38,744 nucleotides of DNA, from the IMG/VR virus record IMGVR_UViG_2703719354_000025; one strand, written 5' to 3'. Under the pieces are notes generated by a model. That model had not been told where the DNA came from. It worked only from the letters and a program-made list of their open reading frames with translations, and made no database searches. Positions 1 through 38,744 of the stretch are shown here, in pieces (within the stretch, counting starts at the first letter, position 1; every line of letters begins with the position of its first letter). The stretch comes from a virus (lineage: Duplodnaviria > Heunggongvirae > Uroviricota > Caudoviricetes). The position numbers were made by a program, and so were the translations under genes.

Positions 1-1254
1 ATGCTGGAACAAATGGGCATTGCCGCGAAGCAAGCCTCGTATAAATTAGCGCAACTCTCCAGCCGCGAAAAAAATCGCGTGCTGGAAAAAATCGCCGATG
101 AACTGGAAGCACAAAGCGAAATCATCCTCAACGCTAACGCCCAGGATGTTGCTGACGCGCGTGCCAATGGCCTTGGCGAAGCGATGCTTGACCGTCTGGC
201 ACTGACGCCCGCACGGCTGAAAGGCATTGCCGATGATGTGCGCCAGGTGTGTAACCTCGCCGATCCGGTGGGGCAGGTAATCGATGGCAGCGTACTGGAC
301 AGCGGCCTGCGTCTTGAGCGTCGTCGCGTACCGCTGGGGGTTATTGGCGTGATTTATGAAGCGCGCCCGAACGTGACGGTTGATGTCGCTTCGCTGTGCC
401 TGAAAACCGGTAATGCGGTGATCCTGCGCGGTGGCAAAGAAACGTGTCGCACTAACGCTGCAACGGTGGCGGTGATTCAGGACGCCCTGAAATCCTGCGG
501 CTTACCGGCGGGTGCCGTGCAGGCGATTGATAATCCTGACCGTGCGCTGGTCAGTGAAATGCTGCGTATGGATAAATACATCGACATGCTGATCCCGCGT
601 GGTGGCGCTGGTTTGCATAAACTGTGCCGTGAACAGTCGACAATCCCGGTGATCACAGGTGGTATAGGCGTATGCCATATTTACGTTGATGAAAGTGTAG
701 AGATCGCTGAAGCATTAAAAGTGATCGTCAACGCGAAAACTCAGCGTCCGAGCACATGTAATACGGTTGAAACGTTGCTGGTGAATAAAAACATCGCCGA
801 TAGCTTCCTGCCCGCATTAAGCAAACAAATGGCGGAAAGCGGCGTGACATTACACGCAGATGCAGCTGCACTGGCGCAGTTGCAGGCAGGCCCTGCGAAG
901 GTGGTTGCTGTTAAAGCCGAAGAGTATGACGATGAGTTTCTGTCATTAGATTTGAACGTCAAAATCGTCAGCGATCTTGACGATGCCATCGCCCATATTC
1001 GTGAACACGGCACACAACACTCCGATGCGATCCTGACCCGCGATATGCGCAACGCCCAGCGTTTTGTTAACGAAGTGGATTCGTCCGCTGTTTACGTTAA
1101 CGCCTCTACGCGTTTTACCGACGGCGGCCAGTTTGGTCTGGGTGCGGAAGTGGCGGTAAGCACACAAAAACTCCACGCGCGTGGCCCAATGGGGCTGGAA
1201 GCACTGACCACTTACAAGTGGATCGGCATTGGTGATTACACCATTCGTGCGTAA
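1..1254 (+). CDS. proA: gamma-glutamyl phosphate reductase (complete, 417 aa)
   Basis: Full-length ORF from ATG at 1 to TAA at 1252-1254; translation recognised from memory as E. coli ProA (aldehyde dehydrogenase fold). Sits immediately upstream of thrW as in the E. coli chromosome. Confidence 0.96.
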
Positions 1255-1368
1255 ATAAAACCGGGTGATGCAAAAGTAGCCATTTGATTCACAAGGCCAT
1301 TGACGCATCGCCCGGTTAGTTTTAACCTTGTCCACCGTGATTCACGTTCGTGAACATGTCCTTTCAGG

Positions 1369-1444
1369 GCCGATATAGCTCAGTTGGTAGAGCAGCGCAT
1401 TCGTAATGCGAAGGTCGTAGGTTCGACTCCTATTATCGGCACCA
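1369..1444 (+). tRNA. thrW: tRNA-Thr (anticodon CGT)
   Basis: 76-nt sequence GCCGATATAGCTCAGTTGGTAGAGCAGCGCATTCGTAATGCGAAGGTCGTAGGTTCGACTCCTATTATCGGCACCA with acceptor stem, D-loop, anticodon loop CATTCGTAATG (anticodon CGU), T-arm GGTTCGACTCC and 3' ACCA. Confidence 0.95.
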
Positions 1445-1446
1445 TT
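1399..1446. repeat. attL core: 48-bp direct repeat covering the 3' part of thrW
   Basis: ATTCGTAATGCGAAGGTCGTAGGTTCGACTCCTATTATCGGCACCATT is identical at 1399-1446 and 38466-38513; flanking bases differ (c/a before, t/a after). Confidence 0.9.
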
Positions 1447-1458
1447 TAAATCAATAAG

Positions 1459-2622
1459 TTACACATCATTAGTACCTTCCTTATTTTTTGACTGGGACAA
1501 ATTTGGGACCGATGGGTTCAGGATCGAGTCTATTTGCCGTGCGTGTTCGGTAAGGTGATTAGGTGCAAGGTGAGCATATCGACGAACCATTTCGATAGAC
1601 TCCCAGCCTCCCATTTCCTGTAACACTGACAACGGGACTCCGGCTTGAACCAGCCAACTTGCCCAGGTGTGTCTCAAGTCGTGAAATCTGAAATCATCAA
1701 TATCAGCCCGTCTCAGCGCCGCTTTCCAGGCTGTGTTTGCGTCATACCGCATCTTCCTTACTGTTGGCGCTTTCGTTCCGTCTGGTTTGGTACAGCTTTC
1801 CTTGTACACAAATACCCAACGGTGATGATTCCCGATTTGTTTTTTCAATACGCGACATGCAGTATCATTCAGCGCAACGCCAATTGCGCGGTTTGATTTA
1901 CTCTCTTCCGGGTTTATCCATGCCACCCGGCGCTGCATATCTATTTGTTGCCATTCAAGGTTGATGATGTTCGAGCGCCTTAAACCTGTTGCCAGTGCAA
2001 ATTCAACAACAGACTTTAATGGCTCCGGACATTCATCAATCAGCCTTTGTGCTTCATGGGGCTCCAGCCAGCGGATCCGTTTATTCTTTGGTTGAGGCAC
2101 TTTAATAATTGGTGCCTTATCCAGCATTTTCCATTCACGCTCTGCGGCTCTTAGTAGGGCCTTTATAAATGAAAGATGCGTAGCCTTCGTTGCAACGGAC
2201 GCTGGTTTTGGCGTGTATTCTGGAACAGGTTTCCCTTTTTTTCTGCATGCTTCTGCCCTGAGTCTCCAGTTTTCCTCATGACGCCGGTTCGTCATTTTCT
2301 GCATTGCTGAATAAATTTTTGATTCAGTAATGTCTCTTAGTTGCATTCCTGCGAAATGTTGAAGCCAGAATCCGATCCGGCTTTTGTCATCGTCCAGTGA
2401 TTTTTTATGTGCTTTCTCTTCAAGCCACCTGACACACGCTTCCTCGAACGTTATATCAGGTATTTCACCAAGTTTGCTGACCCGCCATGCTTCAGCCTTT
2501 AGCTTGTCATGGAGTTCTGTCGCCTGCCTTTTGTCCTTTGTTCCAAGAGACTGTTTAAATCTTTTACCGTTCGGCAATGTGAAACTGGCGTACCATATTT
2601 CACCTCTGCGGAAGAGTGACAT
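1459..2622 (-). CDS. int: tyrosine recombinase / phage integrase (387 aa)
   Basis: Translation recognised from memory as very close to the DLP12-type integrase IntD ([52 protein letters not shown]... C-terminal [17 protein letters not shown]...RRYAHLAP catalytic region). 3' end lies 13 bp from the attL core. Confidence 0.95.
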
Positions 2623-2849
2623 TTTCTTTCCTCTGTTATGCCATCACCCGCGCTCACCTGGACAGTATGCAGCGGAGACTGAAGAGCCGCAATGCAGGCT
2701 TGTCGTGTTGTGAGGTAAGGAGATTTATTCTTAGTGGGATCTTTGCGTGTTGCCTGAAGACGCCCTGTGCGTATCCAGTTAATGGCAGTCGGTCTGGATA
2801 TCTTGAGAAAATGACAGGCCTCATCGAGTGTGAGGCTGTATGGCTCCAT
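2499..2849 (-). CDS. xis: putative excisionase (AlpA/Xis-like HTH), overlaps int 5' end
   Basis: Internal ATG at 2849 gives [37 protein letters not shown]..., a typical Xis/AlpA DNA-binding N-terminus. Its start overlaps the TAA of the upstream gene (TAATG). The ORF runs 124 nt into int in another frame, so the true 3' end is uncertain. Confidence 0.6.
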
Positions 2850-3154
2850 TATTTCACCTCTTGCTGTGACATTGTTGAAAAATGGATACCAGCTCGTTGC
2901 TGCCAGACGATCCAACCGAGAGTCATATCCCATGCCATGTATTCGTTATCGCCGTTTTTTGCTCTCCGACGATCTACTAAGTCACCGAAACGCTTTTCCA
3001 TGAATAATTCATAAGCTTCGCGTTCATCTGGTTCTACTTCCAGAGATAGGAGTGCGATTTCATAAGCACGGCGCTCAATATCGTCTCGCACGTCAAGGCT
3101 GTTGATACGCTCTTTAATTTCTTTAATCAGTTCTTTGTCGGTAAAAGTGGTCAT
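2849..3154 (-). CDS. hypothetical phage protein (101 aa)
   Basis: ORF in the leftward early operon, translationally coupled to xis; no family recognised. Confidence 0.5.
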   Translation of the reverse strand: MTTFTDKELIKEIKERINSLDVRDDIERRAYEIALLSLEVEPDEREAYELFMEKRFGDLVDRRRAKNGDNEYMAWDMTLGWIVWQQRAGIHFSTMSQQEVK

Positions 3155-3516
3155 TATGCTCCAGCCTCCGGTGCTTTTGGCATTACTGCCCAGTGAGTGA
3201 TATTGACGTTTTCAAGGTCCCCGACCTGAAATGTCCACTGCCATTCTCCGGTTTCTTTTTGTCCCCAGGTGTACCAGAGAGAACGCCAGCCAATTAGCCA
3301 GCCTTCTCCGTTAGCATCGAATAACAAAACACTTTCATTTGCTGGTGGCAGTTCAGTTGACACTGGTATTACTTTGTTTTCCTGTGCTGCACATTTAGCT
3401 TCAAGCGCATCGAATTTACGCACCAGGTATTCAGCATCTGTTTCATTTACTTTCAGATCTCGCGGTACACATCTCCCACGAAGAAACCCTTCCATTTCGA
3501 AAACATTCATGCGCAT
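3154..3516 (-). CDS. hypothetical phage protein, Trp-rich C-terminus (DUF551-like?)
   Basis: ORF in the leftward operon; the second ATG at 3510 overlaps the stop of the upstream HD gene (ATGA coupling), so the start may be 3510. Confidence 0.55.
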   Translation of the reverse strand: MRMNVFEMEGFLRGRCVPRDLKVNETDAEYLVRKFDALEAKCAAQENKVIPVSTELPPANESVLLFDANGEGWLIGWRSLWYTWGQKETGEWQWTFQVGDLENVNITHWAVMPKAPEAGA

Positions 3517-4043
3517 TTGCGTAACTCCGATAACTCGTTAAAGCGTTCCATAAACATCCCGTAGGCATGGCCCGGTGCCAGTGGAATCACGTTGAACATC
3601 TCTGTTGCCGGGATACCTTCCAGTACAGGCCAGAAAGAGCCATCATCAAGCCCGAGATCGCGGCGTTCGGTTGCCAGCATGATGAGATCGGCATATTTCA
3701 CGGGCGTACTCATAACTGGGGGTAACCCGTATTTCTCACGGATTACGGCGTCTATTTTTTCTTCCATTTGTTTATAGTCAGGAAGAAGGCGTTTCAGTGG
3801 TGCGGGAATGTCCTGGCAATACGCTTCTGTTGCATCATGCATTAACGCTTCAAAAGCAAATTCCTGCGGCACCAGCTGGCTGCAAAGAACCGCATGTTGG
3901 GCGACGCTGTAGAAGTGCGAAAGATGACCGGCAAAGCGACAGATATTTGAAAGGGAAACCGCGATATCGTTAATATCGATGTCGTCTTTATTTATCCTGT
4001 CATAATAAAAATGCTTCCCGGAAAAAGTTTTAATAAATGACAT
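3507..4043 (-). CDS. HD-domain phosphohydrolase (YfbR-like 5'-deoxynucleotidase family)
   Basis: Translation contains an H...HD metal-binding pattern (FAGHLSH, MHDATEAYCQDIPAPLK). Start set at the ATG at 4043 (MSFIKTF...), which has a GGAG 8 nt upstream; the ORF-track start at 4070 is GTG. Confidence 0.7.
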   Translation of the reverse strand: MSFIKTFSGKHFYYDRINKDDIDINDIAVSLSNICRFAGHLSHFYSVAQHAVLCSQLVPQEFAFEALMHDATEAYCQDIPAPLKRLLPDYKQMEEKIDAVIREKYGLPPVMSTPVKYADLIMLATERRDLGLDDGSFWPVLEGIPATEMFNVIPLAPGHAYGMFMERFNELSELRKCA

Positions 4044-4170
4044 TTTGTTCTCCACGTATATGCGCTGCACCGCGCTGAATTCTGGTAAAAAGAATCCCTC
4101 ACCATCCGGCGATTATTGAGTAAATTACGTTTCCATAAATGCCCCCGCAGGGGCATTTGCAGTAATGAAA

Positions 4171-4995
4171 TCAGGCGGTGAAAGTACCAATAAAGGTTTC
4201 TACTTTGCTGTCCTTGAATTTCTCAACAAGCAGATCACGAAATTCGTTAGCCATTTCTTCCTGCACCGCCTCCAGCTGAATAATGCGCAGAACCAGTACA
4301 GGACGATCGCCAGTGATAATACTGAGGCGTAATTTAAACGGACGTTCTTTCAGACCTTCAAACGGAACGCATTTAAATTCAAATGCCACTGGCATAATGT
4401 CTTTGGTCTTCGCTTCGACAGACTCCATCAGGGAGCGTTTGCCGCTGAAGTCATTATCTTCAAAATCAGCGGTCTGGTTTGCTTCAATCGTGATTTTACG
4501 GACAGCCGCAGCCGCTTTTGTTGCCTGAATAGCGTCACCATTAGCATCAAAGCCCACAAGATAGTCTGCCCAGTCTTCAATCCATTCTGCTAGTGACTTC
4601 TGGGAGTTACGCTCGCCGTTAATAGACAACAGAGCAGAGAACGGTGCTGTCTTTTTCAGTTTGAGTGTGGCGGTGTTATCTGCGTGACCTGGTTCATCAA
4701 TAGTACCCAGGTTAAGCACACTGACGGCTCGCATATTATCGGCATCGATAAAGCAGCGGGTGCCTTCATCTGCAAGATCTTTAGAATAACGGGTAAAGTC
4801 ATCGATGCTGGCAGTGGAAAGCGCACCACGGAAACGGAAGCGATTTAAATTAAATTTTTCCAGATCATGAATGCGGAAATTCTCAGGCAATGCCACAGCA
4901 TCGGCACCAATCTTACTGATAATTTCATTAACACCCTGAGCAGAAATAAGGGCATGGATTTGATTAATTGCGGTTGCGTCTAAGTTCTGAGACAT
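4171..4995 (-). CDS. conserved prophage protein, YfdQ-like (DUF2303), 274 aa
   Basis: Translation [20 protein letters not shown]... recognised from memory as YfdQ-family; GAGGA RBS 8 nt upstream of the ATG. Confidence 0.7.
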
Positions 4996-5060
4996 AATAA
5001 GTCCTCACTATATAAAGATATTCAGTGATGAGATAAATAATCGGTTAATTAAGAACGATA

Positions 5061-5423
5061 TTAATGACCTGCTGCGCGGAGTTTTCCGTCAGGTTCACCG
5101 GCAAGAGTCAGTAATTGTCCCTGGTCTTCCTGCAGAATAGTCAGGCGACCACCGCGATTGACATACATCGGCGTTTCGGTGGTGTCTTCTTCGGAAATTT
5201 TCCCGCGGTTAGTCGGGCGAACATATGAGAGTTTGTGTTTGATTTTCACACGGTTCTCATCAAATGGTTCGATTTCCAGGTTGAGTGAGACCTTACCTTT
5301 GGTTTTCGTGTTCATCACACCGGAAGCGACTTCACTGAGAACTGCGCCGATTTTGGTTTCAAATACGCCGCCGTCCAGCTCCCCAATAAATGCCTGCACA
5401 TCAGTACTGCGTTCGCTAGCCAT
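5061..5423 (-). CDS. hypothetical phage protein (120 aa)
   Basis: Start set at the internal ATG at 5423 (MASERSTDVQAF...), preceded by AGGAG. The longer ORF-track version (to 5741) runs through a hairpin and non-coding-looking sequence. Confidence 0.7.
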   Translation of the reverse strand: MASERSTDVQAFIGELDGGVFETKIGAVLSEVASGVMNTKTKGKVSLNLEIEPFDENRVKIKHKLSYVRPTNRGKISEEDTTETPMYVNRGGRLTILQEDQGQLLTLAGEPDGKLRAAGH

Positions 5424-5473
5424 TTTTCTGCTCCTAATCATATCGACCCTGCAAGGTCGGTTGGTTTCTCCAC

Positions 5474-5558
5474 AAAACAGAGAAGAACACCTGCGGTGGC
5501 AGCCGCCCGGATGGATTGGGTTATGAGCCCGTCGTCCGGTGATGTTCTTCTCTGTTTT
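5474..5558. repeat. 16-bp perfect inverted repeat (long-loop hairpin) in the 5' UTR of the leftward operon
   Basis: AAAACAGAGAAGAACA at 5474-5489 and its exact reverse complement TGTTCTTCTCTGTTTT at 5543-5558, separated by 53 nt of GC-rich loop. Confidence 0.6.
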
Positions 5559-5861
5559 GTAAAAAGAGCGGTACCAGCCGGAAGCAAGTGTACAAACTGG
5601 TACCGCGAGGACTACACACAGCATAAAGTTGTGGTGCCGGGTGCCTCCCGGTGCCTGGCGAAAGTTGCACACCAGGCGGGTGGGTATCCACAGAAGGTCG
5701 ACTGTCAGCCTCAACCTTAACCCGCGTGCGCTGAGCCGCATTCACCACAACGCTAAGGATTCTCTCTGGTTGAAAATACTTAGCTGTTATGTGCCTGTCT
5801 TTTCACCACTTCAGGCTCGGTGGTATCTTGGTGTTTTCATATAGCCAAGAAGGAAATAGTT

Positions 5862-6053
5862 ATGACCAAAGAAGAAAAAATTCTTTATTTATTCCAACTA
5901 TCGGTTAAGACTCACACTGCATATCAGACTGCTGCCATGACATCAGATAAAAATTACAGTACGTCAGAAAACCCGATAGACGACATAAGCAAGCTTTACG
6001 ATAAGTTCGAAGCACTACTCGATAAAAAGTTTGCTGAGGCTGGGCTTGAGTGA
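5862..6053 (+). CDS. small AT-rich hypothetical protein (63 aa), rightward-transcribed inside the leftward early region
   Basis: ATG at 5862 with RBS AAGGAAA 6 nt upstream; plausible upstream promoter (TTCACC ... TGgTATCTT). Acidic, Lys-rich translation MTKEEKILYLFQLSVKTHTAYQ... Confidence 0.45.
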   Translation: MTKEEKILYLFQLSVKTHTAYQTAAMTSDKNYSTSENPIDDISKLYDKFEALLDKKFAEAGLE

Positions 6054-6221
6054 TTGTTGAATAATCGACAAAACCCAACTTAAATTTTCGTCAGTGGGCT
6101 CGATGCCATGTGCGGTGAGCTCACTTTTCAAAACTCCAAGCAATTCAGAGCTGATTTTCAATATATCTGCTTGATTTCTAACTATTCCCACTTTTTCCTC
6201 CCTTGGTCTACGCGCGGTCAT
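6015..6221 (-). CDS. hypothetical protein (68 aa), first ORF downstream of the PL-like promoter
   Basis: ORF about 170 nt downstream of the leftward promoter; weak RBS; overlaps the 3' end of the convergent 5862-6053 ORF by 39 nt. Confidence 0.35.
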   Translation of the reverse strand: MTARRPREEKVGIVRNQADILKISSELLGVLKSELTAHGIEPTDENLSWVLSIIQQSLKPSLSKLFIE

Positions 6222-6396
6222 GTTTTACGCCCAAACGACTTCACAGTTATTGTTTAAAATCTGGACTTTCATTTCATACACCTGCTTTAACATGAGTGCC
6301 TAGTGGCACAACATGACTCAACGAATCATCCTGGACTTCATATGCCCCAGGCGGCTACTTCGTGGGCGTCCTGCCTGTTCGTTGTTTCGCTTGGGT

Positions 6397-6426
6397 ACAT
6401 TATGTATCTCAAAGGTACATTGTCAA
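6397..6426 (-). promoter_or_regulatory. PL-like leftward early promoter with GTAC-type operator half-sites
   Basis: On the minus strand: -35 TTGACA (plus 6421-6426), 17-bp spacer, -10 CATAAT (plus 6398-6403). GGTACATT-type half-sites at 6393-6415 overlap the promoter. Confidence 0.5.
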
Positions 6427-6430
6427 GTAT

Positions 6431-6453
6431 AAAAAAACCTGCCGAAGCAGGTT
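6431..6453 (-). terminator. rho-independent terminator downstream of cI
   Basis: Minus-strand reading AACCTGC-TTCG-GCAGGTT followed by TTTTTTTA, directly 3' of the cI stop at 6466. Confidence 0.6.
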
Positions 6454-6465
6454 CATAAACATTGA

Positions 6466-7140
6466 TTAGGCTTTGATTTTGTATCTTCTTGGTTTTCCTG
6501 AGAAAATCACTGTACCAATTATAGAGCAATTACCGTTGATCTTAATGTAAGGCTCAGGCCAGTTTGGGTTTAACGCTTTGAGATAACGCTGTGTCCCATC
6601 TTCTATCAACCTTTTGAAGGTGGTTTCACCTGTATCGTGCATCAATGCAATAACGTCGTCACCGTGGCAGGCAGGTACTTCAGGATCGACAAAAATCATG
6701 TCTCCCGGGCGGTACTCATCAATCATTGAATCACCTATCACCCGCAAGATATAAGTCATTTCCCCACAGGGTACAGGGCAGGGATACGTTTCTGCTGTGC
6801 TCAAATCAACCTCAGAATATCCAACTTCTTTCCATGCTCCGGCCTGTACCCATGATATGACAGGGACTAATGTGATTTGTTTATTAGTGATTGAAACATC
6901 AGGTTTTTTTGTGATGTTCGTTGTCTGGTGTTCTTGATCGAGCCATCCGACAGGCAGGTCGAAACATTTTTCGATGTGTCGTGCCATGCTGTCACCGATA
7001 TTTTTAGTAGCACCATCTCCCATAAACCTGCTGGTCTGGGTTGGCTCGCGATCAATCATAGTGGCAAAGGAAGAATTCCCGCCAACACCATCTCTCAGTT
7101 TTCTGGCGTTAGACCGCCGGATGTCATGGATTGTTTTCAT
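6466..7140 (-). CDS. cI: CI-like repressor (N-terminal HTH, C-terminal S24 LexA-like peptidase domain)
   Basis: 224 aa. The C-terminal region (...RVIGDSMIDEYRPGDMIFVDPEVPACHGDDVIALMHDTGETTFKRLIEDGTQRYLKALNPNWPEPYIKINGNCSIIGTVIFSG) has the Ser/Lys autocleavage-domain pattern; divergent from the cro-like gene with operators in between. Confidence 0.9.
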   Translation of the reverse strand: MKTIHDIRRSNARKLRDGVGGNSSFATMIDREPTQTSRFMGDGATKNIGDSMARHIEKCFDLPVGWLDQEHQTTNITKKPDVSITNKQITLVPVISWVQAGAWKEVGYSEVDLSTAETYPCPVPCGEMTYILRVIGDSMIDEYRPGDMIFVDPEVPACHGDDVIALMHDTGETTFKRLIEDGTQRYLKALNPNWPEPYIKINGNCSIIGTVIFSGKPRRYKIKA

Positions 7141-7155
7141 AACGAAATTAAAACC

Positions 7156-7227
7156 CTTGTACCGTTAAGGTACAAGTATCTTGAAGGTTCATTTCAATCA
7201 TGTAATATGTACACCGGAGGTACATAT
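7156..7227. promoter_or_regulatory. OR-like operator/promoter region (PR rightward, PRM leftward)
   Basis: Two palindromes with GTAC half-sites: CTTGTACC-GTTAA-GGTACAAG (7156-7176) and ATATGTAC-ACCGGAG-GTACATAT (7205-7227). PR candidate: -35 TTGAAG (7181-7186), 16-bp spacer, -10 TAATAT (7203-7208). PRM candidate on minus strand: TTGTAC/TTTAAT, giving a near-leaderless cI mRNA. Confidence 0.6.
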
Positions 7228-7230
7228 TGT

Positions 7231-7431
7231 ATGAAAGCGTATTGGGACTCTTTAACCAAAGAACAGCAGGGCGAGTTGGCCGGAAAAGTTGGCTCAACAC
7301 CTGGCTACTTACGGCTGGTTTTCAATGGCTATAAAAAAGCCAGTTTTGTGCTGGCTAAAAAACTTGAGCAATGCACGTCAGGTGCAATTACGAAATCTGA
7401 CTTAAGACCGGATATCTATCCGAAAGATTAG
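7231..7431 (+). CDS. cro: Cro-like regulator (YdaS family HTH), 66 aa
   Basis: ATG at 7231 with GGAGG 10 nt upstream; translation MKAYWDSLTKEQQGELAGKVGSTPGYLRL...ITKSDLRPDIY matches the YdaS/Cro-type pattern from memory. The ORF-track 5' extension (from 6928) is antisense to cI and rejected. Confidence 0.75.
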   Translation: MKAYWDSLTKEQQGELAGKVGSTPGYLRLVFNGYKKASFVLAKKLEQCTSGAITKSDLRPDIYPKD

Positions 7432-7462
7432 CAGAACACTTTCAATTTTTAACCACAGAACG

Positions 7463-8032
7463 ATGAGGCTAATTGTGGGTAAGCATCACTGGAAAATAGA
7501 AAAACAGCCTGAGTGGTACGTGAAAGCTGTCAGAAAAACTATCGCTGCGTTGCCGGGTGGTTACGCTGAAGCGGCTGACTGGCTCGATGTAACAGAAAAC
7601 GCTTTATTCAACCGCCTTCGTGCAGATGGCGATCAGATTTTCCCGCTGGGATGGGCAATGGTTTTACAGCGTGCTGGTGGCACTCACTTCATTGCTGATG
7701 CTGTGGCGCAGTCTGCAAATGGCGTCTTTGTGTCTCTTCCTGACGTCGAGGATGTGGACAACGCCGATATTAACCAGCGTCTGCTGGAAGTCATTGAACA
7801 GATCGGCAGTTATTCAAAACAGATTCGTTCAGCAATCGAAGACGGTGTAGTGGAACCGCATGAGAAGACAGCAATTAACGACGAGCTGTATCTCTCAATT
7901 TCGAAGCTGCAGGAGCATGCAGCACTTGTCTACAAAATTTTTTGCATTTCAGAAAGTAATGACGCCCGCGAGTGTGCAGCTCCGGGCGTCGTGGCGTCGA
8001 TTGCTTCTGGTTGTGGAGAAACTAACGCATGA
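7463..8032 (+). CDS. putative CII-like early regulator (YdaT/CP76-type) - tentative
   Basis: 189-aa ORF immediately after cro in the position of cII-type genes; family assignment from memory only. Confidence 0.45.
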
Positions 8033-8387
8033 ACAGTTTAACAACACACTACCGTCGCTCGCAACTGATTGCGCTTCCTGTTCCGGGTGGAAAAGCGAAG
8101 GTGGAATATTGCTATGCAGTGAATGTACCAGGTGACAGGGAAATTGTAACCCACAGCTTTGCAGAGTGGGCTGTGGGTGATTTCAACCGGCAGAAGGAGA
8201 CAGTCCTTTGCGACAAGTTAACCGCTGGTTCAAAGATCACTACGGAGTGCCCGTCAGAGTCATTCGTTGGGAGCCGGAAACACAACGTGTTATCTACCTC
8301 CGCGAAGGCTATGAGCATGAGTGCTTCAGCCCGCTCGAACAGTTTCGTCGTAAATTCAGGGAAATAGAGGTCGGTCATGAGCACTAA
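8029..8387 (+). pseudogene. frameshifted small phage gene (two overlapping frames, each reading like genuine protein)
   Basis: Frame A (8029-8367) reads naturally to ...[14 protein letters not shown] and then turns low-complexity. Frame B opens after the stop at 8178-8180 with no start codon and reads ...[56 protein letters not shown], ending at 8387. A 1-nt indel near 8181-8220 would join them. Confidence 0.45.
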
Positions 8388-9318
8388 ATTAACCGGCTAT
8401 GTATGGGATGGTTGCGCTGCATCAGGCATGAAATTATCCAGCGTGGCAATTATGGCCCGCCTGGCTGATTTCAGTAATGACGAAGGTGTGTGCTGGCCAT
8501 CAATTGAAACCATTGCCCGTCAGATTGGCGCGGGGATGAGTACCGTCAGAACGGCTATCGCACGGCTGGAAGCAGAAGGCTGGTTAACGCGTAAGGCGCG
8601 TCGCCAGGGTAACCGCAATGCGTCGAATGTTTATCAGCTTAACGTTGCGAAGCTTCAGGCAGCGGCATTTTCTCAACTGTCAGATTCTGACCCGTCAAAA
8701 TCTGACGCATCAAAATCTGACCCGTCAAAATTTGATGCGTCGAAATCAGGCAAAAAAGCGGGTTTTCACCCGTCAGAATCTGGCGGGGATCCGTCAGTAA
8801 AATCAAAACATGATCCGTCAGATAAAAAACCTTCTCGTCCGGACGCTTCGCAACCGGACACGCAGACGGCTGAACAGGATTTTTTAACTCGCCATCCTGA
8901 TGCGGTTGTATTCAGCCCTAAAAAGCGCCAGTGGGGGACGCAGGATGATTTGACCTGCGCACAGTGGCTCTGGAAAAAAATCATCGCCCTGTACGAGCAG
9001 GCTGCCGAATGTGACGGCGAGGTGGTTCGTCCCAAAGAACCGAACTGGACAGCCTGGGCAAACGAAATTCGCCTGATGTGTGTGCAGGATGGTCGTACTC
9101 ACAAACAAATCTGCGAGATGTACAGCCGCGTCAGCCGCGATCCGTTCTGGTGCCGTAACGTGCTCAGCCCGTCGAAGCTGCGGGAAAAATGGGATGAGCT
9201 TTCCCTGCGCTTATCGCCGTCCGTCAGCACGTACACAGAAAAACGCGAAGACCCGTACTTCAAAGCCAGTTACGACAATGTGGACTACAGCCAGATCCCG
9301 GCAGGATTCAGGGGGTGA
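8377..9318 (+). CDS. replication initiator, lambda O-like (N-terminal HTH, iteron-encoding linker)
   Basis: 313 aa; N-terminal MSTKLTGYVWDG...WPSIETIARQIGAGMSTVRTAIARLEAEGWL resembles replication protein O N-termini; the central DPSKSDASKSDPSKFDASKS repeat is encoded by DNA iterons. Confidence 0.8.
   Translation: MSTKLTGYVWDGCAASGMKLSSVAIMARLADFSNDEGVCWPSIETIARQIGAGMSTVRTAIARLEAEGWLTRKARRQGNRNASNVYQLNVAKLQAAAFSQLSDSDPSKSDASKSDPSKFDASKSGKKAGFHPSESGGDPSVKSKHDPSDKKPSRPDASQPDTQTAEQDFLTRHPDAVVFSPKKRQWGTQDDLTCAQWLWKKIIALYEQAAECDGEVVRPKEPNWTAWANEIRLMCVQDGRTHKQICEMYSRVSRDPFWCRNVLSPSKLREKWDELSLRLSPSVSTYTEKREDPYFKASYDNVDYSQIPAGFRG
8679..8830. repeat. ori iterons inside the O-like gene
   Basis: Tandem approx. 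15-bp repeats CCGTCAAAATCTGAC / GCATCAAAATCTGAC / CCGTCAAAATTTGAT / GCGTCGAAATCAGGC / CCGTCAGAATCTGGC / CCGTCAGTAAAATCA / CCGTCAGATAAAAAAC. Confidence 0.7.
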
Positions 9319-9320
9319 GC

Positions 9321-9809
9321 ATGAGTCTTTTGAATGACGTTCAGAAATTCATTGAAGCCCATCCGGGCTGTACTTCCGGAGACATTGCGGATGCTTTTGC
9401 AGGTTACTCACGGCAGCGCGTTCTGCAGTCAGCAAGCAAGTTACGTCAGAGTGGGCGTGTGGCTCACCGTTGTGAAGGAGATACACACAGACATTTCCCG
9501 CGCCTGACTGAGAGAGCGCAGGATCCGGAACCACAACCAGTTCGTGAAACCAGACCTGTGCGCAATTTCTATGTCGGCACTAACGATCCACGGGTGATTT
9601 TGTGCCTGACCCGCCAGGCTGAAGAACTGGAGTCCAGGGGCTTATACCGTCGTGCTGCAACCGTGTGGATGGCGGCATTCCGTGAAAGCCACTCCCAGTC
9701 AGAACGAAACAATTTTCTGGCGCGCCGTGAGCGGTGCTTACGGAAAAGCAGCAAGCGCGCTGCATCGGGTGAAGAGTGGTATCTGTCAGGGAATTACGTG
9801 GGGGCTTAA
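9321..9809 (+). CDS. hypothetical phage protein (162 aa), possible winged-helix N-terminus
   Basis: ATG at 9321 preceded by AGGGGG; the ORF-track start at 9315 is GTG. Occupies the position after O; no confident family. Confidence 0.55.
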   Translation: MSLLNDVQKFIEAHPGCTSGDIADAFAGYSRQRVLQSASKLRQSGRVAHRCEGDTHRHFPRLTERAQDPEPQPVRETRPVRNFYVGTNDPRVILCLTRQAEELESRGLYRRAATVWMAAFRESHSQSERNNFLARRERCLRKSSKRAASGEEWYLSGNYVGA

Positions 9810-10462
9810 TGAGTAATAAATATTGCCAGGCGCTGGTGGAACTGCGGAACAAACCAGCCCATGAACTGAAGGAAGTGGGCGATCAGTGGCGCACGCCGGA
9901 CAACATTTTCTGTGGAATTAACACCCTGTTTGGCCCGTTTGTTCTGGATCTGTTTACTGACGGTGATAACGCCAAATGTGCCGCGTATTACACGGCGGAA
10001 GATAACGCGCTGGCGCATGACTGGTCAGAACGTCTTGCGGAGCTTAAAGGTGCTGCCTTTGGTAATCCCCCATACAGCCGCGCCAGTCAGCATGAGGGGC
10101 AATACATCACCGGCATGCGTTACATCATGAAACATGCCAGTGCCATGCGTGATAAGGGCGGGCGCTATGTTTTCCTGATCAAAGCTGCCACCAGCGAAGT
10201 GTGGTGGCCGGAAGATGCGGACCATATTGCTTTTATTCGCGGGCGTATTGGTTTTGAACTGCCTGCCTGGTTTATCCCGAAGGATGAGAAGCAGGTGCCG
10301 ACAGGCGCTTTCTTCGCTGGTGCTATTGCTGTTTTCGACAAGACCTGGAAGGGACCGGCAATCAGCTACATCGGGCGCGATGAACTTGAGGCATGTGGTG
10401 AAGCCTTTCTGGTGCAGGTTCGCCAGCAGGCGGAAAAACTGGTCAGGGAGATGGCGGCATGA
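9809..10462 (+). CDS. phage DNA N6-adenine methyltransferase (Dam-like)
   Basis: Start ATG at 9809 overlaps the upstream stop (TAATG). Translation contains WRTPDNIF...DLFTDGDNAKCAAYYT...GAAFGNPPYSR (NPPY catalytic motif of N6-adenine MTases). Confidence 0.85.
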   Translation: MSNKYCQALVELRNKPAHELKEVGDQWRTPDNIFCGINTLFGPFVLDLFTDGDNAKCAAYYTAEDNALAHDWSERLAELKGAAFGNPPYSRASQHEGQYITGMRYIMKHASAMRDKGGRYVFLIKAATSEVWWPEDADHIAFIRGRIGFELPAWFIPKDEKQVPTGAFFAGAIAVFDKTWKGPAISYIGRDELEACGEAFLVQVRQQAEKLVREMAA

Positions 10463-10785
10463 CGACGTTAACTCAATGCCAGCAGCAGGTGCTGGATATG
10501 CTGATTTCTTACCAGAAAGAGCGTGGCTTTCCGCCAACCAATCAGGAGGTGGCAACCATGCTGGGATACCGTTCAGTGAATGCAGCGGTAGAGCATCTTC
10601 GTGCACTGGAGAAAAAAGGCGTCATCACGATAAAGCGTGGCGTGGCCCGGGGGATAACGCTTCATACCGCGGTGAAGGACGACGACAGCGAGGCGGTCGG
10701 GATTATCCGCGCACTGCTTGCCGGTGAGGAAAACGCCAGGCTGCGTGCAGCCCACTGGTTACATGAGAGAGGCCTGAAAGTATGA
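10459..10785 (+). CDS. LexA N-terminal DNA-binding-domain protein lacking the peptidase domain (108 aa)
   Basis: MTTLTQCQQQVLDMLISYQKERGFPPTNQEVATMLGYRSVNAAVEHLRALEKKGVITIKRGVARGITL aligns by eye with the LexA winged-helix domain ([58 protein letters not shown]...); no Ser/Lys catalytic domain follows. Confidence 0.75.
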   Translation: MTTLTQCQQQVLDMLISYQKERGFPPTNQEVATMLGYRSVNAAVEHLRALEKKGVITIKRGVARGITLHTAVKDDDSEAVGIIRALLAGEENARLRAAHWLHERGLKV

Positions 10786-11171
10786 AGCTGATCTTGCCTT
10801 TCCCGCCCAGCGTGAACACGTACTGGCGACACCCCAACAAAGGGGCGTTTGCTGGTAAGAGCCTGATAAGCGCGGCGGGGCGAAAATTCCAGAGCGCGGC
10901 GTGTGCAGCAATAGTTGAGCAGTTACGTCGTCTGCCGAAACCAACGTCGGCACCTGCTTCAGTGGAGATCGTGTTGTTTCCTCCGGATAACCGGATCCGC
11001 GATCTGGACAACTATAACAAGGCGCTGTTTGACGCCCTGACCCACGCGGGTGTGTGGGAAGACGACAGTCAGGTGAAAAGAATGCTGGTGGAGTGGGGAC
11101 CGGTTATCCCGGAAGGGAAGGTCGAGATCACTATCAGTAAGTACGAGAAAACGGCGGGTGCAGCCGCCTGA
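10782..11171 (+). CDS. rusA: Holliday junction resolvase RusA
   Basis: 129 aa; MKLILPFPPSVNTYWRH...NRIRDLDNYNKALFDALTHAGVWEDDSQV matches the RusA family pattern, including the catalytic Asp-rich region. Confidence 0.9.
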   Translation: MKLILPFPPSVNTYWRHPNKGAFAGKSLISAAGRKFQSAACAAIVEQLRRLPKPTSAPASVEIVLFPPDNRIRDLDNYNKALFDALTHAGVWEDDSQVKRMLVEWGPVIPEGKVEITISKYEKTAGAAA

Positions 11172-11190
11172 TTAAGAGGAGAAACGAAGT

Positions 11191-12000
11191 ATGAATAATC
11201 TGATGGTCATTGATGGTATTGAAGTTCGTCGTGATGCTTATGGGCGTTACAGCCTGAACGATCTGCATCGCGCAGCAGTAGCATCTGGTGCAAATGCCAG
11301 AACCAAGGAGCCGGGAAAGTTTCTTTCCAGCCAACAAACTGTTGAGCTTGTTCATGAATTGACCAACACCCAGAATTTGGGTGTTGACCCGGTGAGTGTG
11401 ATTCATGGGGGAAATGAACGGGGAACGTATGTCTGCAAGGAACTGGTGTATGCCTATGCAATGTGGATCAGCCCGTCATTCCATCTGAAGGTGATCCGTA
11501 CTTTCGATATGGTAACCAGCGCACCGGAAAAATTATCCGGACAGGCTGCTGACAAGATGCAGGCTGGCGTGATCCTGCTGGACTTTATGCGCCGGGAGTT
11601 AAACCTGTCTAACTCTTCAGTGCTTGGTGCCTGTCAGAAACTCCAGGAGGCTGTTGGCTTACCGAATCTGGCACCGCGCTATGCCATTGATGCTCCTGCT
11701 GACGCGCCTGATGGCTCAAGCCGCCCCACGCTGTCATTGAGTGCACTGCTGAAGCAGTATGGTATCCGCCTGACGGCTAATCAGGCATATCACCAGATGG
11801 TGAAGCTGGGGATCGTCGAGCAGCGAGAACGGTACAGCCGTACCACGATTAACAACATCAAAAAATTCTGGTCGCTGACAGCGAAAGGCTGCATGTTCGG
11901 CAAGAATATCACCAGTCCCGCAAATCCGCGCGAGACGCAGCCGCACTTCTTCGAATCCCGATTCCCTGAGCTGTTAAAGCTGCTCGATACCGTTCATTGA
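11191..12000 (+). CDS. KilA-N domain protein (putative antirepressor-like)
   Basis: N-terminal IDGIEVRRDAYGRYSLNDLHRAA... is a KilA-N-type DNA-binding domain; RBS AAGAGGAG. Confidence 0.7.
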   Translation: MNNLMVIDGIEVRRDAYGRYSLNDLHRAAVASGANARTKEPGKFLSSQQTVELVHELTNTQNLGVDPVSVIHGGNERGTYVCKELVYAYAMWISPSFHLKVIRTFDMVTSAPEKLSGQAADKMQAGVILLDFMRRELNLSNSSVLGACQKLQEAVGLPNLAPRYAIDAPADAPDGSSRPTLSLSALLKQYGIRLTANQAYHQMVKLGIVEQRERYSRTTINNIKKFWSLTAKGCMFGKNITSPANPRETQPHFFESRFPELLKLLDTVH

Positions 12001-12001
12001 G

Positions 12002-12997
12002 GTGACCGTGAGAGCACTACTGACCCCTGAAATTGCCCCGCGTATGGGGATCGTATTGTTCAGACCAGGTTCAGAGCTGATGCCCCTGTTTATGCAGGGG
12101 CGTGTCCTGCTGGAGCCTGAGCCGGAACGTTATTCATCTTTCGCCAGTGGTGCCGTTCCGGCGGCATCACAACCGCTGGCGGATGATCCTGCCGTTCAGG
12201 CCGTGTTCCGCAATGAGGCAGTGATCCGTCGTGCTGGTGGCGTGGAATGTCTTGAAAGCTGGTTACTTCGTGAAAAAGGCTGCCAGTGGCCTCATTCCGA
12301 CTGGCACAGCGAGAACATGACCACAATGCGACACGCTCCGGGCGCAATCCGTCTGTGCTGGCACTGCGATAACCAGCTGCGCGATCAGTTCACGGAACGG
12401 CTGGAATCAATGGCAACGGATAACTGTGCCCGCTGGGTGTTGTCTGTTGTGCGTCGGGATCTCGGTTTTGATGACAGTCACGTTGTGACAATGCCGGAAC
12501 TGTGCTGGTGGCTGATTCGTAATGATCTGGCGGATGCCTTACCGGAAAGTGCAGCCCGTAAGGCACTGAGATTACCGAAGCCTGTTGTGCCGTCTGTTAC
12601 CCGGGAAAGTGACCTTGTGCCTTCGGTTCCTGCCACCAGCATCATCCAGGATAAGGCGAAAAAGGTGCTGGCGCTGAAAGTGGATCCGGAGTCGCCGGAG
12701 TCTTTTATGTTACGCCCAAAACGTCGCCGCTGGGTTAATGAAAAGTACACGCGCTGGGTTAAGACACAGCCGTGTGCATGTTGTGGAAAGCCTGCTGATG
12801 ATCCCCACCACTTGATAGGCCACGGTCAGGGTGGGATGGGTACAAAAGCGCATGACCTCTTTGTGTTGCCTTTGTGCAGAAAGCATCACGACGAGCTGCA
12901 TGCGGATACCGTGGCATTTGAAGAGAAGTATGGCTCCCAGCTGGAGCTGATATTTCGTTTTATCGATCGTGCGCTGGCAATTGGCGTGCTGGCCTGA
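12002..12997 (+). CDS. DUF968-like phage protein with C-terminal HNH-type Zn-finger nuclease motif
   Basis: C-terminal CACCGKPADDPHHLIGHGQGGMGTKAHDLFVLPLCRKHHDELH (Cys pairs plus His); GTG start per ORF track. Confidence 0.6.
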   Translation: MTVRALLTPEIAPRMGIVLFRPGSELMPLFMQGRVLLEPEPERYSSFASGAVPAASQPLADDPAVQAVFRNEAVIRRAGGVECLESWLLREKGCQWPHSDWHSENMTTMRHAPGAIRLCWHCDNQLRDQFTERLESMATDNCARWVLSVVRRDLGFDDSHVVTMPELCWWLIRNDLADALPESAARKALRLPKPVVPSVTRESDLVPSVPATSIIQDKAKKVLALKVDPESPESFMLRPKRRRWVNEKYTRWVKTQPCACCGKPADDPHHLIGHGQGGMGTKAHDLFVLPLCRKHHDELHADTVAFEEKYGSQLELIFRFIDRALAIGVLA

Positions 12998-13014
12998 TTT
13001 TGTGGAGAAAGTTG

Positions 13015-13362
13015 ATGCGTGATATGTATGAAGTGATGGATCGTTGGGGAGCTTGGGCTGCTTCAGACAATAGCGGAGTGGACTGGCAACCGGTAGCCGC
13101 TGGCTTCAAGGGGCTTTTACCTCATGGCAAAAAGTCCCGGATTCAGTGTGATGATGATGAGGGGCTCATGATCGATGGGTGCGTAGCTAGATTAAGAAAG
13201 TACAAACCAGAAGAGTATGAATTAGTTATAGCCCATTTTGTGGTAGGGATTTCATTGCGAGCCATTGCTAAGAAGAGAAAGTGTTCGGATGGGACTATCA
13301 GGAAAGAGTTGCAAACATCGCTTGGTTTCATTGAAGGCATTGTTTGCACTCTTGCCTGTTAA
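13015..13362 (+). CDS. late-gene antiterminator Q (small QuuD-like Q family)
   Basis: ATG at 13015 with GGAG upstream (the ORF-track start at 13000 is TTG); C-terminal HTH-like ELVIAHFVVGISLRAIAKKRKCSDGTIRKEL; positioned just upstream of the late promoter/terminator and lysis genes. Confidence 0.6.
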   Translation: MRDMYEVMDRWGAWAASDNSGVDWQPVAAGFKGLLPHGKKSRIQCDDDEGLMIDGCVARLRKYKPEEYELVIAHFVVGISLRAIAKKRKCSDGTIRKELQTSLGFIEGIVCTLAC

Positions 13363-13383
13363 CTATTCTTAACTGTCTTCTAG

Positions 13384-14268
13384 TTATATTGGGCGCTTTG
13401 AATTCGATTTAAAGCGTCTTCCACTTATCCCTGAAATCCAAATGTCTTCCTCAAGAAAGTCAAGAAGGGCTTTTATTTCTTTTTTTGATGAAGGCATGAC
13501 AATTTTCTCAACACCGCCAACTATTATGGTTTGTAAGGGGAAATTGACTTTAGCAGCTTCGGATTTAAACTTTGACATATTTTGGGGTGTTAGCATCCCA
13601 GTCTGATTTATTAGTGTTACTTTATTTCTTATCACTGTATCTGCAACGGATTTTAGATCAAAACCTTGGGGAGTAGAAAATACACTAAGTTGACTAAATG
13701 CATTAAGTTCTTGGTCAGTAGCAGCAGAAAAATAGGACGACATGTCAAAAATGCTTCTTAGATTAAAGAAACTCTTAAATCGTATTGTATCATTGATAAT
13801 TATTGCAACTAGTTTATCATCAACATTAAAACCGATGCTATTAGCTTTACTAAAGGTAGTTTTGCTTGCAAAAAGCTTTCCAAAGAATGATTTTGAGGTA
13901 TCTAAGATTTGTTTTTTGTTGAAGGTTTGTAGCGCAATAATATTGGGGTTTGCTGGCGCGTCAACACCAACAAATAATGCTTTAATATAACCAATATCAA
14001 TTTGGCTGGGATCCCAGACAGGCACGGCGGTAGGCCTATTGACTGCGTCAATCAGGCGTGCAGAATCAGTAAAGTTTTGTATTTCAAAACACTCACTATG
14101 TTTTGGTGTATAACCGGCATAGAATGGTATCATATTGTTATGATGACTTTCAAAATATTGACGCTGTTGTTGGAAAATGGCCGTAACAGAAGTACTTGCT
14201 GTTGCATCAAGTTCGACTCTAACAATTCTCGTTGCAATTGTATTATCTATTACTGCAAAAAGTGCCAT
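13384..14268 (-). CDS. unknown 294-aa soluble protein, AT-rich moron gene (downstream gene of a 2-gene cassette)
   Basis: ATG at 14268 with AAGGA RBS; 5-bp gap from the upstream membrane gene; AT-rich codon usage; no motif recognised. Confidence 0.6.
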   Translation of the reverse strand: MALFAVIDNTIATRIVRVELDATASTSVTAIFQQQRQYFESHHNNMIPFYAGYTPKHSECFEIQNFTDSARLIDAVNRPTAVPVWDPSQIDIGYIKALFVGVDAPANPNIIALQTFNKKQILDTSKSFFGKLFASKTTFSKANSIGFNVDDKLVAIIINDTIRFKSFFNLRSIFDMSSYFSAATDQELNAFSQLSVFSTPQGFDLKSVADTVIRNKVTLINQTGMLTPQNMSKFKSEAAKVNFPLQTIIVGGVEKIVMPSSKKEIKALLDFLEEDIWISGISGRRFKSNSKRPI

Positions 14269-14273
14269 GGTTA

Positions 14274-14795
14274 TTATCCTTTAACATGTAGAAATGTGTA
14301 GTCTGTTAATTGAATAACTGTAAATTTGATATCTTTAATATCAGTAATGACTGATTTAGAAATCAATACAAAACCTACGCCGGTGTCATCTTCAGCTTCG
14401 TAAAATTTATAACCGATAAGTGACAATACTGGGTTAAAGTTATAGTTCTCGGAAAAGCTGATGTAAAATAACAATGACAAATAAAAGAATAACGCATATG
14501 CTTTATTTTCAGCAATAGAGTCTGTTCCTAGGAGAGGGAATAAATAGCTTAAGAAATAATTAGTTACTTCTTTGTTAGCGGGAGAAACTGAACTAATATT
14601 TTTTGTCAGAGGTTCAAGTTGTTTCTCAGCATATTGAATCAGGCCTATTGCTAATAACCAACTTGCTATGCCAACGCATAAGCTATATTGCATCAGCCAA
14701 ACCGTATCTTTTACATATCCAATAAAAAATAGAGTTGCGCAAACAGGTGCAATTGAGCTTGCTGTTAATAATAAGCGTGCTAATTTGTTCATCAT
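14274..14795 (-). CDS. unknown 173-aa integral membrane protein (about 4 TM helices), AT-rich moron gene
   Basis: ATG at 14795 with AAGGA RBS; four hydrophobic stretches (LLLTASSIAPVCATLFFIGYV, YSLCVGIASWLLAIGLIQY, NYFLSYLFPLLG, AYALFFYLSLLFYISF) followed by a soluble C-terminal tail of about 55 aa. Confidence 0.6.
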   Translation of the reverse strand: MMNKLARLLLTASSIAPVCATLFFIGYVKDTVWLMQYSLCVGIASWLLAIGLIQYAEKQLEPLTKNISSVSPANKEVTNYFLSYLFPLLGTDSIAENKAYALFFYLSLLFYISFSENYNFNPVLSLIGYKFYEAEDDTGVGFVLISKSVITDIKDIKFTVIQLTDYTFLHVKG

Positions 14796-14954
14796 GATAT
14801 CCTTTGTACTGTTTATGCATACAGCACTTTACATCATGTACTCCAAAGTATCTATCTTGTGAAGAATCTTACACTAAATACTACAGAAAAAGTTAACGCG
14901 TACGCAAAAAGTATTATATCGTGTTAAGAGTGGTTACTTCGCCACACAGCTTAA

Positions 14955-14985
14955 ACCCGCCATTGAGCGGGTTTTGTCGTTTTTG
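14955..14985 (+). terminator. tR'-like rho-independent terminator downstream of a probable Q-dependent late promoter
   Basis: CCCGC-CATTGAG-CGGG stem-loop followed by TTTTGTCGTTTTT, about 140 bp upstream of the holin start; candidate promoter elements in 14890-14925 (TTAACG ... TATATC). Confidence 0.55.
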
Positions 14986-15125
14986 GGCCTAGGGATTCGT
15001 TGGGCCTGGTCTATCCCGCAGTTATCCATTGGCTCGGCTTCTTTGACGTTTCCGCTTCTGATTTGCGGTACATGATGTTCCCTCAATTTGCACCTCCTGT
15101 ATTGCGAGGTGAGAGATAACTACAA

Positions 15126-15452
15126 ATGCCTCATAACCCAAATACCTGGCTGGAGTTGGTCCAGAGCTGGTGGCGTGGAGACACACCGCTGGGCGCAGTG
15201 ATTATGTCGATCGTTATGGCTGGCTTGCGCATTGCCTATTTTGGCGGTGGTGGTGGCTGGAAGCGAAAAACGCTCGAGATTTTGCTCTGTGGCGCTTTGA
15301 CGCTGACCTTTGCATCCGCTCTTGAGTATGTCGGATGGCCTAAATCGCTTTCTGTTGCCATTGGTGGCGGTGTTGGGCTGATCGGTGTCGATGCTATTCG
15401 TGGGGCTGCAATGCGAGTAATCGGTAACAAATTTGGTAGCACGAAGGAGTAA
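15126..15452 (+). CDS. holin
   Basis: 108-aa protein with hydrophobic segments and charged C-terminus, immediately upstream of the endolysin. Confidence 0.8.
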   Translation: MPHNPNTWLELVQSWWRGDTPLGAVIMSIVMAGLRIAYFGGGGGWKRKTLEILLCGALTLTFASALEYVGWPKSLSVAIGGGVGLIGVDAIRGAAMRVIGNKFGSTKE

Positions 15453-15455
15453 TTT

Positions 15456-15932
15456 ATGCAGGTACTAAATTCCCAGCGTAAAGCTTTCCTCGATATGGTG
15501 GCATGGTCAGAAGGAACGGATAACGGGCGACAACCGACACGTAACCACGGTTATGATGTTATTGTCGGTGGAGAACTCTTCACTGATTACTCCGATCACC
15601 CTCGCAAACTTGTCACGCTAAACCCCAAACTCAAATCAACAGCGGCCGGACGTTACCAGCTTCTTTCCCGTTGGTGGGATGCTTACCGCAAGCAGTTAGG
15701 GCTGACAGACTTCTCTCCTAAAAGCCAGGATGCTGTTGCATTACAGCAGATTAAAGAGCGTGGCGCTTTACCGATGATTGATCGCGGCGATATTCGTCAG
15801 GCTATCGATCGTTGCAGCAATATCTGGGCGTCGTTACCTGGTGCAGGTTACGGTCAGTATGAACATAAAATCGGTGACCTGATTTCCCGTTTTAAAGAGG
15901 CTGGTGGGGTGGTAAATGAAGTTGAGCTATAA
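15456..15932 (+). CDS. R: endolysin, lambda R-like lytic transglycosylase
   Basis: Translation near-identical over most of its length to lambda R as I remember it (NSQRKAFLDMVAWSEGTDNGRQPTRNHGYDVIVGGELFTDYSDHPRKLVTLNPKLKST...GALPMIDRGDIRQAIDRCSNIWASLPGAGYGQ); AAGGAG RBS. Confidence 0.95.
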   Translation: MQVLNSQRKAFLDMVAWSEGTDNGRQPTRNHGYDVIVGGELFTDYSDHPRKLVTLNPKLKSTAAGRYQLLSRWWDAYRKQLGLTDFSPKSQDAVALQQIKERGALPMIDRGDIRQAIDRCSNIWASLPGAGYGQYEHKIGDLISRFKEAGGVVNEVEL

Positions 15933-16308
15933 GCTGGCTATCTCTGCATTCTTCTTTACTGTCATCGGTTCTTTCATCTGGTCTGCCAACCACTACTACA
16001 GCAAATATCAGCACGAAAAGAAACGTGCTGATGAGGCTGTACGAAATGCTGAATCAGCAACAGCCATTACCAATAACGTCCTGCAATCACTACAAATCGT
16101 CAATACAGTTCTGGAGGCTAACCAGCATGCAAAACAGCAGATCGCACTGGAGTCACAGAGAACCCAGGAAGATATCAAAGTGGCTGTTGAGAATGATGAT
16201 TGCGCTTCACGTGCTGTGCCTGCTGCCGCTGCTGACCGGTTGCGGAAGTACGCGGACAGTTTACGTGCAGGTTCCAACGATGCCGTTACCGGCGAACCTG
16301 CTCGCTGA
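15916..16308 (+). CDS. Rz: i-spanin Rz
   Basis: 130 aa with N-terminal TM segment (LAISAFFFTVIGSFIWSA) and coiled-coil-like remainder; start overlaps the end of the endolysin. Confidence 0.8.
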   Translation: MKLSYKLAISAFFFTVIGSFIWSANHYYSKYQHEKKRADEAVRNAESATAITNNVLQSLQIVNTVLEANQHAKQQIALESQRTQEDIKVAVENDDCASRAVPAAAADRLRKYADSLRAGSNDAVTGEPAR

Positions 16309-16468
16309 AACTCCACAGCCAGTTATCCCCAATCCTCTGACTTATGGAGGTAGCCTAGATTTAAATGTCAGTTTATTGTCGGCATTATGGCAGTGCAATT
16401 TGGATAAAGCGGGGATTAGAAAGATAGAGGCGAGCCGGTCAGGTAGAAGTGAATCAGGCTCAAAGTGA
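16193..16468 (+). CDS. Rz1: o-spanin Rz1 lipoprotein, +1 frame, overlapping the Rz 3' end
   Basis: MMIALHVLCLLPLLTGCGS... signal peptide with lipobox LTGC, Pro-rich mature part; begins inside Rz and extends 160 nt beyond the Rz stop. Confidence 0.6.
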   Translation: MMIALHVLCLLPLLTGCGSTRTVYVQVPTMPLPANLLAETPQPVIPNPLTYGGSLDLNVSLLSALWQCNLDKAGIRKIEASRSGRSESGSK

Positions 16469-16618
16469 AGCGGAAAAGCTCTTTGGCATAAGGTGACGTA
16501 ATAATAATTACAGTCAACTGACTTTTGGAACGAAACATGTTTAACCTCCTTAATTGGTGTTATTCGAGTGATGAAGGCATTCTGTCCTTCTGTAGTGTCC
16601 AGTAAATCAAACAGGAAA

Positions 16619-16640
16619 CTTGTCCAACGTGTTGGACAAG
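16619..16640. promoter_or_regulatory. 22-bp palindrome upstream of the packaging module
   Basis: CTTGTCCAAC-GT-GTTGGACAAG (10-bp perfect arms) in the lysis-to-HNH intergenic region. Confidence 0.5.
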
Positions 16641-16760
16641 CCTCTCCATTAGTGAGTTGTATTGATCACAACTCTACAAAGTATTCATTACTGGGTAGAT
16701 GAAAATAGTTTCACGATGAATGGAGGAGGCTATGTCGGTGGCTTCTTCATTGGAGTACAT

Positions 16761-17111
16761 ATGCCATCACGAATCCCAAAAGCCTGCCGTGTTCGTGGCT
16801 GCCGCCATACCACCACAGACCCGTCAGGCTACTGCGAAAGCCACAAAAGCGAAGGCTGGAAGCAATACAAGCCAGGCCAGTCCCGTCATCAGCGCGGCTA
16901 CGGTTCGAAATGGGATGCTATCCGTGAACGTGTACTGAAGCGTGACAAAGGCCTGTGTCAGTTATGTCTGCGTGCCGGTGTGGTGCGTGAGGCGAAAACC
17001 GTTGACCACATCATCCCTAAAGCACATGGCGGCACTGATGCCGACAGTAATCTGCAGAGTCTGTGCTGGCCGTGTCATAAGGCGAAGACGGCCCGTGAAC
17101 GGTTAAAGTGA
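16761..17111 (+). CDS. HNH endonuclease (terminase-associated)
   Basis: ATG at 16761 with GGAG upstream; translation contains CRVRGCRH...CESH...DHIIPKAHGGTDADSNLQSLCWPCH (HNH motif with Zn-binding Cys pairs); directly upstream of the terminase genes. Confidence 0.85.
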   Translation: MPSRIPKACRVRGCRHTTTDPSGYCESHKSEGWKQYKPGQSRHQRGYGSKWDAIRERVLKRDKGLCQLCLRAGVVREAKTVDHIIPKAHGGTDADSNLQSLCWPCHKAKTARERLK

Positions 17112-17138
17112 TAATAATTCTCAACTGTCTGTGGGGGA

Positions 17139-17198
17139 GGGGCGGGTCAAATCCCTGTGACCTGACGTCTTCCGGACTGCCCGCCCCATCGTTTTTTT
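17139..17198 (+). other. GC-rich hairpin with T-tract between HNH and terS (candidate terminator or cos-region element)
   Basis: GGGGCGGG (17139-17146) ... CCCGCCCC (17180-17187) followed by ATCGTTTTTTTA. Confidence 0.4.
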
Positions 17199-17237
17199 AT
17201 ACCCGCGAAAAATGAAATTTAACCAGGAGTGCCGCAT

Positions 17238-17732
17238 ATGGCTGGAACGGCGGGGCGTTCCGGGCGTCGCCCCAAGCCAACGGCGCGCAAGGCGCTGGCC
17301 GGAAACCCCGGCAAGCGAGCCCTGAACAAAGATGAACCTGTTTTTACGCCCATCAAAGGTGTTGAGCCACCGGAGTGGTTCGCAGAAGAAGATCTCCCTC
17401 TCGCCACGATCATGTGGCAACTGACAACCAAAGAACTCTGCGGTCAGGGCCTGCTGTGCGTGACTGACCTGGCGGTACTTGAGCGGTGGTGCGTGGCCTA
17501 TGAGTTCTGGCGACGTGCCGTGAAAAATATTGCCAGCCAGGGCAACACCATCACCGGTGCAATGGGCGGCAGGGTCAAAAACCCGGAGCTGACCGCCAAG
17601 AAAGAACAGGAGTCCGAGATGAGCAGCACGGGGGCAATGCTCGGACTCGACCCCAGCAGCCGCCAGCGTCTGATAGGCCTGGCGGGGCAGAAGAAAGCCA
17701 CTAACCCGTTTCTGAAAATCATCGAATCATGA
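17238..17732 (+). CDS. terminase small subunit (P27 family)
   Basis: ATG at 17238 with AGGAG 8 nt upstream; translation pattern typical of the P27 small terminase family; stop overlaps the terL start (ATGA). Confidence 0.85.
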
Positions 17733-19462
17733 GCCGGAAATCTTACCCCAACGTAAATGCTGCCAATCAGTATGCCCGTGATGTCGTGCGGGGAAAGATT
17801 GTGGCCTGCCAGTTTGTGATTCAGGCCTGCCAGCGCCATCTTGATGACCTGATGGCGGAAAAAAGTAAGTCGTTTCGTTACCGCTTCGACAAGGACCTGG
17901 CTGAACGGGCCGCCAAATTTATTCAACTGTTGCCGCACACCAAGGGTGAGTGGGCATTTAAGAGGATGCCCATCACGCTGGAGCCGTGGCAGCTCTTTGT
18001 GATCTGCTGCGCGTTTGGCTGGGTCAATAAAGGCTCCCGGCTGCGCCGCTTCCGTGAGGTGTATACCGAAATCCCCCGTAAGAACGGCAAATCGGCAATC
18101 TCTGCCGGTGTCGCCCTGTATTGTTTTGCCTGTGATAACGAGTTTGGCGCGGAAGTGTATTCCGGTGCCACGACAGAGAAACAGGCGTGGGAAGTCTTTC
18201 GCCCGGCGCGACTGATGTGTAAACGCACACCCATGCTGACGGAAGCGTTCGGGATTGAGGTTAACGCCTCAAACATGAACCGTCCGGAGGATGGCGCGCG
18301 GTTTGAACCGCTGATCGGTAACCCCGGTGATGGATCATCACCCCACTGTGCGGTGGTGGATGAATATCACGAGCACGCCACCGATGCGCTTTACACCACG
18401 ATGCTTACCGGGATGGGGGCGCGACGTCAGCCACTGATGTGGGCCATTACTACTGCCGGGTACAACATTGAGGGGCCGTGCTACGACAAACGGCGGGAAG
18501 TTATCGAGATGCTCAACGGTTCGGTACCCAACGATGAACTGTTCGGGATCATCTATACCGTTGACGAAGGTGACGACTGGACCAACCCACAGGTGCTGGA
18601 AAAAGCCAACCCGAATATCGGGGTGTCGGTTTACCGTGAGTTTTTGTTAAGTCAGCAACAGCGTGCGAAAAATAACGCCCGTCTGGCAAACGTCTTTAAA
18701 ACAAAACACCTCAATATCTGGGTGTCGGCGCGTTCGGCGTATTTCAACCTGGTGAGCTGGCAGAGCTGCGAGGATAAATCACTGACTCTTGAGCAATTCG
18801 AGGGGCAGCCGTGCATTCTGGCCTTTGACCTGGCGCGTAAACTGGATATGAACAGCATGGCGCGACTTTATACCCGCGAGATTGACGGTAAAACGCATTA
18901 CTACAGTGTGGCCCCGCGTTTCTGGGTACCGTATGACACGGTGTACAGCGTCGAGAAAAATGAAGATCGACGGACAGCCGAACGCTTTCAGAAATGGGTG
19001 GAAATGGGCGTTCTGACCGTTACCGATGGTGCGGAAGTGGATTATCGCTACATCCTCGAGGAGGCCAAAGCGGCGAACAAAATCAGCCCGGTCAGTGAGT
19101 CACCCATCGACCCCTTCGGGGCGACCGGGCTGTCACATGACCTTGCTGATGAAGACCTGAATCCCATCACTATCATTCAGAACTACACCAACATGTCCGA
19201 CCCGATGAAAGAGCTGGAAGCGGCAATTGAATCGGGGCGCTTTCATCATGATGGCAATCCCATCATGACCTGGTGTATCGGCAACGTGGTCGGCAAAACC
19301 ATTCCGGGTAACGATGATGTGGTGAAGCCCGTCAAAGAGCAGGCGGAAAACAAAATCGATGGTGCAGTTGCGCTGATTATGGCGGTTGGCAGAGCCATGC
19401 TGTACGAGAAAGAAGACACGCTGTCTGACCACATTGAGTCCTATGGGATCCGCTCGCTTTAA
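17729..19462 (+). CDS. terminase large subunit
   Basis: 577 aa; size, position and ATPase/nuclease-type sequence pattern; followed by portal, protease and capsid genes. Confidence 0.93.
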
Positions 19463-19473
19463 CTGAGGTAATT

Positions 19474-19656
19474 ATGATCATGCTGATTCTCGCGCCTCTG
19501 GTGGGCGTGCTGGGGGCGCTTTTGCTGGCGTATGGTGCCTGGCTGATTTATCCCCCGGCGGGGTTTGTTGTTGCCGGGGCGTTGTGCCTGTTCTGGTCGT
19601 GGCTGGTGGCGCGATATCTCGACCGTACACAGATGTCTGTTGGTGGAGGTAAATAG
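19474..19656 (+). CDS. small hydrophobic protein (60 aa, 2 predicted TM)
   Basis: [49 protein letters not shown]; fills the terL-portal gap exactly. Confidence 0.4.
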
Positions 19657-20897
19657 TGTTCTTTTCGGGATTATTTCAACGAAAAAGTGACGCACCGGTG
19701 ACCACGCCAGCAGAGCTGGCGGATGCTATCGGGCTGTCATACGACACCTATACCGGAAAGCAGATCAGCAGCCAGAGGGCCATGCGACTGACGGCGGTTT
19801 TTTCCTGCGTCAGGGTGCTGGCGGAGTCGGTCGGGATGTTGCCCTGCAACCTGTATCACCTGAACGGCAGCCTGAAGCAGAGAGCCACTGGCGAACGTCT
19901 GCATAAGCTGATCTCCACGCATCCCAATGGCTATATGACGCCGCAGGAGTTCTGGGAGCTGGTGGTCACCTGTCTGTGCCTGCGGGGAAACTTTTACGCC
20001 TACAAAGTGAAAGCATTTGGCGAAGTGGCTGAACTGCTGCCCGTCGATCCCGGCTGTGTGGTACCGAAGCTTAACAGTAGCTGGGAGCCGGTCTATCAGG
20101 TCACATTCCCGGATGGCTCCACGGATGTACTGAGCCAGGAGGATATCTGGCATGTGCGCACGCTGACGCTGGACGGACTGGTGGGGCTGAATCCCATCGC
20201 CTATGCCCGCGAGGCAATATCGCTGGCGGCAGCGACCGAAGAGCACGGGGCCAGACTGTTCAGCAATGGCGCGGTGACGTCGGGTGTGTTGCGTACAGAG
20301 CAGACGCTGTCAGATCAGGCTTATGAGCGCCTGAAGAAAGATTTTGAGGAGCGTCACACCGGGCTTGGCAATGCTCACCGCCCGATGATCCTTGAGATGG
20401 GGCTGGACTGGAAGTCGATGGCGCTGAACGCCGAGGACAGCCAGTTCCTGGAAACCCGCAAGTTTCAGCTTGAAGAAATCTGTCGTCTGTTCCGGGTGCC
20501 GTTGCACATGGTGCAGAACACCGATCGCGCCACCTTCAACAATATCGAAGAGCTGGGGCTGGGATTTATCAACTATTCACTGGTGCCGTATCTGACCCGC
20601 ATCGAACAGCGGATCAACACCGGACTGGTACGAAAAAGTAAGCAGGGCGTTTATTACGCCAAATTTAACGCCGGGGCGTTACTGCGCGGGGATATGAAGT
20701 CCCGTTTTGAAGCCTACGCCACCGGGATCAACTGGGGAATTTACTCTCCCAATGACTGCCGCGACCTGGAAGATATGAATCCGCGTCCCGGTGGTGATGT
20801 CTATCTCACACCGATGAACATGACCACGAAACCCTCCGATGGCAGTAAAGCCGGTAAGCAGAAGGATAACGCCAATGCAGACGAAACAACGTCTTGA
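19656..20897 (+). CDS. portal protein (HK97 family)
   Basis: 413 aa; GTG start with GGAGG RBS; position and conserved portal-like sequence. Confidence 0.9.
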   Translation: MFFSGLFQRKSDAPVTTPAELADAIGLSYDTYTGKQISSQRAMRLTAVFSCVRVLAESVGMLPCNLYHLNGSLKQRATGERLHKLISTHPNGYMTPQEFWELVVTCLCLRGNFYAYKVKAFGEVAELLPVDPGCVVPKLNSSWEPVYQVTFPDGSTDVLSQEDIWHVRTLTLDGLVGLNPIAYAREAISLAAATEEHGARLFSNGAVTSGVLRTEQTLSDQAYERLKKDFEERHTGLGNAHRPMILEMGLDWKSMALNAEDSQFLETRKFQLEEICRLFRVPLHMVQNTDRATFNNIEELGLGFINYSLVPYLTRIEQRINTGLVRKSKQGVYYAKFNAGALLRGDMKSRFEAYATGINWGIYSPNDCRDLEDMNPRPGGDVYLTPMNMTTKPSDGSKAGKQKDNANADETTS

Positions 20898-21525
20898 TGT
20901 ACCGCTGAGTCTGAAATCTGTCAGTGACTCCGGTGAGTTTGAAGGGTATGGCTCCGTCTTTGGTGTAAAGGACAGCCACGATGATGTGGTGATGTCCGGG
21001 GCATTTGCTGCTTCCCTGCGGGCGTGGAGTGACAGAAAAGCGTTACCAGCGCTGCTCTGGCAGCACCGCATGGATGAGCCCATCGGTGTTTATACCGAAA
21101 TGAAGGAAGACGATGTCGGGCTTTACGTCAGGGGGCGGTTGCTCATTGATGATGATCCCCTGGCAAAACGCGCACATGCACACATGAAGGCCGGTTCGTT
21201 AACCGGCCTTTCTATTGGGTACGTCCTGAAGGACTGGGAATACGACCGGACGAAAGAAGCCTTTCTGCTGAAAGAAATCGACCTCTGGGAAGTCAGTCTG
21301 GTGACGTTTCCGTCTAACGACGAGGCGCGGATCAGCGACGTCAAGAACGCGCTGGCCCGCGGGGAAATCCCCGAACAGAAAAAAATCGAAAGAGTCCTGC
21401 GTGATGTCGGACTCTCCCGTACCCAGGCCAAAGCATTCATGGCCGGGGGCTATGGCGCACTGTCCCTGCGCGACGCTGAGGATGTGGGCTCTGCACTGAA
21501 TGCACTGAAAAATCTGAACTTCTAA
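20875..21525 (+). CDS. prohead protease (HK97 family)
   Basis: Start set at the ATG at 20875 (MQTKQRLDVPLSLKSVSDSGEFEGYGSVFGVKDSHDDVV..., typical HK97 protease N-terminus); the ORF-track start at 20839 lies inside the portal gene. Confidence 0.85.
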   Translation: MQTKQRLDVPLSLKSVSDSGEFEGYGSVFGVKDSHDDVVMSGAFAASLRAWSDRKALPALLWQHRMDEPIGVYTEMKEDDVGLYVRGRLLIDDDPLAKRAHAHMKAGSLTGLSIGYVLKDWEYDRTKEAFLLKEIDLWEVSLVTFPSNDEARISDVKNALARGEIPEQKKIERVLRDVGLSRTQAKAFMAGGYGALSLRDAEDVGSALNALKNLNF

Positions 21526-21539
21526 TCAGGAGAAATACG

Positions 21540-22745
21540 ATGGCGGTTGATATTAAAGATGTCGAACAGGTCGCGCAGGAGCTGCAGCAGAAGTTTGACG
21601 ACTTCAAAGCAAAGAACGACAAGCGCGTGGATGCGATTGAGCAGGAAAAAGGCAAACTTGCCGGGCAGGTGGAAACCCTGAACGGGAAACTCAGCGAGCT
21701 GGAAAACCTCAAAAGCGATCTTGAAAAAGAGCTGCTTAGGCTGAAACGTCCGGCAGGTGGTGCGCAAAATAAACTGGCCACCGAGCATAAAGAGGCGTTT
21801 GTGTGCTTCCTGCGTAAAGGCCGTGAAGACGGTCTGCGCGATCTGGAGCGTAAGGCATTGCAGGTGGGCACCGATGAAGACGGTGGCTACGCCGTGCCGG
21901 AAGCGCTGGATCGCAACATTCTCAACCTGCTGAAAGATGAAGTGGTGATGCGTCAGGAAGCCACGGTGATCACCGTTGGCGGTTCCGACTACAAAAAACT
22001 GGTGAATCTGGGCGGCACGGCTTCCGGATGGGTTGGCGAGACTGACACGCGATCCCAGACTGCCACCTCCAGACTGGAGCTGATTGAACCTCTCATGGGG
22101 GAAATCTACGGCAACCCGCAGGCTACCCAGAAAATGCTGGACGATGCCTTCTTCAACGTGGAGGCCTGGATCAACAGCGAGCTGGCAACCGAATTTGCCG
22201 AACAGGAAGAAATTGCCTTTACCTCAGGCGATGGCACCAAGAAGCCGAAAGGGTTCCTGGCGTATGAATCCACTGATGAAACCGATAAGGTCCGGGCGTT
22301 CGGCAAACTTCAGCATATTGTATCCGGCGAAGCGACGGCGGTGACCGCAGACGCCATTATTAAACTGATTTACACGCTGCGTAAGGCACACCGCACTGGC
22401 GCGAAGTTCATGATGAACAACAACAGCCTGTTTGCCATCCGTCTGCTTAAAGACAGCGAGGGTAACTATCTGTGGCGTCCGGGGCTGGAACTGGGGCAGC
22501 CGTCCTCTCTGGCGGGTTACGGTATCGCTGAAAACGAACAGATGCCGGATATCGCCGCTGATGCGAAAGCCATTGCATTTGGTAACTTCAAACGGGGTTA
22601 CACCATCGTTGACCGTATCGGCACCCGCATTCTGCGTGACCCGTACACCAATAAACCGTTTGTCGGTTTTTATACCACCAAACGCACCGGCGGCATGCTG
22701 GTCGATTCGCAGGCCATCAAACTGCTGAAAATTGCAGTGGCGTAA
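21540..22745 (+). CDS. major capsid protein (HK97 family)
   Basis: 401 aa; N-terminal coiled-coil delta domain (EQVAQELQQKFDDFKAKNDKRVDAIEQEKGKLAGQVETLNGKLSELENLKSDLEKELLRLK) followed by capsid fold; AGGAG RBS. Confidence 0.9.
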   Translation: MAVDIKDVEQVAQELQQKFDDFKAKNDKRVDAIEQEKGKLAGQVETLNGKLSELENLKSDLEKELLRLKRPAGGAQNKLATEHKEAFVCFLRKGREDGLRDLERKALQVGTDEDGGYAVPEALDRNILNLLKDEVVMRQEATVITVGGSDYKKLVNLGGTASGWVGETDTRSQTATSRLELIEPLMGEIYGNPQATQKMLDDAFFNVEAWINSELATEFAEQEEIAFTSGDGTKKPKGFLAYESTDETDKVRAFGKLQHIVSGEATAVTADAIIKLIYTLRKAHRTGAKFMMNNNSLFAIRLLKDSEGNYLWRPGLELGQPSSLAGYGIAENEQMPDIAADAKAIAFGNFKRGYTIVDRIGTRILRDPYTNKPFVGFYTTKRTGGMLVDSQAIKLLKIAVA

Positions 22746-22793
22746 TCACTCAGGGGCGCGGAACCGCGCCCCTGTTCTGACGGGTGAAGAATC

Positions 22794-22994
22794 ATGATCC
22801 TGAAACAAGATCTGAAATGGTCACCGGACGGTATGCGTGTTGAGGTCATTCGGGCCGGTGAGTATGACGACGGGGCGCTTCCTGCCCGGGTGCAGGAGAT
22901 TGCACTTCAGGCCGGGTTAGCAGAGCGCGGAACCAGTGCAAAAAGCAGTAAAGCGACAAAAGAGAAAAAAGCCACGACCAGTAAAGAGGGCTGA
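22794..22994 (+). CDS. hypothetical head-associated small protein (66 aa)
   Basis: Short ORF between capsid and connector genes; Lys-rich tail. Confidence 0.45.
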   Translation: MILKQDLKWSPDGMRVEVIRAGEYDDGALPARVQEIALQAGLAERGTSAKSSKATKEKKATTSKEG

Positions 22995-22996
22995 GT

Positions 22997-23320
22997 ATGC
23001 TTCTGACAATGGAAGAGATTAAAGCCCAACTCCGGCTGGATGAGGATTTCGATGCTGATGACCGCCATCTGCAACTGCTGGCCTGTGCGGCACAAAAGCG
23101 GACGGAAACGTATCTGAACCGGAAGCTCTATGCACCGGATGAAACCATTCCGGACAGCGATCCGGACGGGCTGCACCTGCCGGATGATATTCGTCTGGGG
23201 ATGCTGATGCTTATCAGCCATTTTTACGAAAACCGCTCGTCGGTTACGGAAGTGGAGAAACTCGACATGCCGCAGAGTTTTGGCTGGCTTGTCGGCCCGT
23301 ACAGGTACTTTCCGCAATGA
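22997..23320 (+). CDS. head-tail connector (gp6-like)
   Basis: MLLTMEEIKAQLRLDEDFDADDRHLQLLACAAQKRTETYLNRKL matches the gp6-like connector family pattern. Confidence 0.8.
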   Translation: MLLTMEEIKAQLRLDEDFDADDRHLQLLACAAQKRTETYLNRKLYAPDETIPDSDPDGLHLPDDIRLGMLMLISHFYENRSSVTEVEKLDMPQSFGWLVGPYRYFPQ

Positions 23321-23727
23321 AAATTCGTCAGGCGCAGACCAGCGCAACCTACATTCTGCCAGACCCCGGTGAACTGAATAAACGCGTCCTGATCCGCCAG
23401 CGGGTGGATATGCCCGCGGATAACTTTGGCGTGGAGCCTCAATACCCGGTTGCGTTCCGGGCATGGGCGAAGGTTATCCAGACCAGTGCCACCACCTGGC
23501 AGGAAACCGCGCAGATCGGAGACGCCATCACCCATTACATCACCATTCGTTACCGCCGGGGGATCACTGCTGATTATGAGGTGGTCTGTGATGACAGTGT
23601 GTACCGGGTGAAACGTCAGCGTGATCTGAACGGGGCGCGGCGCTTTCTGTTGCTGGAGTGTACAGAGCTGGGCGAATTTACGCAGAGTCACGGAGGCAGC
23701 AATGGCGACTCCCTTTTTGCACGTTGA
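23317..23727 (+). CDS. head closure / head-tail adaptor protein
   Basis: 136 aa, position and family pattern; ATGA overlap with the upstream gene. Confidence 0.7.
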   Translation: MKIRQAQTSATYILPDPGELNKRVLIRQRVDMPADNFGVEPQYPVAFRAWAKVIQTSATTWQETAQIGDAITHYITIRYRRGITADYEVVCDDSVYRVKRQRDLNGARRFLLLECTELGEFTQSHGGSNGDSLFAR

Positions 23728-24208
23728 TGTTCAGCAGCCCACGGAGATGCGCTTTAACCGCGCCCGTGTCCGGCGGGCGTTTGTCACGATTGGGCAGCGT
23801 CATATGCGTGATGCCCGTCGGCTGGTGATGCGCCGTGCGCGGTCGGCACCGGGTGAAAACCCCGGTTATCAGACCGGACGCCTGGCTCGTTCGATTGGTT
23901 ATATGGTGCCGAGAGCCAGTAAAAAGCGAGCCGGTTTTATGACACGCATTGCCCCTAACCAGCGCAACGGGAGGGGGAACCGGATGATCTCTGGTGACTT
24001 CTATCCGGCGTTTCTGTTTTTTGGTGTCCGGGGAGGAGCAAAACGTCGTCGTAGTCATCATCGTGGTGCATCCGGTGGCAGCGGCTGGCGACTGGCTCCA
24101 CGTAATAACTTCATGGTGGAAACTCTTGAAAAGAACCGCAGCTGGACACGCTATTTTCTGGCGCGGGAATTGCGTAAATCACTGAAGCCGGAGCGACGAC
24201 ACAGATGA
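23702..24208 (+). CDS. HK97 gp10-like tail component
   Basis: 168 aa basic protein in the head-tail joining gene block. Confidence 0.65.
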   Translation: MATPFLHVDVQQPTEMRFNRARVRRAFVTIGQRHMRDARRLVMRRARSAPGENPGYQTGRLARSIGYMVPRASKKRAGFMTRIAPNQRNGRGNRMISGDFYPAFLFFGVRGGAKRRRSHHRGASGGSGWRLAPRNNFMVETLEKNRSWTRYFLARELRKSLKPERRHR

Positions 24209-24765
24209 AACTGACGCCTGTTATTGCTGCACTGCGTGCCCGCTGTCCGTATTTTGAAAACCGGGTTGCAGGCGCGGCCCAGTTCAAAAATCTGCCGGAG
24301 GTCGGAAAGCTGAAACTCCCGGCGGCATATGTTGTACCGGGTGATGATTCTCCGGGAGAAAACAAAAGCCAGACCGACTACTGGCAGGAGCTGAAAGAGG
24401 GTTTCTCCGTGGTTGTCATACTGAGTAACGGGCGTGATGAGCGCGGTCAGTTTGCCTCGTATGATGTGGTGGACGATGTCCGGCAGATGCTCTTTAAGGC
24501 TCTGCTGGGCTGGAACCCGGAGGCGTGCGGTAACCCGATTACCTATGACGGCGGCACGCTGCTGGATCTGAATCGTCATGAGCTGATTTATCAGTTCGAT
24601 TTTTCGGTCATCAGCGAGCTGACTGAAGACGATACCCGCCAGCAGGATGATCTGAACAGTCTGGATGAACTGCAAACGCTGGCGATTGATGTTGATTATC
24701 TCGAGCCCGGTAACGGGCCTGACGGCGATATCGAACATCACACCGAAATAACCCTTCCTTCCTGA
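24205..24765 (+). CDS. tail completion / tail terminator-like protein
   Basis: 186 aa, last gene before the sheath; ATGA overlap with the upstream gene. Confidence 0.6.
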   Translation: MKLTPVIAALRARCPYFENRVAGAAQFKNLPEVGKLKLPAAYVVPGDDSPGENKSQTDYWQELKEGFSVVVILSNGRDERGQFASYDVVDDVRQMLFKALLGWNPEACGNPITYDGGTLLDLNRHELIYQFDFSVISELTEDDTRQQDDLNSLDELQTLAIDVDYLEPGNGPDGDIEHHTEITLPS

Positions 24766-24773
24766 GGATCCTC

Positions 24774-24944
24774 ATGTTTGTCAAACCTGTTAAAGGGCGG
24801 TCAGTGCCTGACCCTGCCCGCGGCGACCTTTTGCCCGCCGAAGGGCGAAATGTTGACGAGAACAACTACTGGCTGCGCCGTGAAGCAGCGGGTGATATCC
24901 GGTGCGTGAATAAAAAGGTGAATACCGATGACGATAAGCTTTAA
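24774..24944 (+). CDS. possible small ORF (56 aa) overlapping the sheath gene start
   Basis: ATG at 24774, 8 bp after the upstream stop; translation MFVKPVKGRSVPDPARGDLLPAEGRNVDENNYWLRREAAGDIRCVNKKVNTDDDKL; not in the ORF track because it is under 60 aa. Confidence 0.3.
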   Translation: MFVKPVKGRSVPDPARGDLLPAEGRNVDENNYWLRREAAGDIRCVNKKVNTDDDKL

Positions 24945-26424
24945 CACCATTCCGTCGAATACGCTGGTTCCGTTGTTTTATGCGGAAATGGATAACCAGG
25001 CGGCGAATACTGCACAGGACAGCGGAGCATCGCTGCTGATTGGTCATGCCAATAACGGTGCAGAGATTGTTGCCAACAGTCTGGTACTGATGCCGTCGGC
25101 AGACTATGCACGCCAGATTTGTGGTGCGGGAAGTCAGCTGGCGCGTATGGTCGAGGCTTATCGCCAGACTGACCCGTTTGGCGAGCTGTATGTGATTGCC
25201 GTTCCTGAATCCACAGGCGCGGCGGCAACAGTTACGCTGACGGTGACCGGGGCAGCAACCGAAACCGGCACGGTGAATGTTTATGTGGGACGTACCCGCG
25301 TGCAGGCACCGGTGACCAACGGCGATAACGTCGCGACGATTGCCAGCAGTATCAAAGATGCCATCAATGCCGTTCCGGCCCTGCCGTTTACGGCCTCATC
25401 TTCGGCTGGTGTGGTTACACTGACCGCTCGCCATAAGGGGCTTTGCGGGAATGAAATTCCTGTCAGCCTCAATTACTACGGCTTCGGTGGGGGCGAAGTG
25501 CTGCCAGCGGGCGTACAGATTGCCGTGGCGACGGGGACCGCCGGAACGGGCGCTCCGGTTCTCACCGGCGCGGTGGCTGCAATGGCGGATGAGCCGTTTG
25601 ATTATATCGGTCTGCCGTTCAACGACACGGCCTCTGTTAACACGCTGGTGACCGAGATGAACGATACCAGCGGTCGCTGGAGCTATGCGCGTCAGCTGTA
25701 TGGTCATGTGTATACGGCAAAGGCCGGCACACTGTCAGAACTGGTGAACGCAGGTGACCAGTTTAACCAGCAGCACATCACCCTGGCGGGGTACGAAAAA
25801 GAGACCCAGACGCCTGCCGACGAGCTGGCAGCCAGCCGTACCGCCCGCGCAGCGGTGTTTATCCGCAACGATCCGGCACGTCCCACGCAGACCGGTGAGA
25901 TGGTGGGTATGCTGCCTGCGCCGAAGGGGAAACGGTTCACGATGACCGAACAACAGACCCTGCTGTCTCATGGCGTGGCAACGGCGTATGTCGAAAGCGG
26001 GGTACTGCGCATTCAGCGTGATGTCACCACGTACAGGAAAAACGCTTACGGGGTTGCGGATAACAGCTACCTCGACAGTGAGACACTGCATACCAGCGCG
26101 TATGTACTGCGCAAACTGAAATCCGTCATTACCAGTAAGTACGGGCGTCACAAGCTTGCCAGTGACGGTACCCGCTTTGGTCCCGGTCAGGCGATTGTCA
26201 CCCCGGCGGTGATCAAAGGGGAACTGCTGGCAACCTACCGTCAGCTTGAGCGTGCGGGGATCGTGGAAAACTACGAACTGTTTAAGCAGTACCTGGTTGT
26301 GGAGCGTGATGCCAGCGATCCGAACCGCCTGAACACGCTGTTCCCGCCTGACTATGTTAACCAGTTGCGTGTCTTTGCCGTGGTTAACCAGTTCCGTCTT
26401 CAGTATTCAGAGGAGTCTGCATAA
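24928..26424 (+). CDS. tail sheath protein (Mu gpL-like)
   Basis: 498 aa; size and sequence typical of Mu-like contractile sheath; followed by tube, chaperone and tape measure. Confidence 0.9.
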   Translation: MTISFNTIPSNTLVPLFYAEMDNQAANTAQDSGASLLIGHANNGAEIVANSLVLMPSADYARQICGAGSQLARMVEAYRQTDPFGELYVIAVPESTGAAATVTLTVTGAATETGTVNVYVGRTRVQAPVTNGDNVATIASSIKDAINAVPALPFTASSSAGVVTLTARHKGLCGNEIPVSLNYYGFGGGEVLPAGVQIAVATGTAGTGAPVLTGAVAAMADEPFDYIGLPFNDTASVNTLVTEMNDTSGRWSYARQLYGHVYTAKAGTLSELVNAGDQFNQQHITLAGYEKETQTPADELAASRTARAAVFIRNDPARPTQTGEMVGMLPAPKGKRFTMTEQQTLLSHGVATAYVESGVLRIQRDVTTYRKNAYGVADNSYLDSETLHTSAYVLRKLKSVITSKYGRHKLASDGTRFGPGQAIVTPAVIKGELLATYRQLERAGIVENYELFKQYLVVERDASDPNRLNTLFPPDYVNQLRVFAVVNQFRLQYSEESA

Positions 26425-26780
26425 TGGCCCGTATCGGGGGAACCTGTTATTTCAAAATTGACGGTCAGCAGCTATCGCTGACCGGCGGCATTGAGGTGCC
26501 CATGAACAGGACGGTCAATGATGACATCATCGGCCTGGACGGTTCAGTGGACCGCAAGGAAACTCACCGTGCGCCCTATGTCAAAGGGACCTTCAAGGTG
26601 CCGAAGAATTTTCCGGTGAGCAAAATCACCTCGTCTGATGAGATGACCATCACTGCCGAGCTGGCGAACGGTCAGGTCTATGTACTGTCGTCTGCCTGGC
26701 TGCACGGCGAAGCGAACCATAATGCCGAAGAAGGCACGGTTGATCTTGAGTTCCACGGTGAAGAAGGGGATTACCAGTGA
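26424..26780 (+). CDS. tail tube protein (Mu gpM-like)
   Basis: 118 aa; TAATG overlap with the sheath stop. Confidence 0.8.
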   Translation: MARIGGTCYFKIDGQQLSLTGGIEVPMNRTVNDDIIGLDGSVDRKETHRAPYVKGTFKVPKNFPVSKITSSDEMTITAELANGQVYVLSSAWLHGEANHNAEEGTVDLEFHGEEGDYQ

Positions 26781-27100
26781 TTGAGCTTGTACTTAAAAAA
26801 CCGATCATCGCCCACAAAGAAACACTGCATGTGCTGGAAATACGTGAGCCTACGTATGACGAGATTGAGGCGCTGGGGTTCCCTTTCTCTGTTTCACCTG
26901 ATGGTGGTATGAAAATGGACAGTCAGGTAGCGCTGAAATATATCCCGCTTCTGGCCGGGATCCCGCGCTCGTCTGCAGCGCAGATGACGAAGCTGGATAT
27001 TTTCAAGGCAGGCATGATTGTAATGCGTTTTTTTACCGGCTTGGAGACGGAAGAGACCTCCGGAAGCGATTCTACAATGTCGCGTGGTTCTGGAAATTAA
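26777..27100 (+). CDS. tail assembly chaperone (G-like), frame-0 product
   Basis: 107 aa directly upstream of the tape measure gene. Confidence 0.75.
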   Translation: MIELVLKKPIIAHKETLHVLEIREPTYDEIEALGFPFSVSPDGGMKMDSQVALKYIPLLAGIPRSSAAQMTKLDIFKAGMIVMRFFTGLETEETSGSDSTMSRGSGN

Positions 27101-27189
27101 ACCCCCTTGAACTTCGCCGGACGGCTATTTCCCACTTTGCTGATCTGGAGGCAGAGGCTGTCCGTATAAATGAGGAGATGAAGCATGGC
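27028..27189 (+). other. candidate programmed -1 frameshift site and extension (GT-like product)
   Basis: Slippery heptamer T_TTT_TTT at 27028-27034 in frame 0 of the chaperone. The -1 frame is open from there to TGA at 27187-27189 (...FFYRLGDGRDLRKRFYNVAWFWKLNPLELRRTAISHFADLEAEAVRINEEMKHG), overlapping the tape-measure start. Confidence 0.5.
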
Positions 27190-29092
27190 TGATAATTTTC
27201 AGCTGAAAGCCATCATCACCGCTGTTGACAGGCTGTCCGGCCCGCTTAAAGGTATGCAGCGTCAGCTTAAGGGATTTCAGAAAGAAGTCTCCAGCCTTGC
27301 TCTGGGCGCTGCCGGGGCGGGTACTGCAATAATGGGGGCACTGGCACTCCCTGTAAAATCAGCCATCACCCTTGAATCGAAGATGGCTGATGTCCGCAAA
27401 GTGGTGGACGGTCTGGATACGCCGGATGCGTTTAAGGCCATGACGGAGCAGGTACGCGCTTTGTCTACTGAGCTTCCCATGTCTGCAGACGGGATCGCGG
27501 AAATTGTGGCGGCTGGCGGTCAGGCCGGGATTGCACGTGATGAACTGATGCAGTTTGCCACTGATGCGGTGAAGATGGGCGTGGCCTTTGATACCACGGC
27601 TGAAGAGTCCGGGCAGATGATGGCCCAGTGGCGTACTGCGTTTAATATGACGCAGGATGAAGTGGCCGGGCTGGCTGACAAAATCAACTACCTTGGTAAT
27701 ACCGGCCCGGCGAACGCGAAGAAAATCTCCGATATTGTTACGCGTATTGGTCCTTTAGGTGGTGTTGCAGGTGTGGCTTCCGGCGAAATCGCGGCAATGG
27801 GGGCAACCATTGCCGGGATGGGCGTGGAGTCAGAAATTGCCGCCACAGGGATCAAGAACTTCATGATTTCCCTGACCGCGGGAAATTCTGCGACAAAATC
27901 GCAGAAACAGGCATTGCGTTTTCTGCGGATCAATCCGAAGAAATTAGCTGCTGATATGCAGAAAGATGCCCGGGGCACCATGCTGTCTGTACTGGATGCG
28001 ATGGCTAAAGTGCCTAAAGAAAAACAGGCAGCTGTGCTGAATGCCCTGTTCGGGAAAGAGTCTCTGGGCGCGATAGCACCTCTGCTGACTAACCTTGATT
28101 TGTTGCGTACCAACTTCAGGCGGGTTGCGGATTCCCAGCAGTATGGCAGTTCGATGCAGAAGGAATATGCTTCGAGGGCAGCGACGACGGAAAACCAGCT
28201 TTTACTTCTGCAAAATCAACTTGATGCCATTTCTTCCACGCTGGGGGAAACGTTTCTTCCTGAGGTTAATGATGGTCTTGAAGCGGTAAAACCGCTCCTT
28301 GAGGAAGTGAGAACGTTTGTCCGTGAAAACCCGGAGCTCGTTAAGACCATTGCTAAAATCGGTCTGGCTTTACTGACAGTGGGGGCCGCTGCAGGCTCTT
28401 TGTCCAGAATCATGAAAATTCTCGGCGGTGTGATGAATATGACGCCTGCTAAGGGGCTGATTGCTCTTCTGGTTGGTGGCGCTTACCTCATTATTGATAA
28501 TTGGGAAACCGTAGGCCCTGTCATAAAAAAAGTCTGGCACGTGGTGGATGAAACGGCGCAGGTGATGGGGGGATGGGAAACTGTTCTGAAAGCGATTGCC
28601 CTGTTTATGGCAACCAAATGGGTTGCTGACGTTACCAAATCCATTACCGCAGTGACCAGAGAGATGCGTACGCTGGGGAAGGTATCGGCAGAAACGGGAT
28701 TGATGGGGAAAGGCCGCGGCTTTATCGGGAAGGCCGGGGTATATGGTTTTTTGGGAACCCTGATGTATGAGCCGGTTAAAGATACTCTGGAAAGTGTTGT
28801 TCCTGAAGATACGGTTAACTGGCTGGATAATAAAGGGCTGTTTCTGGCTTCAGACTGGACGCCTTTTTTTGATCGTAAAGAGTACGAGCAGTATCAGGCC
28901 AGCCTGAGCCAGTACAAACCCAATGTTCCGCTGTTGAATCCATCTTCTTCCATGACACAGCACAGCGAGCTGAAAGTCACGTTCGAGAATGCTCCGCCAG
29001 GTATGAAGATAATTGATGTACCGGGCAAAGCCGATCCCCTGATGAAAATCACGCACGATGTGGGGTATTCCCCTTTTCGTTTTCCACGATAA
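27185..29092 (+). CDS. tail tape measure protein
   Basis: 635 aa, Ala/Gly-rich helical protein with hydrophobic central segments, after the chaperone. Confidence 0.9.
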   Translation: MADNFQLKAIITAVDRLSGPLKGMQRQLKGFQKEVSSLALGAAGAGTAIMGALALPVKSAITLESKMADVRKVVDGLDTPDAFKAMTEQVRALSTELPMSADGIAEIVAAGGQAGIARDELMQFATDAVKMGVAFDTTAEESGQMMAQWRTAFNMTQDEVAGLADKINYLGNTGPANAKKISDIVTRIGPLGGVAGVASGEIAAMGATIAGMGVESEIAATGIKNFMISLTAGNSATKSQKQALRFLRINPKKLAADMQKDARGTMLSVLDAMAKVPKEKQAAVLNALFGKESLGAIAPLLTNLDLLRTNFRRVADSQQYGSSMQKEYASRAATTENQLLLLQNQLDAISSTLGETFLPEVNDGLEAVKPLLEEVRTFVRENPELVKTIAKIGLALLTVGAAAGSLSRIMKILGGVMNMTPAKGLIALLVGGAYLIIDNWETVGPVIKKVWHVVDETAQVMGGWETVLKAIALFMATKWVADVTKSITAVTREMRTLGKVSAETGLMGKGRGFIGKAGVYGFLGTLMYEPVKDTLESVVPEDTVNWLDNKGLFLASDWTPFFDRKEYEQYQASLSQYKPNVPLLNPSSSMTQHSELKVTFENAPPGMKIIDVPGKADPLMKITHDVGYSPFRFPR

Positions 29093-29116
29093 CGCAGTCC
29101 TTTTTGAGGTCAGTCT

Positions 29117-30493
29117 ATGGATTTATCCTCATTTCCCACCCGACCTTCATTACTTTCGTCGTCTTCAGGCTGGCGTGACAGACTTCAGGACGCGTCATTT
29201 CGCGGTGTGCCGTTTAAGGTTGAAGAAGAAAGTGCGGGAACCGGTCGCCGTGTGGAAACACATGAATACCCGAACCGCGACAAGCCCTATACCGAAGATC
29301 TGGGAAAAGTCACTTTCCGCCCGTCCATCACAGCTTATGTAGTGGGAGATGACTGCTTTGACCAGCGCGATCGCCTGATTGAAGCGCTGAATAAACCCGG
29401 TCCCGGCACGCTTGTCCACCCGACATACGGTGAGCTGAAAGTCTGTGTTGACGGGGAAGTTCGGGTCAGCACATCGAAAAGTGAAGGGCGTATTGTCCGC
29501 TTTGACCTGAAGTTTGTCGAAGCAGGAGAACTCTCTTACCCCACATCAGGTGCGGCGACGGCGCAGACGCTGATGTCATCCTGTTCTGCACTGGATGACT
29601 GCATCAGTGACAGCTTCAGCGGTTTCAGTATCGATGGTGTGGCGGATTTCGTGCAGAACGACGTTATCGGTAATGCCAGCACAATGCTTGGGTATGTTTC
29701 TGATGCGATGAAAGTGGTGGATTCTGCCGTATCGGATGCCGCCAGGCTGTTGCAGGGGGATATCTCGGTACTTCTGCCGCCGCCATCGTCAGGCAAAAAT
29801 TTCGTTGAGCAGGTGCAGAAAATGTGGCGTACCGGGAAACGCCTTTATGGTAACGCCAGCGACCTGGTCACCATGATCAAAACGCTTTCCGGTGTCAGCC
29901 TCGGCAGCGATCTGCAACCGCGCGGCGTCTGGAAAACGGACAGTAAAACCACCGCCACGGCGACGCAGCAGCGTAACGTGGTTGCCAGCACCCTTCGTAC
30001 GACCGCAATCAGCGAAGCGGCGTATGCCGTCACCCGATTGCCTGCGCCAACAACTTCCGCGGTGATGCAGAATTCCGCAGTGGGGCAGGCAACAACACCC
30101 GCGCAGAGCACTGGCTGGCCTTCCGTCACGCATCCGGCACTGAACAATGCACCGGCGGTGAAAAACACGGTTGACCTGCCGACGTGGGAAGAACTGACTG
30201 ACATTCGCGACACACTGAATACGGCAATTGATAAGGAGTTGTCCCGTACAACCAGTGATGCGCTGTTTCTGGCGCTGCGCCGGGTGAAAGCAGATCTGAA
30301 TGCGGATATCAACACGCGCCTTGAACAGTCTGCACGGATCATTCAGCGCACACCGGATGAGGTTTTACCCGCGCTGGTGCTGGCGGCGACCTGGTTTGAT
30401 AACGCGGCGCGTGACGCGGACATTATCCGGCGTAATGCCATTACGCATCCCGGCTTTGTGCCGGTGATCCCTCTGAAGGTGCCAGTGCAATGA
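29117..30493 (+). CDS. DNA circularisation protein (Mu gpN-like)
   Basis: 458 aa, position and Mu-like order. Confidence 0.75.
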   Translation: MDLSSFPTRPSLLSSSSGWRDRLQDASFRGVPFKVEEESAGTGRRVETHEYPNRDKPYTEDLGKVTFRPSITAYVVGDDCFDQRDRLIEALNKPGPGTLVHPTYGELKVCVDGEVRVSTSKSEGRIVRFDLKFVEAGELSYPTSGAATAQTLMSSCSALDDCISDSFSGFSIDGVADFVQNDVIGNASTMLGYVSDAMKVVDSAVSDAARLLQGDISVLLPPPSSGKNFVEQVQKMWRTGKRLYGNASDLVTMIKTLSGVSLGSDLQPRGVWKTDSKTTATATQQRNVVASTLRTTAISEAAYAVTRLPAPTTSAVMQNSAVGQATTPAQSTGWPSVTHPALNNAPAVKNTVDLPTWEELTDIRDTLNTAIDKELSRTTSDALFLALRRVKADLNADINTRLEQSARIIQRTPDEVLPALVLAATWFDNAARDADIIRRNAITHPGFVPVIPLKVPVQ

Positions 30494-31569
30494 ACGACAA
30501 TGTCACGCTACGGGTAAATGGCCGGGAGTGGAATGGCTGGACATCGGTGCGCATCGGTGCCGGTATTGAACGGCTGGCGCGGGATTTCAGTGTGGAGATC
30601 ACTCGCCAGTGGCCGGGAGATGAGGGTATCACCACGCTTCAGCCGCGCATTAAAAACGGTTCAAAAGTGGAAGTGCTGATTGGTGATGAGCTGGTGATCA
30701 CCGGCTGGGTGGAGGCGACTCCCGTTCGTTACGATGCCCGTTCGGTCAGCACCGGTATTGCCGGACGTAGTCTGACGGCTGACCTGATTGACTGTGCAGC
30801 CGAACCGACACAGTTTAACGGACGCTCGCTGGTGCAGATTGCGCAGGCGCTTGCTGCGCCTTTCGGCATTGAGGTGGTGAACAGCGGTGCGCCATCGGGT
30901 GTTATTCCTGATGTTCAGCCTGATCACGGTGAAACGGTGATTGAGGTAATCAACAAAATACTCGGTCAGCAGCAGGCGCTGGCTTACGACGACCCGCACG
31001 GCAGGCTGGTGATTGGCGGTATTGGCTCAACGCGGGCACATACCGCGCTGGTACTTGGGGAAAACATCCTTTCCTGTGATACGGAGAAGAGTATCCGGGA
31101 GCGGTTTTCTGTTTACCAGGTGGCGGGGCAGCGTGCCGGAAACGACGATGATTTCGGTGAGGCCACCACCACCGCGCTGCGGGCCCGCACAGAGGACGCA
31201 TTTATTGCCCGTTACCGTCCGATGTATATCAGGCAGACAGGGCAGGCTACGGGGGCAGGCTGTATTGCCCGTGCGGACTTTGAAGCCCGACAACGGGCGG
31301 CGCGGACGGATGAAACCACCTATGTGGTGCAGGGCTGGCGACAGGGTAACGGTACGCTGTGGCAGCCCAACCAGCGGGTGATTGTCTTCGATCCGGTCTG
31401 TGGTTTCGACAATACCGAACTGCTTGTCTCGGAAGTCACGTTTACTCAGGACCAGAACGGCACCCTGACGGAAATCCGTGTCGGCCCGCCTGATGCTTAT
31501 CTGCCTGAACCCGAAGCTCCCGGCGCGCGGAAAAAGAAAAAAGCCAGAGTACAGGAGGACCCGTTCTGA
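30490..31569 (+). CDS. baseplate hub protein (Mu gpP-like)
   Basis: 359 aa, position and Mu-like order. Confidence 0.75.
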   Translation: MNDNVTLRVNGREWNGWTSVRIGAGIERLARDFSVEITRQWPGDEGITTLQPRIKNGSKVEVLIGDELVITGWVEATPVRYDARSVSTGIAGRSLTADLIDCAAEPTQFNGRSLVQIAQALAAPFGIEVVNSGAPSGVIPDVQPDHGETVIEVINKILGQQQALAYDDPHGRLVIGGIGSTRAHTALVLGENILSCDTEKSIRERFSVYQVAGQRAGNDDDFGEATTTALRARTEDAFIARYRPMYIRQTGQATGAGCIARADFEARQRAARTDETTYVVQGWRQGNGTLWQPNQRVIVFDPVCGFDNTELLVSEVTFTQDQNGTLTEIRVGPPDAYLPEPEAPGARKKKKARVQEDPF

Positions 31570-32117
31570 TGAGAACGATTGAAGCCATGCAGCGACAACT
31601 TCTCGGCCTGATTGGGCGGGCAGTGGTGAAAAGCATCAGTGCCGCCACGAAATGCCAGACCGTGGATGTGTCCCTGATTGCCGGTGAACCCAAAGCCGGG
31701 GTTGAACATCTTGAACCCTATGGTTTTACCGCAAGGGCAAACAGCGGTGCGGAAGCGGTGGTGTTGTTTCCGGATGGCGACCGTTCTCATGCGGTGGTTG
31801 TTACGGTGTCGGACCGGCGCTACCGCCTGAAAGGGCTGCAGACGGGTGAGGTGGCTGTCTATGACGATCAGGGGCAGTCCGTGACGCTGACCCGGGAGGG
31901 GATCGTGGTGGACGGTGCAGGTAAAACGATCACGTTTCGCAATTCACCTAAAGCACGTTTTGAAATGGACCTGGAAGTGACCGGACAGGTGAAAGACCTG
32001 TGCGACTCCGGCGGCACCACCATGTCAGCGATGCGGCTTGCCTATAACGGGCATCGTCACAGAGAGAACGGGCAGGGCAGTAACACCGACAAACCTGATA
32101 AAGCGATGGAGGCATGA
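31569..32117 (+). CDS. baseplate assembly protein V / spike (Mu gp45-like)
   Basis: 182 aa, position and Mu-like order. Confidence 0.75.
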   Translation: MRTIEAMQRQLLGLIGRAVVKSISAATKCQTVDVSLIAGEPKAGVEHLEPYGFTARANSGAEAVVLFPDGDRSHAVVVTVSDRRYRLKGLQTGEVAVYDDQGQSVTLTREGIVVDGAGKTITFRNSPKARFEMDLEVTGQVKDLCDSGGTTMSAMRLAYNGHRHRENGQGSNTDKPDKAMEA

Positions 32118-32542
32118 TGGAACTGTGGCTGACGGTGAACGGTAAACGCACCTGCGCCAGCGCACCGCTGGATCCGCTGACCCGCGCCGTGGTGATTTCC
32201 CTGTTTACCTGGCGGCGGGCGGAGCCTGATGACAACGCCGACGTCCCGATGGGATGGTGGGGGGATACCTGGCCTGCGGTACAGAATGACCGTTACGGCT
32301 CCCGACTGTGGCTGCTTCAGCGCAGCAAACTGACCAATCAGCTGGTGCAGACGGTAAGGGGGTATATCCGCGAATGCCTGCAATGGATGATTGATGACGG
32401 CGTGGTGTCCCGTATTGATCTGGATATCCGCCGTACCGGGATTAATGAACTGGGTAACAGTATCACTCTCTGGCGTCGTGACGGACCGGTAATGATTTCT
32501 TTTGATGATCTGTGGAGTGCGATAACGCATGGCGGACAGTGA
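32114..32542 (+). CDS. baseplate protein, GP46 family
   Basis: 142 aa, position and Mu-like order. Confidence 0.75.
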   Translation: MMELWLTVNGKRTCASAPLDPLTRAVVISLFTWRRAEPDDNADVPMGWWGDTWPAVQNDRYGSRLWLLQRSKLTNQLVQTVRGYIRECLQWMIDDGVVSRIDLDIRRTGINELGNSITLWRRDGPVMISFDDLWSAITHGGQ

Positions 32543-33587
32543 ATTTCAGCGCCCGACGCTGGCAGAAAATATCAGTATGCTCCGTAACGATTTATTCGCC
32601 AGGCTGGACGTCAGCAACACGCTCCGGCGCATGGATGAAGACGTGCGGGCAAAGGTGTATGCGGCGGCGCTGCATACGGTCTACGGGTACATCGATTATC
32701 TGGCAATGAATATGCTGCCTGACCTGTGCGATGAGTCCTGGCTGGCGCGACATGCTGCGATGAAACGGTGTCCGCGCAAGGGGGCCACGGCTGCCAGCGG
32801 GTATATGCGCTGGGAAGGTGTCAGCGATGGCCTGAAGGTGACCGCCGGGAGCGTGATTCAGCGCGATGACCTGGTTCAGTACACGGCAACTGCTGATGCA
32901 ACCAGCTCCGGTGGTGTCCTGCGCGTGCCGATCACTTGCTCAAGTGCAGGCGCGGTCGGTAACGCTGACGACGGTACGGCATTAATCCTGGTCACGCCGG
33001 TGAATGGTCTGCCGTCTTCCGGTGTTGCAGATACCCTGACTGGCGGATTCGATACTGAAGATCTGGAAACGTGGCGCGCCCGCGTCATTGAGCGGTATTA
33101 CTGGACGCCGCAGGGCGGGGCTGACGGGGACTATGTCGTCTGGGCTAAAGAAGTGCCCGGCATTACCCGCGCATGGACATACCGTCACTGGATGGGAACG
33201 GGAACTGTCGGTGTGATGATTGCCAGCAGTGACCTGATTAATCCCATTCCGGAAGAATCAACGGAAACGGCGGCAAGACAACATATCGAGCCACTGGCCC
33301 CGGTGGCAGGCTCTGATTTGTATGTGTTCAGGCCGGTGGCACATACGGTGGATTTTCATATCCGTGTGACGCCGGACACACCGGAAATACGGGCTGCCAT
33401 CACCGCGGAGTTGCGTTCGTTCCTGCTGCGTGATGGTTATCCGCAGGGAGAACTGAAGGTATCGCGTATCAGTGAGGCGATTTCCGGTGCGAACGGGGAA
33501 TACAGCCATCAGTTGTTTGCACCGGCAGACAATATCTCCATTGCAAAAAATGAACTGGCGGTACTGGGGACGATTTCATGGACGTGA
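32529..33587 (+). CDS. baseplate J-like protein (Mu gp47-like)
   Basis: 352 aa, position and Mu-like order. Confidence 0.8.
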
Positions 33588-34162
33588 CAAACGATGATTA
33601 CATCCGTCTGTTGTCGGCACTGTTGCCCCCCGGTCCGGCGTGGTCAGCCAGCGATCCGGCGATTGCCGGTGCGGCACCGTCATTAACCCGCGTTCATCAG
33701 CGTGCGGATGCCCTGATGCGGGAGCTGGATCCGCGCACCACCACTGAACTGATAAACCGCTGGGAGCGTCTGTGCGGCCTGCCGGATGAATGTATTCCTA
33801 CAGGGACACAGACCCTTCGCCAGCGTCAGCAACGGCTGGATGCGAAGATTAATCTGGCGGGCGGCATTAATGAGGATTTTTACCTTGCACAGCTTGCTGC
33901 CCTGGGCAGACCAGACGCCACCATCACGCGATACGATAAAAGCACGTTCACCTGCTCATCTGCCTGTACTGACGCGGTGAATGCGCCGGAATGGCGGTAT
34001 TACTGGCAGGTCAACATGCCAGCCGCCACCAACACCACCTGGATGACATGTGGCGATCCCTGTGATTCCGCACTGCGTATCTGGGGCGACACCGTTGTCG
34101 AGTGTGTGCTTAACAAACTCTGCCCTTCGCATACCTACGTAATTTTTAAATATCCGGAGTAA
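33578..34162 (+). CDS. tail protein, DUF2313 / YmfQ-like (Mu gp48-like)
   Basis: 194 aa, position and Mu-like order. Confidence 0.75.
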
Positions 34163-34165
34163 TCC

Positions 34166-35266
34166 ATGCATCGTATAGACACGAAAACCGCGCAGAAGGA
34201 TAAGTTCGGCGCGGGTAAGAACGGTTTTACCCGTGGTAACCCCCAGACCGGCACGCCTGCCACCGATCTGGATGATGACTACTTTGACATGTTGCAGGAA
34301 GAACTCTGCAGCGTGGTGGAGGCATCCGGTGCCAGCCTGGAGAAGGGGCGGCACGATCAGCTTCTTACCGCGCTTCGTGCGCTGCTGTTAAGCCGCAAGA
34401 ATCCGTTTGGCGATATCAAATCGGATGGCACTGTGCAAACGGCTCTCGAAAACCTGGGAATGACAGACATTCTGAATGATAAACAGGATAAAAATGATAA
34501 TCTGACATCATTGTCGAGCTTAACAGGAATACCGGATGGGCTGGCATTTTTTACAGGTGCTGGAACAATGGATATGACAGCGCTGACTCAAAATGGTAGG
34601 GAAATTTTAAGTAAAAAAAACGTATCGGAAACTCTACAATATTTAACACTTGGTGATGGAACAGGAAGGCTTTTGGGGGTTCAGGTATTTGGATCATCTG
34701 GGACTTATCACAAATCACCTGGTGTAACGAAAATTATAGTGGAAGCCGTTGGCGGTGGTGGTGCCAGTGGCAATTTATCAGCAACAGCCTCAAATAACTG
34801 TGGTGTAAGTGCTGCCGGTTCCAACGGGGCATATGCTAAAGCATTTTTTTATCAGTCTATACCTGAATCCGTGCAAGTAACTATTGGAAGCGGTGGTGTA
34901 GCAGGAACAGGACCAGGAGGCTCTGGAGGTGACGGCGGGAATACAAGCTTTGGTGATTTGCTTGTATGCCCGGGAGGAAGGGGATCAACTCAAGTTCAGC
35001 AGGTACCTCCATTTTCAGGGGGAAGTGCAACAGAAGCACCAATTCCTACAGGGCAAGGGATTCTGTTCCATTCAGTTTCACGATCAAATTTATGTGGGGC
35101 ACTTGGACTTGGTGATGATCAGGCGATTGGCGTTGAAAGTATAACCACTACTATGCTTGGGACATACGGTATTGGCGGGACAGGTAAATACAATAAGGCG
35201 TCATCAGGCCCAGCGACAGGAAATAATGGAAATCAGGGATATATTCTTGTGTGGGAGTATCAGTAA
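34166..35266 (+). CDS. tail fiber protein with divergent AT-rich, Gly-rich C-terminal receptor-binding region
   Basis: Conserved fiber-type N-terminus ([46 protein letters not shown]...); base composition shifts to AT-rich at about 34500; C-terminal Gly-rich stretches ([15 protein letters not shown]). Confidence 0.8.
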
Positions 35267-35445
35267 TGAGCGATATTTATGCAGTCGTACAAAATGGTGT
35301 CGTTACAAATCTTGTTGTATGGGATGGTAAGTCAGAGTTTAAGCCAGAAAAAGCGGATATAGTTAAATGTGTTGGAGATGTTGGTATTGGCTGGTCATAT
35401 GACGGTAAAAAATTCATCAAGCCTGAAGATAAAACCGCGCAATAG
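35266..35445 (+). CDS. small protein downstream of the tail fiber (59 aa)
   Basis: ATG at 35266 overlaps the fiber stop (TAATG); too short for a typical tail fiber assembly protein. Confidence 0.4.
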   Translation: MSDIYAVVQNGVVTNLVVWDGKSEFKPEKADIVKCVGDVGIGWSYDGKKFIKPEDKTAQ

Positions 35446-35456
35446 CGCGGTTTTAT

Positions 35457-36476
35457 TTATTTTACTGCTAAAATTCGTTTTCTTAGCATCAGCTCTAAAG
35501 GCTCCTCAACTAATTTATAAAGTATGATTGAGACTATGGTTATTATAACAAGGAGCGCTATTAAATAGAGTGGTCCGGGGTTATGTCCAAAGATTTTAAA
35601 GCAAAATAATATAATGGGTTGATGAATTAAATAAAAAATAAATGATGATTTCCCTAATAGCTCTAGGGTTTTTGAACTGAGGATAGTATGAATGACTCCA
35701 TTTCTTAGATAGATGCATGAAGTAAAGAATATTACCATGGGGAGTAAATAATATAACGAATAACGTAGACTATTATTTATGTTGTTGCTATAATATATAG
35801 CTATTAGCAGAGGTAATAGTGAAATTAAAAACAAAAGGCTGTCGACTGTCTGCTGTCGGCTGTTTTTCCAGCAAGCGTAAATAATCATGCCGCAAATAAA
35901 TTCTACCAAGCGGCTTACTGGGAATATATAATATAACCAGTGATTAAGTTCTTCTGTTTGTATAATTTTTAAAAAATATATAGTTAATAGTAGAGTTATA
36001 ATTGATATTGCAGTGATTACTTTCTTTGTAATTGATGTATAAATCAACGGAATAAACATTAAATAAAAAAACAGCTCATCAGACAAAGACCATGATACAC
36101 CATTTAATGAGAAGTAGTAATCCTCCTTTGGTATCCAACTTTGCATTAATAAAATATTTGTTAAGGTTTTTGAAAAATCAAAGTTCTTTAAGTGAATGGT
36201 TAGTAAAATAAATGGCATGGCTAATAATAGATGCATTGGAACAATTCTTGCCAATCTTAAAAGAATAAACTGTCTTTTACTTGTTACTTCATTTTTTAGC
36301 TTGTCTTCATATGAATATGAAAGAATGAAGCCAGATAAAATAAAGAAAAAGGAAACGCCAATAAATCCCTGGGAAAACATTTCTTTTACAAAAACACCAA
36401 AATAGTCTGTATTTAAATGGCATAAATAAACCATTAATGCAGCTATAAATCTGAGTCCTGTTAAGTGGCGAAGCAT
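35457..36476 (-). CDS. acyltransferase family 3 membrane protein (O-antigen/LPS acetyltransferase-like)
   Basis: Polytopic membrane protein with the acyltransferase-3 N-terminal pattern (RHLTGLRFIAALMVYLCHL...); start set at the ATG at 36476 with GAGG RBS (the ORF-track start at 36506 is TTG). Very AT-rich. Confidence 0.8.
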   Translation of the reverse strand: MLRHLTGLRFIAALMVYLCHLNTDYFGVFVKEMFSQGFIGVSFFFILSGFILSYSYEDKLKNEVTSKRQFILLRLARIVPMHLLLAMPFILLTIHLKNFDFSKTLTNILLMQSWIPKEDYYFSLNGVSWSLSDELFFYLMFIPLIYTSITKKVITAISIITLLLTIYFLKIIQTEELNHWLYYIFPVSRLVEFICGMIIYACWKNSRQQTVDSLLFLISLLPLLIAIYYSNNINNSLRYSLYYLLPMVIFFTSCIYLRNGVIHTILSSKTLELLGKSSFIFYLIHQPIILFCFKIFGHNPGPLYLIALLVIITIVSIILYKLVEEPLELMLRKRILAVK

Positions 36477-37212
36477 CAATAACCTCTTGTTATGAAGATA
36501 AAGCAATTCAAAAGAGGCATTTTATGACTGTAGGGGATTGGTGTCTATATGAATGAGTAATCTGGTTTTTAAAATCTTCTTTAATTACAAAATAAACCTT
36601 TCTTAGGCTATAGATTTGTGGCTGTAACACTGTGTGTCCACGACATTGAGACATCCTTCCGCTTTGCTATAGATGTGGAATTCAGGATCAAGCGATATCG
36701 GACTCATCCTCAGCACCACCCGGTTAATCTGGATAACGGGAGAAGGGAAGCGCTGCCAGAAGATGATGATGGTTACAGTTCTGCACTGGCTATTCTGCAC
36801 TGGCTATATTCGTGGTGATCACTTACATAATTAATGACGCCAGGAATACGGAGTTTGATGATTGCCTGGTGATGTGAGAAAAAACTCATACACACAAAGC
36901 TTTGAACTGGATTGCAAGGCTTTGTGCTATTCGATAGCACGAGTTTGAATGAAAATCAGCCGTTATCGATTTTACGTATTTTTGTATGAGAGGATTTTTA
37001 CCTCCTCCCACCGATCCTCCATAACTTTACGACACTGTCTCTAGGACTGCTATGTGCCAAGAGCGGAATTTTCTAATATTATGCTGCATTCGTTTAAGGG
37101 GAGCAGATCAGCTAACGACTCCTACGTCCTGGGGAAAGGTCACATATGCTAAACAGCAGCTCAGCAAAGAGAAGAGCGAATTTGGTAACGGGAAACCGTT
37201 ATGATATGAATA

Positions 37213-37240
37213 AGGCTCCCAATGGGAGCCTTATTTTTTG
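37213..37240 (+). terminator. rho-independent terminator hairpin
   Basis: AAGGCTCCC-AATG-GGAGCCTT followed by ATTTTTTGA on the plus strand; lies about 40 bp beyond the stop of the minus-strand small gene but has no T-tract in that orientation. Confidence 0.6.
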
Positions 37241-37277
37241 ATAGGGATGATGAATATTATCCGAGGCTTACTGGCTT

Positions 37278-38744: not shown

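Follow-up and report, generated by a model that had tools for sequence, protein, structure and literature searches.

A perfect inverted repeat in an SfV-like prophage is the closing helix of a predicted three-way-junction RNA widespread in enteric prophages

The perfect inverted repeat at positions 5472-5560 of the stretch of viral DNA analyzed here (38,744 nt, hereafter the window) pairs as the closing helix, P1, of an RNA structure that is specified by the minus strand, is conserved, and has spread as a module among prophages of Enterobacterales. Judged from sequence comparison, the element appears to represent a widespread, unannotated family of three-way-junction RNAs in the early and late transcripts of enteric prophages, and its functional core seems to be the enclosed hairpins P2 and P3 and not the repeat. 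We propose, with about an even chance of being right, that the repeat is P1 of a three-way junction of ~100 nt in the early left operon and that the P2/P3 core is a tRNA-like small RNA excised from the transcript.

Results

The inverted repeat and its setting

The initial annotation had described a 16-bp perfect inverted repeat with a 53-nt loop in the leader of the leftward early operon. The arms, AAAACAGAGAAGAACA at 5474-5489 and its exact reverse complement at 5543-5558, are indeed spaced by 53 nt, and the coordinates proved exact, while the perfect match in fact extends to 18 bp (5472-5489 with 5543-5560). When G·U pairs and one unpaired base are admitted, the helix reaches ~25 pairs, joining 5467-5491 with 5541-5565. 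An origin by chance had been considered unlikely, and this is borne out because the repeat is the sole perfect one of at least 14 bp with a loop of up to 100 nt in the 38.7-kb window, and none of at least 14 bp arose in 100 first-order Markov shuffles of the window. The only other perfect short-loop inverted repeats of 12-13 bp in the window, at 35429-35456 and 37209-37235, are probably terminator hairpins. RNA fold prediction, the first of the checks that had been proposed, gave -51.2 kcal/mol for the minus strand (z = -7.6), a stability equaled by none of 200 shuffled sequences; the fold of the plus strand is also stable (-50.5 kcal/mol, z = -6.9).

The window is an SfV-like prophage. A search with 481 nt surrounding the repeat gave a match of 100% identity in an E. 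coli chromosome and matches of 97-99% identity in the phages SfV and vB_EcoM-720R4. The features surrounding the repeat are collected in Table 1. The repeat had been placed downstream of a PL-like promoter and about 50 nt upstream of the RBS of the 120-aa gene: the order is right, but the promoter is ~840 nt away, with a short ORF and the STnc100 match in between, and the base of the stem is really ~36 nt from the AGGAG. The product of the short, 68-aa ORF is possibly an N-like protein; its N-terminus is arginine-rich (MTARRPREEK...), and the 98-aa orf33 occupies the counterpart position in SfV. STnc100 is a prophage-associated sRNA family that has been reported in both early and late phage regions. 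Its match stops at 5559, beside the hairpin, which lies outside the model match, and the terminator hairpin 5606-5568 is the terminal hairpin at the 3' end of the STnc100 alignment. Two ORFs that run across the STnc100 match, 5061-5741 on the minus strand and 5496-5720 on the plus strand, are probably non-genic. Elsewhere in the window, a tRNA gene at 1369-1441 (plus strand, 71.8 bits) has the anticodon loop UUCGUAA, which identifies it as tRNA-Thr(CGU); it is probably the host thrW attachment site, in which case the left end of the window would be chromosomal DNA at the prophage junction.

Table 1. Features of the early left operon and parts of the RNA, with positions in the window
Feature	Coordinates	Strand	Details
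cI-like repressor gene	7140-6466	minus	
pL-like promoter	6426-6399	minus	11 of 12 consensus positions
68-aa ORF	6015-6221	minus	between the pL-like promoter and STnc100
STnc100 (RF02076) sRNA match	5559-5781	minus	Rfam; 48.5 bits, gathering score 47
Intrinsic terminator	5561-5606	minus	10-bp stem 5606-5568, GCGGUACCAG/CUGGUACCGC; 19-nt loop; UCUUUUU at 5567-5561
Three-way-junction hairpin	5565-5467	minus	
P1, 5' strand	5541-5565	minus	5560-5541 is ACAAAACAGAGAAGAACAUC, including the right arm 5543-5558; MFE fold
P2, near-invariant hairpin	5507-5539	minus	CCGGA/UCCGG, C, GA/UC, C, then GGG-CUCAUAA-CCC
P3, variable hairpin	5493-5506	minus	GCGG-CUGCCA-CCGC
P1, 3' strand	5467-5491	minus	5491-5472 is GGUGUUCUUCUCUGUUUUGU, including the left arm 5474-5489
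Conserved 3' flank	5462-5471	minus	GGAGAAACCA; family consensus GGAGAAAC(U/C)AAC
P4, small downstream hairpin	5442-5461	minus	ACCGACC-UUGCAG-GGUCGAU
120-aa yfdP-like gene	5061-5435	minus	AGGAG at 5435-5431, ATG at 5423-5421; annotated yfdP in matching E. coli genomes

Two of the identities that had been suggested for the repeat could be set aside at this level. An early terminator (tL-like) or attenuator is hardly credible: a very stable hairpin located in the leader would suit such a role, but the bases next to the stem are GGAGAAACCAAC when the minus strand is read and AAAAAGAG when the plus strand is read, with no U-run on either. A terminator scan did not have the P1 hairpin among its calls, while the adjacent hairpin 5606-5568 with its UCUUUUU does fit the definition. 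Because the U-run is absent and the true terminator is the hairpin directly upstream, this reading was dropped. A nut-like element would be expected to combine a conserved, CGCUCUUUAACAA-like boxA with a short boxB hairpin downstream of it bearing a GNRA-like or A-rich loop; no boxB-type hairpin was found, and the promoter lies at the distance given above. The segment CGCUCUUUUUACAA (5557-5570, minus strand) resembles the boxA consensus and is simply the 3' half of the terminator together with its U-run. Relatives carry CGUCCUUUUUAC, CACCUUUUUUAC, GCAUUUUUUUAC, and others in its place, and, since CGCUCUUUUUACAA is therefore not conserved, a nut site is unsupported. The nut sites of the mEp phages (PMC11893012) were also considered and belong to an unrelated, non-lambdoid group.

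Parts of the RNA and covariation among relatives

The predicted RNA consists of P1, which encloses P2 and P3, and is followed by a conserved 3' flank and P4. P1 comprises 20 Watson-Crick or G·U pairs and 5 U·G or U-A pairs. The latter arise where the U-run of the upstream terminator (5565-5561) can lengthen P1 by pairing in the fold with GGAGA at 5471-5467. This extension showed zero double changes in the alignment of 24 variants and may not be real. The tip of P2, GGG-CUCAUAA-CCC, spans 5530-5518, with the loop at 5527-5521 and CAU at 5525-5523. P3 is replaced in some relatives by longer hairpins. P4 lies between the junction and the RBS, and its stem differs widely among relatives, whereas the loop reads KGCAG in most of them. 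Three further structural proposals were rejected: kissing loops between P3 and P4 through UGCA or CUGC-GCAG, for which only 2-4 nt are complementary in most variants, with no covariation; a K-turn in P2, for which the bulge size and G·A pairs, by inspection, do not fit; and the interior pairing of the RNAalifold consensus (29-31:37-39 and 40-43:60-63), which shows little covariation. The P2 model was preferred to the RNAalifold interior, as the closing helix of P2 shows covariation in each of the three architectures described below.

Conservation in related prophages, another check that had been proposed, was assessed with an alignment of 24 non-identical relatives from E. coli, Shigella, Salmonella, Klebsiella, and other contigs, and the structure was found to be kept and to covary across them. 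The proposed pairing accounts for 95.7% of the cells, a figure that drops to 44-53% if the 3' partners slide by 1-3 columns, and eight pairs show changes on both sides, a level reached in 0 of 500 shuffles. P1, with 25 pairs and 96% of its cells paired, contributes five of the eight; examples of compensation are 16:91 (G-C to C-G), 11:96 (A-U to C-G), and 19:88 (A-U to G-C), and a C·C mismatch occurs at 18:89 in about half of the variants. The closing helix of P2 appears as CCGGA/UCCGG, CCGGG/CCCGG, CCAGG/CCUGG, CCUGA/UCAGG, ACGGA/UCCGU, and CGCA/UGCG, the last three of them in types other than that of the window, and its pair 33:57 is GC in 11 variants, AU in 9, and GU in 2. The members of the alignment are closely related, and part of the covariation signal is shared ancestry, so that the shuffle statistics exaggerate how independent the changes are; more weight belongs to the slid-partner control and to the existence of three independent P1 sequences.

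The pairing is a property of one strand. G·U cells number 112 in the minus sense and 9 in the plus sense, and the fraction of paired cells falls from 95.7% to 84.7% when the plus sense is read; in the window itself the G·U pairs at U5542·G5490 and in the lower part of P1 are valid for the minus-sense RNA only, and with R1, a covariance model built from this alignment, the window reaches 116 bits for the minus strand as against 42 for the plus strand. A protein-binding DNA palindrome, which had been offered as a further possibility, is contradicted by this asymmetry. The perfect pairing in the window is atypical of the family, since most relatives have G·U or G-C where the window has A-U, as at pair 23:84, where the majority of relatives carry G·U or G-C. 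Imperfect repeats that nevertheless keep the RNA pairing indicate that the DNA palindrome is not the selected feature.

We consider it very nearly excluded that the repeat works as a DNA palindrome, that is, as an operator, recombination site, or cruciform, or that it is a functionless remnant, either a decayed tRNA gene or a mobile repeat. The perfection of the 18-bp repeat in the window and the mosaic joints nearby would agree with such origins, but the repeats of relatives are imperfect in such a way that the RNA pairs on one strand only, and covariation is present. The many dispersed copies in varied contexts that mark MITE, ERIC, or REP sequences were not found: the element occurs once in the window and once per locus, in a constant prophage context unlike the dispersal of MITEs, and a core that is near-invariant across genera speaks against a lack of function. 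Among the identities first suggested, an RNA processing site or structured RNA is favored: P1 covaries, and its ~25 bp would suffice for RNase III.

Conserved core and distribution

The arms had been described as flanking a GC-rich loop. They do flank it, but it is the loop that proved to be the conserved and information-rich part, and the arms are not. The weakest BLAST matches, which come from Klebsiella, Pantoea, and some E. coli phages, are confined to 5504-5540, within the loop. The core GACGGGCUCAUAAYCCAAUCCA occurs exactly in at least 120 IMG/VR viral contigs, and with four positions set to N it is found in ~25 species from at least 14 genera of Enterobacterales. Matches to the core in other phyla were rejected as chance occurrences in coding sequence, their flanks having been judged by eye. 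The contig labeled Chryseobacterium sp. 18061 bears a typical Enterobacterales element of type A (defined below), with enterobacterial flanks that suggest contamination or mislabeling in assembly. Among 5426 complete E. coli genomes, 2864 possess the element, at a median of one place and always at yfdP/ymfH-type prophage positions, and other carriers include Shiga-toxin phages, serotype-converting Shigella phages, Salmonella ST64B, and Klebsiella phages.

The P2/P3 core is combined with three quite different P1 helices, all of which fold as three-way junctions. Type A comprises the window, SfV, SfII, SfIV, mEp460, cdtI, Stx2a and Stx2c phages, ST64B, phiNP, and LLS. In most copies, the terminator with its U-run is followed by P1 of ~25 bp, P2, and P3, the last being short or carrying a longer insert, and beyond P3 the 3' side continues with GGAGAAAC(U/C)AAC and usually P4; there is no conserved CCA. 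Type C is found in Pantoea dispersa, a Pantoea MAG, and Pantoea phage PA-1; Pantoea copies lie at ~2647-2741 of L152, ~4880-4977 of L168, and ~2461-2563 of L006. Here the terminator precedes a long P1 whose sequence is unrelated (CCACACAAUACCAAAGGCGC...), whereas P2 is the same and a P3 is present. The PA-1 copy lies between a gene for a 204-aa “class II holin” and the lysis genes; that gene sits at the usual position of the Q gene.

Type B occurs in lambdoid phages of Klebsiella and Raoultella, between Q and the lysis genes and directly behind a tRNA array. Its layout is ...CCA-GAUAAU-GGCCUG-A-[P2]-G-[P3, 6 bp]-NN-CAGGCC-RCCA, a unit of ~71 nt that is unannotated (L005, ~2470-2545 on the minus strand, L010, L016, L161, and others) and that, in the copies inspected, follows the tRNA genes after a 6-nt spacer. 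Both RCCA and U(-1) are present in 15 of 15 unique contexts, and downstream homology stops right after CCA, giving way to at least four unrelated sequence families. The 6-bp P1 and 6-bp P3 would together make a stack of 12 bp. The combination that marks a candidate RNase P substrate, an RCCA-ended stem, a coaxial stack of ~12 bp, and U at -1, was found in the type B relatives. Klebsiella phage 2 LV-2017 has an STnc100 match (81 bits) upstream of the tRNAs in addition to a type B copy, so that the order of STnc100 followed by the element is retained there. Model R1 recovers types B and C, both of which were absent from its training set, with E-values of 1e-4 to 4e-8.

The element is also mobile with respect to its neighbors. 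The mEp460, cdtI, and Stx2c phages share exactly 5380-5606, and the breakpoint at 5606 is the 5' base of the terminator hairpin; mEp460-type phages possess the hairpin and terminator with no STnc100 match. A second set of joints lies at ~5439-5460 in e14, SfII, and other genomes with different downstream genes; in e14 and SfII the homology starts at 5439-5447. From the joints at 5606 and ~5455, it follows that the terminator and junction (~5455-5606) move as one mosaic module. The downstream gene varies from copy to copy and may be yfdP, xisE, a lysis gene, or another.

Likeness to the initiator tRNA

The apical 14 nt of P2, CGGGCUCAUAACCC, reproduce exactly the anticodon stem-loop of tRNA-fMet from E. 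coli, including the three consecutive G-C pairs and CAU, and are carried on an extended, bulged stem. The tRNA-fMet sequence used for this comparison has a match of 100% in each of 5426 E. coli genomes, where it is annotated as tRNA-Met, with a median of four copies. The apical hairpin is predicted to present these three G-C pairs and the CUCAUAA loop in the manner of a tRNA-fMet anticodon arm. Where the loop reads CUCAUUA, in ST64B and Kp4866-6, CAU is retained. The copy in the defective K-12 prophage e14 is alone in losing CAU: its P1 is kept, the loop reads UUAAUAA, and P2 contains mismatches.

The resemblance ends at the arm. ARAGORN in its standard, relaxed, and mitochondrial D-armless modes found no tRNA with a CAU anticodon in type A or B, and the Rfam tRNA model gave no match at E ≤ 10 to any form; by both programs, a cloverleaf with D and T arms, as expected of a tRNA gene, is not present. 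A genuine but unusual tRNA was rejected on the negative result of ARAGORN in all modes. Given these negative results with ARAGORN and the Rfam tRNA model, we use “tRNA-like” only for the anticodon arm, the stem, and RCCA.

It is improbable, in our estimation, that the element mimics the initiator tRNA so as to engage, in trans or in cis, a factor recognizing the anticodon arm of tRNA-fMet, such as a toxin to be decoyed, MetRS, or the 30S P site. Among such toxins, VapC/MvpT cuts the anticodon loop of tRNA-fMet, whereas AtaT acetylates Met-tRNA-fMet; vapBC-type modules are common in Shigella, Salmonella, E. coli, and Klebsiella. The near-invariant identity of the three G-C pairs and the CUCAUAA loop to tRNA-fMet, the persistence of CAU where neighboring loop bases differ, and the acceptor-like stem with RCCA in type B would all be explained by mimicry. 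On the other hand, the loop-closing pair of type B is G·U, and an initiator-tRNA mimic of this kind is unreported in the literature searched. The identity over 13-14 nt to tRNA-fMet could be convergent or coincidental.

Novelty of the element and other candidates

Rfam 15 contains no family that matches type A or B at gathering scores or at E ≤ 10. A full-text literature search that included the literal core sequence returned only papers on tRNA-fMet, and the hairpin is neither mentioned in the literature on STnc100 nor described in that on yfdP, initiator-tRNA mimics, SfV nutL, or RNase III maps. Annotated records show either nothing at the site or ORFs across it, namely ymfH in K-12 e14 and “hypothetical protein” in mEp460 and others. 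In K-12 e14, the ymfH CDS (2497-2808 of locus L001) overlies both the hairpin copy and the STnc100-like region and is possibly a spurious ORF.

A processive antitermination or anti-Rho element, put-like or insulating, which would modify RNA polymerase once it has passed the upstream terminator, is a very improbable alternative. Its appeal lies in the location of the element, which is found in antiterminated operons, usually right after a terminator, and is syntenic with STnc100 in early and late contexts. Against it stand the lack of similarity to HK022 put, the negative results of R1 in the HK022 stretches and phi80, and the RCCA end and tRNA-array position of type B, which do not fit such a function. 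R1 had no match in HK022 24000-30000 and 27600-33000, stretches outside which putL and putR may lie. The related idea that STnc100 is a put-type antiterminator of HK022 was rejected, a cmscan of HK022 27600-30099 having yielded no STnc100 at E ≤ 0.1, and that stretch shares no Rfam family with the window. The M3 RNA of phi80, a non-tRNA RNase P substrate, was rejected as the same element: the record NC_021190 labels M3 as the oop homologue, at 36229-36288, and R1 has no match in phi80. A hammerhead or other ribozyme was likewise rejected: the CUGAUGA of type B is not conserved in type A, which has CGGACGA or CGGGCGA, and there is no Rfam ribozyme match.

Discussion

The same core occurs with a long P1, with an unrelated long P1, and with a short P1 that ends in RCCA, and the simplest explanation of this is that P2/P3 is a tRNA-like RNA that needs to be excised. 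RNase III accommodates ~22 bp of dsRNA (PMC6212723), and the ~25 bp of P1, as modeled, would provide largely uninterrupted dsRNA of that size. In types A and C, the P1 duplex would thus serve as a substrate of RNase III, and a cut there would free or expose the P2/P3 core. In the window, such a cut would part the STnc100 sRNA and its terminator from the yfdP read-through mRNA and would give the yfdP mRNA a new 5' end. In type B, RNase P, together with 3' trimming, would release the core, as is suggested by the tRNA spacing, the 6-bp stem, U(-1), RCCA, and the conservation boundary at CCA.

The main rival to the small-RNA reading is a purely cis-acting role as an element of the 5'-UTR, which we regard as rather unlikely. 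According to this rival, no small RNA is released, and the folded junction, together with GGAGAAAC and P4, sets mRNA stability or the translation of yfdP-type genes, for example, by protecting the 5' end, by keeping an AU-rich or U-rich tract out of reach of RNase E or Hfq, or by serving as the binding site of a repressor. The element is always upstream of the first gene in its operon segment, the conserved 3' flank and P4 stand between it and the RBS, and P1 is able to sequester the U-run, all of which would be natural in a UTR. The downstream genes, however, differ among copies, and type B ends at RCCA with unrelated sequence beyond, which fits better with a stand-alone RNA.

A bolder version of tRNA mimicry, to which we assign a similarly small likelihood as to mimicry in general, holds that the three-way junction is a minimal, D-arm-less mimic of the initiator tRNA, with the exact tRNA-fMet anticodon stem-loop on a lengthened helix and, in one form, an acceptor-like stem that terminates in RCCA; it would sequester a host factor that reads the initiator tRNA, as its decoy or sponge. 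Candidates for that factor are a VapC- or AtaT-type toxin, the 30S P site, and MetRS. If this were true, the mimic would be supplied by early as well as late transcripts, and the initiation of translation would be protected or reprogrammed while the phage develops.

If the excision of a tRNA-like small RNA is the right reading, a very common prophage sequence has been overlooked, often under spurious calls of “hypothetical protein” or ymfH; the early and late operons of lambdoid phages would be controlled through a further layer, of processing or tRNA mimicry; and there would be a concrete starting point for asking how the sRNA loci of prophages (STnc100/Pas) are parted from the mRNAs downstream. 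Even on a conservative view, R1 could seed an Rfam family and help clean up prophage annotation.

Several known systems bear comparison with the element. In the lambda N leader and in the T7 early region, RNase III hairpins stand between an upstream regulatory RNA and the next RBS. The present hairpin resembles the lambda N-leader site and T7 R1-R5 in being a long, near-perfect duplex in an early transcript ahead of an RBS, and its ~25 bp would suit RNase III (PMC6212723), although cleavage here is a prediction only; it differs from them in that P1 closes a three-way junction with a near-invariant inner hairpin and in that type B has the same core with no long duplex. The E. coli thrS operator is likewise a non-tRNA RNA that copies a tRNA anticodon stem-loop, but here it is the initiator tRNA that is mimicked, and neither metG nor a translation gene adjoins. 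Non-tRNA substrates of RNase P have been listed (PMC11143913), and with tRNA-like ones such as the C4 RNA precursor of phages P1 and P7, tmRNA, and the plant-virus TLS, type B shares the stem with RCCA and the tRNA spacing, while lacking a D arm, T-loop, and cloverleaf. Prophage sRNAs of the STnc100 (RF02076)/PasD kind occupy the same prophage loci, with STnc100 directly upstream, but the hairpin lies beyond the model match at 5559-5781. Finally, phage tRNAs counter anticodon nucleases, as T5 tRNA-Lys does against PARIS. The element is similar in being a phage RNA related to tRNA whose anticodon loop matches that of a toxin-targeted host tRNA, and it differs from T5 tRNA-Lys in being no functional tRNA gene.

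Follow-up and report, generated by a model that had tools for sequence, protein, structure and literature searches.

A phage-encoded LexA-type DNA-binding domain with a conserved helical tail and no autoprotease domain, set between Dam and RusA in a prophage early operon

In E. coli the SOS response lies behind the induction of prophages, the release of Shiga toxin, mutagenesis and tolerance of antibiotics. A phage gene for the N-terminal domain of LexA (LexA-NTD), carried by roughly two fifths of sequenced E. coli strains and by Stx2 phages of clinical relevance, is known as an annotation only, and the locus studied here raises the question of what such a protein, made without the rest of LexA, could do in an early operon of a phage. 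The window, by which we mean the whole stretch of 38,744 nucleotides that was analysed, contains an SfII/SfV-like prophage, integrated next to tRNA-Thr (1369-1444) on the downstream side of a proA-like gene. The gene and its surroundings are as follows.

6466-7140, minus strand: CI-type S24 repressor
7463: CII-like gene of the early-right operon
8377: replication protein gene of the early-right operon
9315: PerC-like gene of the early-right operon
9809-10462, plus strand: Dam N6-adenine methyltransferase, the upstream neighbour (PF05869, E=5.8e-45; start taken from the RefSeq annotation of an identical prophage segment)
10459-10462, plus strand: ATGA overlap of the Dam stop and the LexA-NTD start, from the sequence and ORF coordinates
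10459-10785, plus strand: gene for the LexA-NTD-plus-tail protein, ATG start, 108 aa, stop codon included
10782-10785, plus strand: ATGA overlap of the LexA-NTD stop and the RusA start, from the sequence and ORF coordinates
10782-11171, plus strand: RusA Holliday-junction resolvase, the downstream neighbour (PF05866, E=6e-15)
11191: KilA-N gene
12002: DUF968/HNH gene
13000-13362: Q antiterminator (PF06530)
13384-14795, reverse strand: kwaB-kwaA (Kiwa) cassette
15126: holin gene

The ORF list and the sequence confirmed the LexA-NTD reading frame of 108 codons on the plus strand, and the Pfam matches on its two flanks bear out the first-pass annotation of this DNA, which had placed it between Dam and RusA. 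Judged by the start/stop overlaps at both of its ends, the gene is translationally coupled between these two neighbours; the overlap with RusA recurs in divergent homologues. A promoter-like site 5' of the gene was not found inside the operon. Given the overlapping codons and the lack of an internal promoter-like site, the protein should appear together with the delayed-early lytic genes and not in the quiescent lysogen. It had been proposed earlier that the gene modulates induction of its own prophage. Since expression would come from the lytic early-right operon, an effect on the induction threshold is unlikely, and the plausible window of action is after induction or infection.

Three parts of the protein are referred to below.

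10459-10668, plus strand: LexA-type winged helix-turn-helix, residues 1-70, from an AlphaFold2 (AF2) model, Foldseek and phmmer
10573-10599, plus strand: recognition helix, residues 39-47 (SVNAAVEHL), from the alignment to E. coli LexA
10678-10767, plus strand: conserved C-terminal two-helix tail, residues 74-103, from AF2 and the homologue alignment; a proposed dimerisation module

The gene encodes a genuine LexA N-terminal domain, with a similarity far beyond chance. The Pfam family LexA_DNA_bind (PF01726) matches amino acids 1-65 with E=2.9e-19 and is covered over its full length, and structures of the E. coli LexA NTD are the best sequence matches in the PDB (1lea, E=6.5e-16 by phmmer, 50% identity over amino acids 2-70). 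The AF2 model, with a mean pLDDT of 84, superimposes on DNA-bound LexA (3jso) with an rmsd of 0.8 A over 68 amino acids at 50% identity, and Foldseek comparisons with 3jso and 1lea gave rmsd values of 0.8-1.2 A. Helices 6-22, 28-35 and 40-52 and a beta wing at 56-68 make up the winged helix in this model (pLDDT 79-90). The earlier assignment of the N-terminal half to LexA is thus upheld by PF01726, 1lea and the 3jso superposition, and the domain is not a generic winged helix.

The second half of LexA is missing. No match to Peptidase_S24 was obtained in the 108-aa protein, and the lexA model TIGR00498 is covered at positions 1-91 of 203 only, scoring 70.5 bits against a cutoff of 110.95. The reading frame stops at 10785, where rusA comes next, and no C-terminal S24 domain with the Ser119/Lys156 dyad follows. 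Both the missing peptidase domain and the immunity to RecA-stimulated cleavage that had been predicted from it hold: with the autoprotease domain absent, RecA*-stimulated self-cleavage is impossible. The same absence tells against another part of the first-pass annotation, heterodimerisation with host LexA. LexA dimerises via the C-terminal domain that is missing here, so the usual interface is excluded, and the contact with host LexA that is left would be between N-terminal domains on DNA only (PMC3159453).

Identification of the protein as such is already in the databases. GenBank and RefSeq carry the labels "LexA DNA binding domain protein", "repressor, lexA family" and "LexA family transcriptional regulator", and in a survey of Stx phages the gene appears to be "pham 237, pfam01726" (PMC8136144). 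It is a truncated LexA homologue of a phage that combines an SOS-type recognition helix with a conserved helical tail of its own. A match to PHROG 362 (E=1.6e-59) spans positions 1-106 of 106, tail included, which places the protein by sequence in an enterobacterial phage LexA-NTD-plus-tail family of about 106-116 aa. Our literature search found no functional study of this PHROG 362-type family, and PADLOC made no defence-system assignment for the protein. Short proteins consisting of a LexA DNA-binding domain only are encoded by many other phages, as seen in BFVD matches.

The gene was matched in 2233 of 5426 complete E. coli genomes (41%), nearly always at 95% nucleotide identity or more, and in 50 phage records, among them SfII, mEp460, Ayreon, Stx2a_1447/WGPS2 and many Stx2c phages. 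Proteins from SfII, mEp460, the Stx2a/2c phages and the 2233 E. coli genomes are 96-100% identical. Over 56 distinct E. coli alleles pN/pS is 0.05, with synonymous changes across both halves of the gene including the tail, and homologues at 40-52% identity have the same length and tail pattern. The gene is thus under strong purifying selection, yet it is dispensable, since precise natural deletions exist (see below). A shortened version of a host gene that can be lost could be taken for a non-functional remnant of a captured lexA. This explanation is hardly credible, being effectively refuted by the selection analysis: with such a pN/pS, and with length and tail kept down to 40% identity, the gene is not a decayed fragment. 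Its presence in 41% of complete E. coli genomes and its intact translational coupling also speak against decay.

The recognition helix bears on which DNA the domain would read. According to secondary sources, from which we took them, the DNA-contact residues of LexA are S39, N41, A42, E44 and E45 (PMC3091678). Four of these five are kept in the phage protein (S39, N41, A42 and E45), while E44 is replaced by V; a lack of conservation of the LexA recognition-helix residues, which would have spoken against the earlier assignment, is thus seen at E44 only and does not overturn it. The residues A43, H46 and L47 and the wing residues R64-G65-I66 are also shared with E. coli LexA. On these residues the recognition helix (RSVNAAVEHL) is of the gammaproteobacterial LexA type.

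We compared the phage domain with a control set of 80 LexA-related NTDs from gamma- and betaproteobacterial loci, 78 of them canonical, all of which lie as far from the phage protein as does the LexA of E. coli. These came from a profile search of genome contigs and are almost only canonical host lexA genes, for example from Halomonas. In this set S39, A43, H46, L47, R64 and G65 are invariant, N41 and A42 each occur in 79 of 80 sequences, and the phage residues at positions 40-42 (V-N-A) lie inside the canonical LexA range. Three further positions are nearly as constant in the control set, R28 and E44 (79/80 each) and S63 (76/80), and here the phage protein carries N28, V44 and A63 instead. 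R28 or E44 was found in no member of the phage LexA-NTD-plus-tail family, and in its wider membership the recognition helix is far more variable than in canonical LexA, with versions such as SVNTIAGHL and SSNAVLLHL. By its residues, then, the domain is unmistakably of the LexA type and would read CTGT, with a family-specific signature on its DNA-facing surface. With R28, E44 and S63 changed, an operator specificity identical to that of LexA is not assured, and affinity may differ.

These substitutions are the ground for the main rival to reading the protein as an SOS-box binder, namely that specificity has shifted: the captured LexA domain would read a phage-specific operator and activate or repress a phage promoter, for which gp6 of phage GIL01 sets a precedent. 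The family-wide loss of R28 and E44, the change at S63 and the variable helix of distant members all fit such a shift. So does the rate of divergence, since in the same loci the LexA-NTD protein is 42-51% identical, compared with 66-77% for RusA, 78% for Dam and 52-69% for DUF968, and a divergence faster than that of neighbours is as seen in specificity-determining regulators. A variable helix and faster divergence are contrary to strict mimicry of a conserved host operator. On the other side, the helix of the E. coli clade is still LexA-like at four of the five contact positions, and the late genes are already served by the Q antiterminator. Weighing these points together with those on operators and on gene content given below, we consider a shifted specificity unlikely, though by no means negligible.

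Behind the winged helix and a low-confidence linker (residues 71-75), the AF2 model places two helices at 74-88 and 93-103, with a pLDDT of about 88. The tail follows the pattern EAVxxIRALLAxExxARxRAxxxL, in which A97 and L101 are invariant in homologues down to 40% identity. This conserved helical tail, 35 aa in all, had been overlooked in the first-pass annotation.

On its own, the LexA DNA-binding domain fails to repress sulA; repression requires fusion to a dimerising partner, and any such partner serves (PMC10761746). By analogy, the tail may be a replacement for the lost dimerisation function, and the failure of the bare domain suggests that the tail probably decides whether the LexA-NTD protein can act at all. 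LexA N-terminal domains also make an interface of their own on the operator (PMC3159453).

The tail contains a further resemblance to LexA. In HMMER, the alignment to LexA continues across the region of the cleavage site, where LLAGE (86-90) is set against VAAGE and A88-G89 falls on the Ala84-Gly85 scissile bond of LexA. We considered LLAGE as a vestigial cleavage site or decoy and rejected it: the family does not conserve the A-G dipeptide, having TR, ER, SG, DD, AC and others in its place, A88S occurs as an allele in E. coli, and the prediction for this segment is a helix. The same alignment could point to interference with host LexA or RecA in place of LexA replacement. Such interference could take the form of a monomer that displaces LexA dimers and so induces SOS, of an LLAGE decoy for RecA* or the LexA active site, or of a protein that binds the LexA NTD on DNA, the last in keeping with the interface that exists between N-terminal domains on operators. 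We regard these routes as quite improbable. For a decoy, the dipeptide would have to be more constant than it is, both across the family and among the E. coli alleles, and the region would be expected to form the beta-hairpin cleavage loop and not a helix; for a displacing monomer, occupancy of the operator would still repress and not induce.

The position of the gene in relatives bears on whether it works with its neighbours. The same place in the early-right (nin-like) operon, upstream of rusA, is seen in the window, SfII, mEp460, Stx2a_1447, Ayreon and divergent homologues. Six divergent contexts have downstream sequence (L006, L007, L008/L009, L010/L011, L012/L013 and L014). In five of the six the homologue has RusA on its downstream side, abutting it in four, usually with overlapping codons; in L007 a reverse-strand gene stands between the homologue and RusA, and in L010/L011 RusA is 200 nt downstream, past a 67-aa ORF. 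The upstream gene varies among Dam, a C5/D12 methylase and a replication gene, a DNA methyltransferase being upstream in most of these contexts.

One possibility suggested by this arrangement is that the protein is a recombination or replication accessory of RusA (or Dam), which would bind DNA structures or recruit RusA and have no role in transcription. The frequent adjacency to RusA and to a methyltransferase is what such an accessory would show, but synteny extends over the entire early-right operon of these phages, which makes adjacency unspecific, and other genes have been inserted before rusA (L007 and L010). In three otherwise near-identical prophages (L191, L232 and L200) Dam and RusA meet at a precise junction without the gene, and Ayreon carries the gene without Dam. 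RusA of other lambdoid phages (phage 82, DLP12) works without a LexA-NTD protein, which also counts against an accessory role. We judge this reading very unlikely, and its strict form, an obligate RusA partner, is ruled out by the gene-free junctions and the genes inserted between. From the same three observations (gene-free Dam/RusA junctions, genes inserted before rusA, and Ayreon without Dam) the gene is an accessory cassette and not a partner required by RusA. Precise deletion in otherwise intact relatives also means that it is not a core component of a switch, which is a point against shifted specificity.

If the protein binds SOS boxes, the window offers one candidate operator.

14807-14826, no strand assigned: candidate operator, strong SOS box TACTGTTTATGCATACAGCA, an exact CTGT-N8-ACAG, PWM score 22.5 bits

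A search for SOS-box-like palindromes had been proposed as a check on the first-pass annotation, and this site matches CTGT-N8-ACAG exactly. The PWM was built from about 20 E. coli operators known from the literature, so that scores are approximate; on this scale the site is the only strong SOS box in the window, its 22.5 bits being above the median of the training operators, reached in 0 of 300 shuffles, and followed by a next site at 10 bits. It lies directly upstream of the kwaA ribosome-binding site (Shine-Dalgarno) and is part of the Kiwa cassette, which occurs in 33 genomes. Other spacings or orientations of CTGT/ACAG were not enriched in the window, and no conserved alternative site was found, which again argues against a shifted specificity.

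Of 80 closely related prophages, 39 carry one or more strong SOS boxes no farther than 10 kb from the gene, at differing places: 20 boxes lie inside the repressor gene, 20 where a late-region DNA methylase begins, 3 just after rusA and 1 before Kiwa. In the remaining 41 of 80 no strong SOS box was found within 10 kb, and prophage L001, whose LexA-NTD gene is identical, has no strong SOS box. These 41 relatives and L001 rule out an obligatory phage-borne operator. We also rejected a coupling to the repressor allele with the internal SOS box: the gene is present at 50 of the 56 loci that have this allele, but these loci are near-identical, which indicates linkage, and the LexA-NTD gene is also found alongside many other types of immunity. 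SOS boxes carried by the phage are thus common without being required, and for a protein that binds such boxes the one constant target would be the host regulon.

The reading that we favour, tentatively and at a little under an even chance, is that of a RecA-insensitive DNA binder of the SOS-box type which dimerises by its tail, is made during lytic growth and keeps SOS-box genes repressed. The protein would be a small sequence-specific regulator derived from a proteobacterial LexA, in which the autoprotease/dimerisation domain has been swapped for the two-helix tail. Transcription of the early-right (PR) operon would lead to its production after infection or induction. With the tail supplying dimerisation, the LexA-type helix would read CTGT-type half-sites and the dimer would occupy SOS-box-like operators; having no cleavage domain, it would stay bound while RecA* destroys host LexA. 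The net result would be that repression of SOS-box genes is re-imposed or maintained in lytic growth and that, after infection, their induction is prevented, presumably to the benefit of the phage. Its targets could include the host SOS regulon, SOS-dependent competitor elements and phage-borne boxes, such as the one before the Kiwa operon here. The precedent of GIL01 gp6 supports the more general notion of a phage-encoded truncated LexA homologue as a DNA-binding transcription regulator. The strongest version of this mechanism, a RecA-proof LexA mimic that re-occupies SOS boxes genome-wide in lytic growth and acts as a virus-imposed SOS off switch, we regard as doubtful.

Given its prevalence and its presence in Stx2 phages, the biology of the LexA-NTD gene is plausibly consequential. 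If the SOS-box reading is true, a RecA*-proof phage protein that occupies operators would be a direct viral handle on the SOS response. It could silence the SOS functions of the host, competitor prophages that are triggered by SOS, and defence or toxin genes under SOS control such as Kiwa, and so affect mutagenesis, the output of Shiga toxin and competition between prophages. If specificity has instead shifted, the protein would join GIL01 gp6 as a second and independent example of a phage putting a captured LexA domain to new use, and re-purposing of LexA domains would be a recurrent evolutionary route.

Comparison with known systems shows where the protein stands. With E. coli LexA (1lea, 3jso) it shares the winged helix-turn-helix fold, at an rmsd of 0.8 A and 50% identity over residues 2-70. 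It differs in having no S24 autoprotease/dimerisation domain, hence no RecA*-triggered inactivation, in the substitutions R28N, E44V and S63A, in the new two-helix tail, and in being encoded by a phage in a lytic operon.

GIL01 gp6, from a Bacillus tectivirus, is the only characterised phage analogue that we found, and is likewise a phage-encoded LexA DNA-binding domain without a protease. It is a truncated LexA homologue of 66 aa, made from the early operon after LexA is lost, which binds a palindrome other than the SOS box and is an activator of the late promoter P3 (PMC6182141); its site, GaCACA..TGTGaC, is at -43.5 of the late promoter. In contrast to the protein described here, gp6 has no helical tail, and its helix has diverged (VSHKTAHRYL, with K38 critical), whereas RSVNAAVEHL is of the SOS type and belongs to a Q-antiterminated lambdoid phage. 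BLASTP gave no alignment between gp6 and the LexA-NTD protein, so that the two domains were captured independently.

In function, the nearest parallel to the mechanism that we propose is given by the engineered LexA-DBD fusions of bacterial two-hybrid assays and dimerisation reporters, in which the DNA-binding domain is linked to a dimerisation module from another protein. These constructs escape cleavage and act as repressors at the sulA operator (PMC10761746). They are artificial and contain residues 1-87 of E. coli LexA, while the phage protein has three non-canonical substitutions and a tail whose dimerisation is inferred.

The cleavage fragment LexA(1-84) is likewise a free LexA NTD without the C-terminal domain. 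It keeps weak operator binding. After cleavage the fragment is normally removed by ClpXP/Lon (PMC3159453). Unlike this fragment, the phage protein ends in GLKV and not in the cleavage-exposed VAA degron, and it has an extra conserved helical module; compared with LexA(1-84), it may well be stable.

Finally, several mobile-element proteins are known to damp or reshape the host SOS response. Plasmid PsiB and DinI act on RecA, and GIL01 gp7 acts on LexA. All of these (PsiB, DinI-like proteins and gp7) work by protein-protein contact with LexA or RecA, whereas the phage LexA-NTD protein would occupy the operators itself.

A candidate SOS-controlled defence cassette lies in the late region of the prophage. 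The Kiwa anti-phage system is encoded on the reverse strand with the antiterminator gene Q on one side and the holin gene on the other (window 13384-14826), and comprises the following features:

13384-14268, minus strand, kwaB (PADLOC KwaB, E=2e-149)
14274-14795, minus strand, kwaA (PADLOC KwaA, E=1e-82)
14807-14826, near-consensus SOS box, candidate operator

Since the SOS box immediately precedes the ribosome-binding site of kwaA, the arrangement suggests that Kiwa is present here as a prophage-borne, SOS-inducible defence system. A scan of 5426 E. coli genomes found the full cassette in 33, and no paper combining Kiwa with LexA or an SOS box was found in the literature. The segment from the cassette to the holin gene (14894-15125) has conserved counterparts in 1146 E. 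coli genomes; within it, a strong plus-strand intrinsic terminator occupies 14953-14985. This segment is probably the PR'/tR' late-promoter region at which Q acts, and insertion of Kiwa has probably displaced it from Q.

SOS boxes were also detected elsewhere in related phages, scored in bits with an approximate weight matrix of E. coli operators. One of these, TACTGTAAAAATAAACAGTG (22 bits), is a strong box in mEp460, Ayreon and Stx2a phages, where it overlaps the opening codons of a "DNA methylase" gene of the late region, 3' of Q:

41021-41040 in L003 (mEp460), SOS box
15934-15953 in L004 (Stx2a_1447), SOS box
41489-41508 in L005 (Ayreon), SOS box

A box of this type is found at the start of the "DNA methylase" gene in 20 of the 80 close relatives that carry the LexA-NTD gene, which encodes a LexA DNA-binding domain without the protease domain; in the Stx phage it is upstream of the stx2 genes. 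Three of these 80 loci have a further box, TACTGTATTTATGAACAGTG (21.4 bits), just 3' of rusA, at a distance of 764 nt from the LexA-NTD start, preceding the gene that replaces KilA-N there.

Another box, TACTGTTTTTATATACAGTA (26.5 bits, near-perfect), is found inside the cI gene itself, in one allele of the repressor's coding sequence:

29167-29186 in L002 (SfII), SOS box in cI
6408-6427 in L004 (Stx2a_1447), SOS box in cI
31970-31989 in L003 (mEp460), SOS box in cI

It covers codons 70-76 (NTVYKNS), in the linker that joins the HTH domain to the S24 domain, and is present in all 80 loci that have this allele (L174-L253). Because an in-frame GAGGA-N10-GTG (V83) follows the box, one possibility is an internal SOS-controlled start that would produce a fragment consisting of the C-terminal domain alone; another is that LexA could act as a roadblock within cI.

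The LexA-NTD protein of the window shares 42-51% identity with its homologues in divergent relatives (nine loci compared with window 9776-12997), versus 66-77% for RusA, 78% for Dam and 52-69% for DUF968, its immediate neighbours. Judging from these identities, the LexA-NTD gene is evolving much faster than its neighbours between phage lineages; within the E. coli lineage it is under strong purifying selection. Natural precise deletions of the gene were identified in three loci:

6672 in L191, deletion site
6672 in L232, deletion site
7068 in L200, deletion site

In each of them the stop codon of Dam adjoins the start of RusA at the exact cassette site between the two ATGA junctions, and the three loci provide ready-made isogenic comparisons for the LexA-NTD gene.

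Additional LexA derivatives lacking the C-terminal domain include P0157, P0161, P0164, P0134 (140-165 aa), P0141 (78 aa) and BFVD matches. Some carry two tandem LexA DNA-binding domains in a single chain, a covalent "dimer", while others are minimal proteins of 65-80 aa with the N-terminal domain alone; these are widespread among phages, Mycobacterium phage Wildcat and tectiviruses being examples. The LexA protease domain seems to have been lost repeatedly, with dimerisation solved in different ways.

The remaining features of the window are:

1369-1444, tRNA-Thr(CGT), adjacent to the integrated prophage
1459-2622, integrase
5559-5781, minus strand, STnc100 sRNA (Rfam match, 48.5 bits against a gathering score of 47)
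35457-36506, reverse strand, Acyl_transf_3 gene

The integration site is 3' of a proA-like aldehyde dehydrogenase gene (window 1-2622), and the STnc100 match overlaps the 5' part of an early-left ORF that carries no annotation (5061-5741). The Acyl_transf_3 gene resembles the O-antigen acyltransferase moron of SfII.

Follow-up and report, generated by a model that had tools for sequence, protein, structure and literature searches.

The stretch of DNA analysed here (the window: 38,744 nucleotides of IMG/VR record IMGVR_UViG_2703719354_000025, Caudoviricetes) carries, between the antiterminator gene Q and the late block, a two-gene cassette that is almost certainly a Kiwa anti-phage defence system (KwaA/KwaB). 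Our explanation as a whole, in which we place high confidence, is that this is a Kiwa cassette of a short, divergent clade, carried as exchangeable cargo by a lambdoid-type prophage and very probably SOS-regulated. The conserved LexA operator at a Kiwa promoter is the new observation of this work; our literature search found no report of a LexA box at such a promoter.

Identity of the two-gene cassette

The cassette consists of two genes, each with its own ribosome-binding site:

14274..14792, minus strand: kwaA, predicted membrane component of Kiwa, 172 aa (173 aa from an alternative ATG at 14795)
13384..14268, minus strand: kwaB, predicted soluble DUF4868 effector of Kiwa, 294 aa
14800..14804, minus strand: kwaA ribosome-binding site AAGGA, 7 nt before the ATG at 14792, read from the sequence
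14277..14281, minus strand: kwaB ribosome-binding site AAGGA, 8 nt before the ATG at 14268 and within the last kwaA codons, read from the sequence

An earlier note on this DNA had described two minus-strand open reading frames separated by 5 bp, each preceded by AAGGA and more AT-rich than their surroundings, and this description was confirmed in full: both reading frames are intact and co-oriented, the gap is 5 nt (TAACC), and GC content is 34.6% in kwaA and kwaB, as compared to 51.3% in the remainder of the window. The order kwaA then kwaB is kept in all homologous loci. The most likely start of kwaA is the second ATG, at 14792, giving 172 aa; it is the start chosen by PGAP, and all homologues begin there too. 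The cassette is found at 99% identity or more in 33 of the 5,426 complete E. coli genomes in RefSeq. An IS element lies beside it in one strain, and a 1-nt length difference occurs in another.

Both products match Kiwa families over their full length. KwaA matches the PADLOC KwaA model PDLC00216 at 1.9e-83 (residues 1-172 of a 173-position model) and KwaB the PADLOC KwaB model PDLC00225 at 2.3e-150. KwaB also scores above threshold in Pfam (PF16162, KwaB/DUF4868, residues 108-281, 31.7 bits, where the gathering score is 26.3). The equivalog cut-offs of NCBIfam are not reached: KwaA scores 46 bits (5e-12) on NF041622, where the cut-off is 100, and the same scan gave no match of KwaB to NF041623. 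The cassette proteins are homologous to these families but form a separate clade and are not equivalogs, with family membership backed by PADLOC, Pfam and fold. The suggestion of a Kiwa-like architecture in the earlier note was therefore borne out, by full-length PADLOC matches, a Pfam KwaB match above threshold and exclusive fold matches; its companion idea of a possibly undescribed pair was not, because PADLOC has a dedicated model for this subfamily and the identical genes already bear the name KwaA/KwaB-like in RefSeq (PGAP).

The predicted structures lead to the same families. The AlphaFold2 model of KwaA (pLDDT 77) has helices at residues 2-27, 31-58, 77-95 and 97-113, a strand at 62-71 and four C-terminal strands. 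Its top seven Foldseek matches in the PDB are all solved KwaA chains (9mrg, 9mrr, 9mrx), at TM-scores of 0.51-0.69. The KwaB model (pLDDT 81) behaves in the same way: its top six matches are all solved KwaB chains (9mrx_D, 9nyu, 9mtn), over about 300 columns and at TM-scores of 0.51-0.56. Foldseek gives these KwaA and KwaB matches a probability of 1.00, and the next matches have E-values of at least 0.08. The profile and Foldseek/AlphaFold searches that had been proposed as a check of the pair thus matched only Kiwa families and solved KwaA and KwaB structures. In the PDB, no Kiwa chain was reached for either protein by single-sequence searches or narrow profiles, nor by a search with the KwaB of a Pseudomonas Pf phage as query. 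A broad profile of 50 KwaA sequences reached the PDB entry "Kiwa protein KwaA" at 6e-15, and the link to PDB Kiwa was made only by this profile and the fold search.

The four hydrophobic helices first proposed for KwaA stood in part: the model does contain four helices, but by Kyte-Doolittle hydropathy alone no more than two segments are strongly hydrophobic, and helix 3 is weakly so. As modelled, KwaA would be a four-pass membrane protein with a cytoplasmic beta region, which is the Kiwa arrangement, where a beta-barrel is built by the intracellular loop and the C-terminus. KwaB is soluble, as had been read from its sequence of 294 aa (hydropathy shows no hydrophobic segment), and combines an N-terminal Rossmann-like domain with a C-terminal DUF4868 domain, again as in Kiwa. 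Several of its basic residues are invariant within the clade, e.g., R171, R214, K216, K266, K291 and R292, and judging from this conservation they are candidates for residues of the DNA-binding channel.

Relation to known Kiwa systems

Kiwa is among the most abundant defence systems. The clade to which the cassette belongs is a short, divergent and mainly enterobacterial one. It shares with canonical Kiwa (E. coli O55:H7 RM12579 and ECOR strains; 9mrg, 9mrr, 9mrx, 9mtn, 9nyu; PMC11785009) the kwaA-then-kwaB operon, a KwaA with four transmembrane helices and a cytoplasmic beta region (here in the AlphaFold2 model) and the KwaB plan of an N-terminal domain followed by a C-terminal DUF4868 domain. 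It differs in protein length (172 instead of 195 aa for KwaA, 294 instead of 315 aa for KwaB), in its low identity to the solved proteins (17-19% for KwaA, 10-13% for KwaB), in its strong tie to the Q-side slot of lambdoid prophages and in a LexA operator beside the ribosome-binding site, which is absent in canonical-type Kiwa in a comparison that rests on two loci. These loci were found with a 135-aa fragment of canonical KwaA, recovered from a PDB alignment, which gave no match in viral contigs and four matches in plasmids, two of them usable enterobacterial loci. A search with our KwaA profile returned only short-clade proteins among its best 150 matches.

The mechanism and structures of Kiwa were published in 2025 (PMC11785009), and protection against phages and conjugation, with both genes needed, was shown there for five other Kiwa operons. 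Our literature search found no experiment on the short clade. Among 50,697 phage records, megablast with the cassette as query gave matches in the flanks only, and tblastn with KwaB found two phages. Both carry Kiwa of the same short clade. In Klebsiella phage ST846-OXA48phi9.1 (MK416021; KwaB 47% identical) the system sits in the same Q-to-holin slot, with a LexA box of its own, and its genes are annotated only as hypothetical. The Kiwa of the Pseudomonas filamentous phage PfAC02a (OR790968; KwaB 33% identical) differs in that it sits in an inovirus, adjoins Shosta-type genes (ShosA/ShosT) and has no LexA box.

A LexA box upstream of kwaA

The region directly upstream of the kwaA ribosome-binding site contains the following elements:

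14807..14826, minus strand: LexA (SOS) box, TGCTGTATGCATAAACAGTA, immediately ahead of the kwaA ribosome-binding site
14826..14854, minus strand: weak candidate kwaA promoter from a permissive consensus scan, -35 TAGATA at 14854-14849, 17-nt spacer, -10 TAAAGT at 14831-14826

A LexA box was defined as CTGT-N8-ACAG, with consensus TACTGTATATATATACAGTA. The box upstream of kwaA is the sole such motif in the window, where 0.28 would be expected, and agrees with the consensus at 8 of 8 core and 16 of 20 overall positions. Its score equals that of the K-12 recA box and, under the same scoring, falls within the range of the lexA, sulA and umuD boxes.

The box is found at the same place in 17 of 18 genomic loci upstream of kwaA and in 36 of 39 distinct viral upstream regions, the latter with 30 different box sequences and flanks that cannot be aligned; many box-bearing loci are related by descent, though their spacers differ. 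Background counts were four in 149 kb and five in 226 kb, and shuffling of upstream zones produced a box in seven of 20,000. By these controls the box is not a chance occurrence. In the footprint the box arms carry 1.51 bits per position and the flanks 0.16, the value for the arms being inflated by anchoring on the best consensus match, which the shuffle control addresses. The arms have stayed conserved despite saturation of the flanks and of synonymous sites, and the derived consensus, TACTGTatata.AtACAGTa, is that of LexA. No box was found near the ribosome-binding site in the Kiwa of the Pseudomonas Pf phage or in the two canonical-type loci.

Does the operator belong to the cassette or to its surroundings? 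No LexA box was found at the promoters of the other cargoes in the same slot, so SOS control would not be a property of the slot. The same box-bearing cassette is not confined to prophages but is also found in a Salmonella island and in an E. coli island close to fim, which places SOS control with the cassette rather than with the Q context. The E. coli sister subtype, in a non-phage island, has the box.

A standard promoter scan gave no convincing sigma-70 promoter for kwaA, and the permissive scan gave weak candidates only. At most of the loci, a hexamer resembling a -10 element (TATACT, TAAAGT or TATATT) adjoins the 5′ arm of the box or overlaps with it. From this arrangement, the box likely overlaps the -10 or transcription-start region of kwaA, and LexA repression of the kwaA-kwaB operon is, as far as sequence can tell, a likely reading.

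The cargo slot between Q and the late promoter

The cassette fills a slot with the following neighbours:

13329..14890, no strand assigned: exchangeable AT-rich cargo slot, its boundaries set by loss of homology to sister prophages
13015..13362, plus strand: antiterminator Q (Phage_antitermQ, PF06530, 154.6 bits; PGAP annotation)
14894..14975, plus strand: conserved 82-bp block, inferred late promoter and terminator module (homology to sister prophages; hairpin at 14953-14974)

That Q ends at 13362, upstream of the cassette, had been noted before, and the Pfam score marks it as a genuine Phage_antitermQ. BLAST breakpoints place the left edge of the slot at 13116 or at 13316-13328, within the 3′ end of Q, and the right edge at 14869-14922. 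The 82-bp block is common to all sister prophages at 86-95% identity, even where the downstream genes differ, and is also present in phages mEp460 and SfII. It contains a terminator-like hairpin with a T-run (14953-14974, plus strand) and appears to be a late promoter/terminator module; a lambda-family holin starts at 15126.

In sister prophages the DUF968-Q and holin-endolysin flanks are 89-96% identical and the cargo between them differs, lying on the minus strand in every case. Alternative cargoes include a TIR protein, a KAP NTPase, an SDH/Clp-fold protease, an anti-phage pair named by PGAP and hypothetical proteins; several of them are defence-like, among these the TIR protein, the KAP NTPase and the anti-phage pair. 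The view of this position as a prophage cargo (moron) hotspot was thus upheld. Two other statements of the earlier note need correction. Its comparison with the stx site is loose, as the slot lies upstream of the late promoter block. For the same reason the cassette is outside the late transcript and is not antisense to late transcription, as had been claimed, but convergent with Q and with read-through from Q. The stop codons of Q and kwaB are 21 nt apart, and a terminator scan found no intrinsic terminator after kwaB. The convergence recurs in 54 of 69 viral contigs carrying the short Kiwa clade, and Q adjoins kwaB in Klebsiella, Enterobacter and Serratia prophages.

As in the P2/P4 hotspots (PMC9122126) and lambda rexAB, conserved backbone genes surround a variable defence slot. 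Here, in contrast, the slot is bounded by Q and the late promoter, its cargo is encoded on the opposite strand in every case, and the junction on its left side falls within the last codons of Q. We did not find this slot described in a literature search that was not exhaustive.

Alternative explanations

In general layout alone, a prophage-encoded pair of a small membrane protein and a soluble one of some 300 aa would also fit a Rex-like abortive-infection pair, or an undescribed membrane sensor/effector pair unrelated to Kiwa. The resemblance to RexB/RexA, which the earlier note had raised, was not sustained: Pfam and PADLOC scans at E ≤ 1 gave only Kiwa families and one insignificant DUF7027 match, and the fold searches with both AlphaFold models, exclusive to solved KwaA and KwaB, gave no Rex match. 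These scans and fold matches, together with the match of the broad KwaA profile, led us to reject both versions, which we regard as extremely improbable. There is equally little to be said for a decaying, non-functional remnant of horizontally acquired DNA. The AT-rich, foreign base composition would suit it, as would the IS element and the 1-nt length difference seen in single strains, but both reading frames are intact here and in every locus compared, the identity across the 33 genomes is high, and the ribosome-binding sites and operator are conserved. Moreover, dN/dS is far below 1 (approximately 0.04-0.24 for kwaA and kwaB, and approximately 0.04 for kwaB against its Klebsiella orthologue), and on this evidence the pseudogene reading was rejected.

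With Kiwa as the preferred identity, the regulation and the beneficiary may still be read differently. The palindrome could be the site of another regulator or functionless, with the operon expressed constitutively in the lysogen from its own promoter, the source of transcription that the earlier note had assumed. Kiwa operons with native promoters do protect without SOS induction, and SOS goes unmentioned in the study concerned (PMC11785009); the box is missing near the ribosome-binding site in the Pf-phage and the two canonical-type loci, and the kwaA promoter is a candidate only, with a weak -35. Against this, the CTGT and ACAG arms hold a fixed position ahead of the Shine-Dalgarno sequence across about 38 upstream regions that differ substantially and whose spacers, flanks and synonymous sites have diverged; they yield the LexA consensus, their scores match those of genuine K-12 boxes, and chance is excluded by the controls. 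We consider this reading unlikely. It is also conceivable that the phage gains more from the cassette than the host does. Turned on by SOS at induction, the cassette would keep out superinfecting phages while the prophage runs through its own lytic cycle, and unterminated convergent transcription into Q might delay the late genes. The terminator-less approach of kwaB to Q, its recurrence in most of the viral contigs and the coupling of expression to the inducing signal through the box all suit this idea, which is compatible with our main explanation; the box-bearing cassettes in the Salmonella island and near fim, outside prophages, speak against it, and we give it a rather low probability.

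Proposed mechanism and implications

The mechanism expected for the cassette is transferred by homology from characterised Kiwa (PMC11785009), identity and fold being what the present analysis contributes. KwaA, crossing the inner membrane four times and carrying a cytoplasmic beta-barrel, would form tetramers that assemble with KwaB dimers at the membrane, and the complex would sense the disturbance that phage attachment or the entry of DNA brings about. KwaB would then bind the incoming DNA through its DUF4868 domain and stall replication, so that late transcription is blocked, with survival of the cell. Lambda Gam is expected to act as an antagonist of the cassette. The LexA box, in turn, would keep basal expression low and allow induction once RecA-stimulated self-cleavage removes LexA. 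SOS is the condition in which the prophages of a community, the present one included, are induced and phage pressure goes up.

We hypothesize, and consider it fairly probable, that the whole Kiwa clade with a built-in LexA operator is part of the SOS regulon, its defence raised when DNA damage induces prophages throughout the community and, in the prophage studied here, at the time of its own induction, and that the terminator-less convergence on Q might modulate the late genes. CBASS under CapH/CapP control is a defence regulated by the damage response. In the DdaA (WYL) regulon of Moraxellaceae, with Zorya, restriction-modification and CRISPR-Cas, a damage signal likewise raises defence expression, on the rationale that damaged DNA sets off prophage induction and outbreaks of phage (PMC12392091). 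The present case differs from both in that the putative regulator is the classical LexA, with its operator inside a mobile two-gene cassette, and in that no dedicated linked regulator or WYL activator accompanies it.

The identity of the cassette by itself adds little, since Kiwa is abundant, its mechanism and structures are published, and RefSeq already has a label for this exact cassette. The Q-to-late-promoter slot of this prophage family holds many cargoes, some of them uncharacterised, and may be worth searching for new defence genes. Should the LexA operator prove functional, the cassette would clearly exemplify a mobile defence system under direct control of the classical SOS response. 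It would, moreover, offer a simple handle on when natural lysogens express Kiwa, and would bear on predicting phage susceptibility under SOS-triggering antibiotics, e.g., fluoroquinolones.

Identity of the cassette

The cassette under study consists of two minus-strand genes, which we call kwaB and kwaA, and its immediate surroundings read as follows.

Features of the cassette and its neighbourhood
Ending at 13362, plus strand: antiterminator Q (PF06530, 154.6 bits)
13384..14268, minus strand: kwaB ORF, 294 aa, intact
8 nt ahead of the kwaB ATG, minus strand: kwaB RBS AAGGA, read from the sequence
14274..14795, minus strand: kwaA ORF, 173 aa from the first ATG, intact
14804-14800, minus strand: RBS AAGGA ahead of kwaA, read from the sequence
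14826-14807, minus strand: predicted LexA box TGCTGTATGCATAAACAGTA, just before the kwaA RBS
14894-14975: 82-bp block ending in a hairpin, common to all sister prophages, even with differing downstream genes
14953-14974: hairpin and T-run
Starting at 15126: lambda-family holin

The earlier note had described two co-oriented minus-strand ORFs beside Q, and the same ORFs, their 5-nt gap and their AAGGA sites were recovered, as was Q itself, ending where it had been placed. The AT-richness that it had noticed is borne out by a GC content of 34.6% in kwaA and kwaB versus 51.3% in the remaining window, with an abrupt fall at both edges. Its 173-aa four-helix protein holds in part: the kwaA start is most likely the second ATG, at 14792, giving 172 aa, because PGAP and all homologues begin there, while the four helices are found in an AlphaFold model. 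This topology depends on the model, since hydropathy gives just two strongly hydrophobic segments. Strong purifying selection acts on both genes (dN/dS of about 0.04 against a Klebsiella orthologue, with synonymous sites saturated).

KwaB and KwaA match, at full length, the PADLOC Kiwa models PDLC00225 (2.3e-150) and PDLC00216 (1.9e-83), respectively. KwaB also exceeds the Pfam KwaB/DUF4868 gathering score (31.7 vs 26.3 bits) and does not match the NCBIfam KwaB model; KwaA shows homology to the NCBIfam KwaA model (5e-12), yet reaches only 46 bits against an equivalog cut-off of 100. Searches of PDB sequences with single KwaA or KwaB sequences or narrow profiles returned no match, and a broad profile of 50 sequences, with the window KwaA as its first row, matched the PDB sequence "Kiwa protein KwaA" at 6e-15. 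AlphaFold models were made from homologue alignments (pLDDT 77 for KwaA and 81 for KwaB). In the KwaA model, four helices are accompanied by a beta element in the loop past helix 2 and a beta region at the C-terminus, a layout that agrees with the published description of the KwaA protomer (PMC11785009). Solved KwaA chains take all of the seven top places among its PDB fold matches (17-19% identity, TM-score 0.51-0.69, probability 1.00); the first non-KwaA match appears at E = 0.43. Likewise, solved KwaB chains fill the six top places for the KwaB model (10-13% identity over about 300 columns, TM-score 0.51-0.56), the first non-KwaB match having a probability of 0.04. It is these matches of the predicted folds that settle the identity: as modelled, the cassette is a Kiwa system of a divergent clade with shorter proteins than the solved ones. 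The guess of Kiwa in the earlier note thus agrees with PADLOC, Pfam and the solved structures.

Distribution and prior annotation

An undescribed pair, which the earlier note had also considered, is not what we found: both the Kiwa system and this cassette, in RefSeq genomes, are already known and annotated. PGAP names the cassette kwaB product "Kiwa anti-phage protein KwaB-like domain-containing protein", and its recent annotations call the kwaA product "KwaA family protein"; PHROGs holds families for both, labelled "unknown function". A 2025 study reported how Kiwa works and what its proteins look like, and counted the system in 9,582 genomes, with about half of its loci on mobile elements, prophages included (PMC11785009).

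The short clade is not rare. An exhaustive search gave 1,184 KwaA clusters at 50% identity, and nearly all of the best 150 of these are about 170-180 aa long. Among 5,426 complete E. coli genomes, 33 carry the cassette DNA at an identity of at least 99%, and another 38 carry a sister subtype at about 67% identity. In E. coli ES10 (NZ_CM184320.1) an ISL3-family element, ISKox3, lies inside the queried 13300-14950 interval, and in E. coli A27 (NZ_CP028748.1) the cassette length differs by 1 nt. Xenorhabdus sp. TCT-1 has four identical short Kiwa loci in one genome (L019, L020, L021, L027).

Exchangeable cargo between Q and the predicted late promoter

Sister prophages with a DUF968-Q and holin-endolysin backbone 89-96% identical to that of the window carry different cargo in the same place, invariably encoded on the minus strand.

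Examples of cargo of the slot (13329-14890 in the window) in sister E. coli prophages (comparison with L002-L006; all minus strand)
TIR-domain protein
KAP NTPase
SDH/Clp-fold protease
PGAP-named pair "anti-phage protein" and "nucleoid-associated anti-phage protein"
Two hypotheticals; uncharacterised pairs
TIGR04255 protein, methyltransferase, ATP-binding protein

This partly defence-like cargo bears out the proposal that the cassette occupies a cargo slot. On the left, homology ends at 13116 or at 13316-13328, the latter within the last codons of Q; on the right, it resumes at 14869-14922. The 82-bp block is also found in phages mEp460 and SfII and is probably the Q-dependent late promoter with its terminator. 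With the block read in this way, the cassette would lie upstream of the late transcript and converge on Q, instead of being antisense to late transcription as previously suggested. The stop codons of kwaB and Q are 21 nt apart (13363-13383). The scan showed no intrinsic terminator past kwaB, so transcription of the cassette may continue into Q on the antisense strand.

Q also adjoins kwaB in Klebsiella prophages, one sequenced Klebsiella phage, Enterobacter and Serratia loci, and 54 of the 69 IMG/VR contigs carrying the short clade. The clade occurs as well in integrase-flanked islands of Salmonella and E. coli.

Other features of the prophage

1369-1444: tRNA-Thr (CGT), adjoining the integrase end of the prophage
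5559-5781, minus strand: STnc100 sRNA family match (Rfam), barely above the gathering score (48.5 vs 47 bits), in the early-left region
35457..36506, minus strand: Acyl_transf_3 protein, 349 aa, multi-pass (PF01757 at 2.2e-30)

The tRNA, which corresponds to the tRNA-Thr gene beside proA in strain TUM14664, presumably serves as the attachment site. A second AT-rich island (35401-36600) has a GC content of 29-31%, even lower than that of the cassette; the acyltransferase gene stands directly past the tail-fibre region. O-antigen acyltransferases of this type are carried by temperate phages for serotype conversion.

Expected mechanism

In characterised Kiwa, tetramers of KwaA combine with dimers of KwaB in a supercomplex at the membrane; DNA binding by the DUF4868 domain of KwaB stalls replication forks, late transcription then fails, and the cell stays alive (PMC11785009). 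By homology, the window proteins would most likely act in this way. Lambda Gam binds and antagonises KwaB, and RecBCD competes for Gam (PMC11785009); the syntenic prophage of strain TUM14664 has no annotated gam gene. Induction of a resident prophage involves no entry event and for that reason would probably not set off the system.

A predicted LexA operator upstream of kwaA

An alignment of kwaA upstream regions taken from four loci revealed a common palindrome right before the RBS. Its core, CTGT-N8-ACAG, occurs once in the 38.7-kb window (0.28 expected). Boxes were scored against the consensus TACTGTATATATATACAGTA and counted when the core reached at least 7/8 and the whole site at least 15/20. 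Over 18 other genomic loci, from eleven genera and with KwaA 39-86% identical, 17 have a box within 70 nt of kwaA, compared with a background of four per 149 kb in the rest of the same loci, one of them adjoining a dinI gene. The E. coli sister subtype has the box in a non-phage island, and all four Xenorhabdus sp. TCT-1 copies share the LexA-like box TACTGGTTTTTTATACAGTC. In viral contigs it is present in 36 of 39 distinct upstream regions, as 30 different sequences (background in the rest of these loci: five per 226 kb). Of the three exceptions, two resemble lesions: L056 has a replaced upstream region in which the half-site AAACAGTG remains, and L090 has lost one base of the spacer (N7). 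The third, L101 from Avibacterium, has a box that is weak, at 13/20 with a 7/8 core.

In a set of 38 upstream regions that differ substantially, the arms hold 1.51 bits per position and the flanks 0.16 (derived consensus TACTGTatata.AtACAGTa), the arm score being inflated by anchoring the footprint on the best consensus match. Shuffled upstream zones yielded a box in 7 of 20,000 cases; by this control and the background counts, anchoring does not by itself account for the matches.

Kiwa boxes meeting the threshold score 15-18/20; scored in the same way, the K-12 boxes of recA, lexA, sulA and umuD reach 16, 15 and 14 (two lexA boxes), 17 and 18/20. In most loci the first box bases finish a -10-like hexamer, such as TATACT, and because of this overlap LexA at the predicted operator would block the kwaA promoter. 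The other slot cargoes have no LexA box at their promoters. The Pseudomonas Pf-phage Kiwa is without the box, and so, near the RBS, are the two canonical-type enterobacterial loci compared. A 7.6-kb Salmonella "plasmid" (L104, NZ_CP149254.1), which looks like a phage fragment instead, carries canonical-type kwaA/kwaB among lambdoid nin-region genes; a strong LexA box stands at the divergent dinI-like promoter, and 287 nt ahead of kwaA there is a weaker one.

Neither SOS nor LexA comes up in the paper on the mechanism of Kiwa (PMC11785009), and full-text literature searches linking Kiwa with LexA returned nothing relevant. The nearest precedent found is the Moraxellaceae DdaA regulon, in which Zorya, RM and CRISPR systems are linked to the DNA-damage response (PMC12392091). 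The conserved predicted LexA operator seems to be new for Kiwa. The Q-side slot is worth searching for more cargo, and the predicted operator offers a specific and cheaply testable prediction.

Follow-up and report, generated by a model that had tools for sequence, protein, structure and literature searches.

The O-acetyltransferase Oac of phage Sf6 consists of an acyltransferase-3 domain only (AT3-only, 333 aa) and 2-O-acetylates the rhamnose backbone of Shigella flexneri. Its gene, which has its own promoter, is convergent to the gene of the receptor-binding protein and located behind a terminator at the integrase/att end (order tailspike-terminator-oac-intS). Phage SfII encodes OacD (SfII_25), a GlcNAc 6-O-acetyltransferase (PMC9558356), in the order fiber, accessory gene (tfa), terminator and convergent AT3 gene, and SfV harbors the glucosylation genes gtrA-gtrB-gtrV in the order fiber-tfa-terminator-gtrV/B/A-attP-int. 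The enzyme of phage phiV10 acetylates the O157 antigen and blocks infection by phiV10 (PMC9558356, PMC11854483). A crossover-type site at the junction of the constant and the variable part of a fiber is known from the G segment of Mu, the C segment of P1 and the P segment of e14 (Gin/Cin/Pin).

The region described here lies in a window of 38,744 nt, i.e. the whole stretch of viral DNA that was analysed, and constitutes the exchangeable end, devoted to host recognition and probably to lysogenic conversion, of an E. coli prophage of the SfV/SfII type with a Mu-like contractile tail (Table 1). Like Oac, the acyltransferase encoded here (339 aa) is AT3-only and contains the R/K-X10-H, FFxxSG, RXXR-IxP and NGxxW[ST] motifs, and its gene is likewise convergent to the gene of the receptor-binding protein, behind a terminator at the att end and with a promoter-like site of its own. 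Nevertheless, the identity to Oac is 28% and limited to the N-terminal 155 aa (hhalign probability 56%), and SYGxY/FPVQQ in Oac stands against SFIFY..HQP here. Moreover, Sf6 is a P22-like podovirus with an endorhamnosidase tailspike, whereas our prophage is a myovirus with a fiber, and the acceptor of its enzyme would be the O128 antigen. With SfII the prophage shares baseplate genes of about 97% identity, thrW-type integration, gene order and the slot and orientation of the AT3 gene, but SfII also keeps gtrABC, has another kind of fiber tip together with a Caudo_TAP chaperone, and its OacD resembles our enzyme at the family level only (BLASTP E 0.16, hhalign probability 2.7%). Orthology with Oac or OacD was thus rejected; the enzyme is no more than a distant relative of Sf6 Oac and unrelated to OacD. 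A tblastn search with it in 50,697 phage records recovered neither of the two, nor was phiV10 matched at an E value of 1e-3 or better. The nearest phage homologue is gp49 of TL-2011b (35%), which is encoded beside a pectate-lyase-like tailspike candidate. The phiV10-like phages (phiV10 Oac, TL-2011b gp49) are also temperate E. coli phages with an AT3 gene beside that of the receptor-binding protein, but they are podoviruses with a same-strand arrangement and a different serogroup. SfV has a near-identical backbone, and its gtr cluster likewise fills the space from the fiber genes to attP, but it is a three-gene glucosylation cluster instead of a single acyltransferase gene. Finally, as in the Mu G-type segments, a crossover-type site is found at the fiber junction. 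Close relatives of our prophage have two arms, one with this Gly-rich tip and the small ORF, the other with an inverted Caudo_TAP and in some cases a Gp53-like tip, together with a resolvase and a partner site, whereas here the AT3 cassette stands where the second arm and the invertase would be.

Table 1. Features of the prophage end (positions refer to the window).
Feature	Position	Strand	Description
Fiber, constant N-terminal part	34166..34458	+	aa 1-98; StfP/SfV orf21 type; attaches to Mu-type baseplate
Invertase crossover-site remnant	34444..34469	+	Gin/Pin (Din) family; TCTCGAAAACC-TG-GGAATGACAGA at the constant/variable junction
Fiber, variable Gly-rich receptor-binding part	34459..35266	+	aa 99-366; Pfam Gly_rich_2
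Fiber, distal tip sub-module	34800-35246		aa 212-361; separately exchangeable
Small ORF	35266-35445	+	59 aa; start overlaps fiber stop as TAATG; translationally coupled
Hairpin	35427..35458	.	14-bp stem between the convergent genes; likely bidirectional terminator (terminator scan)
AT3-only membrane acyltransferase	35457..36476	-	339 aa; WP_000943925.1; putative O128 O-antigen O-acetyltransferase
AT3 expression signals	36477..36560	-	AAGAGG Shine-Dalgarno sequence 6 nt before ATG
Sigma-70-like site	36547..36519	-	TAGACA-17-TAAAAT; candidate AT3 promoter, weak evidence
S24/LexA-type repressor C-terminus	36666..36877	+	pseudogene remnant; RefSeq annotation of the identical KSC1031 sequence
Conserved end-of-slot segment	36875..36937	.	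right boundary of exchangeable cargo; direct repeat D1
57-aa ORF	37257-37430		further cargo, often accompanies AT3 together with ORF190
ORF190	37521..38093	-	190 aa; phrog_4350, function unknown; extra cargo often travelling with AT3
attR	38466..38529	+	repeats 64 nt from the 3' portion of tRNA-Thr (thrW); prophage end (BLAST of thrW region against the window)

Prophage backbone, composition and fiber junction

The prophage is integrated at tRNA-Thr (thrW), next to proA, with attL inside thrW (the tRNA itself is found at 1341-1470 of the window). Its late genes follow the SfV-type backbone, the baseplate genes showing 96.5-96.7% nucleotide identity to SfI, SfII, SfIV and SfV. Homology to the SfV backbone is lost at 34459; the stretch that lacks an SfV counterpart reaches 38343, and homology returns at 38344, where 38344-38470 is 95-96% identical to the gtrA-int intergenic region of SfV and SfII. 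The layout is that of a serotype-converting prophage, i.e. convergent cargo is located between the fiber genes and attR behind a terminator, as are gtrV/B/A of SfV and SfII_25. ORF190 yielded no match in Pfam, NCBIfam or PADLOC. Another defence moron, Kiwa, is aboard the same prophage.

An abrupt shift to AT-rich DNA inside the fiber gene at about 34500 had been proposed originally, and both sliding GC values and a likelihood change-point analysis bear it out. In 300-nt windows the GC content is 0.53-0.60 before 34350, 0.42-0.49 in the C-terminal part of the fiber gene and 0.27-0.33 in the AT3 gene. The strongest break is at 34459 (LLR 138; GC 0.578 vs 0.401), one base from the end of the homology to SfI/SfII/SfIV/SfV, with more breaks at 35451 and 36618. 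With a GC content of 0.298 the AT3 coding sequence practically coincides with the most AT-rich of all 1020-nt windows in the 38.7 kb (minimum 0.294; z = -3.2). At third codon positions (GC3) the values are 0.62 for gp47/gp48 and 0.64 for the N-terminal part of the fiber, and 0.283, 0.30 and 0.282 for the fiber C-terminus, the small ORF and the AT3 gene, respectively. As GC3 is equal in all three, the apparent two-step drop in GC reflects amino-acid composition (Gly-rich vs membrane protein), and the idea, derived from this two-step drop, that the AT3 gene and the fiber C-terminus came from two donors is rejected: the three share one common low-GC signature. The AT-richness thus runs through the small ORF and the convergent AT3 gene as had been predicted, with correct coordinates, but the module does not end at 36476, since the AT-rich cassette extends to about 36618-36880.

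The fiber ORF (34166-35266, 366 aa) is intact. RefSeq labels it as a truncated stfP pseudogene, whereas other pipelines call a single protein. The N-terminal part is 96.5-96.7% identical in nucleotide sequence to SfI, SfII, SfIV and SfV as far as 34455-34458 and shows no homology beyond, and the C-terminal part contains 19% Gly as compared to 10%, so that the proposed division into a conserved N-terminus and a Gly-rich, divergent C-terminus holds, and alignment to related fibers does map the breakpoint, as had been suggested. When the junction is aligned against SfV and two further relatives (L028 and LHM10-1), all fibers part ways no more than 2-3 nt past ...TCTCGAAAACCT. The SfV junction has a full dyad, TCTCGAAAACC TT GGTTTGGGAGA, whereas the site in the window has an intact left half, an altered core (TG, not TT) and a degenerate right half. 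The GGTTTGGGAGA half-site of the SfV junction recurs in the partner sites of the invertase-bearing relatives L028 and L019, directly upstream of the resolvase gene. These two relatives contain Din-family invertible segments, i.e. two inverted sites and an adjacent serine invertase. A search of the window (including tblastn) for an inverted partner of the site at 34444 and for a resolvase found neither, and a half-site with two mismatches at 36165, inside the AT3 coding sequence, was judged to be a chance match in AT-rich DNA. As invertase and partner site are both lacking and the core is altered, the fiber is fixed in one state; an active Din-family invertible segment was accordingly rejected for the window, the site at 34444 being the only one with an intact left half and having no credible partner. 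We also discarded the idea that the window and SfV represent two states of one switch, as the alternative arm of L028 is not homologous to the C-terminus of SfV orf21 and the TAPs are only 22% identical. What survives of it is that tips are exchanged at the junction site at 34444.

The variable part of the fiber matches the Pfam family Gly_rich_2 (PF21722, E 1.4e-7, score above the gathering threshold). An AF2 model of medium confidence (pLDDT 71.5) resembles the Pam3 fiber (7ypx, E 9e-9) and the Bxb1 tail tip (9d93), but also the TG domain of ALK/LTK and 234 viral models at E values of 1e-3 or better. Together, the Pfam match and the TNF-like/polyglycine fold of the solved tips indicate membership in the Gly_rich_2 fiber domain family. 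This predicted fold is common to fibers whose receptors are possibly not glycans, which counts against the O-antigen as receptor. The variable part occurs joined to many different N-termini, and in LHM10-1 a divergent tract (57-73% identity) is restricted to the distal tip.

The small ORF belongs to phrog_14370 (E 8e-28), a family of unknown function, and matches neither an NCBIfam equivalog nor a PADLOC model; a homologue search with it retrieved close homologues only. Whether AT3 is present or not, it trails every Gly_rich_2 fiber of this family in both E. coli and Citrobacter; it has a dN/dS of 0.25 and stands, in the invertible versions, where U/Tfa would be. Its product is a putative accessory factor or helps to assemble the fiber tip. 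The final ~7 codons are part of the AT3 cassette, and the C-terminus ...PEDKTAQ is found only in AT3-bearing copies.

The acyltransferase gene and its cargo slot

Residues 15-330 of the acyltransferase cover positions 4-325 of the 326 of PF01757 (E 2.2e-30), i.e. a full-length domain, and the protein matches phrog_3333, "O-acetyltransferase" (E 7.5e-51), and the PHROG "O-antigen acetylase" (E 3e-26). It contains G37xxGV and, without variation in 18 homologues, R9-X10-H20, F44FILSG49, R74xxR77-IxP (R74LAR77) and N125GxSWS; residues corresponding to the latter four motifs are essential in OafA and Oac (PMC7448272, PMC3467182), and R/K-X10-H of TMH1 with its invariant His, FFxxSG and RXXR of loop 2-3 are essential in OafB as well. 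A crude Kyte-Doolittle scan gives ~8-10 hydrophobic segments (about 10 transmembrane helices are expected for the family). There is no second Pfam domain and no SGNH domain. As an AT3-only protein of 339 aa that lacks SGNH, the enzyme is not of the peptidoglycan OatA type, an assignment that would have spoken against the original prediction. Searches for an NCBIfam equivalog, a PADLOC defence model and, by sequence, a solved structure gave no match. Compared to the Citrobacter orthologue dN/dS is 0.14 at a dS of 0.70, which points to purifying selection on a maintained gene; the ORF is intact and 99.9-100% identical across 7 complete genomes, and 1,074 index blocks of an assembly collection contain the identical protein.

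The match to the candidate promoter is no better than chance, the scan finding fewer sites than in shuffled sequences. The cargo cassette has its left edge (35424/35425) where the hairpin between the convergent genes begins. Paired GATC clusters, as expected for Dam/OxyR-type phase variation of gtr and oafB, are absent from the 424 nt upstream of the gene, where just two scattered GATC sites (36686 and 36817) occur at about the average density of the window.

The closest relative of the enzyme is the Citrobacter orthologue (83%), and the next identity is 45% or less. Three of six distant relatives sit in O-antigen-type polysaccharide clusters with Wzx, Wzy and glycosyltransferases (Morganella, 38%; Vibrio, 35%; a metagenome, 41%), whereas two are encoded outside polysaccharide loci.

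As compared with empty sites and sites with alternative cargo, the edges of the cassette are 35424/35425 and about 36880. In this slot (35425-36880) other genomes carry a GDSL esterase or nothing beside a 95-97% identical fiber. The GDSL/SGNH esterase lies between identical flanks in WS4437A-1, is split in AW1.7 and, like AT3, matches neither an NCBIfam equivalog nor a PADLOC model. The S24 remnant, in which 14 nt are duplicated in tandem (36779-36806), accompanies the AT3 cassette and is also conserved in the Citrobacter block. A 76%-identical copy of the end-of-slot segment is found at 38341-38389, where homology to the SfV/SfII backbone resumes, and in three relatives (L003, L004 and L006) the segment is located just ahead of the integrase or the prophage end. 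With its deviant composition (GC 0.30 vs 0.55), its hairpin terminator, a weakly supported promoter-like site, its place between conserved phage genes and its absence from close relatives the AT3 cassette can be regarded as a moron.

AT3 adjoins the 59-aa ORF and the fiber locus in 7/7 complete-genome copies and in 10/10 sampled contexts on two backbones, the fiber gene being left uncalled in some assemblies. In Citrobacter the same trio is found on a third backbone, colinear at 76% nucleotide identity and joined at an identical point within the small ORF. Fiber C-terminus, small ORF and AT3 move as a block, both among the three baseplate backbones and across the border of E. coli and Citrobacter. 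The original prediction that tip and enzyme were acquired together stands as far as the uniform GC3 and the co-divergence in E. coli and Citrobacter are concerned, but not in its simple form, since the exchange units are nested and cargo and tip have each been swapped separately. The distal tip has been replaced beside a 99.9% identical AT3, the two tip alleles beside one AT3 allele differing by ~30-40% in nucleotide sequence, and a 97.9%-identical, cargo-free fiber occurs in non-O128 (O111:H2) strains, so that there is no strict coupling of the specificity of the enzyme to that of the tip.

Serogroup O128 and the putative function of the module

O128 is among the classical serogroups of diarrhoeagenic E. 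coli (ETEC, EPEC, STEC), and serotyping, vaccine antigens and phage susceptibility rest on O-antigen fine structure. In a screen of 5,426 complete genomes, in which O128 was called by wzy, 23 carry O128 wzy, and all 7 AT3 carriers as well as all 3 records with GDSL cargo fall among these 23 (hypergeometric P about 9e-18, a value that overstates the evidence because the genomes are not phylogenetically independent). They represent at least 5 prophage or integration contexts and both wzy allele groups. Examples of O128 lysogens with AT3 are KSC1031, TW10590 and E41. A literature search for the serotypes of the carrier strains found none; they were assigned via the annotated O-antigen cluster and the wzy search.

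The analysis establishes the structure of the genes, the motifs, purifying selection, the mobility of the modules, the synteny of the slot and the association with O128 alone. On this basis we consider it rather probable that AT3 O-acetylates the O128 O-antigen and is linked to a fiber tip specific for O128. This agrees with the earlier assignment to the acyltransferase-3 family as a probable O-antigen acetylase, to which the motifs, the slot, the gene clusters of the relatives and the O128 serogroup of 7/7 carriers point, acetylation itself being inferred. In the fiber a constant, baseplate-binding N-terminus is joined at a former Gin/Pin-type crossover site to a Gly-rich C-terminus that may use the O128 O-antigen as receptor, and the convergent moron for the inner-membrane AT3 enzyme stands where relatives have the second invertible arm and invertase, gtrABC or oacD. 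Expressed in the lysogen from its own promoter, AT3 might pass acetyl groups from cytoplasmic acetyl-CoA through its pore, involving the R-X10-H and RXXR motifs, and transfer them, on the periplasmic side, to one of the sugars of the O128 O-antigen. The altered O128 epitope and fiber-recognised surface would then cause the lysogen to adsorb the phage and its relatives less well, i.e. lead to superinfection exclusion. The pair of fiber tip and putative acetylase would be a serotype-conversion module of the ordinary kind.

The restriction to O128 could also mirror the host range of the fiber tip alone, with AT3 as passenger cargo that either modifies a surface glycan to the benefit of the host (antigenic variation, resistance to serum or grazing) or hitchhikes in a hotspot, with neither a tie to the receptor nor self-exclusion. 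The generic nature of the slot, the tip allele swapped beside an identical AT3 and the cargo-less fiber in O111 strains would all fit, and Kiwa illustrates that protective cargo need not be receptor-linked. We nevertheless regard this as unlikely, as the trio has co-diverged in E. coli and Citrobacter and shares one junction within the small ORF, each of the two alternative cargos encodes an enzyme that handles acetyl groups, and the Oac proteins of Sf6 and phiV10 block their own phages (PMC9558356, PMC11854483). A different acceptor, i.e. another envelope glycan such as ECA (as for WecH), LPS core, colanic acid/capsule, periplasmic glucans (as for OpgC) or peptidoglycan, has to be considered because AT3-only proteins use many acceptors and their sequence does not reveal which (PMC9558356), because the steep fall in identity leaves the enzyme with no characterised close relative and because two distant relatives lie outside polysaccharide loci. 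However, association with a single O-serogroup in so many prophage contexts would be unexpected for an acceptor common to all E. coli, and the slot is that of gtr, oac and oacD; together with the three relatives in O-antigen-type clusters, the lack of any NCBIfam equivalog match and the absence of the SGNH domain typical of OatA-type enzymes, this renders another acceptor distinctly unlikely. That AT3 is a decaying, non-functional remnant and the shift in composition merely an amino-acid bias, not a sign of foreign origin, is highly improbable: although the gene adjoins pseudogene debris (the S24 remnant with its duplication) and RefSeq regards the fiber as truncated, the AT3 ORF is intact in 7/7 complete genomes with low dN/dS and every catalytic motif kept, the drop in GC3 from 0.64 to 0.28 goes beyond amino-acid bias, and the fiber is open for 366 aa.

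An objection to the reading that we favor is that the O128 gene cluster encodes its own CatB-type O-acetyltransferase, to which O128 acetylation could be due. O128 strains reportedly differ in the number of O-acetyl groups, matching serological differences, with no genetic explanation given (bioRxiv 10.64898/2026.03.20.713141). Known acetylation states are two O-acetyl groups for strain GTC 14291 and one for GTC 13255. As AT3 is found in 7/23 complete O128 genomes and in no other serogroup, it is a concrete new candidate for these differences; should the inference fail, AT3 would be merely one more uncharacterised moron. One may even speculate, although this is doubtful, that the tip reads the acetylation state of O128 and that the slot holds either a "writer" (AT3) or an "eraser" (the GDSL esterase) of acetyl groups. 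The cargo would then shift O128 from the single acetylation made by CatB, the phage family would be the cause of the O-acetyl and serological heterogeneity of O128, possibly of the O128ab/ac factors, and the lineage would have given up a Pin-type switch of host range and gained, at its site, a gene that modifies the receptor.

The locus illustrates that host-range ends are built of nested exchangeable parts, i.e. a fiber joint at an invertase site, a tip and a cargo slot. Moreover, it provides an AT3-only clade that is uncharacterised, together with an AT3/SGNH pair of natural alleles, for studies on how AT3-only enzymes function when no SGNH partner is present.

Composition and origin of the fiber swap

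Phage-borne acyltransferase-3 (AT3) O-antigen acetyltransferase morons beside a receptor-binding gene are already known, and the AT3 protein encoded here (WP_000943925.1) is an uncharacterised further example; new are the invertase-site origin of the neighboring fiber swap, a slot in which AT3 and a GDSL esterase are allelic, and an exclusive association with serogroup O128.

The window is a complete prophage with thrW (a tRNA-Thr gene), beside proA, inside it, within 1341-1470, and adjoined by the integrase. As far as 34455-34458 its late genes share 96.5-96.7% identity with SfI, SfII, SfIV and SfV, phages that convert the serotype of Shigella flexneri; past that point the homology stops, and SfV/SfII homology returns at 38344 with the gtrA-int intergenic sequence of those phages. 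Thus, block 34459-38343 stands in for the SfV fiber tip, tfa and gtrV-gtrB-gtrA. Fiber gene, small ORF and convergent AT3 gene lie where the original prediction had placed them (see table), and the abrupt AT-rich shift it had described inside the fiber gene is borne out, as GC per 300 nt falls from 0.53-0.60 to 0.42-0.49 near 34400 and to 0.27-0.33 across AT3, and a likelihood change-point search sets the strongest break at 34459 (LLR 138) and weaker breaks at 35451 and 36618. The AT3 coding sequence (GC 0.298) is close to the lowest 1020-nt window of the entire sequence (minimum 0.294; z = -3.2). GC3 is 0.62-0.64 in gp47, gp48 and the N-terminal part of the fiber, far above the fiber C-terminus (0.283), the small ORF (0.30) and AT3 (0.282), so that the shift is no amino-acid artefact and a single low-GC signature is common to all three; the apparent second GC step simply mirrors Gly-rich versus membrane-protein composition.

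Features of the module and of other prophage cargo (window positions unless a locus is named)
Feature	Position	Strand	Description
KwaB	13384-14268	minus	PADLOC E 2e-150
KwaA	14274-14795	minus	PADLOC E 2e-83
Tail-fiber ORF	34166-35266	plus	366 aa, open reading frame
Small ORF	35266-35445	plus	59 aa; ATG overlaps fiber stop as TAATG
Cargo slot	35425-36880		left edge within last codons of small ORF
AT3 ORF	35457-36476	minus, convergent	339 aa; AAGAGG six bases 5' of ATG
Duplication in S24/LexA-like pseudogene remnant	36779-36806		perfect 14-nt tandem duplication (TTCTGCACTGGCTA x2); remnant travels with AT3 cassette
57-aa ORF	37257-37430	minus	between AT3 cassette and attR
190-aa ORF	37521-38093	minus	phrog_4350; between AT3 cassette and attR
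attR	38466-38529		64-nt repeat of thrW tRNA 3' end
GDSL/SGNH esterase	L006:5298-5894 (WS4437A-1); L004:5334-5929 (AW1.7, split)		198 aa; Lipase_GDSL_2 E 2e-15; phrog_14008

In line with a phage-type N-terminus and a divergent, Gly-rich C-terminus as predicted, the first 98 fiber residues are the constant StfP/orf21 part, and the remainder, beginning where SfI/II/IV/V homology ends, matches Pfam Gly_rich_2. An AlphaFold model (medium confidence, pLDDT 71.5) has matches in the solved cyanophage Pam3 fiber, in Bxb1 tail-tip proteins, in the TNF-like/polyglycine domain of LTK/ALK and in hundreds of predicted phage fiber proteins; the fold is a widespread receptor-binding one, without an enzyme signature. 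In the RefSeq record NZ_CP019560.1 (PGAP) only ~99 codons at the 5' end are annotated, as a truncated 'stfP' pseudogene, and nothing beyond them; the ORF is open throughout and is called as a single protein by other pipelines, and the truncated call looks like an annotation artefact of the mosaic fiber.

The same C-terminus is joined to many N-termini in proteins of 366, 382, 398, 413, 415 aa and other lengths, and all aligned fibers split apart within 2-3 nt past ...GGCTCTCGAAAACCT. In SfV the junction site is a dyad, TCTCGAAAACC TT GGTTTGGGAGA. Relatives with the same Gly-rich tip, one on the Mu-type backbone of the window (L028) and two on another (L019, L022), carry an inverted Caudo_TAP gene downstream, followed by a resolvase gene, and one of them additionally an inverted Gp53-like alternative tip. 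In L028 and L019, which are built like the Mu G and e14 P invertible segments, an inverted partner site, again with the half-site GGTTTGGGAGA, lies immediately upstream of the resolvase. Taken together, the common divergence point, the SfV dyad, and the partner sites and resolvases of the relatives identify the fiber swap point as a Din-invertase crossover site, whose half-site resembles hix/gix. In the window the site has TG as its core and a degenerate right half; neither invertase nor partner site occurs in the window, and the fiber is locked in a single state.

The 59-aa ORF (phrog_14370, a PHROG without assigned function) is translationally coupled to the fiber gene, has a dN/dS of 0.25 and lies behind every examined Gly-rich-tip fiber of E. 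coli and Citrobacter, AT3 present or absent, taking the position of the U/Tfa gene in invertible versions. Judged by position alone, it may assist the fiber tip, either in assembly or as an accessory factor.

Nested exchange units

Genome comparison reveals nested exchange units, i.e. the whole block, the cargo slot and the distal fiber tip. The whole block, from ~34391-34526 to 36937, recurs with 99% identity on another baseplate backbone (DUF2612/Phage_Wedge1 type), and on a third backbone, in Citrobacter, it is colinear with 76% nucleotide identity (65-76% for the fiber C-terminus, 62% for the small ORF and 83% for AT3 at the amino acid level). At the cargo slot the small ORF ends in ...PEDKTAQ in AT3-bearing copies of both genera and in ...PSLKQDD... 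in others. Between identical flanks, a GDSL/SGNH esterase gene (GC 0.33) fills precisely the slot of AT3 in O128 strains, intact in WS4437A-1 and split in AW1.7. In FDAARGOS_1059 the slot is empty of annotated genes, with a DinI-like gene and the integrase behind it. The GDS motif of the esterase is intact; as its gene lies on the strand of the tail genes and no signal peptide was seen by eye, the protein may belong to the virion or be made late, and not serve lysogenic conversion. Within the S24/LexA-like remnant, the tandem duplication probably caused the frameshift.

The distal tip (34800-35246) is only 57-73% identical in LHM10-1 and CP52E, in surroundings, AT3 included, of 97-100% identity. 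Hence, the proposal that receptor-binding domain and enzyme were acquired together holds in part: co-divergence and shared GC3 support joint acquisition, but the enzyme is not bound to one tip allele.

The acyltransferase and serogroup O128

The AT3 protein matches Pfam Acyl_transf_3 (E 2e-30) and the PHROG 'O-acetyltransferase' (E 7.5e-51), has an AT3-only architecture in which the SGNH domain is absent, and contains R9-X10-H20, G37xxGV, FFILSG, R74xxR77-IxP and NGxSWS, which are invariant across 18 homologues and match residues proven essential in OafA and Oac (PMC7448272, PMC3467182). The protein has few close relatives: identical copies are frequent in E. coli, a single Citrobacter clade follows with 83% identity (dN/dS 0.14, dS 0.70 against this orthologue), and all others reach at most 45%. 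The nearest phage homologue, TL-2011b gp49 (35%), adjoins a tailspike-like gene, and of the six distant relatives with readable context three, from Morganella, Vibrio and a metagenome contig, are found within polysaccharide clusters of the Wzx/Wzy/GT type. Sf6 Oac is distant (28% over 155 aa); a relationship to SfII OacD was considered and rejected, the two proteins being unrelated on comparison. The layout is that of both phages, tailspike-terminator-oac-intS in Sf6 and fiber-tfa-terminator-AT3 in SfII, with a 14-bp-stem hairpin common to AT3 and the small ORF; upstream of AT3 lie a Shine-Dalgarno sequence and, on weak evidence, a promoter-like site. The literature searched yielded no paper describing this gene.

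Among 5,426 complete E. coli genomes 7 carry AT3 and 12 the fiber tip. The prophage of KSC1031 agrees with the window at 99.9% identity in the module region, and this strain has an O128 O-antigen cluster; the O128 wzy gene occurs in just 23 complete genomes, which take in 7/7 AT3 carriers and 3/3 records with GDSL cargo; the two tip carriers whose slot is empty (O111:H2 in one case) fall outside this set. Hypergeometric P is ~9e-18 for AT3 and 2e-21 for the tip once a duplicate strain is removed, genomes not being independent. The AT3 carriers are not a single clone with a single prophage: they are spread over both wzy allele groups and comprise Mu-type backbones at thrW (KSC1031) and, with the other tip allele, at bioA-ybhB (LHM10-1, CP52E), two different DUF2612-type backbones at argW-intS (EH08-18-36, TW10590), a DUF2612-type backbone with a P4-like integrase (E41), and a degraded prophage beside pinE at pphA-rsmF (300709). 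In ETEC 300709 (L045:8481-9697) the module adjoins an integrase fragment, a tail-fiber assembly gene fragment, a gp53-like tip and the pinE invertase, as if it had been inserted into a resident invertible-fiber prophage or had recombined with one.

For a tip that recognises the O128 antigen and a cargo that acts on it, this correlation is the strongest evidence. Together with the motifs and the Sf6/SfII-like layout it supports the predicted phage O-antigen acetylase, and we consider it fairly probable that AT3 acetylates the O128 antigen, with acetyl transfer, acceptor sugar, fiber receptor and superinfection exclusion as putative elements. According to a 2026 preprint, in which genes and phages go unmentioned, O128 strains carry one versus two O-acetyl groups, serology differing in step (bioRxiv 10.64898/2026.03.20.713141). 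The O128 cluster of KSC1031 itself encodes a CatB-related (hexapeptide-type) O-acetyltransferase (L044:11975-12532); thus, the antigen may be acetylated once by the cluster enzyme and further by the prophage AT3.

Flanks and further cargo

The window leaves the KSC1031 sequence after 38612, past attR, so its source strain is unlike KSC1031 at that flank. Just past attR, at ~38640-38744, a transposase orfA of the IS3 family starts (MTKNTRFSPEVRQRAV...). The 190-aa ORF, for which Pfam, NCBIfam and PADLOC gave no match, and the 57-aa ORF accompany AT3 on both phage backbones. Antiterminator Q (13000-13362) and the holin gene (15126-15452) enclose another AT-rich island (GC 0.36-0.38), which consists of a complete pair of Kiwa genes for anti-phage defence (13384-14795), and this stretch (12994-16751) is the chief difference between the window and the otherwise near-identical KSC1031 prophage.

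Follow-up and report, generated by a model that had tools for sequence, protein, structure and literature searches.

A gene-poor prophage end as a mosaic of relics and the probable terminator of an imported gene cassette

Close to the right end of the stretch of DNA analysed here (the window: 38,744 nucleotides, IMG/VR virus record IMGVR_UViG_2703719354_000025), an acyltransferase gene and a small minus-strand gene are separated by about 800 bp in which no intact protein gene can be recognized, and which nevertheless contain a textbook terminator for plus-strand transcripts. What would such a terminator end? The initial annotation had proposed a small RNA or a micro-protein gene and, as a further option, a bidirectional terminator serving the minus-strand gene pair. 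We traced the origin of each segment of this gap and compared the hairpin with its counterparts in related loci.

Setting and composition of the gap

A 64-bp direct repeat marks both ends of the thrW prophage in the window (1399-1462 and 38466-38529; 95% identity by blastn of the left against the right end). The left copy corresponds to the 3′ part of a tRNA-Thr(CGU) gene, located at 1369-1444, plus a few bases, and the right copy (38466-38529) represents attR. Large open reading frames between about 7.4 and 35.3 kb lie mostly on the plus strand, with the tail genes last; in the near-identical prophage of KSC1031, the final ones carry the RefSeq names baseplate J/gp47, YmfQ, and StfP. The gap falls in the final 2 kb of the prophage, before attR—a position that, judged by the established organisation of the lambda genome, is the equivalent of the lambda prophage b region. 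Megablast against phage records gave no match to the gap, and homology to lambda surfaced in distant mode only.

Both the right border and the coding content of the gap had to be revised. The neighbouring gene, previously given as 50 aa long, encodes 57 aa—the same length as in most of 13 homologous loci, two of which encode 58 aa—and since its stop codon sits at 37257-37259, the true gap spans 36477-37256. Nor is the gap devoid of open reading frames of 60 aa or more, as had been stated: with bacterial start codons, two GTG-initiated frames exist, one of 66 aa on the plus strand (36618-36818) and one of 65 aa on the minus strand (36603-36800), the former of which carries the UmuD-like remnant described below.

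The leftmost segment (36477-36665, minus strand) is the region upstream of the acyltransferase gene, which starts at the ATG at 36476 in RefSeq. The acyltransferase has a Pfam match to Acyl_transf_3 (2e-30), and an identical locus is annotated by RefSeq in KSC1031. This upstream region accompanies the acyltransferase in seven E. coli genomes and includes the best promoter-like site of the region (36547..36519, minus strand, TAGACA-17-TAAAAT), which scored 10/12 in the promoter scan.

Adjoining it on the plus strand is a HumD/UmuD′-like (S24 peptidase) pseudogene (36666-36877), of which residues 65-129 of 129 are left in two frames. When HumD of a Nissle prophage (129 aa) was used in tblastn, residues 65-108 aligned at 36666-36797 (86% identity) and residues 100-129 at 36788-36874 in the other frame (83%), followed by a TGA stop at 36875-36877. 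The remnant matched a UmuD-like PHROG (2e-11), and RefSeq labels it as an S24 family peptidase that is frameshifted and missing its N-terminus, with a pseudogene flag in three genomes. A direct-repeat search revealed a perfect 14-bp tandem duplication (TTCTGCACTGGCTA twice; 36779-36806), to which we attribute the frameshift because it coincides with the change of frame. Compared with phage P1 HumD and UmuD′, the window remnant is thus alike in its 83-86% amino-acid identity to Nissle HumD over residues 65-129, but lacks the first 64 codons and is frameshifted in the remainder; the counterpart of the UmuD Ser60 motif presumably belonged to the missing portion. With its N-terminal half absent it does not form a complete open reading frame, and it has neither a dinI partner nor a promoter. 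The earlier statement that the gap holds no convincing protein gene is therefore correct insofar as none is intact, but it overlooked the pseudogene that occupies part of the gap. An imperfect hairpin that had been pointed out at 36851-36873 lies inside the reading frame of this pseudogene and is no better than shuffled sequences (z +0.6, 147/200).

To the right of the pseudogene, positions 36891-36928 are a relic of the distal P arm of a lambda-type attP: they match lambda 27473-27510 at 95% over 38 nt and contain a conserved inverted repeat (36893-36904/36915-36926). The lambda counterpart is located directly left of the sib/tI hairpin. Unlike lambda attP, the window keeps the distal ~40 nt alone, with no tI hairpin, Int arm sites, or core, and the functional att site of its prophage is the thrW repeat, 1.5 kb beyond the relic. 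Two other genomes place this segment in context. In LHM10-1, whose prophage occupies the lambda attachment site, the acyltransferase-HumD′ module is colinear with lambda 27473-27742 through tI to the att core, followed by ybhB/bioA; in TW10590, the module adjoins intS and tRNA-Arg (argW). The acyltransferase-HumD′ module has therefore been part of prophages that integrate at three different sites.

Similarity of the window to LHM10-1 ends at 36928 and to TW10590 at 36937, and homology to sequences found downstream of pin genes begins at 36932. Across this boundary lies the palindrome GTGCTAT-TCG-ATAGCAC, one of the features that had suggested an RNA locus. It is indeed present, one base away from its earlier placement (36924-36940), and exceeds chance marginally for 800 bp (z -3.1, 2/200 shuffles). 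We consider it a product of the junction rather than a conserved feature, because it spans the recombination joint (36928/36929) and because other copies of the adjoining element have ATAGTGC or ATAGGGC in place of its right arm, ATAGCAC.

That element accounts for positions 36932-37106 (plus strand), which constitute the right three-quarters of a ~195-bp non-coding unit from lambdoid b regions (lambda ~24171-24360). The window segment matches lambda 24212-24348, between ea47 and ea31, and aligns at 80-85% with the lambda and E. coli prophage copies. Matches to the element occurred in 2513/5426 complete E. coli genomes (46%), and we recovered 31 distinct sequences with the element core, 27 of them full-length. 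On the left, full copies begin where the preceding gene ends, at its stop codon; for no fewer than five loci, this gene encodes a serine invertase of the Pin/Gin type (Resolvase, 1e-50, plus HTH_7). On the right, they stop abruptly (…CTATGTGCCAGNAGCGGA) and give way to unrelated cargo. Immediately past the stop codon on the left lies a hairpin in which several lineages carry U:A in place of C:G, and wobble pairs. The window copy resembles these lambda b-region segments in sequence but has no pin gene beside it, and both the leftmost ~50 nt and the hairpin within them are missing.

Neither a structured RNA nor a protein could be assigned to the element. RNAalifold on nine full copies found no overall RNA structure (covariation term +0.76, with compensated pairs in the first hairpin only), and an Rfam search of full copies returned no family. 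Coding potential was rejected: the upstream frames are short and vary from copy to copy, and the central part of the element contains a T5/T6 indel. A 12-codon open reading frame (MRGFLPPPTDPP) was likewise dismissed, being present in some copies, without its stop in others, and devoid of a Shine-Dalgarno sequence. A second copy of the right end flanking the cargo, as for a recombination site, was seen in none of the loci examined. K-12 offered no annotation for the element; in e14 it is missing downstream of pinE, and Rac retains 41 nt only. Searches of the literature on ea47/ea31, the element sequence, and lambda b-region transcription yielded nothing relevant, and we found no published function for the element. 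As an observation in its own right, a ~195-bp element that follows pin invertases and occurs in nearly half of all complete E. coli genomes may merit separate study.

The minus-strand gene cassette

The right part of the gap belongs to DNA of different descent. Positions 37049-38299 form a shared block—a two-gene cassette on the minus strand with its flanks—that is 96.9% identical to a locus of the Klebsiella-labelled protein cluster P0001 (blastn against L067/L070); this comparison locus is chromosomal in the genomes carrying P0001. The cassette-specific part begins at ~37107/37111 and runs to about 38292. Identity to Buttiauxella ferragutiae is 93.5% over 37111-38292; that to Proteus is 90% over 37241-38284, with homology ending exactly at the edge of the terminator hairpin. 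Within E. coli, just two other genomes contain cassette DNA.

The larger gene (37521-38093, minus strand) encodes a protein of 190 aa with a predicted GNAT fold. Its 68 homologues are all unnamed and free of Pfam domains, and their named sources are Enterobacterales. An AF2 model of the protein (pLDDT 88.9) had AtaT/TacT/KacT/GmvT as its top Foldseek matches, followed by RimI and SpeG (E 3e-6 to 1e-4, TM 0.5-0.56), with a Foldseek probability of 1.00 against AtaT, TacT, and KacT. Searches of the cassette proteins against Pfam (GNAT toxin and antitoxin families included), NCBIfam, and PADLOC returned nothing, and PHROGs offered an unnamed family for the 190-aa protein, no more.

The 57-aa gene (37257-37430, minus strand) is its conserved partner. 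It was found downstream of the 190-aa homologue in 13/13 genome loci (tblastn, 49-96% identity), is also called in P0001 (Klebsiella-labelled), Enterobacter, Serratia, and Cronobacter loci, and across our comparison set of 17 other cassette loci—from at least a dozen genera—the small gene is always 3′ of the large one. A promoter-like site precedes it on the minus strand (37464-37492; -35 TTGTTT at 37492..37487, a 17-nt spacer, and -10 TAAAAT at 37469..37464). With 3/6 matches in the -35 box, this site falls below the threshold of the scanner; a TTGTTA/TTGTAA/TTGATA-17-TAnAAT-like arrangement can be read between both genes in the intergenic sequences of loci L007-L019.

The predicted GNAT fold, the best structural matches, and the presence of a small partner gene recall the toxin-antitoxin pairs AtaRT, TacAT, KacAT, and GmvAT. 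However, the 190-aa protein shares 8-14% sequence identity with these toxins (at TM 0.5-0.56), there is no upstream DUF1778/RHH-type antitoxin, and the partner—57 aa, with no Pfam family—lies downstream rather than upstream and has a putative promoter of its own. Because gene order and partner protein differ, we did not file the cassette as a member of the GNAT toxin-antitoxin systems. An uncharacterised pair of a GNAT-fold gene and a 57-aa gene that recurs across Enterobacterales may itself merit separate study.

The terminator hairpin and its direction

The hairpin on which the question turns is located at 37209-37239. Its two 13-nt arms (37209-37221/37223-37235) are 100% complementary, with a GC core of GGCTCCC/GGGAGCC, and a T6 run occupies 37234-37239. 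That this is a strong rho-independent terminator of the plus strand was borne out: in this sense it folds with -23.2 kcal/mol (z -5.7, 0/200 shuffles), and its tail UUAUUUUUU has seven U among the first 8 nt past the GC core. The minus-strand hairpin reaches -18.9 kcal/mol (z -5.1, 0/200 shuffles), and its tail UUAUUCAUAU has 5/8 U in an interrupted, partial U tract; in this sense, the hairpin sits 21 nt past the stop of the 57-aa gene. A consensus terminator scanner did not list 37209-37239, probably because part of the T run is taken up by the stem, which makes the tail rule fail. The tail of the cassette also folds into a small second hairpin (TAACGG-GAAA-CCGTTA; 37186-37201), which has no T run on either side.

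Comparison with other cassettes was informative about the direction of the terminator. A related GC hairpin lies within ~30 nt of the small-gene stop in 12/17 other cassette loci, two of them with an internal mismatch, the distance in other genera being 14-29 nt. Its stem varies by compensated changes (GGCTCCC/GGGAGCC, GCTCTCC/GGAGAGC, GACTTCC/GGGAGTC, and GCTCCTG/CGGGAGC). On the gene-sense side, a tract of at least 6/8 U is present in Pseudescherichia, Kosakonia, two Pantoea-type, and Cronobacter loci (L012, L014, L016, L017, and L078); on the antisense side, it occurs only in the window, a Klebsiella-labelled locus (L067), and Buttiauxella (L007), which represent one close lineage. Since 5/17 other loci, Proteus among them, have no related hairpin, it is not indispensable to the cassette. 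The blocks shared with Buttiauxella (37111-38292) and with the Klebsiella-labelled loci (37049-38299) both take in the hairpin, and the position between convergent genes—the usual setting of a bidirectional terminator—is found in the Klebsiella-labelled loci, where a 74-aa gene on the far side of the hairpin is read towards it. In the window, no plus-strand gene ends there. The tail at 37111-37207 was considered as the 3′ end of a lost convergent gene; Buttiauxella offers no supporting open reading frame for this beyond an unconvincing 54-aa frame.

The hairpin thus shares with enterobacterial bidirectional intrinsic terminators a GC-rich stem of 12-13 bp, a loop of 1-3 nt flanked by an A run and a T run, and a position shortly past a stop codon, between convergent genes in the Klebsiella-labelled loci. 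It differs from them in that the window has no convergent partner and the sense-side U tract, UUAUUCAUAU, is interrupted. Because the hairpin is kept with the cassette and has its T run on the gene-sense side in distant loci, its ancestral role appears to be that of ending the cassette's own transcript. We consider it likely that the strong hairpin in this prophage-end mosaic is the intrinsic terminator of the minus-strand cassette and is bidirectional in this lineage. Of the options first raised, it is accordingly the bidirectional terminator for the minus-strand pair that gains support, from the joint travel of hairpin and cassette and from the gene-sense T runs in five distant loci.

In the window, the Klebsiella-labelled loci, and Buttiauxella, the plus strand has the better U tract, and the tail genes lie upstream on this strand; both observations would also suit a hairpin that serves the plus strand alone, insulating the cassette against antisense read-through from the prophage late/tail genes or the HumD remnant, with cassette transcripts ending elsewhere. 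We regard such an arrangement as improbable. The tail genes are already separated from the acyltransferase by a strong, bidirectional-looking terminator (35427-35458), and the acyltransferase gene, which is read in the opposite direction, also intervenes. Furthermore, distant cassettes have the U run on the gene-sense side, and neither the folds nor the comparative loci showed another hairpin with a T run downstream of the 57-aa gene where cassette transcripts might end instead.

As for a small RNA, it would be a plus-strand transcript of ~150 nt (~37090-37239), started by a weak promoter from the right end of the non-coding element and closed by the canonical plus-strand terminator, which would provide an Hfq-type 3′ end. 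On the plus strand, the scan gave a single promoter-like site (37054-37082, GTGCCA-17-TATTAT, 9/12), which is suitably placed; other long-form copies and the Klebsiella-labelled loci have weak -10-like hexamers (CATCAT, CATTAT, CATCGT, and CATTGT) in the corresponding position, although the -35 box is poor and promoter-like sites in the region are rarer than in shuffles (5 vs 11.0 +/- 3.2). Segment 37095-37243 folds well (z -3.9), but a search of Rfam with E values up to 1 retrieved the bare hairpin only, against RmaA (E 0.49, 24 bits vs a gathering score of 57). The entire unit (37049-37240) is 90-100% identical in the Klebsiella-labelled loci; however, it extends across the border of the conserved element into cassette-specific DNA, Buttiauxella has other DNA in place of the promoter part, and more distant cassettes share the hairpin alone. 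Its body (37111-37207) is 91.5% identical to Buttiauxella with three gapped positions, as compared with 90-96% for other non-coding DNA and 94.4-98.9% for the genes. With no Rfam family and a body that is absent beyond the closest relatives and not additionally conserved, the proposed small-RNA locus found no support, and we judge it unlikely. If it were real, such an RNA might have the adjacent GNAT-fold cassette as its target, or might work in trans.

A translated micro-protein fares worse still. Two 31-aa frames had been put forward, and both exist: one from the ATG at 37146 as quoted, the other from 36949 instead of 36951. The former is preceded by a purine-rich GAAAGG 6-11 nt before its ATG, has its stop within the T run of the terminator, and is intact in a 99%-identical Klebsiella-labelled copy. 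In Buttiauxella, however, ACG stands in place of this ATG, and an indel of 2 nt changes the reading frame ahead of the hairpin. The frame from 36949 crosses the T5/T6 length polymorphism among the element copies, and a 50-aa frame (37052-37204) spans the joint from the conserved element into cassette DNA. The scanned micro-ORFs had no Pfam or PHROG match, and none had an NCBIfam match. Given that the frames are not conserved and match no protein family, the idea of a micro-protein gene was not upheld, whether for the frame at 37146 or for another short one, and we view it as highly improbable.

Proposed history and function

We read the gap as an ordinary mosaic of dead prophage fragments rather than a new small-RNA locus. 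We envisage that it was assembled by successive recombination between prophages, which would have brought together, from left to right, the acyltransferase upstream region, the HumD remnant, the P-arm stump, the right part of the element, and the 3′ flank of the cassette; most of this would be dead DNA. The HumD/UmuD′-like gene would have lost its first 64 codons and then acquired the 14-bp tandem duplication.

For the cassette itself, we infer termination at the hairpin on either strand. Transcripts of the 57-aa gene would start at the conserved promoter between both genes, perhaps supplemented by transcription continuing from the 190-aa gene, and these minus-strand transcripts would end at the hairpin, 21 nt past the 57-aa stop. 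In this lineage, the A run upstream of the hairpin would turn it into a plus-strand terminator as well, blocking antisense read-through into the cassette; the convergent 74-aa gene of the Klebsiella-labelled chromosomal copy could be the reason for this two-way design. The plus-strand half in the window seems to end nothing because the convergent partner has been replaced by relics. Judging from the poorer U tract on the minus strand, termination in the sense direction at the window hairpin may be inefficient.

The locus also documents the mobility of prophage cargo, in that one module—the acyltransferase with the HumD remnant—has moved between prophages with three integration sites. More generally, it calls for caution when gene-free stretches at prophage ends are screened for regulatory RNAs: even one that carries a perfect terminator can be explained by relics and by the terminator of a convergent cassette, without a new RNA gene.

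A non-coding element downstream of invertase genes

At 36932-37106, the window carries a partial copy of a non-coding unit of ~195 bp, the pin-downstream element, which begins where Pin/Gin-type invertase genes end, at their stop codon, and has a sharp right edge, with variable cargo beyond it that includes SMODS+SLATT and restriction-modification genes. Of the 5426 complete E. coli genomes, 2513 carry the element, as does the b region of lambda; full copies lie, for example, at lambda 24171-24360 (about 6172-6361 in our comparison locus L006) and in loci L024, L029, and L047. Compensatory changes were seen in its first hairpin. It has no Rfam family, and the literature searched contained no function for it.

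Positions 36934-36940 of the window read ATAGCAC where other copies have ATAGTGC or ATAGGGC, and the perfect 7-bp palindrome in the window arises exactly from this TG-to-CA difference to the commonest form of the element. The difference fits the pattern expected of template-switch 'quasipalindrome correction'.

In locus L063 (about 705-722, minus strand), the element is apparently interrupted immediately ahead of the conserved CTAGGACTGCTATGTGCC block by DNA resembling one end of an IS3-family element. In L004, a sub-threshold Rfam IS009 match (3694-3894; 81.5 bits vs a gathering score of 117) covers a tail-fibre-assembly pseudogene together with the end of a tail-fibre gene; a full copy of the element follows ~100 nt downstream of the match.

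A gene pair with a predicted GNAT fold and the right end of the prophage

On the minus strand, 37257-38093 holds a conserved pair of genes for proteins of 190 and 57 aa, which recurs in L007-L019 and L067-L079 and, across Enterobacterales, occupies both prophage cargo regions and chromosomal sites. The 190-aa protein is predicted to adopt a GNAT fold, its nearest structures being the TA toxins AtaT/TacT/KacT, and a promoter-like site between the two genes is conserved; the pair matched no Pfam, NCBIfam, or PADLOC family. The chromosomal copy of the pair in loci bearing the Klebsiella-labelled protein cluster P0001 (L067-L072, 3482-3545) keeps only ~60 nt of the right end of the pin-downstream element, the rest being absent, which suggests that this chromosomal locus descends from prophage cargo.

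About 135 nt past attR, an ORF begins (MTKNTRFSPEVRQRAVRMVLESQGEYD…; 38665-38744) that we take to be IS3-family transposase orfA-like; at the corresponding position, E. coli KSC1031 has a LysR-type pseudogene and paoD/paoC instead.

The acyltransferase module and its flanking hairpin

The acyltransferase gene converges on the last ORF of the plus-strand tail region, and the hairpin AAAACCGCGC-AATA-GCGCGGTTTT (35427-35458) lies between the two, with a 14-bp stem and T runs flanking both sides; it is a second bidirectional-looking terminator. The Rfam Leu_leader model matches it below threshold on both strands, in the terminator part only.

The acyltransferase gene (GC about 27-32%) forms a module with a truncated HumD pseudogene (35457-36928), also present in L042 (TW10590), L043 (LHM10-1), and L002 (300709). 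Its 96-99% identity between prophages at thrW, argW (IntS), and the lambda site beside ybhB/bioA shows it to be a single cargo module that has been transferred between integration specificities.
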